Assembly: GCA_964057225.1 (NCBI GenBank)
Contig: CAXKVF010000075.1
Span: 496,001-560,000 of the forward strand
DNA length: 64,000 bases
Source: Auanema rhodensis
Lineage: Eukaryota > Animalia > Nematoda
Reading direction: 5' to 3'
Below are positions 1 to 64,000 of the stretch, in pieces. Under the pieces are notes generated by a model. The model saw only the letters and a list, made by a program, of their open reading frames with translations, searched no databases and had not been told where the DNA came from. Positions within the stretch are counted from its first letter, which is position 1, and every line of letters starts with the position of its first letter. Both the position numbers and the translations under genes were made by a program.

Positions 1-3000
1 CCCCATGTCCATATTAGTCTAAAAACAAATTTTTATTGATATTGGTGCATGGTAACCATGACTTTGAAATTTACGTGAACTTTAAATTATGCTAATTAAA
101 TGTACACGTGATGTGCACTTGGTATGTAACTCGCTTCACGTGAAAGATAAAGAGATGCGGTTTTCAAAATTAGATTCCCCATGTCCATATTAGTCTAAAA
201 ACAAATTTCTATTGATATTGGTTCATGGTAACCATGACTTTGAAATTTACGTGAACTTTAATTTATGCTAATTAAATGTACACGTGATGTGCACTTGGTA
301 TGTAACTCGCTTCACGTGAAAGATAAAGAGATGCGGTTTTCAAAATTAGATTCCCCATGTCCATATTAGTCTAAAAACAAATTTTTATTGATATTGGTGC
401 ATGGTAACCATGACTTTGAAATTTACGTGAACTTTAATTTATGCTAATTAAATGTACACGTGATGTGCACTTGGTATGTAACTCGCTTCACGTGAAAGAT
501 GAAGAGATGCGGTTTTCAAAATTAGATTCCCCATGTCCATATTAGTCTAAAAACAAATTTTTATTGATATTGGTGCATGGTAACCATGACTTTGAAATTT
601 ACGTGAACTTTAATTTATGCTAATTAAATGTACACGTGATGTGCACTTGGTATGTAACTCGCTTCACGTGAAAGATAAAGAGATGCGGTTATTGATACAC
701 TTGGTATGTAACTCGCTTCACGTGAAAGATAAAGAGATGCGGTTCTCAAAAGTAGATTCCCCATGTCCATATTAGTCTAAAAACAAATTTTTATTGATAT
801 TGGTGCATGGTAACCATGACTTTGAAATTTACGTGAACTTTAATTTATGCTAATTGAATGTACACGTGATGTGCACTTGGTATGTAACTCGCTTCACGTG
901 AAAGATAAAGAGATGCGGTTCTCAAAATTAGATTCCCCATGTCCATATTAGTCTAAAAACAAATTTTTATTGATATTGGTGCATGGTAACCATGACTTTG
1001 AAATTTACGTGAACTTTAATTTATGCTAATTGAATGTACACGTGATGTGCACTTGGTATGTAACTCGCTTCACGTGAAAGATAAAGAGATGCGGTTTTCA
1101 AGATTAGATTCCCCATGTCCATATTAGTCTAAAAACAAATTTTTATTGATATTGGTTCATGGTAACCATGACTTTGAAATTTACGTGAACTTTAATTTAT
1201 GCTAATTAAATGTACACGTGATGTGCACTTGGTATGTAACTCGCTTCACGTGAAAGATAAAGAGATGCGGTTTTCAAAATTAGATTCCCCATGTCCATAT
1301 TAGTCTAAAAACAAATTTTTATTGATATTGGTTCATGGTAACCATGACTTTGAAATTTACGTGAACTTTAATTTATGCTAATTAAATGTACACGTGATGT
1401 GCACTTGGTATGTAACTCGCTTCACGTGAAAGATAAAGAGATGCGGTTTTCAAAATTAGATTCCCCATGTCCATATTAGTCTAAAAACAAATTTTTATTG
1501 ATATTGGTTCATGGTAACCATGACTTTGAAATTTACGTGAACTTTAATTTATGCTAATTAAATGTACACGTGATGTGCACTTGGTATGTAACTCGCTTCA
1601 CGTGAAAGATAAAGAGATGCGGTTTTCAAAATTAGATTCCCCATGTCCATATTAGTCTAAAAACAAATTTTTATTGATATTGGTGCATGGTAACCATGAT
1701 TTTGAAATTTACGTGAACTTTAATTTATGCTAATTAAATGTACACGTGATGTGCACTTGGTATGTAACTCGCTTCACGTGAAAGATAAAGAGATGCGGTT
1801 TTCAAAATTAGATTCCCCATGTCCATATTAGTCTAAAAACAAATTTTTATTGATATTGGTTCATGGTAACCATGACTTTGAAATTTACGTGAACTTTAAT
1901 TTATGCTAATTAAATGTACACGTGATGTGCACTTGGTATGTAACTCGCTTCACGTGAAAGATAAAAAGATGCGGTTTTCAAAATTAGATTCCCCATGTCC
2001 ATATTAGTCTAAAAACAAATTTTTATTGATATTGGTGCATGGTAACCATGACTTTGAAATTTACGTGAACTTTAATTTATGCTAATTAAATGTACACGTG
2101 ATGTGCACTTGGTATGTAACTCGCTTCACGTGAAAGATAAAGAGATGCGGTTTTCAAAATTAGATTCCCCATGTCTATATTAGTCTAAAAACAAATTTTT
2201 ATTGATATTGGTTCATGGTAACCATGACTTTGAAATTTACGTGAACTTTAATTTATGCTAATTAAATGTACACGTGATGTGCACTTGGTATGTAACTCGC
2301 TTCACGTGAAAGATAAAGAGATGCGGTTTTCAAAATTAGATTCCCCATGTCCATATTAGTCTAAAAACAAATTTTTATTGATATTGGTGCATGGTAACCA
2401 TGACTTTGAAATTTACGTGAACTTTAAATTATGCTAATTAAATGTACACGTGATGTGCACTTGGTATGTAACTCGCTTCACGTGAAAGATAAAGAGATGC
2501 GGTTTTCAAAATTAGATTCCCCATGTCCATATTAGTCTAAAAACAAATTTTTATTGATATTGGTGCATGGTAACCATGACTTTGAAATTTACGTGAACTT
2601 TAATTTATGCTAATTAAATGTACACGTGATGTGCACTTGGTATGTAACTCGCATCACGTGAAAGATAAAGAGATGCGGTTTCCAAAATTAGATTCCCCAT
2701 GTCCATATTAGTCTAAAAACAAATTTTTATTGATATTGGTTCATGGTAACCATGACTTTGAAATTTACGTGAACTTTAATTTATGCTAATTAAATGTACA
2801 CGTGATGTGCACTTGGTATGTAACTCGCTTCACGTGAAAGATAAAGAGATGCGGTTTTCAAAATTAGATTCCCCATGTCCATATTAGTCTAAAAACAAAT
2901 TTTTATTGATATTGGTGCATGGTAACCATGACTTTGAAATTTACGTTAACTTTAATTTATGCTAATTAAATGTACACGTGATGTGCACTTGGTATGTAAC

Positions 3001-6000
3001 TCGCTTCACGTGAAAGATAAAGAGATGCGGTTTTCAAAATTAGATTCCCCATGTCCATATTAGTCAAAAAACAAATTTTTATTGATATTGGTGCATGGTA
3101 ACCATGACTTTGAAGTTTACGTGAACTTTAATTCATGCTAATTAAATGTACACGTGATGTGCACTTGGTATGTAACTCGCTTCACGTGAAAGATAAAGAG
3201 ATGCGGTTTTCAAAATTAGATTCCCGTGATGTGCACTTGGTATGTAACTCGCTTCACGTGAAAGATAAAAAGATGCGGTTTTCAAAATTAGATTCTCCAT
3301 GTCCATATTAGTCTAAAAACAAATTTTTATTGATATTGGTGCATGGTAACCATGACTTTGAAATTTACGTGAACTTTAATTTATGCTAATTAAATGTACA
3401 CGTGATGTGCACTTGGTATGTAACTCGCTTCGCGTGAAAGATAAAGAGATGCGGTTTTCAAAATTAGATTCCCCATGTCCATATTAGTCTAAAAACAAAT
3501 TTTTATTGATATTGGTTCATGGTAACCATGACTTTGAAATTTACGTGAACTTTAATTTATGCTAATTAAATGTACACGTGATGTGCACTTGGTATGTAAC
3601 TCGCTTCACGTGAAAGCTAAAGAGATGCGGTTTTCAAAATTAGATTCCCCATGTCCATATTAGTCTAAAAACAAATTTTTATTGATATTGGTTCATGGTA
3701 ACCATGACTTTGAAATTTACGTGAACTTTAATTTATGCTAATTAAATGTACACGTGATGTGCACTTGGTATGTAACTCGCTTCACGTGAAAGATAAAGAG
3801 ATACGGTTTTCAAAATTAGATTCCCCATGTCGATATTAGTCTAAAAACAAGTTTTTATTGATATTGGTGCATGGTAACCATGACTTTGAAATTTACGTGA
3901 ACTTTGATTTATGCTAATTAAATGTACACGTGATGTGCACTTGGTATGTAACTCGCTTCACGTGAAAGATAAAGAGATGCGGTTTTCAAAATTAGATTCC
4001 CCATCTCCATATTAGTCTAAAAACAAATTTTTATTGATATTGGTGCATGGTAACCATGACTTTGAAATTTACGTGAACTTTGATTTATGCTAATTAAATG
4101 TACACGTGATGTGCACTTGGTATGTAACTCGCTTCACGTGAAAGATAAAAAGATGCGGTTTTCAAAATTAGATTCCCCATGTCCATATTATTCTAAAAAC
4201 AAATTTTTATTGATATTGGTTCATGGTAACCATGACTTTGAAATTTACGTGAACTTTAATTTATGCTAATTAAATGTACACGTGATGTGCACTTGGTATG
4301 TAACTCGCTTCACGTAAAAGCTAAAGAGATGCGGTTTTCAAAATTAGATTCCCCATGTCCATATTAGTCTAAAAACAAATTTTTATTGATATTGGTTCAT
4401 GGTAACCATGACTTTGAAATTTACGTGAACTTTAATTTATGCTAATTAAATGTACACGTGATGTGCACTTGGTATGTAACTCGCTTCACGTGAAAGATAA
4501 AGAGATGCGGTTCTCAAAATTAGATTCCCCATGTCCATATTAGTCTAAAAACAAATTTTTATTGATATTGGTTCATGGTAACCATGACTTTGAAATTTAC
4601 GTGAACTTTAATTTATGCTAATTAAATGTACACGTGATGTGCACTTGGTATGTAACTCGCTTCACGTGAAAGATAAAGAGATGCGGTTTTCAAAATTAGA
4701 TTCCCCATCTCCATATTAGTCTAAAAACAAATTTTTATTGATATTGGTGCATGGTAACCATGACTTTGAAATTTACGTGAACTTTGATTTATGCTAATTA
4801 AATGTACACGTGATGTGCACTTGGTATGTAACTCGCTTCACGTGAAAGATAAAAAGATGCGGTTTTCAAAATTAGATTCCCCATGTCCATATTAGTCTAA
4901 AAACAAATTTTTATTGATATTGGTTCATGGTAACCATGACTTTGAAATTTACGTGAACTTTAATTTATGCTAATTAAATGTACACGTGATGTGCACTTGG
5001 TATGTAACTCGCTTCACGTAAAAGCTAAAGAGATGCGGTTTTCAAAATTAGATTCCCCATGTCCATATTAGTCTAAAAACAAATTTTTATTGATATTGGT
5101 TCATGGTAACCATGACTTTGAAATTTACGTGAACTTTAATTTATGCTAATTAAATGTACACGTGATGTGCACTTGGTATGTAACTCGCTTCACGTGAAAG
5201 ATAAAGAGATGCGGTTCTCAAAATTAGATTCCCCATGTCCATATTAGTCTAAAAACAAATTTTTATTGATATTGGTTCATGGTAACCATGACTTTGAAAT
5301 TTACGTGAACTTTAATTTATGCTAATTAAATGTACACGTGATGTGCACTTGGTATGTAACTCGCTTCACGTGAAAGATAAAGAGATGCGGTTCTCAAAAT
5401 TAGATTCCCCATGTCCATATTAGTCTAAAAACAAATTTTTATTGATATTGGTGCATGGTAACCATGACTTTGAAATTTACGTGAACTTTAATTTATGCTA
5501 ATTGAATGTACACGTGATGTGCACTTGGTATGTAACTCGCTTCACGTGAAAGATAAAGAGATACGGTTTTCAAAATTAGATTCCCCATGTCGATATTAGT
5601 CTAAAAACAAGTTTTTATTGATATTGGTTCATGGTAACCATGACTTTGAAATTTACGTGAACTTTAATTTATGCTAATTGAATGTACACGTGATGTGCAC
5701 TTGGTATGTAACTCGCTTCACGTGAAAGATAAAGAGATGCGGTTTTCAAAATTAGATTCCCCATCTCCATATTAGTCTAAAAACAAATTTTTATTGATAT
5801 TGGTGCATGGTAACCATGACTTTGAAATTTACGTGAACTTTGATTTATGCTAATTAAATGTACACGTGATGTGCACTTGGTATGTAACTCGCTTCACGTG
5901 AAAGATAAAAAGATGCGGTTTTCAAAATTAGATTCCCCATGTCCATATTAGTCTAAAAACAAATTTTTATTGATATTGGTTCATGGTAACCATGACTTTG

Positions 6001-9000
6001 AAATTTACGTGAACTTTAATTTATGCTAATTAAATGTACACGTGATGTGCACTTGGTATGTAACTCGCTTCACGTAAAAGCTAAAGAGATGCGGTTTTCA
6101 AAATTAGATTCCCCATGTCCATATTAGTCTAAAAACAAATTTTTATTGATATTGGTTCATGGTAACCATGACTTTGAAATTTACGTGAACTTTAATTTAT
6201 GCTAATTAAATGTACACGTGATGTGCACTTGGTATGTAACTCGCTTCACGTGAAAGATAAAGAGATGCGGTTCTCAAAAGTAGATTCCCCATGTCCATAT
6301 TAGTCTAAAAACAAATTTTTATTGATATTGGTGCATGGTAACCATGACTTTGAAATTTACGTGAACTTTAATTTATGCTAATTGAATGTACACGTGATGT
6401 GCACTTGGTATGTAACTCGCTTCACGTGAAAGATAAAGAGATACGGTTTTCAAAATTAGATTCCCCATGTCCATATTAGTCTAAAAACAAGTTTTTATTG
6501 ATATTGGTTCATGGTAACCATGACTTTGAAATTTACGTGAACTTTGATTTATGCTAATTAAATGTACACGTGATGTGCACTTGGTATGTAACTCGCTTCA
6601 CGTGAAAGATAAAAAGATGCGGTTTTCAAAATTAGATTCCCCATGTCCATATTAGTCTAAAAACAAGTTTTTATTGATATTGGTTCATGGTAACCATGAC
6701 TTTGAAATTTACGTGAACTTTGATTTATGCTAATTAAATGTACACGTGATGTGCACTTGGTATATAACTCGCTTCACGTGAAAGATAAAAAGATGCGGTT
6801 TTCAAAATTAGATTCCCCATGTCCATATTAATCTAAAAACAAATTTTTATTGATATTGGTGCATGGTAACCATGACTTTGAAATTTACGTGAACTTTAAT
6901 TTATGCTAATTAAATGTACACGTGATGTGCACTTGGTATGTAACTCGCTTCACGTGAAAGATAAAGAGATGCGGTTTTCAAAATTAGATTCCCCATCTCC
7001 ATATTAGTCTAAAAACAAATTTTTATTGATATTGGTGCATGGTAACCATGACTTTGAAATTTACGTGAACTTTGATTTATGCTAATTAAATGTACACGTG
7101 ATGTGCACTTGGTATGTAACTCGCTTCACGTGAAAGATAAAGAGATGCGGTTTTCAAAATTAGATTCCCCACGTCCATATTAGTCTAAAAACAAATTTTT
7201 ATTGATATTGGTGCATGGTAACCATGACTTTGAAATTTACGTGAACTTTAATTTATGCTAATTAAATGTACACGTGATGTGCACTTGGTATGTAACTCGC
7301 TTCACGTGAAAGATAAAGAGATGCGGTTTTCAAAATTAGATCCCCCATGTCCATATTAGTCTAAAAACAAATTTTTATTGATATTGGTGCATGGTAACCA
7401 TGACTTTGAAATTTACGTGAACTTTAATTTATGCTAATTAAATGTACACGTGATGTGCACTTGGTATGTAACTCGCTTCACGTGAAAGATAAAGAGATGC
7501 GGTTCTCAAAATTAGATTCCCCATGTCCATATTAGTCTAAAAACAAATTTTTATTGATATTGGTGCATGGTAACCATGACTTTGAAATTTACGTGAACTT
7601 TGATTTATGCTAATTAAATGTACACGTGATGTGCACTTGGTATGTAACTCGCTTCACGTGAAAGATAAAGAGATGCGGTTTTCAAAATTAGATTCCCCAC
7701 GTCCATATTAGTCTAAAAACAAATTTTTATTGATATTGGTGCATGGTAACCATGACTTTGAAATTTACGTGAACTTTAATTTATGCTAATTAAATGTACA
7801 CGTGATGTGCACTTGGTATGTAACTCGCTTCACGTGAAAGATAAAGAGATGCGGTTTTCAAAATTAGATCCCCCATGTCCATATTAGTCTAAAAACAAAT
7901 TTTTATTGATATTGGTGCATGGTAACCATGACTTTGAAATTTACGTGAACTTTAATTTATGCTAATTAAATGTACACGTGATGTGCACTTGGTATGTAAC
8001 TCGCTTCACGTGAAAGATAAAGAGATGCGGTTTTCAAAATTAGATTCCCCATGTCCATATTAGTCTAAAAACAAATTTTTATTGATATTGGTGCATGGTA
8101 ACCATGACTTTGAAATTTACGTGAACTTTAATTTATGCTAATTGAATGTACACGTGATGTGCACTTGGTATGTAACTCGCTTCACGTGAAAGATAAAGAG
8201 ATGCGGTTTTCAAAATTAGATTCCCCATGTCCATATTAGTCTAAAAACAAATTTTTATTGATATTGGTTCATGGTAACCATGACTTTGAAATTTACGTGA
8301 ACTTTAATTTATGCTAATTAAATGTACACGTGATGTGCACTTGGTATGTAACTCGCTTCACGTGAAAGATAAAGAGATGCGGTTTTCAAAATTAGATTCC
8401 CCATGTCCATATTAGTCTAAAAACAAATTTTTATTGATATTGGTTCATGGTAACCATGACTTTGAAATTTACGTGAACTTTAATTTATGCTAATTAAATG
8501 TACACGTGATGTGCACTTGGTATGTAACTCGCTTCACGTGAAAGATAAAAAGATGCGGTTTTCAAAATTAGATTCCCCATGTCCATATTAGTCTAAAAAC
8601 AAATTTTTATTGATATTGGTGCATGGTAACCATGACTTTGAAATTTACGTGAACTTTAATTTATGCTAATTAAATGTACACGTGATGTGCACTTGTTATG
8701 TAACTCGCTTCACGTGAAAGATAAAGAGATGCGGTTTTCAAAATTAGATTCCCCATGTCCATATTATTCTAAAAACAAATTTTTATCGATATTGGTTCAT
8801 GGTAACCATGACTTTGAAATTTACGTGAACTTTAATTTATGCTAATTAAATGTACACGTGATGTGCACTTGGTATGTAACTCGCTTCACGTGAAAGATAA
8901 AGAGATGCGGTTTTCAAAATTAGATTCCCCATGTCCATATTAGTCTAAAAACAAATTTTTATTGATATTGGTGCATGGTAACCATGACTTTGAAATTTAC

Positions 9001-12000
9001 GTGAACTTTAATTTATGCTAATTAAATGTACACGTGATGTGCACTTGGTATGTAACTCGCTTCAAGTGAAAGATAAAGAGATGCGGTTTTCAAAATTAGA
9101 TTCCCCATGTCCATATTAGTCTAAAAACAAATTTTTATTGATATTGGTTCATGGTAACCATGACTTTGAAATTTACGTGAACTTTAATTTATGCTAATTA
9201 AATGTACACGTGATGTGCACTTGGTATGTAACTCGCTTCACGTGAAAGATGAAGAGATGCGGTTTTCAAAATTAGATTCCCCATGTCCATATTAGTCTAA
9301 AAACAAATTTTTATTGATATTGGTGCATGGTAACCATGACTTTGAAATTTACGTGAACTTTAATTTATGCTAATTAAATGTACACGTGATGTGCACTTGG
9401 TATGTAACTCGCTTCACGTGAAAGATAAAGAGATGCGGTTTTCAAAATTAGATTCCCCATGTCCATATTAGTCTAAAAACAAATTTTTATTGATATTGGT
9501 GCATGGTAACCATGACTTTGAAATTTACGTGAACTTTAATTTATGCTAATTGAATGTACACGTGATGTGCACTTGGTATGTAACTCGCTTCACGTGAGAG
9601 ATAAAGAGATGCGGTTTTCAAAATTAGATTCCCCATCTCCATATTAGTCTAAAAACAAATTTTTATTGATATTGGTGCATGGTAACCATGACTTTGAAAT
9701 TTACGTGAACTTTAATTTATGCTAATCAAATGTACACGTGATGTGCACTTGGTATGTAACTCGCTTCACGTGAAAGATAAAGAGATGCGGTTTTCAAAAT
9801 TAGATTCCCCATGTCCATATTAGTCAAAAAACAAATTTTTATTGATATTGGTGCATGGTAACCATGACTTTGAAGTTTACGTGAACTTTAATTTATGCTA
9901 ATTAAATGTACACGTGATGTGCACTTGGTATGTAACTCGCTTCACGTGAAAGATAAAGAGATGCGGTTTTCAAAATTAGATTCCCCATGTCCATATTAGT
10001 CTAAAAACAAATTTTTATTGATATTGGTGCATGGTAACCATGACTTTGAAATTTACGTGAACTTTAATTTATGCTAATTGAATGTACACGTGATGTGCAC
10101 TTGGTATGTAACTCGCTTCACGTGAAAGATAAAGAGATGCGGTTTTCAAAATTAGATTCCCCATCTCCATATTAGTCTAAAAACAAATTTTTATTGATAT
10201 TGGTGCATGGTAACCATGACTTTGAAATTTACGTGAACTTTAATTTATGCTAATCAAATGTACACGTGATGTGCACTTGGTATGTAACTCGCTTCACGTG
10301 AAAGATAAAGAGATGCGGTTTTCAAAATTAGATTCCCCATGTCCATATTAGTCAAAAAACAAATTTTTATTGATATTGGTGCATGGTAACCATGACTTTG
10401 AAGTTTACGTGAACTTTAATTTATGCTAATTAAATGTACACGTGATGTGCACTTGGTATGTAACTCGCTTCACGTGAAAGATAAAAAGATGCGGTTTTCA
10501 AAAATAGATTCCCCATCTCCATATTAGTCTAAAAACAAATTTTTATTGATATTGGTGCATGGTAACCATGACTTTGAAATTTACGTGAACTTTAATTTAT
10601 GCTAATCAAATGTACACGTGATGTGCACTTGGTATGTAACTCGCTTCACGTGAAAGATAAAGAGATGCGGTTTTCAAAATTAGATTCCCCATCTCCATAT
10701 TAGTCTAAAAACAAATTTTTATTGATATTGGTGCATGGTAACCATGACTTTGAAATTTACGTGAACTTTAATTTATGCTAATCAAATGTACACGTGATGT
10801 GCACTTGGTATGTAACTCGCTTCACGTGAAAGATAAAGAGATGCGGTTTTCAAAATTAGATTCCCCATGTCCATATTAGTCTAAAAACAAATTTTTATTG
10901 ATATTGGTTCATGGTAACCATGACTTTGAAATTCACGTGAACTTTAATTTATGCTAATTAAATGTACACGTGATGTGCACTTGGTATGTAACTCGCTTCA
11001 CGTGAAAGATAAAGAGATGCGGTTTTCAAAATTAGATTCCCCATCTCCATATTAGTCTAAAAACAAATTTTTATTGATATTGGTGCATGGTAACCATGAC
11101 TTTGAAATTTACGTGAACTTTAATTTATGCTAATCAAATGTACACGTGATGTGCACTTGGTATGTAACTCGCTTCACGTGAAAGATAAAGAGATGCGGTT
11201 TTCAAAATTAGATTCCCCATCTCCATATTAGTCTAAAAACAAATTTTTATTGATATTGGTGCATGGTAACCATGACTTTGAAATTTACGTGAACTTTAAT
11301 TTATGCTAATCAAATGTACACGTGATGTGCACTTGGTATGTAACTCGCTTCACGTGAAAGATAAAGAGATGCGGTTTTCAAAATTAGATTCCCCATGTCC
11401 ATATTAGTCAAAAAACAAATTTTTATTGATATTGGTGCATGGTAACCATGACTTTGAAGTTTACGTGAACTTTAATTTATGCTAATTAAATGTACACGTG
11501 ATGTGCACTTGGTATGTAACTCGCTTCACGTGAAAGATAAAGAGATGCGGTTTTCAAAATTAGATTCCCCATGTCCATATTAGTCAAAAAACAAATTTTT
11601 ATTGATATTGGTGCATGGTAACCATGACTTTGAAATTTACGTGAACTTTAATTTATGCTAATCAAATGTACACGTGATGTGCACTTGGTATGTAACTCGC
11701 TTCACGTGAAAGATAAAGAGATGCGGTTTTCAAAATTAGATTCCCCATCTCCATATTAGTCTAAAAACAAATTTTTATTGATATTGGTGCATGGTAACCA
11801 TGACTTTGAAATTTACGTGAACTTTAATTTATGCTAATCAAATGTACACGTGATGTGCACTTGGTATGTAACTCGCTTCACGTGAAAGATAAAGAGATGC
11901 GGTTTTCAAAATTAGATTCCCCATGTCCATATTAGTCAAAAAACAAATTTTTATTGATATTGGTGCATGGTAACCATGACTTTGAAGTTTACGTGAACTT

Positions 12001-15000
12001 TAATTTATGCTAATTAAATGTACACGTGATGTGCACTTGGTATGTAACTCGCTTCACGTGAAAGATAAAGAGATGCGGTTTTCAAAATTAGATTCCCCAT
12101 TTCCATATTAGTCTAAAAACAAATTTTTATTGATATTGGTGCATGGTAACCATGACTTTGAAATTTACGTGAACTTTAATTTATGCTAATTGAATGTACA
12201 CGTGATGTGCACTTGGTATGTAACTCGCTTCACGTGAAAGATAAAGAGATGCGGTTTTCAAAATTAGATTCCCCATGTCCATATTAGTCTAAAAACAAAT
12301 TTTTATTGATATTGGTGCATGGTAACCATGACTTTGAAATTTACGTGAACTTTAATTTATGCTAATTAAATGTACACGTGATGTGCACTTGGTATGTAAC
12401 TCGCTTCACGTGAAAGATAAAAAGATGCGGTTTTCAAAATTAGATTCCCCATGTCCATATTAGTCTAAAAACAAATTTTTATTGATATTGGTTCATGGTA
12501 ACCATGACTTTGAAATTTACGTGAACTTTAATTTATGCTAATTAAATGTACACGTGATGTGCACTTGGTATGTAACTCGCTTCACGTGAAAGATGAAGAG
12601 ATGCGGTTTTCAAAATTAGATTCCCCATGTTCATATTAGTCTAAAAACAAATTTTTATTGATATTGGTGCATGGTAACCATGACTTTGAAATTTACGTGA
12701 ACTTTAATTTATGCTAATTAAATGTACACGTGATGTGCACTTGGTATGTAACTCGCTTCACGTGAAAGATGAAGAGATGCGGTTTTCAAAATTAGATTCC
12801 CCATGTCCATATTAGTCTAAAAACAAATTTTTATTGATATTGGTTCATGGTAACCATGACTTTGAAATTTACGTGAACTTTAATTTATGCTAATTAAATG
12901 TACACGTGATGTGCACTTGGTATGTAACTCGCTTCACGTGAAAGATAAAGAGATGCGGTTTTCAAAATTAGATTCCCCATGTCCATATTAGTCTAAAAAC
13001 AAATTTTTATTGATATTGGTTCATGGTAACCATGACTTTGAAATTTACGTGAACTTTAATTTATGCTAATTAAATGTACACGTGATGTGCACTTGGTATG
13101 TAACTCGCTTCACGTGGAAGATAAAGAGATGCGGTTTTCAAAATTAGATTCCCCATGTCCATATTAGTCTAAAAACAAGTTTTTATTGATATTGGTTCAT
13201 GGTAACCATGACTTTGAAATTTACGTGAACTTTGATTTATGCTAATTAAATGTACACGTGATGTGCACTTGGTATGTAACTCGCTTCACGTGAAAGATAA
13301 AAAGATGCGGTTTTCAAAATTAGATTCCCCATGTCCATATTAGTCTAAAAACAAGTTTTTATTGATATTGGTTCATGGTAACCATGACTTTGAAATTTAC
13401 GTGAACTTTGATTTATGCTAATTAAATGTACACGTGATGTGCACTTGGTATATAACTCGCTTCACGTGAAAGATAAAAAGATGCGGTTTTCAAAATTAGA
13501 TTCCCCATGTCCATATTAGTCTAAAAACAAATTTTTATTGATATTGGTGCATGGTAACCATGACTTTGAAATTTACGTGAACTTTAATTTATGCTAATTA
13601 AATGTACACGTGATGTGCACTTGGTATGTAACTCGCTTCACGTGAAAGATAAAGAGATGCGGTTTTCAAAATTAGATTCCCCATCTCCATATTAGTCTAA
13701 AAACAAATTTTTATTGATATTGGTGCATGGTAACCATGACTTTGAAATTTACGTGAACTTTGATTTATGCTAATTAAATGTACACGTGATGTGCACTTGG
13801 TATGTAACTCGCTTCACGTGAAAGATAAAAAGATGCGGTTTTCAAAATTAGATTCCCCATGTCCATATTAGTCTAAAAACAAATTTTTATTGATATTGGT
13901 TCATGGTAACCATGACTTTGAAATTTACGTGAACTTTAATTTATGCTAATTAAATGTACACGTGATGTGCACTTGGTATGCAACTCGCTTCACGTGAAAG
14001 ATAAAGAGATGCGGTTTTCAAAATTAGATTTCCCATGTCCATATTAGTCTAAAAACAAATTTTTATTGATATTGGTGCATGGTAACCATGACTTTGAAAT
14101 TTACGTGAACTTTAATTTATGCTAATTAAATGTACACGTGATGTGCACTTGGTATGTAACTCGCTTCACGTGAAAGATAAAGAGATGCGGTTTTCAAAAT
14201 TAGATTCCCCATGTCCATATTAGTCTAAAAACAAATTTTTATTGATATTGGTGCATGGTAACCATGACTTTGAAATTTACGTGAACTTTAATTTATGCTA
14301 ATTAAATGTACACGTGATGTGCACTTGGTATGTAACTCGCTTCACGTGAAAGATAAAGAGATGCGGTTTTCAAAATTAGATTCCCCACGTCCATATTAGT
14401 CTAAAAACAAATTTTTATTGATATTGGTGCATGGTAACCATGACTTTGAAATTACCGTGAACTTTAATTTATGCTAATTAAATGTACACGTGATGTGCAC
14501 TTGGTATGTAACTCGCTTCACGTGAAAGATAAAGAGATGCGGTTTTCAAAATTAGATCCCCCATGTCCATATTAGTCTAAAAACAAATTTTTATTGATAT
14601 TGGTGCATGGTAACCATGACTTTGAAATTTACGTGAACTTTAATTTATGCTAATTAAATGTACACGTGATGTGCACTTGGTATGTAACTCGCTTCACGTG
14701 AAAGATAAAGAGATGCGGTTTTCAAAATTAGATTCCCCATGTCCATATTAGTCTAAAAACAAATTTTTATTGATATTGGTGCATGGTAACCATGACTTTG
14801 AAATTTACGTGAACTTTAATTTATGCTAATTGAATGTACACGTGATGTGCACTTGGTATGTAACTCGCTTCACGTGAAAGATAAAGAGATGCGGTTTTCA
14901 AAATTAGATTCCCCATGTCCATATTAGTCTAAAAACAAATTTTTATTGATATTGGTTCATGGTAACCATGACTTTGAAATTTACGTGAACTTTAATTTAT

Positions 15001-15202
15001 GCTAATTAAATGTACACGTGATGTGCACTTGGTATGTAACTCGCTTCACGTGAAAGATAAAAAGATGCGGTTTTCAAAATTAGATTCCCCATGTCCATAT
15101 TAGTCTAAAAACAAATTTTTATTGATATTGGTGCATGGTAACCATGACTTTGAAATTTACGTGAACTTTAATTTATGCTAATTAAATGTACACGTGATGT
15201 GC
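1..15202 (+). repeat. 176-bp tandem satellite array, left arm (~86 monomer lengths; continues beyond window start)
   Basis: CCCCATGTCC recurs at 1, 177, 353 and so on (period 176). Monomers differ by only a few substitutions. Two shortened monomers lie near 691 and 3225. Confidence 0.99.
15198..15202 (+). other. Left target-site duplication TGTGC (or 4-bp GTGC, 15199-15202)
   Basis: The satellite normally reads GATGTGCACTT. The left flank ends GATGTGC and the right flank restarts (T)GTGCACTT. Confidence 0.93.
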
Positions 15203-15682
15203 TGTCGCAGTTGGCTATAGTTACCCACCTATGTTTCATGTGCTATATAACGTATAGTTATTCACAAACACTCTGTTGAGTACGTTAAACATTATATTAT
15301 CTTGAGAAGTATGTAAAACATTGATAAAACCTATATCATATAAAATCACATACTTAACTACATATAGTTAAACTACATGAATATAGTACAGTTGAATTTG
15401 TCTTGCAACGACAAGCACGAATATATCATTCTTATTTCATTTAGACAAGTTCTAACAAAGTTACAACTTTGGGCATGTTGCCAAGATCAACTACCGTAAT
15501 CAGATTATCAAGCATGCACATCTAAGATTAGTGATAAGATCAATTGTTTACCTAAAATTGTTGATATAAGATATTTGTGATATATTTTAATCAGTTTAAG
15601 TCTCTCTCTTATTTTTCTAATTTCTAATAAATTCTTTTATTCTTTGTTTTTTTTTCTTTTTTTATTATACAGTCTTTTGACT
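15203..15682 (+). repeat. 5' LTR (480 bp; 479 bp if the TSD is 5 bp)
   Basis: Starts TGTCGCAGTTGG and ends ...AGTCTTTTGAC(T). No differences from 18783-19262 seen by eye. Confidence 0.97.
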
Positions 15683-15697
15683 TGGGGGCCGAACCGG
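15683..15697 (+). promoter_or_regulatory. Primer binding site, tRNA-Pro (nematode-type acceptor stem)
   Basis: TGGGGGCCGAACCGG immediately follows the 5' LTR. It is the complement of ...CCGGTTCGGCCC-CCA, the 3' end of C. elegans-type tRNA-Pro as I recall it. The vertebrate tRNA-Pro PBS would read TGGGGGCTCGTCCGG. Confidence 0.85.
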
Positions 15698-15724
15698 TTC
15701 TCTGCTCGATTGATTGTCTTGTAT

Positions 15725-16054
15725 ATAGGGAAACGTATAGTTTCATAACCTATTTTGGGCGAATAGCTCCGTGATTAAGTCACAATCTGCCCGCATAGGG
15801 TTCTTCCAATTTTTTTTTGGATTTTTTTTTTCATTTTGAAAAAAAAAAAAAAAAAAAAAAATTTTTTTAGCACTTTCTAAGTGTTAATTAATTTTTGGAA
15901 GATTTTGAGAAAGTAATTAACTTTCTCTAATTTTTGATTTCGAGAAGAAATCAAAAATTTTTTTGTCATTATTCGTATAGAATATTCTTGACATATTTTA
16001 ATTTTTTTTCGTATAGAAAACTAATTAATTTTATTTCCAGTTGACGAATAGTCA
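15725..16054 (+). promoter_or_regulatory. Structured 5' leader: array of stem-loops with C-(GNRNA)-G pentaloops, putative packaging signal
   Basis: Seven hairpins read directly from the sequence between the PBS and the ATG (listed in findings). Function is inferred. Confidence 0.65.
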
Positions 16055-16071
16055 TTGCCTACATCTCCATC

Positions 16072-18774
16072 ATGAGTGAGGAACTGGATATCGAAATGAA
16101 CGAGGTAAGATTACCTTTTGATTTTGATAAATTTAAGAGTAATATAGATAACATTCTATCTTTTGCTCAAGAAATGATTTTAAATCATACTAAAATCGGC
16201 TGTAGACCTAGAGTCAAAGCTGAGAAAAAATTAGCTGAAATAGCTACAAATATAAAAATTTCTGTCTCTGAAATAAAATATTTTCAAGATGAAATTAAAT
16301 TGTTAGAGCAAGTCCATAATATATGTGGTACTAACAATGATAATATTTTGATTAAAATTGAAAATTTAATTAATCTTAATATTGAACATGATTCTTTACA
16401 GGCACAAGAAGTGACCGAAAAAAAATTCATGAATCTGTCTTCTGCAGATAATCGGAAAGGTTCGTTAACAAATTCTAAACTTAATGAATCTTTTTCTTCT
16501 TCACAGCTAGAAAGCTTAAAAAGAAAGAAAGAAAACTTTAGCCAAGAGTGCAGTTATCAAGGTGAGTCCTTTAATGATATTGCAAAACTCATGAAAGCCC
16601 AGTTATTACCTGAGGTTACGGCTTATAAGGGTGGATCGTATAGTGAATTCGTTGATTTCACAGAACGATTTAACTATAAATACCCAGATGATGTTTTTTC
16701 TCAACGTGAGAAAAAACTTTTATTCATCAATAAACTCCAAGGCGAGATCAGAAACCGCTATAGAGAGTTACCTGAAGCCATAAAGCAAAGTTCCTTAGAT
16801 GTCATAGTGAACAGTTTACGTAGAGAGTCAACCGTTTCACAAAGGCAGGGAAGAATGCAGGCTACTGAAAACTTGAAAAGTTTGAAATGGAATAGATCCC
16901 AGTCGTTAGTAAATTACTGCGATGAGTTGGAAAAACTAACTCAACTGGCTAATCCAGATTTAATTCCTGGTTTATTATCGTTCGAAAGAGCTAATAAACT
17001 GTACCAAGAACTTTGTAATTGTTCTTGTGGAGTTTCCATCCTTGAAAAAATAGAGGATGAGGAGGACGAAGAAATTTACGAAAAAGTAAAACAAATCGCC
17101 CTCAGATGTGAACGAAATAAGCTAACTCGTTCAATCAATCAATCCAATGAATCCGAGCAGAAACAAAACTTGAGCCGGAAACATTATTCACATTTCTCCG
17201 ACGAGAGAAGAGTGAAAAACACTAACAATAATGAAATTATTTGTGTGTATTGTAATAAAAAAGGACATACGGCAAACGTATGTTTTAAAAGACAAAATGA
17301 AAGAATAGAGAATAAAAGTGGACTTAACACTCCTCGAGAACCACCCAGCATTAACAGAAAAGCTGAGAGTTGGAATCGAGCAATCCAAATCACTTCTTGT
17401 GATTTGAGAAACCCCCCATTGTTTGGTAAACCAGCATTAGGGAGAATGACTTTATGTCAAGTTCATAAGCATGATGCATTAATAGATACTGGATCACAAA
17501 TTTCAGTTATCAGTTCATCATTGCTAGTTCGAGTAATCGACGAGTTGAAACAAAGAAAAATCAACGCAGATGAAAGAATAGTAGAACTACCATGGACTAA
17601 TGAAAAGTTCATAGTCAACGCATCAGGTGATCAAATGTATTTTGTTGGCGCCGTGCGAATGTCTGTTTTGTGTGATGAAAACCACAAAGAGGCAATTGTT
17701 GACTTTTTAGTCAGCAAAAACAAAGAAAATCAAATGATATTGGGTACAAATTGTTTGAATTCTTTAGACATATACTTGAAGTTCAATAAAACTCAAGCAA
17801 TGACTTTAAAAAGAGTGTATTTACCTCCTTTTTCGCAAAATCAAGTGTTAGTTTCTTGTGACGCGATTTCAATAAAAAGAGAAATGTTTTTTAACGCTCT
17901 TACTGCTGTTGCAGTTTCGGGAATATATCCCATCAAAGATAATATATCAACCGTGAATTTACATAATAACACGGACAACCCTGTGATAATTAAGGCAGGA
18001 GAATTTATAGGTCACTGGAGATCTGGTTTTGAAACAATAGAGCCAAATCCAGCGATAAAAAAGATCAGTTTGAGAGAAAAACCTGAACACGAATGCGAAA
18101 TACAGCATCAGGACTCTTACCGATTGGATAAACGAACTTTTGAGAGTCAAAAGTTTAAAGCTCCTAATTTGGGGTTAGTTAAAAATAATGTGCAGGTTGC
18201 TCTAAATGAAGCCGACCTAACACATACTGATATGGTCACAAAACCAATCAGACAGAAAGTTCGACCTGTTCCTATTAGAGTCAGGAACGGATTTAAGAAG
18301 GTTTTCAAAAATCTTCTAAACAAGAGAATGAATGGACCTAGCAATAGTGCTATGGCTCTTCCTATTGTTTCAATAGAAAATAAAAATAGGAATGATAAAA
18401 CCAAAAAAAGGTTTAAATCATACTATGATAAAAAGAGTGAGAAAAAATCCGATTCACCAAAAATAAGTGATCGAGTTTTCATTAAAATACCTTTTGAAAA
18501 AAGAGGTGATCCGAATAAGAAACAAGCTTTCGATTTTCGAGGACCGTACAGAGTGATATCAGAATATAACACTTCTGCATTTATTAATGAACTAGAGGAA
18601 AACAAAAAACCTTTAAAAGTTCAAACAGACTTACTATACAAAATTCCTGACCAATTGGGAATAGTAACTGTTAAAACAAAACGTAATAGAAAAAAAATTA
18701 CGTGTAATCATATCTGTGAAAGTTTTTCCTTTAATGAAGAGATTTTACTTCTCGAGGACGAGAATTTTTTGTAG
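16072..18774 (+). CDS. gag: 900-aa retrotransposon Gag-protease polyprotein with RT N-terminal remnant fused to integrase C-terminal (GPY/F) region
   Basis: Uninterrupted ORF. Capsid-like region YKGGSYSEFVDFTERF; CCHC knuckle CVYCNKKGHTANVC (aa 391-404, 17242-17283); protease ALIDTGSQIS (D472, 17485-17493) and ILG (17737-17745); RT-start-like KPIRQKVRPVP...SNSAMALPIVSIENK (18241-18384); INT-CTD-like FKSYYDKK...ISDRVF...FRGPYRV (GPY at 18541-18549). No YxDD, RNase H, HHCC or DD35E motif found. Confidence 0.93.
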   Translation: MSEELDIEMNEVRLPFDFDKFKSNIDNILSFAQEMILNHTKIGCRPRVKAEKKLAEIATNIKISVSEIKYFQDEIKLLEQVHNICGTNNDNILIKIENLINLNIEHDSLQAQEVTEKKFMNLSSADNRKGSLTNSKLNESFSSSQLESLKRKKENFSQECSYQGESFNDIAKLMKAQLLPEVTAYKGGSYSEFVDFTERFNYKYPDDVFSQREKKLLFINKLQGEIRNRYRELPEAIKQSSLDVIVNSLRRESTVSQRQGRMQATENLKSLKWNRSQSLVNYCDELEKLTQLANPDLIPGLLSFERANKLYQELCNCSCGVSILEKIEDEEDEEIYEKVKQIALRCERNKLTRSINQSNESEQKQNLSRKHYSHFSDERRVKNTNNNEIICVYCNKKGHTANVCFKRQNERIENKSGLNTPREPPSINRKAESWNRAIQITSCDLRNPPLFGKPALGRMTLCQVHKHDALIDTGSQISVISSSLLVRVIDELKQRKINADERIVELPWTNEKFIVNASGDQMYFVGAVRMSVLCDENHKEAIVDFLVSKNKENQMILGTNCLNSLDIYLKFNKTQAMTLKRVYLPPFSQNQVLVSCDAISIKREMFFNALTAVAVSGIYPIKDNISTVNLHNNTDNPVIIKAGEFIGHWRSGFETIEPNPAIKKISLREKPEHECEIQHQDSYRLDKRTFESQKFKAPNLGLVKNNVQVALNEADLTHTDMVTKPIRQKVRPVPIRVRNGFKKVFKNLLNKRMNGPSNSAMALPIVSIENKNRNDKTKKRFKSYYDKKSEKKSDSPKISDRVFIKIPFEKRGDPNKKQAFDFRGPYRVISEYNTSAFINELEENKKPLKVQTDLLYKIPDQLGIVTVKTKRNRKKITCNHICESFSFNEEILLLEDENFL

Positions 18775-18782
18775 GACGGGGA
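18773..18782 (+). promoter_or_regulatory. Polypurine tract (short, imperfect)
   Basis: AGGACGGGGA abuts the 3' LTR and overlaps the ORF stop codon. It is preceded by CTCGAGGACGAG (18751-18762), a GAGGAC-type motif often seen upstream of Gypsy PPTs. Confidence 0.75.
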
Positions 18783-19262
18783 TGTCGCAGTTGGCTATAG
18801 TTACCCACCTATGTTTCATGTGCTATATAACGTATAGTTATTCACAAACACTCTGTTGAGTACGTTAAACATTATATTATCTTGAGAAGTATGTAAAACA
18901 TTGATAAAACCTATATCATATAAAATCACATACTTAACTACATATAGTTAAACTACATGAATATAGTACAGTTGAATTTGTCTTGCAACGACAAGCACGA
19001 ATATATCATTCTTATTTCATTTAGACAAGTTCTAACAAAGTTACAACTTTGGGCATGTTGCCAAGATCAACTACCGTAATCAGATTATCAAGCATGCACA
19101 TCTAAGATTAGTGATAAGATCAATTGTTTACCTAAAATTGTTGATATAAGATATTTGTGATATATTTTAATCAGTTTAAGTCTCTCTCTTATTTTTCTAA
19201 TTTCTAATAAATTCTTTTATTCTTTGTTTTTTTTTCTTTTTTTATTATACAGTCTTTTGACT
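18783..19262 (+). repeat. 3' LTR (480 bp; 479 bp if the TSD is 5 bp)
   Basis: Direct repeat of 15203-15682, preceded by the purine tract and followed by the TSD. Confidence 0.97.
19206..19211 (+). terminator. Probable polyadenylation signal AATAAA in the 3' LTR (twin at 15626-15631)
   Basis: AATAAA lies ~50 bp before the LTR end and is followed by a long T-rich tract. Confidence 0.6.
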
Positions 19263-19266
19263 GTGC
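19262..19266 (+). other. Right target-site duplication TGTGC (or 4-bp GTGC, 19263-19266)
   Basis: T19262 can belong to either the LTR or the TSD, because the 5' LTR is also followed by T at 15682. Confidence 0.93.
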
Positions 19267-22200
19267 ACTTGTTATGTAACTCGCTTCACGTGAAAGATAA
19301 AGAGATGCGGTTTTCAAAATTAGATTCCCCATGTCCATATTATTCTAAAAACAAATTTTTATCGATATTGGTTCATGGTAACCATGACTTTGAAATTTAC
19401 GTGAACTTTAATTTATGCTAATTAAATGTACACGTGATGTGCACTTGGTATGTAACTCGCTTCACGTGAAAGATAAAGAGATGCGGTTTTCAAAATTAGA
19501 TTCCCCATGTCCATATTAGTCTAAAAACAAATTTTTATTGATATTGGTGCATGGTAACCATGACTTTGAAATTTACGTGAACTTTAATTTATGCTAATTA
19601 AATGTACACGTGATGTGCACTTGGTATGTAACTCGCTTCAAGTGAAAGATAAAGAGATGCGGTTTTCAAAATTAGATTCCCCATGTCCATATTAGTCTAA
19701 AAACAAATTTTTATTGATATTGGTTCATGGTAACCATGACTTTGAAATTTACGTGAACTTTAATTTATGCTAATTAAATGTACACGTGATGTGCACTTGG
19801 TATGTAACTCGCTTCACGTGAAAGATGAAGAGATGCGGTTTTCAAAATTAGATTCCCCATGTCCATATTAGTCTAAAAACAAATTTTTATTGATATTGGT
19901 GCATGGTAACCATGACTTTGAAATTTACGTGAACTTTAATTTATGCTAATTAAATGTACACGTGATGTGCACTTGGTATGTAACTCGCTTCACGTGAAAG
20001 ATAAAGAGATGCGGTTTTCAAAATTAGATTCCCCATGTCCATATTAGTCTAAAAACAAATTTTTATTGATATTGGTGCATGGTAACCATGACTTTGAAAT
20101 TTACGTGAACTTTAATTTATGCTAATTGAATGTACACGTGATGTGCACTTGGTATGTAACTCGCTTCACGTGAGAGATAAAGAGATGCGGTTTTCAAAAT
20201 TAGATTCCCCATCTCCATATTAGTCTAAAAACAAATTTTTATTGATATTGGTGCATGGTAACCATGACTTTGAAATTTACGTGAACTTTAATTTATGCTA
20301 ATCAAATGTACACGTGATGTGCACTTGGTATGTAACTCGCTTCACGTGAAAGATAAAGAGATGCGGTTTTCAAAATTAGATTCCCCATGTCCATATTAGT
20401 CAAAAAACAAATTTTTATTGATATTGGTGCATGGTAACCATGACTTTGAAGTTTACGTGAACTTTAATTTATGCTAATTAAATGTACACGTGATGTGCAC
20501 TTGGTATGTAACTCGCTTCACGTGAAAGATAAAGAGATGCGGTTTTCAAAATTAGATTCCCCATGTCCATATTAGTCTAAAAACAAATTTTTATTGATAT
20601 TGGTGCATGGTAACCATGACTTTGAAATTTACGTGAACTTTAATTTATGCTAATTGAATGTACACGTGATGTGCACTTGGTATGTAACTCGCTTCACGTG
20701 AAAGATAAAGAGATGCGGTTTTCAAAATTAGATTCCCCATCTCCATATTAGTCTAAAAACAAATTTTTATTGATATTGGTGCATGGTAACCATGACTTTG
20801 AAATTTACGTGAACTTTAATTTATGCTAATCAAATGTACACGTGATGTGCACTTGGTATGTAACTCGCTTCACGTGAAAGATAAAGAGATGCGGTTTTCA
20901 AAATTAGATTCCCCATGTCCATATTAGTCAAAAAACAAATTTTTATTGATATTGGTGCATGGTAACCATGACTTTGAAGTTTACGTGAACTTTAATTTAT
21001 GCTAATTAAATGTACACGTGATGTGCACTTGGTATGTAACTCGCTTCACGTGAAAGATAAAGAGATGCGGTTTTCAAAATTAGATTCCCCATCTCCATAT
21101 TAGTCTAAAAACAAATTTTTATTGATATTGGTGCATGGTAACCATGACTTTGAAATTTACGTGAACTTTAATTTATGCTAATCAAATGTACACGTGATGT
21201 GCACTTGGTATGTAACTCGCTTCACGTGAAAGATAAAGAGATGCGGTTTTCAAAATTAGATTCCCCATGTCCATATTAGTCAAAAAACAAATTTTTATTG
21301 ATATTGGTGCATGGTAACCATGACTTTGAAGTTTACGTGAACTTTAATTTATGCTAATTAAATGTACACGTGATGTGCACTTGGTATGTAACTCGCTTCA
21401 CGTGAAAGATAAAGAGATGCGGTTTTCAAAATTAGATTCCCCATGTCCATATTAGTCTAAAAACAAATTTTTATTGATATTGGTGCATGGTAACCATGAC
21501 TTTGAAATTTACGTGAACTTTAATTTATGCTAATTGAATGTACACGTGATGTGCACTTGGTATGTAACTCGCTTCACGTGAAAGATAAAGAGATGCGGTT
21601 TTCAAAATTAGATTCCCCATCTCCATATTAGTCTAAAAACAAATTTTTATTAATATTGGTGCATGGTAACCATGACTTTGAAATTTACGTGAACTTTAAT
21701 TTATGCTAATTAAATGTACACGTGATGTGCACTTGGTATGTAACTCGCTTCACGTGAAAGATAAAAAGATGCGGTTTTCAAAAATAGATTCCCCATCTCC
21801 ATATTAGTCTAAAAACAAATTTTTATTGATATTGGTGCATGGTAACCATGACTTTGAAATTTACGTGAACTTTAATTTATGCTAATCAAATGTACACGTG
21901 ATGTGCACTTGGTATGTAACTCGCTTCACGTGAAAGATAAAGAGATGCGGTTTTCAAAATTAGATTCCCCATCTCCATATTAGTCTAAAAACAAATTTTT
22001 ATTGATATTGGTGCATGGTAACCATGACTTTGAAATTTACGTGAACTTTAATTTATGCTAATCAAATGTACACGTGATGTGCACTTGGTATGTAACTCGC
22101 TTCACGTGAAAGATAAAGAGATGCGGTTTTCAAAATTAGATTCCCCATGTCCATATTAGTCTAAAAACAAATTTTTATTGATATTGGTTCATGGTAACCA

Positions 22201-25200
22201 TGACTTTGAAATTCACGTGAACTTTAATTTATGCTAATTAAATGTACACGTGATGTGCACTTGGTATGTAACTCGCTTCACGTGAAAGATAAAGAGATGC
22301 GGTTTTCAAAATTAGATTCCCCATCTCCATATTAGTCTAAAAACAAATTTTTATTGATATTGGTGCATGGTAACCATGACTTTGAAATTTACGTGAACTT
22401 TAATTTATGCTAATCAAATGTACACGTGATGTGCACTTGGTATGTAACTCGCTTCACGTGAAAGATAAAGAGATGCGGTTTTCAAAATTAGATTCCCCAT
22501 CTCCATATTAGTCTAAAAACAAATTTTTATTGATATTGGTGCATGGTAACCATGACTTTGAAATTTACGTGAACTTTAATTTATGCTAATCAAATGTACA
22601 CGTGATGTGCACTTGGTATGTAACTCGCTTCACGTGAAAGATAAAGAGATGCGGTTTTCAAAATTAGATTCCCCATGTCCATATTAGTCAAAAAACAAAT
22701 TTTTATTGATATTGGTGCATGGTAACCATGACTTTGAAGTTTACGTGAACTTTAATTTATGCTAATTAAATGTACACGTGATGTGCACTTGGTATGTAAC
22801 TCGCTTCACGTGAAAGATAAAGAGATGCGGTTTTCAAAATTAGATTCCCCATGTCCATATTAGTCAAAAAACAAATTTTTATTGATATTGGTGCATGGTA
22901 ACCATGACTTTGAAATTTACGTGAACTTTAATTTATGCTAATCAAATGTACACGTGATGTGCACTTGGTATGTAACTCGCTTCACGTGAAAGATAAAGAG
23001 ATGCGGTTTTCAAAATTAGATTCCCCATCTCCATATTAGTCTAAAAACAAATTTTTATTGATATTGGTGCATGGTAACCATGACTTTGAAATTTACGTGA
23101 ACTTTAATTTATGCTAATCAAATGTACACGTGATGTGCACTTGGTATGTAACTCGCTTCACGTGAAAGATAAAGAGATGCGGTTTTCAAAATTAGATTCC
23201 CCATGTCCATATTAGTCAAAAAACAAATTTTTATTGATATTGGTGCATGGTAACCATGACTTTGAAGTTTACGTGAACTTTAATTTATGCTAATTAAATG
23301 TACACGTGATGTGCACTTGGTATGTAACTCGCTTCACGTGAAAGATAAAGAGATGCGGTTTTCAAAATTAGATTCCCCATGTCCATATTAGTCTAAAAAC
23401 AAATTTTTATTGATATTGGTGCATGGTAACCATGACTTTGAAATTTACGTGAACTTTAATTTATGCTAATTGAATGTACACGTGATGTGCACTTGGTATG
23501 TAACTCGCTTCACGTGAAAGATAAAGAGATGCGGTTTTCAAAATTAGATTCCCCATGTCCATATTAGTCTAAAAACAAATTTTTATTGATATTGGTGCAT
23601 GGTAACCATGACTTTGAAATTTACGTGAACTTTAATTTATGCTAATTAAATGTACACGTGATGTGCACTTGGTATGTAACTCGCTTCACGTGAAAGATAA
23701 AAAGATGCGGTTTTCAAAATTAGATTCCCCATGTCCATATTAGTCTAAAAACAAATTTTTATTGATATTGGTTCATGGTAACCATGACTTTGAAATTTAC
23801 GTGAACTTTAATTTATGCTAATTAAATGTACACGTGATGTGCACTTGGTATGTAACTCGCTTCACGTGAAAGATGAAGAGATGCGGTTTTCAAAATTAGA
23901 TTCCCCATGTTCATATTAGTCTAAAAACAAATTTTTATTGATATTGGTGCATGGTAACCATGACTTTGAAATTTACGTGAACTTTAATTTATGCTAATTA
24001 AATGTACACGTGATGTGCACTTGGTATGTAACTCGCTTCACGTGAAAGATGAAGAGATGCGGTTTTCAAAATTAGATTCCCCATGTCCATATTAGTCTAA
24101 AAACAAATTTTTATTGATATTGGTTCATGGTAACCATGACTTTGAAATTTACGTGAACTTTAATTTATGCTAATTAAATGTACACGTGATGTGCACTTGG
24201 TATGTAACTCGCTTCACGTGAAAGATAAAGAGATGCGGTTTTCAAAATTAGATTCCCCATGTCCATATTAGTCAAAAAACAAATTTTTATTGATATTGGT
24301 GCATGGTAACCATGACTTTGAAGTTTACGTGAACTTTAATTTATGCTAATTAAATGTACACGTGATGTGCACTTGGTATGTAACTCGCTTCACGTGAAAG
24401 ATAAAGAGATGCGGTTTTCAAAATTAGATTCCCCATGTCCATATTAGTCAAAAAACAAATTTTTATTGATATTGGTGCATGGTAACCATGACTTTGAAAT
24501 TTACGTGAACTTTAATTTATGCTAATCAAATGTACACGTGATGTGCACTTGGTATGTAACTCGCTTCACGTGAAAGATAAAGAGATGCGGTTTTCAAAAT
24601 TAGATTCCCCATCTCCATATTAGTCTAAAAACAAATTTTTATTGATATTGGTGCATGGTAACCATGACTTTGAAATTTACGTGAACTTTAATTTATGCTA
24701 ATCAAATGTACACGTGATGTGCACTTGGTATGTAACTCGCTTCACGTGAAAGATAAAGAGATGCGGTTTTCAAAATTAGATTCCCCATGTCCATATTAGT
24801 CAAAAAACAAATTTTTATTGATATTGGTGCATGGTAACCATGACTTTGAAGTTTACGTGAACTTTAATTTATGCTAATTAAATGTACACGTGATGTGCAC
24901 TTGGTATGTAACTCGCTTCACGTGAAAGATAAAGAGATGCGGTTTTCAAAATTAGATTCCCCATGTCCATATTAGTCTAAAAACAAATTTTTATTGATAT
25001 TGGTGCATGGTAACCATGACTTTGAAATTTACGTGAACTTTAATTTATGCTAATTGAATGTACACGTGATGTGCACTTGGTATGTAACTCGCTTCACGTG
25101 AAAGATAAAGAGATGCGGTTTTCAAAATTAGATTCCCCATGTCCATATTAGTCTAAAAACAAATTTTTATTGATATTGGTGCATGGTAACCATGACTTTG

Positions 25201-28200
25201 AAATTTACGTGAACTTTAATTTATGCTAATTAAATGTACACGTGATGTGCACTTGGTATGTAACTCGCTTCACGTGAAAGATAAAAAGATGCGGTTTTCA
25301 AAATTAGATTCCCCATGTCCATATTAGTCTAAAAACAAATTTTTATTGATATTGGTTCATGGTAACCATGACTTTGAAATTTACGTGAACTTTAATTTAT
25401 GCTAATTAAATGTACACGTGATGTGCACTTGGTATGTAACTCGCTTCACGTGAAAGATGAAGAGATGCGGTTTTCAAAATTAGATTCCCCATGTTCATAT
25501 TAGTCTAAAAACAAATTTTCATTGATATTGGTGCATGGTAACCATGACTTTGAAATTTACGTGAACTTTAATTTATGCTAATTAAATGTACACGTGATGT
25601 GCACTTGGTATGTAACTCGCTTCACGTGAAAGATGAAGAGATGCGGTTTTCAAAATTAGATTCCCCATGTCCATATTAGTCTAAAAACAAATTTTTATTG
25701 ATATTGGTTCATGGTAACCATGACTTTGAAATTTACGTGAACTTTAATTTATGCTAATTAAATGTACACGTGATGTGCACTTGGTATGTAACTCGCTTCA
25801 CGTGAAAGATAAAGAGATGCGGTTTTCAAAATTAGATTCCCCATGTCCATATTAGTCAAAAAACAAATTTTTATTGATATTGGTGCATGGTAACCATGAC
25901 TTTGAAGTTTACGTGAACTTTAATTTATGCTAATTAAATGTACACGTGATGTGCACTTGGTATGTAACTCGCTTCACGTGAAAGATAAAGAGATGCGGTT
26001 TTCAAAATTAGATTCCCCATGTCCATATTAGTCAAAAAACAAATTTTTATTGATATTGGTGCATGGTAACCATGACTTTGAAATTTACGTGAACTTTAAT
26101 TTATGCTAATCAAATGTACACGTGATGTGCACTTGGTATGTAACTCGCTTCACGTGAAAGATAAAGAGATGCGGTTTTCAAAATTAGATTCCCCATGTCC
26201 ATATTAGTCTAAAAACAAATTTTTATTGATATTGGTGCATGGTAACCATGACTTTGAAATTTACGTGAACTTTAATTTATGCTAATTAAATGTACACGTG
26301 ATGTGCACTTGGTATGTAACTCGCTTCACGTGAAAGATAAAAAGATGCGGTTTTCAAAATTAGATTCCCCATCTCCATATTAGTCTAAAAACAAATTTTT
26401 ATTGATATTGGTGCATGGTAACCATGACTTTGAAATTTACGTGAACTTTAATTTATGCTAATCAAATGTACACGTGATGTGCACTTGGTATGTAACTCGC
26501 TTCACGTGAAAGATAAAGAGATGCGGTTTTCAAAATTAGATTCCCCATCTCCATATTAGTCTAAAAACAAATTTTTATTGATATTGGTGCATGGTAACCA
26601 TGACTTTGAAATTTACGTGAACTTTAATTTATGCTAATCAAATGTACACGTGATGTGCACTTGGTATGTAACTCGCTTCACGTGAAAGATAAAGAGATGC
26701 GGTTTTCAAAATTAGATTCCCCATGTCCATATTAGTCTAAAAACAAATTTTTATTGATATTGGTTCATGGTAACCATGACTTTGAAATTTACGTGAACTT
26801 TAATTTATGCTAATTAAATGTACACGTGATGTGCACTTGGTATGTAACTCGCTTCACGTGAAAGATAAAGAGATGCGGTTTTCAAAATTAGATTCCCCAT
26901 CTCCATATTAGTCTAAAAACAAATTTTTATTGATATTGGTGCATGGTAACCATGACTTTGAAATTTACGTGAACTTTAATTTATGCTAATTGAATGTACA
27001 CGTGATGTGCACTTGGTATGTAACTCGCTTCACGTGAAAGATAAAGAGATGCGGTTTTCAAAATTAGATTCCCCATGTCCATATTAGTCTAAAAACAAAT
27101 TTGTATTGATATTGGTTCATGGTAACCATGACTTTGAAATTTACGTGAACTTTAATTTATGCTAATTAAATGTACACGTGATGTGCACTTGGTATGTAAC
27201 TCGCTTCACGTGAAAGATAAAAAGATGCGGTTTTCAAAATTAGATTCCCCATGTCCATATTAGTCTAAAAACAAATTTTTATTGATATTGGTGCATGGTA
27301 ACCATGACTTTGAAATTTACGTGAACTTTAATTTATGCTAATTAAATGTACACGTGATGTGCACTTGGTATGTAACTCGCTTCACGTGAAAGATAAAGAG
27401 ATGCGGTTTTCAAAATTAGATTCCCCATGTCCATATTAGTCTAAAAACAAATTTTTATTGATATTGGTGCATGGTAACCATGACTTTGAAATTTACGTGA
27501 ACTTTAATTTATGCTAATTAAATGTACACGTGATGTGCACTTGGTATGTAACTCGCTTCACGTGAAAGATAAAGAGATGCGGTTTTCAAAATTAGATCCC
27601 CCATGTCCATATTAGTCTAAAAACAAATTTTTATTGATATTGGTGCTTGGTAACCATGACTTTGAAATTTACGTGAACTTTAATTTATGCTAATTAAATG
27701 TACACGTGATGTGCACTTGGTATGTAACTCGCTTCACGTGAAAGATAAAGAGATGCGGTTTTCAAAATTAGATTCCCCATGTCCATATTAGTCTAAAAAC
27801 AAATTTTTATTGATATTGGTGCATGGTAACCATGACTTTGAAATTTACGTGAACTTTAATTTATGCTAATTGAATGTACACGTGATGTGCACTTGGTATG
27901 TAACTCGCTTCACGTGAAAGATAAAGAGATGCGGTTTTCAAAATTAGATTCCCCATGTCCATATTAGTCTAAAAACAAATTTGTATTGATATTGGTTCAT
28001 GGTAACCATGACTTTGAAATTTACGTGAACTTTAATTTATGCTAATTAAATGTACACGTGATGTGCACTTGGTATGTAACTCGCTTCACGTGAAAGATAA
28101 AAAGATGCGGTTTTCAAAATTAGATTCCCCATGTCCATATTAGTCTAAAAACAAATTTTTATTGATATTGGTGCATGGTAACCATGACTTTGAAATTTAC

Positions 28201-31200
28201 GTGAACTTTAATTTATGCTAATTAAATGTACACGTGATGTGCACTTGGTATGTAACTCGCTTCACGTGAAAGATAAAGAGATGCGGTTTTCAAAATTAGA
28301 TTCCCCATGTCCATATTATTCTAAAAACAAATTTTTATCGATATTGGTTCATGGTAACCATGACTTTGAAATTTACGTGAACTTTAATTTATGCTAATTA
28401 AATGTACACGTGATGTGCACTTGGTATGTAACTCGCTTCACGTGAAAGATAAAGAGATGCGGTTTTCAAAATTAGATTTCCCATGTCCATATTAGTCTAA
28501 AAACAAATTTTTATTGATATTGGTGCATGGTAACCATGACTTTGAAATTTACGTGAACTTTAATTTATGCTAATTAAATGTACACGTGATGTGCACTTGG
28601 TATGTAACTCGCTTCACGTGAAAGATAAAGAGATGCGGTTTTCAAAATTAGATTCCCCATGTCCATATTAGTCTAAAAACAAATTTTTATTGATATTGGT
28701 GCATGGTAACCATGACTTTGAAATTTACGTGAACTTTAATTTATGCTAATTAAATGTACACGTGATGTGCACTTGGTATGTAACTCGCTTCACGTGAAAG
28801 ATAAAGATATGCGGTTTTCAAAATTAGATTCCCCATGTCCATATTAGTCTAAAAACAAATTTTTATTGATATTGGTGCATGGTAACCATGACTTTGAAAT
28901 TTACGTGAACTTTAATTTATGCTAATTAAATGTACACGTGATGTGCACTTGGTATGTAACTCGCTTCACGTGAAAGATAAAGAGATGCGGTTTTCAAAAT
29001 TAGATTCCCCACGTCCATATTAGTCTAAAAACAAATTTTTATTGATATTGGTGCATGGTAACCATGACTTTGAAATTTACGTGAACTTTAATTTATGCTA
29101 ATTAAATGTACACGTGATGTGCACTTGGTATGTAACTCGCTTCACGTGAAAGATAAAGAGATGCGGTTTTCAAAATTAGATCCCCCATGTCCATATTAGT
29201 CTAAAAACAAATTTTTATTGATATTGGTGCATGGTAACCATGACTTTGAAATTTACGTGAACTTTAATTTATGCTAATTAAATGTACACGTGATGTGCAC
29301 TTGGTATGTAACTCGCTTCACGTGAAAGATAAAGAGATGCGGTTTTCAAAATTAGATTCCCCATGTCCATATTAGTCTAAAAACAAATTTTTATTGATAT
29401 TGGTTCATGGTAACCATGACTTTGAAATTTACGTGAACTTTAATTTATGCTAATTAAATGTACACGTGATGTGCACTTGGTATGTAACTCGCTTCACGTG
29501 AAAGATAAAAAGATGCGGTTTTCAAAATTAGATTCCCCATGTCCATATTAGTCTAAAAACAAATTTTTATTGATATTGGTGCATGGTAACCATGACTTTG
29601 AAATTTACGTGAACTTTAATTTATGCTAATTAAATGTACACGTGATGTGCACTTGGTATGTAACTCGCTTCACGTGAAAGATAAAGAGATGCGGTTTTCA
29701 AAATTAGATTCCCCATGTCCATATTATACTAAAAACAAATTTTTATCGATATTGGTTCATGGTAACCATGACTTTGAAATTTACGTGAACTTTAATTTAT
29801 GCTAATTAAATGTACACGTGATGTGCACTTGGTATGTAACTCGCTTCACGTGAAAGATAAAGAGATGCGGTTTTCAAAATTAGATTCCCCATGTCCATAT
29901 TAGTCTAAAAACAAATTTTTATTGATATTGGTGCATGGTAACCATGACTTTGAAATTTACGTGAACTTTAATTTATGCTAATTAAATGTACACGTGATGT
30001 GCACTTGGTATGTAACTCGCTTCAAGTGAAAGATAAAGAGATGCGGTTTTCAAAATTAGATTCCCCATGTCCATATTAGTCTAAAAACAAATTTTTATTG
30101 ATATTGGTTCATGGTAACCATGACTTTGAAATTTACGTGAACTTTAATTTATGCTAATTAAATGTACACGTGATGTGCACTTGGTATGTAACTCGCTTCA
30201 CGTGAAAGATGAAGAGATGCGGTTTTCAAAATTAGATTCCCCATGTCCATATTAGTCTAAAAACAAATTTTTATTGATATTGGTGCATGGTAACCATGAC
30301 TTTGAAATTTACGTGAACTTTAATTTATGCTAATTGAATGTACACGTGATGTGCACTTGGTATGTAACTCGCTTCACGTGAAAGATAAAGAGATGCGGTT
30401 TTCAAAATTAGATTCCCCATGTCCATATTAGTCTAAAAACAAATTTTTATTGATATTGGTTCATGGTAACCATGACTTTGAAATTTACGTGAACTTTAAT
30501 TTATGCTAATTAAATGTACACGTGATGTGCGCTTGGTATGTAACTCGCTTCACGTGAAAGATAAAGAGATGCGGTTTTCAAAATTAGATTCCCCATCTCC
30601 ATATTAGTCTAAAAACAAATTTTTATTGATATTGGTGCATGGTAACCATGACTTTGAAATTTACGTGAACTTTAATTTATGCTAATCAAATGTACACGTG
30701 ATGTGCACTTGGTATGTAACTCGCTTCACGTGAAAGATAAAGAGATGCGGTTTTCAAAATTAGATTCCCCATGTCCATATTAGTCTAAAAACAAATTTTT
30801 ATTGATATTGGTGCATGGTAACCATGACTTTGAAATTTACGTGAACTTTAATTTATGCTAATTGAATGTACACGTGATGTGCACTTGGTATGTAACTCGC
30901 TTCACGTGAAAGATAAAGAGATGCGGTTTTCAAAATTAGATTCCCCATGTCCATATTATTCTAAAAACAAATTTTTATCGATATTGGTTCATGGTAACCA
31001 TGACTTTGAAATTTACGTGAACTTTAATTTATGCTAATCAAATGTACACGTGATGTGCACTTGGTATGTAACTCGCTTCACGTGAAAGATAAAGAGATGC
31101 GGTTTTCAAAATTAGATTCCCCATGTCCATATTAGTCTAAAAACAAATTTTTATTGATATTGGTGCATGGTAACCATGACTTTGAAATTTACGTGAACTT

Positions 31201-34200
31201 TAATTTATGCTAATTGAATGTACACGTGATGTGCACTTGGTATGTAACTCGCTTCACGTGAAAGATAAAGAGATGCGGTTTTCAAAATTAGATTCCCCAT
31301 GTCCATATTATTCTAAAAACAAATTTTTATCGATATTGGTTCATGGTAACCATGACTTTGAAATTTACGTGAACTTTAATTTATGCTAATTAAATGTACA
31401 CGTGATGTGCCCTTGGTATGTAACTCGCTTCACGTGAAAGATAAAGAGATGCGGTTTTCAAAATTAGATTCCCCATGTCCATATTAGTCAAAAAACAAAT
31501 TTTTATTGATATTGGTGCATGGTAACCATGACTTTGAAGTTTACGTGAACTTTAATTTATGCTAATTAAATGTACACGTGATGTGCACTTGGTATGTAAC
31601 TCGCTTCACGTGAAAGATAAAGAGATGCGGTTTTCAAAATTAGATTCCCCATGTCCATATTAGTCTAAAAACAAATTTTTATTGATATTGGTGCATGGTA
31701 ACCATGACTTTGAAATTTACGTGAACTTTAATTTATGCTAATTGAATGTACACGTGATGTGCACTTGGTATGTAACTCGCTTCACGTGAAAGATAAAGAG
31801 ATGCGGTTTTCAAAATTAGATTCCCCATGTCCATATTATTCTAAAAACAAATTTTTATCGATATTGGTTCATGGTAACCATGACTTTGAAATTTACGTGA
31901 ACTTTAATTTATGCTAATTAAATGTACACGTGATGTGCACTTGGTATGTAACTCGCTTCACGTGAAAGATAAAGAGATGCGGTTTTCAAAATTAGATTCC
32001 CCATGTCCATATTAGTCTAAAAACAAATTTTTATTGATATTGGTGCATGGTAACCATGACTTTGAAATTTACGTGAACTTTAATTTATGCTAATTAAATG
32101 TACACGTGATGTGCACTTGGTATGTAACTCGCTTCAAGTGAAAGATAAAGAGATGCGGTTTTCAAAATTAGATTCCCCATGTCCATATTAGTCTAAAAAC
32201 AAATTTTTATTGATATTGGTTCATGGTAACCATGACTTTGAAATTTACGTGAACTTTAATTTATGCTAATTAAATGTACACGTGATGTGCACTTGGTATG
32301 TAACTCGCTTCACGTGAAAGATGAAGAGATGCGGTTTTCAAAATTAGATTCCCCATGTCCATATTAGTCTAAAAACAAATTTTTATTGATATTGGTGCAT
32401 GGTAACCATGACTTTGAAATTTACGTGAACTTTAATTTATGCTAATTAAATGTACACGTGATGTGCACTTGGTATGTAACTCGCTTCACGTGAAAGATAA
32501 AGAGATGCGGTTTTCAAAATTAGATTCCCCATGTCCATATTAGTCTAAAAACAAATTTTTATTGATATTGGTGCATGGTAACCATGACTTTGAAATTTAC
32601 GTGAACTTTAATTTATGCTAATTGAATGTACACGTGATGTGCACTTGGTATGTAACTCGCTTCACGTGAGAGATAAAGAGATGCGGTTTTCAAAATTAGA
32701 TTCCCCATCTCCATATTAGTCTAAAAACAAATTTTTATTGATATTGGTGCATGGTAACCATGACTTTGAAATTTACGTGAACTTTAATTTATGCTAATCA
32801 AATGTACACGTGATGTGCACTTGGTATGTAACTCGCTTCACGTGAAAGATAAAGAGATGCGGTTTTCAAAATTAGATTCCCCATGTCCATATTAGTCTAA
32901 AAACAAATTTTTATTGATATTGGTGCATGGTAACCATGACTTTGAAGTTTACGTGAACTTTAATTTATGCTAATTAAATGTACACGTGATGTGCACTTGG
33001 TATGTAACTCGCTTCACGTGAAAGATAAAGAGATGCGGTTTTCAAAATTAGATTCCCCATGTCCATATTAGTCTAAAAACAAATTTTTATTGATAATGGT
33101 GCATGGTAACCATGACTTTGAAATTTACGTGAACTTTAATTTATGCTAATTGAATGTACACGTGATGTGCACTTGGTATGTAACTCGCTTCACGTGAAAG
33201 ATAAAGAGATGCGGTTTTCAAAATTAGATTCCCCATGTCCATATTAGTCTAAAAACAAATTTTTATTGATATTGGTTCATGGTAACCATGACTTTGAAAT
33301 TTACGTGAACTTTAATTTATGCTAATTAAATGTACACGTGATGTGCACTTGGTATGTAACTCGCTTCACGTGAAAGATAAAAAGATGCGGTTTTCAAAAT
33401 TAGATTCCCCATGTCCATATTAGTCTAAAAACAAATTTTTATTGATATTGGTGCATGGTAACCATGACTTTGAAATTTACGTGAACTTTAATTTATGCTA
33501 ATTAAATGTACACGTGATGTGCACTTGGTATGTAACTCGCTTCACGTGAAAGATAAAGAGATGCGGTTTTCAAAATTAGATTCCCCATGTCCATATTAGT
33601 CTAAAAACAAATTTTTATTGATATTGGTGCATGGTAACCATGACTTTGAAATTTACGTGAACTTTAATTTATGCTAATTGAATGTACACGTGATGTGCAC
33701 TTGGTATGTAACTCGCTTCACGTGAAAGATAAAGAGATGCGGTTTTCAAAATTAGATTCCCCATGTCCATATTAGTCTAAAAACAAATTTTTATTGATAT
33801 TGGTTCATGGTAACCATGACTTTGAAGTTTACGTGAACTTTAATTTATGCTAATTAAATGTACACGTGATGTGCACTTGGTATGTAACTCGCTTCACGTG
33901 AAAGATAAAGAGATGCGGTTTTCAAAATTAGATTCCCCATGTCCATATTAGTCTAAAAACAAATTTTTATTGATATTGGTGCATGGTAACCATGACTTTG
34001 AAATTTACGTGAACTTTAATTTATGCTAATTGAATGTACACGTGATGTGCACTTGGTATGTAACTCGCTTCACGTGAAAGATAAAGAGATGCGGTTTTCA
34101 AAATTAGATTCCCCATGTCCATATTAGTCTAAAAACAAATTTTTATTGATATTGGTTCATGGTAACCATGACTTTGAAATTTACGTGAACTTTAATTTAT

Positions 34201-37200
34201 GCTAATTAAATGTACACGTGATGTGCACTTGGTATGTAACTCGCTTCACGTGAAAGATAAAAAGATGCGGTTTTCAAAATTAGATTCCCCATGTCCATAT
34301 TAGTCTAAAAACAAATTTTTATTGATATTGGTGCATGGTAACCATGACTTTGAAATTTACGTGAACTTTAATTTATGCTAATTAAATGTACACGTGATGT
34401 GCACTTGGTATGTAACTCGCTTCACGTGAAAGATAAAGAGATGCGGTTTTCAAAATTAGATTCCCCATGTCCATATTATTCTAAAAACAAATTTTTATCG
34501 ATATTGGTTCATGGTAACCATGACTTTGAAATTTACGTGAACTTTAATTTATGCTAATCAAATGTACACGTGATGTGCACTTGGTATGTAACTCGCTTCA
34601 AGTGAAAGATAAAGAGATGCGGTTTTCAAAATTAGATTCCCCATGTCCATATTAGTCTAAAAACAAATTTTTATTGATATTGGTTCATGGTAACCATGAC
34701 TTTGAAATTTACGTGAACTTTAATTTATGCTAATTAAATGTACACGTGATGTGCACTTGGTATGTAACTCGCTTCACGTGAAAGATGAAGAGATGCGGTT
34801 TTCAAAATTAGATTCCCCATGTCCATATTAGTCTAAAAACAAATTTTTATTGATATTGGTGCATGGTAACCATGACTTTGAAATTTACGTGAACTTTAAT
34901 TTATGCTAATTAAATGTACACGTGATGTGCACTTGGTATGTAACTCGCTTCACGTGAAAGATAAAGAGATGCGGTTTTCAAAATTAGATTCCCCATGTCC
35001 ATATTAGTCTAAAAACAAATTTTTATTGATATTGGTGCATGGTAACCATGACTTTGAAATTTACGTGAACTTTAATTTATGCTAATTGAATATACACGTG
35101 ATGTGCACTTGGTATGTAACTCGCTTCACGTGAGAGATAAAGAGATGCGGTTTTCAAAATTAGATTCCCCATCTCCATATTAGTCTAAAAACAAATTTTT
35201 ATTGATATTGGTGCATGGTAACCATGACTTTGAAATTTACGTGAACTTTAATTTATGCTAATCAAATGTACACGTGATGTGCACTTGGTATGTAACTCGC
35301 TTCACGTGAAAGATAAAGAGATGCGGTTTTCAAAATTAGATTCCCCATGTCCATATTAGTCTAAAAACAAATTTTTATTGATATTGGTGCATGGTAACCA
35401 TGACTTTGAAATTTACGTGAACTTTAATTTATGCTAATTGAATGTACACGTGATGTGCACTTGGTATGTAACTCGCTTCACGTGAAAGATAAAGAGATGC
35501 GGTTTTCAAAATTAGATTCCCCATGTCCATATTAGTCTAAAAACAAATTTTTATTGATATTGGTGCATGGTAACCATGACTTTGAAATTTACGTGAACTT
35601 TAATTTATGCTAATCAAATGTACACGTGATGTGCACTTGGTATGTAACTCGCTTCACGTGAAAGATAAAGAGATGCGGTTTTCAAAATTAGATTCCCCAT
35701 GTCCATATTAGTCTAAAAACAAATTTTTATTGATATTGGTGCATGGTAACCATGACTTTGAAATTTACGTGAACTTTAATTTATGCTAATTGAATGTACA
35801 CGTGATGTGCACTTGGTATGTAACTCGCTTCACGTGAAAGATAAAGAGATGCGGTCTTCTAAATTAGATTCCCCATGTCCATATTAGTCTAAAAACAAAT
35901 TTTTATTGATATTGGTGCATGGTAACCATGACTTTGAAATTTACGTGAACTTTAATTTATGCTAATTAAATGTACACGTGATGTGCACTTGGTATGTAAC
36001 TCGCTTCACGTGAAAGATAAAGAGATGCGGTTTTCAAAATTAGATTCCCCATGTCCATATTAGTCTAAAAACAAATTTTTATTGATATTGCTTCATGGTA
36101 ACCATGACTTTGAAATTTACGTGAACTTTAATTTATGCTAATTAAATGTACACGTGATGTGCACTTGGTATGTAACTCGCTTCACGTGAAAGATAAAGAG
36201 ATGCGGTTTTCAAAATTAGATTCCCCATGTCCATATTAGTCTAAAAACAAATTTTTATTGATATTGCTTCATGGTAACCATGACTTTGAAATTTACGTGA
36301 ACTCTAATTTATGCTAATTAAATGTACACGTGATGTGCACTTGGTATGTAACTCGCTTCACGTGAAAGATAAAGAGATGCGGTTTTCAAAATTAGATTCC
36401 CCATGTCCATATTAGTCTAAAAACAAATTTTTATTGATATTGGTGCATGGTAACCATGACTTTGAAATTTACGTGAACTTTAATTTATGCTAATTAAATG
36501 TACACGTGATGTGCACTTGGTATGTAACTCGCTTCACGTGAAAGATAAAGAGATGCGGTTTTCAAAATTAGATTCCCCATGTCCATATTAGTCTAAAAAC
36601 AAATTTTTATTGATAATGGTTCATGGTAACCATGACTTTGAAATTTACGTGAACTTTAATTTATGCTAATTAAATGTACACGTGATGTGCACTTGGTATG
36701 TAACTCGCTTCACGTGAAAGATAAAGAGATGCGGTTTTCAAAATTAGATTCCCCATGTCCATATTAGTCTAAAAACAAATTTTTATTGATATTGCTTCAT
36801 GGTAACCATGACTTTGAAATTTACGTGAACTTTAATTTATGCTAATTAAAAGTACACGTGATGTGCACTTGGTATGTAACTCGCTTCACGTGAAAGATAA
36901 AGAGATGCGGTTTTCAAAATTAGATTCCCCATGTCCATATTAGTCTAAAAACAAATTTTTATTGATATTGGTTCATGGTAACCATGACTTTGAAATTTAC
37001 GTGAACTTTAATTCATGCTAATTAAATGTACACGTGATGTGCACTTGGTATGTAACTCGCTTCACGTGAAAGATAAAGAGATGCGGTTTTCACAATTAGA
37101 TTCCCCATGTCCATATTAGTCTAAAAACAAATTTTTATTGATATTGGTGCATGGTAACCATGACTTTGAAATTTACGTGAACTTTAATTTATGCTAATTA

Positions 37201-40200
37201 AATGTACACGTGATGTGCACTTGGTATGTAACTCGCTTCACGTGAAAGATAAAGAGATGCGGTTTTCAAAATTAGAATCCCCATGTCCATATTAGTCTAA
37301 AAACAAATTTTTATTGATATTGCTTCATGGTAACCATGACTTTGAAATTTACGTGAACTTTAATTTATGCTAATTAAATGTACACGTGATGTGCACTTGG
37401 TATGTAACTCGCTTCACGTGAAAGATAAAGAGATGCGGTTTTCAAAATTAGATTCCCCATGTCCATATTAGTCTAAAAACAAATTTTTATTGATATTGCT
37501 TCATGGTAACCATGACTTTGAAATTTACGTGAACTTTAATTTATGCTAATTAAATGTACACGTGATGTGCACTTGGTATGTAACTCGCTTCACGTGAAAG
37601 ATAAAGAGATGCGGTTTTCAAAATTAGATTCCCCATGTCCATATTAGTCTAAAAACAAATTTTTATTGATATTGGTTCATGGTAACCATGACTTTGAAAT
37701 TTACGTGAACTTTAATTCATGCTAATTAAATGTACACGTGATGTGCACTTGGTATGTAACTCGCTTCACGTGAAAGATAAAGAGATGCGGTTTTCACAAT
37801 TAGATTCCCCATGTCCATATTAGTCTAAAAACAAATTTTTATTGATATTGGTGCATGGTAACCATGACTTTGAAATTTACGTGAACTTTAATTTATGCTA
37901 ATTAAATGTACACGTGATGTGCACTTGGTATGTAACTCGCTTCACGTGAAAGATAAAGAGATGCGGTTTTCAAAATTAGAATCCCCATGTCCATATTAGT
38001 CTAAAAACAAATTTTTATTGATATTGCTTCATGGTAACCATGACTTTGAAATTTACGTGAACTTTAATTTATGCTAATTAAATGTACACGTGATGTGCAC
38101 TTGGTATGTAACTCGCTTCACGTGAAAGATAAAGAGATGCGGTTTTCAAAATTAGATTCCCCATGTCCATATTAGTCTAAAAACAATTTTTTATTGATAT
38201 TGGTTCATGGTAACCATGACTTTGAAAATTACGTGAACTTTAATTTATGCTAATTAAATGTACACGTGATGTGCACTTGGTATGTAACTCGCTTCACGTG
38301 AAAGATAAAGAGATGCGGTTTTCAAAATTAGATTCCCCATGTCCATATTAGTCTAAAAACAAATTTTTATTGATATTGCTTCATGGTAACCATGACTTTG
38401 AAATTTACGTGAACTTTAATTTATGCTAATTAAATGTACACGTGATGTGCACTTGGTATGTAACTCGCTTCACGTGAAAGATAAAGAGATGCGGTTTTCA
38501 AAATTAGATTCCCCATGTCCATATTAGTCTAAAAACAAATTTTAATTGATATTGGTTCATGGTAACCATGACTTTGAAATTTACGTGAACTTTAATTTAT
38601 GCTAATTAAATGTACACGTGATGTGCACTTGGTATGTAACTCGCTTCACGTGAAAGATAAAGAGATGCGGTTTTCAAAATTAGAATCCCCATGTCCATAT
38701 TAGTCTAAAAACAAATTTTTATTGATATTGCTTCATGGTAACCATGACTTTGAAATTTACGTGAACTTTAATTTATGCTAATTAAATGTACACGTGATGT
38801 GCACTTGGTATGTAACTCGCTTCACGTGAAAGATAAAGAGATGCGGTTTTCAAAATTAGATTCCCCATGTCCATATTAGTCTAAAAACAAATTTTTATTG
38901 ATATTGCTTCATGGTAACCATGACTTTGAAATTTACGTGAACTTTAATTTATGCTAATTAAATGTACACGTGATGTGCACTTGGTATGTAACTCGCTTCA
39001 CGTGAAAGATAAAGAGATGCGGTTTTCAAAATTAGATTCCCCATGTCCATATTAGTCTAAAAACAAATTTTTATTGATATTGGTTCATGGTAACCATGAC
39101 TTTGAAATTTACGTGAACTTTAATTCATGCTAATTAAATGTACACGTGATGTGCACTTGGTATGTAACTCGCTTCACGTGAAAGATAAAGAGATGCGGTT
39201 TTCACAATTAGATTCCCCATGTCCATATTAGTCTAAAAACAAATTTTTATTGATATTGGTGCATGGTAACCATGACTTTGAAATTTACGTGAACTTTAAT
39301 TTATGCTAATTAAATGTACACGTGATGTGCACTTGGTATGTAACTCGCTTCACGTGAAAGATAAAGAGATGCGGTTTTCAAAATTAGAATCCCCATGTCC
39401 ATATTAGTCTAAAAACAAATTTTTATTGATATTGGTGCATGGTAACCATGACTTTGAAATTTACGTGAACTTTAATTTATGCTAATTAAATGTACACGTG
39501 ATGTGCACTTGGTATGTAACTCGCTTCACGTGAAAGATAAAGAGATGCGGTTTTCAAAATTAGATTCCCCATGTCCATATTAGTCTAAAAACAATTTTTT
39601 ATTGATATTGGTTCATGGTAACCATGACTTTGAAAATTACGTGAACTTTAATTTATGCTAATTAAATGTACACGTGATGTGCACTTGGTATGTAACTCGC
39701 TTCACGTGAAAGATAAAGAGATGCGGTTTTCAAAATTAGATTCCCCATGTCCATATTAGTCTAAAAACAAATTTTTATTGATATTGCTTCATGGTAACCA
39801 TGACTTTGAAATTTACGTGAACTTTAATTTATGCTAATTAAATGTACACGTGATGTGCACTTGGTATGTAACTCGCTTCACGTGAAAGATAAAGAGATGC
39901 GGTTTTCAAAATTAGATTCCCCATGTCCATATTAGTCTAAAAACAAATTTTAATTGATATTGGTTCATGGTAACCATGACTTTGAAATTTACGTGAACTT
40001 TAATTTATGCTAATTAAATGTACACGTGATGTGCACTTGGTATGTAACTCGCTTCACGTGAAAGATAAAGAGATGCGGTTTTCAAAATTAGATTCCCCAT
40101 GTCCATATTAGTCTAAAAACAAATTTTAATTGATATTGGTTCATGGTAACCATGACTTTGAAATTTACGTGAACTTTAATTTATGCTAATTAAATGTACA

Positions 40201-43200
40201 CGTGATGTGCACTTGGTATGTAACTCGCTTCACGTGAAAGATAAAGAGATGCGGTTTTCAAAATTAGATTCCCCATGTCCATATTAGTCTAAAAACAGAT
40301 TTTTATTGATATTGGTGCATGGTAACCATGACTTTGAAATTTACGTGAACTTTAATTTATGCTAATTAAATGTACACGTGATGTGCACTTGGTATGTAAC
40401 TCGCTTCACGTGAAAGATAAAGAGATGCGGTTTTCAAAATTAGATTCCCCATGTCCATATTAGTCTACAAACAAATTTTTATTGATATTGGTTCATGGTA
40501 ACCATGACTTTGAAATTTACGTGAACTTTAATTTTTGCTAATTAAATGTACACGTGATGTGCACTTGGTATGTAACTCGCTTCACGTGAAAGATAAAGAG
40601 ATGCGGTTTTCAAAATTAGATTCCCCATGTCCATATTAGTCTAAAAACAAATTTTTATTGATATTGGTGCATGGTAACCATGACTTTGAAATTTACGTGA
40701 ACTTTAATTTATGCTAATTAAATGTACACGTGATGTGCACTTGGTATGTAACTCGCTTCACGTGAAAGATAAAGAGATGCGGTTTTCAAAATTAGATTCC
40801 CCATGTCCATATTAGTCTAAAAACAAATTTTTATTGATATTGGTGCATGGTAACCATGACTTTGAAATTTACGTGAACTTTAATTTATGCTAATTAAATG
40901 TACACGTGATGTGCACTTGGTATGTAACTCGCTTCACGTGAAAGATAAAGAGATGCGGTTTTCAAAATTAGATTCCCCATGTCCATATTAGTCTAAAAAC
41001 AAATTTTTATTGATATTGGTGCATGGTAACCATGACTTTGAAATTTACGTGAACTTTAATTTATGCTAATTAAATGTACACGTGATGTGCACTTGGTATG
41101 TAACTCGCTTCACGTGAAAGATAAAGAGATGCGGTTTTCAAAATTAGATTCACCATGTCCATATTAGTCTAAAAACAAATTTTTATTGATATTGGTTCAT
41201 GGTAACCATGACTTTGAAATTTACGTGAACTTTAATTTATGCTAATTAAATGTACACGTGATGTGCACTTGGTATGTAACTCGCTTCACGTGAAAGATAA
41301 AGAGATGCGGTTTTCAAAATTAGATTCCCCATGTCCATATTAGTCTAAAAACAAATTTTTATTGATATTGCTTCATGGTAACCATGACTTTGAAATTTAC
41401 GTGAACTTTAATTTATGCTAATTAAATGTACACGTGATGTGCACTTGGTATGTAACTCGCTTCACGTGAAAGATAAAGAGATGCGGTTTTCAAAATTAGA
41501 TTCCCCATGTCCATATTAGTCTAAAAACAAATTTTTATTGATATTGGTTCATGGTAACCATGACTTTGAAATTTACGTGAACTTTAATTCATGCTAATTA
41601 AATGTACACGTGATGTGCACTTGGTATGTAACTCGCTTCACGTGAAAGATAAAGAGATGCGGTTTTCACAATTAGATTCCCCATGTCCATATTAGTCTAA
41701 AAACAAATTTTTATTGATATTGGTGCATGGTAACCATGACTTTGAAATTTACGTGAACTTTAATTTATGCTAATTAAATGTACACGTGATGTGCACTTGG
41801 TATGTAACTCGCTTCACGTGAAAGATAAAGAGATGCGGTTTTCAAAATTAGAATCCCCATGTCCATATTAGTCTAAAAACAAATTTTTATTGATATTGGT
41901 GCATGGTAACCATGACTTTGAAATTTACGTGAACTTTAATTTATGCTAATTAAATGTACACGTGATGTGCACTTGGTATGTAACTCGCTTCACGTGAAAG
42001 ATAAAGAGATGCGGTTTTCAAAATTAGATTCCCCATGTCCATATTAGTCTAAAAACAATTTTTTATTGATATTGGTTCATGGTAACCATGACTTTGAAAA
42101 TTACGTGAACTTTAATTTATGCTAATTAAATGTACACGTGATGTGCACTTGGTATGTAACTCGCTTCACGTGAAAGATAAAGAGATGCGGTTTTCAAAAT
42201 TAGATTCCCCATGTCCATATTAGTCTAAAAACAAATTTTTATTGATATTGCTTCATGGTAACCATGACTTTGAAATTTACGTGAACTTTAATTTATGCTA
42301 ATTAAATGTACACGTGATGTGCACTTGGTATGTAACTCGCTTCACGTGAAAGATAAAGAGATGCGGTTTTCAAAATTAGATTCCCCATGTCCATATTAGT
42401 CTAAAAACAAATTTTTATTGATATTGGTTCATGGTAACCATGACTTTGAAATTTACGTGAACTTTAATTCATGCTAATTAAATGTACACGTGATGTGCAC
42501 TTGGTATGTAACTCGCTTCACGTGAAAGATAAAGAGATGCGGTTTTCACAATTAGATTCCCCATGTCCATATTAGTCTAAAAACAAATTTTTATTGATAT
42601 TGGTGCATGGTAACCATGACTTTGAAATTTACGTGAACTTTAATTTATGCTAATTAAATGTACACGTGATGTGCACTTGGTATGTAACTCGCTTCACGTG
42701 AAAGATAAAGAGATGCGGTTTTCAAAATTAGAATCCCCATGTCCATATTAGTCTAAAAACAAATTTTTATTGATATTGGTGCATGGTAACCATGACTTTG
42801 AAATTTACGTGAACTTTAATTTATGCTAATTAAATGTACACGTGATGTGCACTTGGTATGTAACTCGCTTCACGTGAAAGATAAAGAGATGCGGTTTTCA
42901 AAATTAGATTCCCCATGTCCATATTAGTCTAAAAACAATTTTTTATTGATATTGGTTCATGGTAACCATGACTTTGAAAATTACGTGAACTTTAATTTAT
43001 GCTAATTAAATGTACACGTGATGTGCTCTTGGTATGTAACTCGCTTCACGTGAAAGATAAAGAGATGCGGTTTTCAAAATTAGATTCCCCATGTCCATAT
43101 TAGTCTAAAAACAAATTTTTATTGATATTGCTTCATGGTAACCATGACTTTGAAATTTACGTGAACTTTAATTTATGCTAATTAAATGTACACGTGATGT

Positions 43201-46200
43201 GCACTTGGTATGTAACTCGCTTCACGTGAAAGATAAAGAGATGCGGTTTTCAAAATTAGATTCCCCATGTCCATATTAGTCTAAAAACAAATTTTAATTG
43301 ATATTGGTTCATGGTAACCATGACTTTGAAATTTACGTGAACTTTAATTTATGCTAATTAAATGTACACGTGATGTGCACTTGGTATGTAACTCGCTTCA
43401 CGTGAAAGATAAAGAGATGCGTTTTTCAAAATTAGATTCCCCATGTCCATATTAGTCTAAAAACAAATTTTAATTGATATTGGTTCATGGTAACCATGAC
43501 TTTGAAATTTACGTGAACTTTAATTTATGCTAATTAAATGTACACGTGATGTGCACTTGGTATGTAACTCGCTTCACGTGAAAGATAAAGAGATGCGGTT
43601 TTCAAAATTAGATTCCCCATGTCCATATTAGTCTAAAAACAGATTTTTATTGATATTGGTGCATGGTAACCATGACTTTGAAATTTACGTGAACTTTAAT
43701 TTATGCTAATTAAATGTACACGTGATGTGCACTTGGTATGTAACTCGCTTCACGTGAAAGATAAAGAGATGCGGTTTTCAAAATTAGATTCCCCATGTCC
43801 ATATTAGTCTACAAACAAATTTTTATTGATATTGGTTCATGGTAACCATGACTTTGAAATTTACGTGAACTTTAATTTTTGCTAATTAAATGTACACGTG
43901 ATGTGCACTTGGTATGTAACTCGCTTCACGTGAAAGATAAAGAGATGCGGTTTTCAAAATTAGATTCCCCATGTCCATATTAGTCTAAAAACAAATTTTT
44001 ATTGATATTGGTGCATGGTAACCATGACTTTGAAATTTACGTGAACTTTAATTTATGCTAATTAAATGTACACGTGATGTGCACTTGGTATGTAACTCGC
44101 TTCACGTGAAAGATAAAGAGATGCGGTTTTCAAAATTAGATTCCCCATGTCCATATTAGTCTAAAAACAAATTTTTATTGATATTGGTGCATGGTAACCA
44201 TGACTTTGAAATTTACGTGAACTTTAATTTATGCTAATTAAATGTACACGTGATGTGCACTTGGTATGTAACTCGCTTCACGTGAAAGATAAAGAGATGC
44301 GGTTTTCAAAATTAGATTCACCATGTCCATATTAGTCTAAAAACAAATTTTTATTGATATTGGTTCATGGTAACCATGACTTTGAAATTTACGTGAACTT
44401 TAATTTATGCTAATTAAATGTACACGTGATGTGCACTTGGTATGTAACTCGCTTCACGTGAAAGATAAAGAGATGCGGTTTTCAAAATTAGATTCCCCAT
44501 GTCCATATTAGTCTAAAAACAAATTTTTATTGATATTGCTTCATGGTAACCATGACTTTGAAATTTACGTGAACTTTAATTTATGCTAATTAAATGTACA
44601 CGTGATGTGCACTTGGTATGTAACTCGCTTCACGTGAAAGATAAAGAGATGCGAATTTCAAAATTAGATTCCCCATGTCCATATTAGTCTAAAAACAGAT
44701 TTTTATTGATATTGGTGCATGGTAACCATGACTTTGAAATTTACGTGAACTTTAATTTATGCTAATTAAATGTACACGTGATGTGCACTTGGTATGTAAC
44801 TCGCTTCACGTGAAAGATAAAGAGATGCGGTTTTCAAAATTAGATTCCCCATGTCCATATTAGTCTACAAACAAATTTTTATTGATATTGGTTCATGGTA
44901 ACCATGACTTTGAAATTTACGTGAACTTTAATTTTTGCTAATTAAATGTACACGTGATGTGCACTTGGTATGTAACTCGCTTCACGTGAAAGATAAAGAG
45001 ATGCGGTTTTCAAAATTAGATTCCCCATGTCCATATTAGTCTAAAAACAAATTTTTATTGATATTGGTGCATGGTAACCATGACTTTGAAATTTACGTGA
45101 ACTTTAATTTATGCTAATTAAATGTACACGTGATGTGCACTTGGTATGTAACTCGCTTCACGTGAAAGATAAAGAGATGCGGTTTTCAAAATTAGATTCC
45201 CCATGTCCATATTAGTCTAAAAACAAATTTTTATTGATATTGGTGCATGGTAACCATGACTTTGAAATTTACGTGAACTTTAATTTATGCTAATTAAATG
45301 TACACGTGATGTGCACTTGGTATGTAACTCGCTTCACGTGAAAGATAAAGAGATGCGGTTTTCAAAATTAGATTCACCATGTCCATATTAGTCTAAAAAC
45401 AAATTTTTATTGATATTGGTTCATGGTAACCATGACTTTGAAATTTACGTGAACTTTAATTTATGCTAATTAAATGTACACGTGATGTGCACTTGGTATG
45501 TAACTCGCTTCACGTGAAAGATAAAGAGATGCGGTTTTCAAAATTAGATTCCCCATGTCCATATTAGTCTAAAAACAAATTTTTATTGATATTGGTGCAT
45601 GGTAACCATGACTTTGAAATTTACGTGAACTTTAATTTATGCTAATTAAATGTACACGTGATGTGCACTTGGTATGTAACTCGCTTCACGTGAAAGATAA
45701 AGAGATGCGGTTTTCAAAATTAGATTCCCCATGTCCATATTAGTCTAAAAACAAATTTTTATTGATATTGGTGCATGGTAACCATGACTTTGAAATTTAC
45801 GTGAACTTTAATTTATGCTAATTAAATGTACACGTGATGTGCACTTGGTATGTAACTCGCTTCACGTGAAAGATAAAGAGATGCGGTTTTCAAAATTAGA
45901 TTCCCCATGTCCATATTAGTCTAAAAACAAATTTTTATTGATATTGGTGCATGGTAACCATGACTTTGAAATTTACGTGAACTTTAATTTATGCTAATTA
46001 AATGTACACGTGATGTGCACTTGGTATGTAACTCGCTTCACGTGAAAGATAAAGAGATGCGGTTTTCAAAATTAGATTCACCATGTCCATATTAGTCTAA
46101 AAACAAATTTTTATTGATATTGGTTCATGGTAACCATGACTTTGAAATTTACGTGAACTTTAATTTATGCTAATTAAATGTACACGTGATGTGCACTTGG

Positions 46201-49200
46201 TATGTAACTCGCTTCACGTGAAAGATAAAGAGATGCGGTTTTCAAAATTAGATTCCCCATGTCCATATTAGTCTAAAAACAAATTTTTATTGATATTGCT
46301 TCATGGTAACCATGACTTTGAAATTTACGTGAACTTTAATTTATGCTAATTAAATGTACACGTGATGTGCACTTGGTATGTAACTCGCTTCACGTGAAAG
46401 ATAAAGAGATGCGAATTTCAAAATTAGATTCCCCATGTCCATATTAGTCTAAAAACAAATTTTTATTGATATTGCTTCATGGTAACCATGACTTTGAAAT
46501 TTACGTGAACTTTAATTTATGCTAATTAAATGTACACGTGATGTGCACTTGGTATGTAACTCGCTTCACGTGAAAGATAAAGAGATGCGGTTTTCAAAAT
46601 TAGATTCCCCATGTCCATATTAGTCTAAAAACAAATTTTTATTGATATTGGTGCATGGTAACCATGACTTTGAAATTTACGTGAACTTTAATTTATGCTA
46701 ATTAAATGTACACGTGATGTGCACTTGGTATGTAACTCGCTTCACGTGAAAGATAAAGAGATGCGGTTTTCAAAATTAGATTCCCCATGTCCATATTAGT
46801 CTAAAAACAAATTTTTATTGATATTGGTGCATGGTAACCATGACTTTGAAATTTACGTGAACTTTAATTTATGCTAATTAAATGTACACGTGATGTGCAC
46901 TTGGTATGTAACTCGCTTCACGTGAAAGATAAAGAGATGCGGTTTTCAAAATTAGATTCCCCATGTCCATATTAGTCTAAAAACAAATTTTTATTGATAT
47001 TGGTGCATGGTAACCATGACTTTGAAATTTACGTGAACTTTAATTTATGCTAATTAAATGTACACGTGATGTGCACTTGGTATGTAACTCGCTTCACGTG
47101 AAAGATAAAGAGATGCAGTTTTCAAAATTAGATTCCCCATGTCCATATTAGTCTAAAAACAAATTTTTATTGATATTGGTGCATGGTAACCATGACTTTG
47201 AAATTTACGTGAACTTTAATTTATGCTAATTAAATGTACACGTGATGTGCACTTGGTATGTAACTCGCTTCACGTGAAAGATAAAGAGATGCGGTTTTCA
47301 AAATTAGATTCCCCATGTCCATATTAGTCTAAAAACAAATTTTTATTGATATTGGTGCATGGTAACCATGACTTTGAAATTTACGTGAACTTTAATTTAT
47401 GCTAATTAAATGTACACGTGATGTGCACTTGGTATGTAACTCGCTTCACGTGAAAGATAAAGAGATGCGGTTTTCAAAATTAGATTCCCCATGTCCATAT
47501 TAGTCTAAAAACAAATTTTTATTGATATTGGTTCATGGTAACCATGACTTTGAAATTTACGTGAACTTTAATTCATGCTAATTAAATGTACACGTGATGT
47601 GCACTTGGTATGTAACTCGCTTCACGTGAAAGATAAAGAGATGCGGTTTTCACAATTAGATTCCCCATGTCTATATTAGTCTAAAAACAAATTTTTATTG
47701 ATATTGGTGCATGGTAACCATGACTTTGAAATTTACGTGAACTTTAATTTATGCTAATTAAATGTACACGTGATGTGCACTTGGTATGTAACTCGCTTCA
47801 CGTGAAAGATAAAGAGATGCGGTTTTCAAAATTAGATTCCCCATGTCCATATTAGTCTAAAAACAAATTTTTATTGATATTGGTGCATGGTAACCATGAC
47901 TTTGAAATTTACGTGAACTTTAATTTATGCTAATTAAATGTACACGTGATGTGCACTTGGTATGTAACTCGCTTCACGTGAAAGATGAAGAGATGCGGTT
48001 TTCAAAATTAGATTCCCCATGTCCATATTAGTCTAAAAACAAATTTTTATTGATATTGGTTCATGGTAACCATGACTTTGAAATTTACGTGAACTTTAAT
48101 TTATGCTAATTAAATGTACACGTGATGTGCACTTGGTATGTAACTCGCTTCACGTGAAAGATAAAGAGATGCGGTTTTCAAAATTAGATTCCCCATGTCC
48201 ATATTAGTCTAAAAACAATTTTCTATTGATATTGGTTCATGGTAACCATGACTTTGAAATTTACGTGAACTTTAATTTATGCTAATTAAATGTACACGTG
48301 ATGTGCACTTGGTATGTAACTCGCTTCACGTGAAAGATAAAGAGATGCGGTTTTCAAAATTAGATTCCCCATGTCCATATTAGTCTAAAAACAATTTTTT
48401 ATTGATATTGGTTCATGGTAACCATGACTTTGAAATTTACGTGAACTTTAATTTATGCTAATTAAATGTACACGTGATGTGCACTTGGTATGTAACTCGC
48501 TTCACGTGAAAGATAAAGAGATGCGGTTTTCAAAATTAGGTTCCCCATGTCCATATTAGTCTAAAAACAAATTTTTATTGATATTGCTTCATGGTAACCA
48601 TGACTTTGAAATTTACGTGAACTTTAATTTATGCTAATTAAATGTACACGTGATGTGCACTTGGTATGTAACTCGCTTCACGTGAAAGATAAAGAGATGC
48701 GGTTTTCAAAATTAGATTCCCCATGTCCATATTAGTCTAAAAACAAATTTTTATTGATATTGCTTCATGGTAACCATGACTTTGAAATTTACGTGAACTT
48801 TAATTTATGCTAATTAAATGTACACGTGATGTGCACTTGGTATGTAACTCGCTTCACGTGAAAGATAAAGAGATGCGGTTTTCAAAATTAGATTCCCCAT
48901 GTCCATATTAGTCTAAAAACAAATTTTTATTGATATTGGTTCATGGTAACCATGACTTTGAAATTTACGTGAACTTTAATTTATGCTAATTAAATGTACA
49001 CGTGATGTGCACTTGGTATGTAACTCGCTTCACGTGAAAGATAAAGAGATGCGGTTTTCAAAATTAGATTCCCCATGTCCATATTAGTCTAAAAACAAAT
49101 TTTTATTGATATTGGTTCATGGTAACCATGACTTTGAAATTTACGTGAACTTTAATTCATGCTAATTAAATGTACACGTGATGTGCACTTGGTATGTAAC

Positions 49201-52200
49201 TCGCTTCACGTGAAAGATAAAGAGATGCGGTTTTCACAATTAGATTCCCCATGTCCATATTAGTCTAAAAACAAATTTTTATTGATATTGGTGCATGGTA
49301 ACCATGACTTTGAAATTTACGTGAACTTTAATTTATGCTAATTAAATGTACACGTGATGTGCACTTGGTATGTAACTCGCTTCACGTGAAAGATAAAGAG
49401 ATGCGGTTTTCAAAATTAGAATCCCCATGTCCATATTAGTCTAAAAACAAATTTTTATTGATATTGCTTCATGGTAACCATGACTTTGAAATTTACGTGA
49501 ACTTTAATTTATGCTAATTAAATGTACACGTGATGTGCACTTGGTATGTAACTCGCTTCACGTGAAAGATAAAGAGATGCGGTTTTCAAAATTAGATTCC
49601 CCATGTCCATATTAGTCTAAAAACAATTTTTTATTGATATTGGTTCATGGTAACCATGACTTTGAAAATTACGTGAACTTTAATTTATGCTAATTAAATG
49701 TACACGTGATGTGCACTTGGTATGTAACTCGCTTCACGTGAAAGATAAAGAGATGCGGTTTTCAAAATTAGATTCCCCATGTCCATATTAGTCTAAAAAC
49801 AAATTTTTATTGATATTGCTTCATGGTAACCATGACTTTGAAATTTACGTGAACTTTAATTTATGCTAATTAAATGTACACGTGATGTGCACTTGGTATG
49901 TAACTCGCTTCACGTGAAAGATAAAGAGATGCGGTTTTCAAAATTAGATTCCCCATGTCCATATTAGTCTAAAAACAAATTTTTATTGATATTGCTTCAT
50001 GGTAACCATGACTTTGAAATTTACGTGAACTTTAATTTATGCTAATTAAATGTACACGTGATGTGCACTTGGTATGTAACTCGCTTCACGTGAAAGATAA
50101 AGAGATGCGGTTTTCAAAATTAGATTCCCCATGTCCATATTAGTCTAAAAACAAATTTTTATTGATATTGGTTCATGGTAACCATGACTTTGAAATTTAC
50201 GTGAACTTTAATTCATGCTAATTAAATGTACACGTGATGTGCACTTGGTATGTAACTCGCTTCACGTGAAAGATAAAGAGATGCGGTTTTCACAATTAGA
50301 TTCCCCATGTCCATATTAGTCTAAAAACAAATTTTTATTGATATTGGTGCATGGTAACCATGACTTTGAAATTTACGTGAACTTTAATTTATGCTAATTA
50401 AATGTACACGTGATGTGCACTTGGTATGTAACTCGCTTCACGTGAAAGATAAAGAGATGCGGTTTTCAAAATTAGATTCCCCATGTCCATATTAGTCTAA
50501 AAACAAATTTTTATTGATATTGGTGCATGGTAACCATGACTTTGAAATTTACGTGAACTTTAATTTATGCTAATTAAATGTACACGTGATGTGCACTTGG
50601 TATGTAACTCGCTTCACGTGAAAGATAAAGAGATGCGGTTTTCAAAATTAGATTCACCATGTCCATATTAGTCTAAAAACAAATTTTTATTGATATTGGT
50701 TCATGGTAACCATGACTTTGAAATTTACGTGAACTTTAATTTATGCTAATTAAATGTACACGTGATGTGCACTTGGTATGTAACTCGCTTCACGTGAAAG
50801 ATAAAGAGATGCGGTTTTCAAAATTAGATTCCCCATGTCCATATTAGTCTAAAAACAAATTTTTATTGATATTGCTTCATGGTAACCATGACTTTGAAAT
50901 TTACGTGAACTTTAATTTATGCTAATTAAATGTACACGTGATGTGCACTTGGTATGTAACTCGCTTCACGTGAAAGATAAAGAGATGCGGTTTTCAAAAT
51001 TAGATTCCCCATGTCCATATTAGTCTAAAAACAAATTTTTATTGATATTGGTTCATGGTAACCATGACTTTGAAATTTACGTGAACTTTAATTCATGCTA
51101 ATTAAATGTACACGTGATGTGCACTTGGTATGTAACTCGCTTCACGTGAAAGATAAAGAGATGCGGTTTTCACAATTAGATTCCCCATGTCCATATTAGT
51201 CTAAAAACAAATTTTTATTGATATTGGTGCATGGTAACCATGACTTTGAAATTTACGTGAACTTTAATTTATGCTAATTAAATGTACACGTGATGTGCAC
51301 TTGGTATGTAACTCGCTTCACGTGAAAGATAAAGAGATGCGGTTTTCAAAATTAGAATCCCCATGTCCATATTAGTCTAAAAACAAATTTTTATTGATAT
51401 TGGTGCATGGTAACCATGACTTTGAAATTTACGTGAACTTTAATTTATGCTAATTAAATGTACACGTGATGTGCACTTGGTATGTAACTCGCTTCACGTG
51501 AAAGATAAAGAGATGCGGTTTTCAAAATTAGATTCCCCATGTCCATATTAGTCTAAAAACAATTTTTTATTGATATTGGTTCATGGTAACCATGACTTTG
51601 AAAATTACGTGAACTTTAATTTATGCTAATTAAATGTACACGTGATGTGCACTTGGTATGTAACTCGCTTCACGTGAAAGATAAAGAGATGCGGTTTTCA
51701 AAATTAGATTCCCCATGTCCATATTAGTCTAAAAACAAATTTTTATTGATATTGCTTCATGGTAACCATGACTTTGAAATTTACGTGAACTTTAATTTAT
51801 GCTAATTAAATGTACACGTGATGTGCACTTGGTATGTAACTCGCTTCACGTGAAAGATAAAGAGATGCGGTTTTCAAAATTAGATTCACCATGTCCATAT
51901 TAGTCTAAAAACAAATTTTTATTGATATTGGTTCATGGTAACCATGACTTTGAAATTTACGTGAACTTTAATTTATGCTAATTAAATGTACACGTGATGT
52001 GCACTTGGTATGTAACTCGCTTCACGTGAAAGATAAAGAGATGCGGTTTTCAAAATTAGATTCCCCATGTCCATATTAGTCTAAAAACAAATTTTTATTG
52101 ATATTGCTTCATGGTAACCATGACTTTGAAATTTACGTGAACTTTAATTTATGCTAATTAAATGTACACGTGATGTGCACTTGGTATGTAACTCGCTTCA

Positions 52201-55200
52201 CGTGAAAGATAAAGAGATGCGGTTTTCAAAATTAGATTCCCCATGTCCATATTAGTCTAAAAACAAATTTTTATTGATATTGGTGCATGGTAACCATGAC
52301 TTTGAAATTTACGTGAACTTTAATTTATGCTAATTAAATGTACACGTGATGTGCACTTGGTATGTAACTCGCTTCACGTGAAAGATAAAGAGATGCGGTT
52401 TTCAAAATTAGATTCCCCATGTCCATATTAGTCTAAAAACAAATTTTTATTGATATTGGTGCATGGTAACCATGACTTTGAAATTTACGTGAACTTTAAT
52501 TTATGCTAATTAAATGTACACGTGATGTGCACTTGGTATGTAACTCGCTTCACGTGAAAGATAAAGAGATGCGGTTTTCAAAATTAGATTCCCCATGTCC
52601 ATATTAGTCTAAAAACAAATTTTTATTGATATTGCTTCATGGTAACCATGACTTTGAAATTTACGTGAACTTTAATTTATGCTAATTAAATGTACACGTG
52701 ATGTGCACTTGGTATGTAACTCGCTTCACGTGAAAGATAAAGAGATGCGGTTTTCAAAATTAGATTCCCCATGTCCATATTAGTCTAAAAACAAATTTTT
52801 ATTGATATTGCTTCATGGTAACCATGACTTTGAAATTTACGTGAACTTTAATTTATGCTAATTAAATGTACACGTGATGTGCACTTGGTATGTAACTCGC
52901 TTCACGTGAAAGATAAAGAGATGCGGTTTTCAAAATTAGATTCCCCATGTCCATATTAGTCTAAAAACAAATTTTTATTGATATTGGTTCATGGTAACCA
53001 TGACTTTGAAATTTACGTGAACTTTAATTTATGCTAATTAAATGTACACGTGATGTGCACTTGGTATGTAACTCGCTTCACGTGAAAGATAAAGAGATGC
53101 AGTTTTCAAAATTAGATTCCCCATGTCCATATTAGTCTAAAAACAAATTTTTATTGATATTGGTGCATGGTAACCATGACTTTGAAATTTACGTGAACTT
53201 TAATTTATGCTAATTAAATGTACACGTGATGTGCACTTGGTATGTAACTCGCTTCACGTGAAAGATAAAGAGATGCGGTTTTCAAAATTAGATTCCCCAT
53301 GTCCATATTAGTCTAAAAACAAATTTTTATTGATATTGGTTCATGGTAACCATGACTTTGAAATTTACGTGAACTTTAATTCATGCTAATTAAATGTACA
53401 CGTGATGTGCACTTGGTATGTAACTCGCTTCACGTGAAAGATAAAGAGATGCGGTTTTCACAATTAGATTCCCCATGTCTATATTAGTCTAAAAACAAAT
53501 TTTTATTGATATTGGTGCATGGTAACCATGACTTTGAAATTTACGTGAACTTTAATTTATGCTAATTAAATGTACACGTGATGTGCACTTGGTATGTAAC
53601 TCGCTTCACGTGAAAGATAAAGAGATGCGGTTTTCAAAATTAGATTCCCCATGTCCATATTAGTCTAAAAACAAATTTATTGATATTGGTGCATGGTAAC
53701 CATGACTTTGAAATTTACGTGAACTTTAATTTATGCTAATTAAATGTACACGTGATGTGCACTTGGTATGTAACTCGCTTCACGTGAAAGATGAAGAGAT
53801 GCGGTTTTCAAAATTAGATTCCCCATGTCCATATTAGTCTAAAAACAAATTTTTATTGATATTGGTTCATGGTAACCATGACTTTGAAATTTACGTGAAC
53901 TTTAATTTATGCTAATTAAATGTACACGTGATGTGCACTTGGTATGTAACTCGCTTCACGTGAAAGATAAAGAGATGCGGTTTTCAAAATTAGATTCCCC
54001 ATGTCCATATTAGTCTAAAAACAATTTTTTATTGATATTGGTTCATGGTAACCATGACTTTGAAATTTACGTGAACTTTAATTTATGCTAATTAAATGTA
54101 CACGTGATGTGCACTTGGTATGTAACTCGCTTCACGTGAAAGATAAAGAGATGCGGTTTTCAAAATTAGATTCCCCATGTCCATATTAGTCTAAAAACAA
54201 ATTTTTATTGATATTGCTTCATGGTAACCATGACTTTGAAATTTACGTGAACTTTAATTTATGCTAATTAAATGTACACGTGATGTGCACTTGGTATGTA
54301 ACTCGCTTCACGTGAAAGATAAAGAGATGCGGTTTTCAAAATTAGATTCCCCATGTCCATATTAGTCTAAAAACAAATTTTTATTGATATTGCTTCATGG
54401 TAACCATGACTTTGAAATTTACGTGAACTTTAATTTATGCTAATTAAATGTACACGTGATGTGCACTTGGTATGTAACTCGCTTCACGTGAAAGATAAAG
54501 AGATGCGGTTTTCAAAATTAGATTCACCATGTCCATATTAGTCTAAAAACAAATTTTTATTGATATTGGTTCATGGTAACCATGACTTTGAAATTTACGT
54601 GAACTTTAATTTATGCTAATTAAATGTACACGTGATGTGCACTTGGTATGTAACTCGCTTCACGTGAAAGATAAAGAGATGCGGTTTTCAAAATTAGATT
54701 CCCCATGTCCATATTAGTCTAAAAACAATTTTTTATTGATATTGGTTCATGGTAACCATGACTTTGAAATTTACGTGAACTTTAATTTATGCTAATTAAA
54801 TGTACACGTGATGTGCACTTGGTATGTAACTCGCTTCACGTGAAAGATAAAGAGATGCGGTTTTCAAAATTAGATTCCCCATGTCCATATTAGTCTAAAA
54901 ACAATTTTTTATTGATATTGGTTCATGGTAACCATGACTTTGAAATTTACGTGAACTTTAATTTATGCTAATTAAATGTACACGTGATGTGCACTTGGTA
55001 TGTAACTCGCTTCACGTGAAAGATAAAGAGATGCAGTTTTCAAAATTAGGTTCCCCATGTCCATATTAGTCTAAAAACAAATTTTTATTGATATTGCTTC
55101 ATGGTAACCATGACTTTGAAATTTACGTGAACTTTAATTTATGCTAATTAAATGTACACGTGATGTGCACTTGGTATGTAACTCGCTTCACGTGAAAGAT

Positions 55201-56990
55201 AAAGAGATGCGGTTTTCAAAATTAGATTCCCCATGTCCATATTAGTCTAAAAACAAATTTTTATTGATATTGCTTCATGGTAACCATGACTTTGAAATTT
55301 ACGTGAACTTTAATTTATGCTAATTAAATGTACACGTGATGTGCACTTGGTATGTAACTCGCTTCACGTGAAAGATAAAGAGATGCGGTTTTCAAAATTA
55401 GATTCCCCATGTCCATATTAGTCTAAAAACAAATTTTTATTGATATTGGTTCATGGTAACCATGACTTTGAAATTTACGTGAACTTTAATTTATGCTAAT
55501 TAAATGTACACGTGATGTGCACTTGGTATGTAACTCGCTTCACGTGAAAGATAAAGAGATGCGGTTTTCAAAATTAGATTCCCCATGTCCATATTAGTCT
55601 AAAAACAAATTTTTATTGATATTGGTTCATGGTAACCATGACTTTGAAATTTACGTGAACTTTAATTTATGCTAATTAAATGTACACGTGATGTGCACTT
55701 GGTATGTAACTCGCTTCACGTGAAAGATAAGGAGATGCGGTTTTCAAAATTAGGTTCCCCATGTCCATATTAGTCTAAAAACAAATTTTTATTGATATTG
55801 GTTCATGGTAACCATGACTTTGAAATTTACGTGAACTTTAATTTATGCTAATTAAATGTACACGTGATGTGCACTTGGTATGTAACTCGCTTCACGTGAA
55901 CGATAAAGAGATGCGGTTTTCAAAATTAGATTCCCCATGTCCATATTAGTCTAAAAACAAATTTTTATTGATATTGGTGCATGGTAACCATGACTTTGAA
56001 ATTTACGTGAACTTTAATTTATGCTAATTAAATGTACACGTGATGTGCATTTGGTATGTAACTCGCTTCACGTGAAAGATAAAGAGATGCGGTTTTCAAA
56101 ATTAGATTCCCCATGTCCATATTAGTCTAAAAACAAATTTCTATTGATATTGGTTCATGGTAACCATGACTTTGAAATTTACGTGAACTTTAATTTTTGC
56201 TAATTAAATGTACACGTGATGTGCACTTGGTATGTAACTCGCTTCACGTGAAAGATAAAGTGATGCGGTTTTCAAAATTAGATTCCCCATGTCCATATTA
56301 GTCTAAAAACCAATTTTTATTGATATTGGTGCATGGTAACCATGACTTTGAAATTTACGTGAACTTTAATTTATGCTAATTAAATGTACACGTGATGTGC
56401 ACTTGGTATGTAACTCGCTTCACGTGAAAGATAAAGAGATGCGGTTTTCAAAATTAGATTCCCCATGTCCATATTAGTCTAAAAACAAATTTTTATTGAT
56501 ATTGGTGCATGGTAACCATGACTTTGAAATTTACGTGAACTTTAATTTATGCTAATTAAATGTACACGTGATGTGCACTTGGTATGTAACTCGCTTCACG
56601 TGAAAGATAAAGAGATGCGGTTTTCAAAATTAGATTCCCCATGTCCATATTAGTCTAAAAACAAATTTTTATTGATATTGGTGCATGGTAACCATGACTT
56701 TGAAATTTACGTGAACTTTAATTTATGCTAATTAAATGTACACGTGATGTGCACTTGGTATGTAACTCGCTTCACGTGAAAGATAAAGAGATGCGGTTTT
56801 CAAAATTAGATTCCCCATGTCCATATTAGTCTAAAAACAAATTTTTATTGATATTGGTTCATGGTAACCATGACTTTGAAATTTACGTGAACTTTAATTT
56901 ATGCTAATTAAATGTACACGTGATGTGCACTTGGTATGTAACTCGCTTCACGTGAAAGATAAAGAGATGCGGTTTTCAAAATTAGATTCC

Positions 56991-57094
56991 CCATGTCCAT
57001 ATTTATGCTAATTAAATGTACACGTGATGTGCACTTGGTATGTAACTCGCTTCACGTGAAAGATAAAGAGATGCGGTTTTCAAAATTAGATTCC
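56991..57094 (+). repeat. 104-bp truncated monomer (72-bp deletion); same junction recurs at ~57986 and ~62489
   Basis: CCATGTCCAT-ATT-TATGCTAATT junction with ATT microhomology. CCATGT spacing from 56991 to 57095 is 104. Confidence 0.93.
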
Positions 57095-60000
57095 CCATGT
57101 CCATATTAGTCTAAAAACAAATTTTTATTGATATTGGTGCATGGTAACCATGGCTTTGAAATTTACGTGAACTTTAATTTATGCTAATTAAATGTACACG
57201 TGATGTGCACTTGTATGTAACTCGCTTCACGTGAAAGATAAAGAGATGCGGTTTTCAAAATTAGATTCCCCATGTCCATATTAGTCTAAAAACAAATTTT
57301 TATTGATATTGGTGCATGGTAACCATGACTTTGAAATTTACGTGAACTTTAATTTATGCTAATTAAATGTACACGTGATGTGCACTTGGTATGTAACTCG
57401 CTTCACGTGAAAGATAAAGTGATGCGGTTTTCAAAATTAGATTCCCCATGTCCATATTAGTCTAAAAACAACTTTTTATTGATATTGGTGCATGGTAACC
57501 ATGACTTTGAAATTTACGTGAACTTTAATTTATGCTAATTAAATGTACACGTGATGTGCACTTGGTATGTAACTCGCTTCACGTGAAAGATAAAGAGATG
57601 CGGTTTTCAAAATTAGATTCCCCATGTCCATATTAGTCTAAAAACAAATTTTCATTGATATTGGTGCATGGTAACCATGACTTTGAAATTTACGTGAACT
57701 TTAATTTATGCTAATTAAATGTACACGTGATGTGCACTTGGTATGTAACTCGCTTCACGTGAAAGATAAAGAGATGCGGTTTTCAAAATTAGATTCCCCA
57801 TGTCCATATTAGTCTAAAAGCAAATTTTTATTGATATTGGTTCATGGTAACCATGACTTTGAAATTTACGTGAACTTTAATTTATGCTAATTAAATGTAC
57901 ACGTGATGTGCACTTGGTATGTAACTCGCTTCACGTGAAAGATAAAGAGATGCGGTTTTCAAAATTAGATTCCCCATGTCCATATTTATGCTAATTAAAT
58001 GTACACGTGATGTGCACTTGGTATGTAACTCGCTTCACGTGAAAGATAAAGAGATGCGGTTTTCAAAATTAGATTCCCCATGTCCATATTAGTCTAAAAA
58101 CAAATTTTTATTGATATTGGTGCATGGTAACCATGGCTTTGAAATTTACGTGAACTTTAATTTATGCTAATTAAATGTACACGTGATGTGCACTTGTATG
58201 TAACTCGCTTCACGTGAAAGATAAAGAGATGCGGTTTTCAAAATTAGATTCCCCATGTCCATATTAGTCTAAAAACAAATTTTTATTGATATTGGTGCAT
58301 GGTAACCATGACTTTGAAATTTACGTGAACTTTAATTTATGCTAATTAAATGTACACGTGATGTGCACTTGGTATGTAACTCGCTTCACGTGAAAGATAA
58401 AGAGATGCGGTTTTCAAAATTAGATTCCCCATGTCCATATTAGTCTAAAAACAAATTTTTATTGATATTGGTGCATGGTAACCATGACTTTGAAATTTAC
58501 GTGAACTTTAATTTATGTTAATTAAATGTACACGTGATGTGCACTTGGTATGTAACTCGCTTCACGTGAAAGATGAAGAGATGCGGTTTTCAAAATTAGA
58601 TTCCCCATGTCCATATTAGTCTAAAAACAAATTTTTATTGATATTGGTGCATGGTAACCATGACTTTGAAATTTACGTGAACTTTAATTTATGCTAATTA
58701 AATGTACACGTGATGTGCACTTGGTATGTAACTCGCTTCACGTGAAAGATAAAGAGATGCGGTTTTCAAAATTAGATTCCCCATGTCCATATTAGTCTAA
58801 AAACAATTTTTTATTGATATTGGTTCATGGTAACCATGACTTTGAAATTTACGTGAACTTTAATTTATGCTAATTAAATGTACACGTGATGTGCACTTGG
58901 TATGTAACTCGCTTCATGTGAAAGATAAAGAGATGCGGTTTTCAAAATTAGGTTCCCCATGTCCATATTAGTCTAAAAACAAATTTTTATTGATATTGCT
59001 TCATGGTAACCATGACTTTGAAATTTACGTGAACTTTAATTTATGCTAATTAAATGTACACGTGATGTGCACTTGGTATGTAACTCGCTTCACGTGAAAG
59101 ATAAAGAGATGCGGTTTTCAAAATTAGATTCCCCATGTCCATATTAGTCTAAAAACAAATTTTTATTGATATTGGTTCATGGTAACCATGACTTTGAAAT
59201 TTACGTGAACTTTAATTTATGCTTATTAAATGTACACGTGATGTGCACTTGGTATGTAACTCGCTTCACGTGAAAGATAAAGAGATGCGGTTTTCAAAAT
59301 TAGATTCCCCATGTCCATATTAGTCTAAAAACAAATTTTTATTGATATTGGTTCATGGTAACCATGACTTTGAAATTTACGTGAACTTTAATTTATGCTA
59401 ATTAAATGTACACGTGATGTGCACTTGGTATGTAACTCGCTTCACGTGAAAGATAAAGAGATGCGGTTTTCAAAATTAGATTCCCCATGTCCATATTAGT
59501 CTAAAAACAAATTTTTATTGATATTGGTTCATGGTAACCATGACTTTGAAATTTACGTGAACTTTAATTTATGCTAATTAAATGTACACGTGATGTGCAC
59601 TTGGTATGTAACTCGCTTCACGTGAAAGATAAGGAGATGCGGTTTTCAAAATTAGGTTCCCCATGTCCATATTAGTCTAAAAACAAATTTTTATTGATAT
59701 TGGTTCATGGTAACCATGACTTTGAAATTTACGTGAACTTTAATTTATGCTAATTAAATGTACACGTGATGTGCACTTGGTATGTAACTCGCTTCACGTG
59801 AAAGATAAAGAGATGCGGTTTTCAAAATTAGATTCCCCATGTCCATATTAGTCTAAAAACAAATTTTTATTGATATTGGTGCATGGTAACCATGACTTTG
59901 AAATTTACGTGAACTTTAATTTATGCTAATTAAATGTACACGTGATGTGCATTTGGTATGTAACTCGCTTCACGTGAAAGATAAAGAGATGCGGTTTTCA

Positions 60001-62950
60001 AAATTAGATTCCCCATGTCCATATTAGTCTAAAAACAAATTTTTATTGATATTGGTTCATGGTAACCATGACTTTGAAATTTACGTGAACTTTAATTTTT
60101 GCTAATTAAATGTACACGTGATGTGCACTTGGTATGTAACTCGCTTCACGTGAAAGATAAAGTGATGCGGTTTTCAAAATTAGATTCCCCATGTCCATAT
60201 TAGTCTAAAAACAAATTTTTATTGATATTGGTGCATGGTAACCATGACTTTGAAATTTACGTGAACTTTAATTTATGCTAATTAAATGTACACGTGATGT
60301 GCACTTGGTATGTAACTCGCTTCACGTTAAAGATAAAGAGATGCGGTTTTCAAAATTAGATTCCCCATGTCCATATTAGTCTAAAAACTAATTTTTATTG
60401 ATATTGGTGCATGGTAACCATGACTTTGAAATTTACGTGAACTTTAATTTATGCTAATTAAATGTACACGTGATGTGCACTTGGTATGTAACTCGCTTCA
60501 CGTGAAAGATAAAGAGATGCGGTTTTCAAAATTAGATTCCCCATTTCCATATTAGTCTAAAAACAAATTTTTATTGATATTGGTGCATGGTAACCATGAC
60601 TTTGAAATTTACGTGAACTTTAATTTATGCTAATTAAATGTACACGTGATGTGCACTTGGTATGTAACTCGCTTCACGTGAAAGATAAAGAGATGCGGTT
60701 TTCAAAATTAGATTCCCCATGTCCATATTAGTCTAAAAACAAATTTTTATTGATATTGGTTCATGGTAACCATGACTTTGAAATTTACGTGAACTTTAAT
60801 TTATGCTTATTAAATGTACACGTGATGTGCACTTGGTATGTAACTCGCTTCACGTGAAAGATAAAGAGATGCGGTTTTCAAAATTAGATTCCCCATGTCC
60901 ATTTTAGTCTAAAAACAAATTTTTATTGATATTGGTTCATGGTAACCATGACTTTGAAATTTACGTGAACTTTAATTTATGCTAATTAAATGTACACGTG
61001 ATGTGCACTTGGTATGTAACTCGCTTCACGTGAAAGATAAAGAGATGCGGTTTTCAAAATTAGATTCCCCATGTCCATATTAGTCTAAAAACAAATTTTT
61101 ATTGATATTGGTTCATGGTAACCATGACTTTGAAATTTACGTGAACTTTAATTTATGCTAATTAAATGTACACGTGATGTGCACTTGGTATGTAACTCGC
61201 TTCACGTGAAAGATAAGGAGATGCGGTTTTCAAAATTAGGTTCCCCATGTCCATATTAGTCTAAAAACAAATTTTTATTGATATTGGTTCATGGTAACCA
61301 TGACTTTGAAATTTACGTGAACTTTAATTTATGCTAATTAAATGTACACGTGATGTGCACTTGGTATGTAACTCGCTTCACGTGAAAGATAAAGAGATGC
61401 GGTTTTCAAAATTAGATTCCCCATGTCCATATTAGTCTAAAAACAAATTTTTATTGATATTGGTGCATGGTAACCATGACTTTGAAATTTACGTGAACTT
61501 TAATTTATGCTAATTAAATGTACACGTGATGTGCATTTGGTATGTAACTCGCTTCACGTGAAAGATAAAGAGATGCGGTTTTCAAAATTAGATTCCCCAT
61601 GTCCATATTAGTCTAAAAACAAATTTTTATTGATATTGGTTCATGGTAACCATGACTTTGAAATTTACGTGAACTTTAATTTTTGCTAATTAAATGTACA
61701 CGTGATGTGCACTTGGTATGTAACTCGCTTCACGTGAAAGATAAAGTGATGCGGTTTTCAAAATTAGATTCCCCATGTCCATATTAGTCTAAAAACAAAT
61801 TTTTATTGATATTGGTGCATGGTAACCATGACTTTGAAATTTACGTGAACTTTAATTTATGCTAATTAAATGTACACGTGATGTGCACTTGGTATGTAAC
61901 TCGCTTCACGTTAAAGATAAAGAGATGCGGTTTTCAAAATTAGATTCCCCATGTCCATATTAGTCTAAAAACTAATTTTTATTGATATTGGTGCATGGTA
62001 ACCATGACTTTGAAATTTACGTGAACTTTAATTTATGCTAATTAAATGTACACGTGATGTGCACTTGGTATGTAACTCGCTTCACGTGAAAGATAAAGAG
62101 ATGCGGTTTTCAAAATTAGATTCCCCATTTCCATATTAGTCTAAAAACAAATTTTTATTGATATTGGTGCATGGTAACCATGACTTTGAAATTTACGTGA
62201 ACTTTAATTTATGCTAATTAAATGTACACGTGATGTGCACTTGGTATGTAACTCGCTTCACGTGAAAGATAAAGAGATGCGGTTTTCAAAATTAGATTCC
62301 CCATGTCCATATTAGTCTAAAAACAAATTTTTATTGATATTGGTTCATGGTAACCATGACTTTGAAATTTACGTGAACTTTAATTTATGCTAATTAAATG
62401 TACACGTGATGTGCACTTGGTATGTAACTCGCTTCACGTGAAAGATAAAGAGATGCGGTTTTCAAAATTAGATTCCCCATGTCCATATTTATGCTAATTA
62501 AATGTACACGTGATGTGCACTTGGTATGTAACTCGCTTCACGTGAAGGATAAAGAGATGCGGTTTTCAAAATTAGATTCCCCATGTCCATATTAGTCTAA
62601 AAACAAATTTTTATTGATATTGGTGCATGGTAACCATGGCTTTGAAATTTACGTGAACTTTAATTTATGCTAATTAAATGTACACGTGATGTGCACTTGT
62701 ATGTAACTCGCTTCACGTGAAAGATAAAGAGATGCGGTTTTCAAAATTAGATTCCCCATGTCCATATTAGTCTAAAAACAAATTTTTATTGATATTGCGT
62801 CATGGTAACCATGACTTTGAAATTTACGTGAACTTTAATTTATGCTAATTAAATGTACACGTGATGTGCACTTGGTATGTAACTCGCTTCACGTGAAAGA
62901 TAAAGAGATGCGGTTTTCAAAATTAGATTCCCCATGTCCATATTAGTCTA

Positions 62951-63049
62951 AAAACAAATTTTTACTTTTATGCTAATTTCAAAGTCATGGTTACCATGCA
63001 AAACAAATTTTTATTGATATTGGTGCATGGTAACCATGACTTTGAAATT
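62951..63049. other. 49-bp templated insertion creating a perfect 26-bp inverted repeat within a satellite monomer
   Basis: 62975-63000 (AATTTCAAAGTCATGGTTACCATGCA) is the exact reverse complement of 63024-63049. AAAACAAATTTTTA is duplicated at 62951 and 63000. Confidence 0.92.
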
Positions 63050-64000
63050 TACGTGAACTTTAATTTATGCTAATTAAATGTACACGTGATGTGCACTTGG
63101 TATGTAACTCGGTTCACGTGAAAGATAAAGAGATGCGGTTTTCAAAATTAGATTCCCCATGTCCATATTAGTCTAAAAACAAATTTTTATTGATATTGGT
63201 GCATGGTAACCATGACTTTGAAATTTACGTGAACTTTAATTTATGCTAATTAAATGTACACGTGATGTGCACTTGGTATGTAACTCGCTTCACGTGAAAG
63301 ATAAAGAGATGCGGTTTTCAAAATTAGATTCCCCATGTCCATATTAGTCTAAAAACAAATTTTTATTGATATTGGTTCATGGTAACCATGACTTTGAAAT
63401 TTACGTGAACTTTAATTCATGCTAATTAAATGTACACGTGATGTGCACTTGGTATGTAACTCGCTTCACGTGAAAGATAAAGAGATGCGGTTTTCACAAT
63501 TAGATTCCCCATGTCCATATTAGTCTAAAAACAAATTTTTATTGATATTGGTGCATGGTAACCATGACTTTGAAATTTACGTGAACTTTAATTTATGCTA
63601 ATTAAATGTACACGTGATGTGCACTTGGTATGTAACTCGCTTCACGTGAAAGATAAAGAGATGCGGTTTTCAAAATTAGATTCCCCATGTCCATATTAGT
63701 CTAAAAACAAATTTTTATTGATATTGGTGCATGGTAACCATGACTTTGAAATTTACGTGAACTTTAATTTATGCTAATTAAATGTACACGTGATGTGCAC
63801 TTGGTATGTAACTCGCTTCACGTGAAAGATAAAGAGATGCGGTTTTCAAAATTAGATTCCCCATGTCCATATTAGTCTAAAAACAAATTTTTATTGATAT
63901 TGCTTCATGGTAACCATGACTTTGAAATTTACGTGAACTTTAATTTATGCTAATTAAATGTACACGTGATGTGCACTTGGTATGTAACTCGCTTCACGTG

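Follow-up and report, generated by a model that had tools for sequence, protein, structure and literature searches.

The window, i.e., the whole 64-kb stretch of DNA analysed here, consists of a 176-bp satellite array with a single interruption at 15203-19262, where an element of 4.06 kb is inserted. The main features of the locus are as follows:

1-15202, continuing at 19263-64000, no strand assigned: 176-bp satellite array hosting the insertion
15203-15682, plus strand: 5' LTR, 480 bp, identical to the 3' LTR
15683-15697, plus strand: primer binding site (PBS), assigned by sequence; its self-hairpin extends to 15701 in the predicted fold
15691-15700, plus strand: 10-nt palindrome overlapping the PBS and mostly dictated by the PBS sequence
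16072-18774, plus strand: single ORF of 900 aa with a Gag-like N-terminal part, a CCHC knuckle, an aspartic protease and an integrase-tail-like end
17242-17283, plus strand: CCHC knuckle, motif intact
17485, plus strand: DTG aspartic protease motif, intact
18541, plus strand: GPY motif of the integrase-tail-like end
18773-18782, plus strand: purine-rich tract directly 5' of the 3' LTR, a PPT by position
18783-19262, plus strand: 3' LTR, with a weak GUAUA hairpin at 18827-18841

The insertion point is a GTGCAC palindrome within one satellite unit, with a duplication of 4-5 bp: the target duplication is the 4 bp GTGC, or 5 bp when the last T is assigned to the flank instead of to the LTR. The LTR ends (15203-15206 and 15679-15682) read TGTC...GACT (or GAC) as opposed to the usual TG...CA. 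On its minus strand, the satellite has one match per unit to the pentaloop motif C-GNRNA-G that is discussed below (335 counted), which by eye is stemless past the closing pair.

Paired LTRs, a target duplication, a PBS and a PPT are thus all present, as is typical of an LTR retrotransposon, and there is no tRNA gene within the element. The first 14 nt of the PBS are identical to the tRNA-Pro(TGG) PBS of Cer1, the Gypsy/Ty3 element of Caenorhabditis elegans, which likewise lies beside the LTR (PMC3315495; this and the other papers are cited here for the available parts of their text). This match is indicative of a nematode Gypsy element. The PBS itself is predicted to be mostly paired (unpaired 0.28), and the palindrome at 15691-15700 is a candidate dimer contact, a role suggested by its sequence and place.

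The first half of the ORF is Gag-like (Atlas 0.94 to the Retrotrans_gag/zf-CCHC clusters), whereas the downstream assignments are weaker: the protease Pfam match has an E-value of 6e-05 and the SH3_Tf2-1 match in the tail one of 0.043, with Atlas leads there below 0.9, and every Pfam match to the ORF falls below the curated cut-offs. The order of a Gag with a CCHC knuckle followed by a protease is that of Gypsy/Ty3 elements. We recovered no Pfam match in the ORF to the RT, RNase H or integrase core that an autonomous element would encode. By eye, residues that we take to be the first ones of RT lead in frame into the GPY integrase-tail-like stretch at 18241-18600; that the frame stays open across this join suggests continued translation of the tail. 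The ORF lacks an arginine-rich motif (maximum of 4 R per 15 residues). Its single-sequence fold was unusable (pLDDT 36.5), a PDB sequence search gave three weak matches, protein searches found no homologous proteins, and scans for related loci found no relative among viral and genome contigs. Loci recovered by a PBS-plus-loop pattern (5 viral, 6 metagenomic and 6 from prokaryote genomes) were rejected as relatives: they have no match to the ORF and are unlike an AT-rich retroelement leader, and were therefore treated as chance.

Together, these features point to a pol-less, Cer1-type Gypsy LTR retrotransposon, a classification drawn from sequence. It resembles Cer1 in having a single ORF that is uninterrupted by a stop from gag into the protease; its Gag is likewise long, with one zinc knuckle and an N-terminal part that is helical (PMC3315495, PMC10309623), and an acceptor-like site precedes gag (PMC3315495). 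It differs in size (4.06 kb against 8.8 kb) and in having no detected RT, RNase H, integrase core or CERV exon. In coding for Gag and protease without the enzymes while retaining intact ends, it is also comparable to the TR-GAG-like non-autonomous LTR elements (PMC13570524); however, those were described from plants, and the present element retains an in-frame integrase-tail-like end. The identity of the 480-bp LTRs, combined with the absence of RT, suggests recent copying with the enzymes of a helper. A still shorter derivative exists: contigs of two DNA sequencing runs join across 16371 to 18754, i.e., most of the ORF.

Between the PBS and gag, the leader is occupied by an array of hairpins. 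Its parts, together with the related hairpin of the LTR, are:

15247-15261, plus strand: LTR copy of the GUAUA hairpin, weak, overlapping a TATATAA at 15244
15725-15753, plus strand: hairpin 1, C-GUAUA-G loop, 5-bp stem plus an outer stem
15757-15769, plus strand: hairpin 2, C-GAAUA-G, one G.U pair
15771-15783, plus strand: small hairpin without the loop motif, predicted by folding
15789-15801, plus strand: hairpin 3, C-GCAUA-G, one G.U pair, folding on the plus strand only
15804-15873, plus strand: U-tract/A-tract spacer separating two hairpin clusters and ending in an acceptor-like TTTTTAG at 15870
15907-15927, plus strand: 8-bp hairpin with a different pentaloop, without the motif, predicted by folding
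15929-15959, plus strand: hairpin 4, C-GAGAA-G, 13 bp
15964-15993, plus strand: hairpin 5, C-GUAUA-G with an outer stem
15998-16028, plus strand: hairpin 6, C-GUAUA-G with an outer stem
16029-16040, plus strand: splice-acceptor-like site ending in TTTCCAG, 31 nt 5' of the gag AUG, between hairpins 6 and 7
16042-16054, plus strand: hairpin 7, C-GAAUA-G

All seven hairpins were found where the first-pass annotation had placed them, with the stems and loops it gave: GNAUA in six of seven loops, C-G closure in seven of seven, and a single G.U pair in hairpin 2 and another in hairpin 3. They form two clusters with a within-cluster spacing of 26-36 nt, and the two motif-free hairpins are interspersed among them. 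An eighth hairpin, which the same annotation had counted in each LTR, is indeed there, but is weak (pairing probability 0.04-0.51) and overlaps the TATA-like box, and is hence not to be counted as equal to the seven. In the 5' LTR it probably lies upstream of the RNA start, judging from its position; in the 3' LTR it would fall in the 3' untranslated part of the RNA. The acceptor-like sites were assigned with the nematode acceptor consensus, and each is a consensus match alone. By analogy with Cer1, the site at 16029-16040 is a candidate trans-splice site.

We then compared the hairpins with each other. When the eight are aligned on their loops, 32 of 32 cells pair, 14 of them with a two-sided change, and none of 500 shuffles matches this; the aligned hairpins are paralogues rather than orthologues, chosen by loop motif and coordinates. 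All four Watson-Crick types are used at the pair next to the closing pair. Thus, the stems are free, while the C-G closure and loop positions G1, A3 and A5 are fixed (GAGAA in hairpin 4 being the one leader loop outside GNAUA), and the fourth loop base is U in seven of eight loops (p about 0.01). All seven leader loops belong to the GNRNA class and four of them fit CGYAYAG. Loops of the GNRNA class adopt a GNRA-like fold in which the fourth base is flipped away from the stack and the loop G is held in a sheared G.A pair (PMC9830547). Given that an identical loop has been solved, the loops of the array probably share this sheared G.A pair, three-base stack and extruded fourth base. Conservation of a base that is turned out is more easily explained by a reader than by stability alone, although U at this position could also come from common descent of the loops.

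The closest structural counterpart is the CGYAYAG pentaloop family: hairpins 1, 5 and 6 and the LTR hairpin match the exact closing pair and loop of its representative, C-GUAUA-G, whose structure was determined within a CRISPR repeat in complex with its endoribonuclease (PDB 2XLK; PMC9830547), and hairpin 3 fits the pattern. CRISPR repeats have one fixed stem and are read base-specifically and cut, so that the fold is all that is common to the two and no homology is implied. The endoribonuclease of PDB 2XLK is presumably Csy4/Cas6f. Lambda boxB, named earlier as an example of such loops, is a more distant precedent. It shares the GNRNA class and the turned-out fourth base, but lambda N requires a U-A closing pair in boxB (bioRxiv 2025.04.11.648485), in contrast to the uniform C-G closure here and the ORF without an arginine-rich motif.

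The array is non-random by several measures. First, C-GNRNA-G matches have a stem of at least four pairs in seven of seven cases in the leader (15683-16071, 389 nt), as against one of five in the ORF and none of four on the element's minus strand; the one stemmed motif of the ORF has a pairing probability of 0.00. An AAUC/GGUU stem in gag (16450) was likewise rejected as a candidate (pairing probability 0.00). Second, the comparison with shuffled sequence that had been proposed for the leader came out in favor of the array: none of 20,000 dinucleotide shuffles reaches three stemmed motifs (maximum 2), and a motif that arises in the shuffles has a stem of at least four pairs in 833 of 9750 cases. 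As the motif was chosen post hoc, we also allowed the shuffles to pick their own best motif. In one version of this control, dominated by A/T runs, 19 of 2000 shuffles reach at least 7. In the corrected version, which counts non-overlapping hairpins with any 4-7 nt loop that agree in the closing pair and in 2, 3 or 4 letters of the loop, none of 1500 reaches the observed 7, 6 and 6 (shuffle maxima 5, 5 and 4). Third, none of 125 unrelated loci has four stemmed motifs per 400 nt, the best being two tandem repeats with three; 119 of these loci had been chosen for three clustered loop motifs, among the matches listed, and the other six came from the PBS-plus-loop patterns. Rfam offered no family match, its four matches (E 0.17-4.2) all lying far under the gathering score.

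The folding data bear on the strand and the molecule involved. With the leader taken alone, the closing pairs of all seven hairpins have probabilities of 0.82-1.0 on the plus strand; that of hairpin 2 falls to 0.45 in a longer context. The folding z-score is -7.1 on the plus and -5.8 on the minus strand, where hairpins 2 and 3 drop to 0.01-0.02 and the other five fold too. The earlier proposal that the G.U pairs mark RNA as the working form holds up, in that hairpins 2 and 3 fold on the plus strand only. A neutral or DNA-level origin, by local duplication or template switching or as double-stranded binding sites like an insulator array, would draw on the readiness of AT-rich DNA to form inverted repeats, on the five hairpins that fold on both strands, and on the occurrence of copies without whole hairpin clusters. 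Yet the flanks of the hairpins are unrelated in sequence and complementary in every copy, a pairing that duplex sites do not need; the G.U pairs work on the plus strand only; and as DNA, six of the seven cores reach just -0.8 to -2.2 kcal/mol. We regard this as the least probable of the readings weighed here. The array is real, and the data support selection on structure plus loop. We found no description of a same-loop hairpin array in a retrotransposon leader in the open literature; the array is apparently undescribed so far, whereas its loop fold and its place in the PBS-gag interval are of already known kinds.

The element or a part of it is contained in 10 of 13 listed sequencing runs. 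Contigs from five runs were used for the comparison of copies, and these comprise near-identical copies and one diverged sister leader; apart from a loose end, their coverage excludes 15757-15873, and hairpin 3 is uncovered. The sister leader retains five of the six loops seen (hairpins 1, 2, 4, 5 and 6):

Hairpin 1: core unchanged, outer stem two pairs longer
Hairpin 2: A-U in place of G.U, loop GUAUA
Small motif-free hairpin at 15771-15783: stem kept
Hairpin 4: inner 9 bp and loop unchanged
Hairpin 5: one A-U changed to G.U, fifth (terminal) pair broken
Hairpin 6: core unchanged
Hairpin 7: stem kept, loop motif lost; the loop is GAAAA in near-identical copies

Two core stem changes are A-U/G.U swaps, which preserve pairing on the plus strand only, and between the homologous leaders (one sister leader compared) there is no two-sided compensatory change. 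The claim that structure rather than sequence is conserved thus stands for the paralogous hairpins, where covariation is strong; between homologous leaders the changes are one-sided and one loop is lost. Nor are the cores depleted of change, with three of the six sister-type substitutions listed in 15933-16092 falling inside the 13-nt hairpin cores. The acceptor-like AG of the site ending at 16040 is kept in both leader types. The 3' part of the leader has fewer substitutions than early gag (7/160 versus 50/304, p 9e-5; 8/160 versus 38/257, p 0.002; 6 gaps ignored), a contrast that is suggestive only, since the leader and gag contigs are unlinked. One contig is without hairpins 1-3 and another without hairpins 5-7.

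Where the stems of the two leader types differ (15758, 15971 and 15911-15912), A and G are exchanged opposite a U, a trace that might come from selection for wobble pairs or else from A-to-I editing of the hairpins. A contig of the X9 run (15676-15697 and 15933-16092) shares the PBS, carries only the second hairpin cluster and differs in the sequence that precedes the LTR end; it is possibly a recombinant between families.

The pattern of retention bears on two further explanations. The array might be a structural scaffold that no specific protein reads: stable GNRA-like caps would seed the folding of an AU-rich leader, or would dock into receptors and thereby compact the RNA or bring about its dimerisation. 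The well-stacked, defined fold of C-GUAUA-G (PMC9830547) fits this, as do the two motif-free hairpins among the seven and hairpin 7 of the sister leader, which keeps its stem and loses its loop. We nevertheless consider a scaffold quite unlikely: it leaves unexplained the use of pentaloops instead of GNRA tetraloops and the turned-out U in seven of eight loops, and the solved C-GUAUA-G example is protein-bound and without tertiary contacts (PMC9830547). Alternatively, the array might recruit initiation factors for the translation of gag behind a long structured leader. The GNRNA pentaloop is the eIF4G-binding part of the plant-virus BTE (PMC3597692), and no AUG occurs from 15515 to the gag start. 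However, BTEs have one loop within a 17-nt conserved sequence (PMC3597692) as opposed to seven free-standing copies here, and the loop that the sister leader has lost is that of hairpin 7, which lies closest to the AUG; a translation element is accordingly a very unlikely account.

The reading we favor, tentatively and at a probability of about 0.45, is that the seven hairpins are a redundant RNA docking array that would be read by the Gag of the element family and would select full-length RNA for packaging. Here, the reader would be the family's Gag polyprotein, picking full-length RNA; the recognised unit would be the loop shape with its turned-out U, with the stems acting as free presenters; and several Gag molecules would bind together, weak single sites adding up to avidity. 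As first proposed, the array does occupy a position typical of packaging signals, between the PBS and gag, and retroviral packaging signals are comparably placed (PMC8396678, PMC8096270). The retroviral and Ty1 Psi regions are further comparable in being structured cis regions just 3' of the PBS with a palindrome nearby and, if the leader is spliced as supposed below, in their confinement to unspliced RNA (PMC8396678, PMC8096270, PMC11499389). They differ in that each consists of a single folded domain or of one or two special loops, according to the available text of these papers, whereas here there are seven modular hairpins with one loop and unrelated stems.

In Cer1, SL1 is trans-spliced to the subgenomic RNA but not to the 8-kb genomic RNA (PMC3315495). 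If this pattern holds here, hairpins 1-6, which lie 5' of the acceptor-like site, would be kept on unspliced RNA only and so be specific to the genomic RNA. The sole hairpin past that site, hairpin 7, is also the one whose loop is lost in the sister leader, a single observation. Being enzyme-less and recently copied, the element may use such a tag to enter particles that also hold helper Gag-Pol. No autonomous partner was recovered, and the original suggestion that the array allows a pol-less element to compete for helper particles and enzymes is a conjecture.

Several findings count against recognition by Gag: the ORF has no arginine-rich motif, the G of the loop is buried in its sheared pair whereas zinc knuckles usually bind an exposed G, no two-sided change separates the leaders, the loop of hairpin 7 is lost, and contigs without hairpins 1-3 or 5-7 exist. 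RNA binding by Ty1 Gag is, moreover, of low specificity (PMC8396678). Alternatively, the reader may be a host factor or a Rev-like, multimeric protein encoded by an element (comparable to CERV of Cer1 and provided in trans), with the array as its response element, through which unspliced RNA would skip trans-splicing and exit the nucleus. CERV is required for the export of Cer1 genomic RNA and is predicted to form rings of at least five subunits, and the available text of PMC10309623 names no RNA target for it. Cer1 genomic RNA has to skip the SL1 site (PMC3315495), the acceptor-like site at 16040 is flanked by hairpins 6 and 7, and lambda N reads a GNRNA loop by means of an arginine-rich motif (bioRxiv 2025.04.11.648485). 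On the other hand, no CERV-like coding region is evident in the element, whose ORF runs directly into the PPT, and the acceptor is a consensus match only. An export element is a serious but unlikely alternative to packaging by Gag. The available parts of PMC3315495 and PMC10309623 describe no hairpin array in the Cer1 leader, and none of the motifs occurs in the four text supplements of the latter.

A broader proposal, which we put forward as speculative and unlikely, is that the genomic RNA of nematode Cer1-type elements bears a family-specific barcode of C-GNAUA-G loops on freely evolving stems, set within the part removed by trans-splicing and counted through avidity by a multimeric reader, be it a Gag hexamer or a CERV-like ring. 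RNA selection by Gypsy-type Gag is poorly defined, and even the Psi of Ty1 is mapped only roughly (PMC8396678). The array serves as its own internal alignment, in which seven natural variants separate the fixed features of the loop from the free stems, and it yields both a minimal substrate of 13-15 nt for binding tests and a search motif for the helper element in nematodes. If the proposal is true, the loop barcode would give the Cer1-type group its first defined RNA signal, and would be one case of a more general code in retrotransposon leaders, with the same loop on free stems, that enzyme-less copies keep for packaging.
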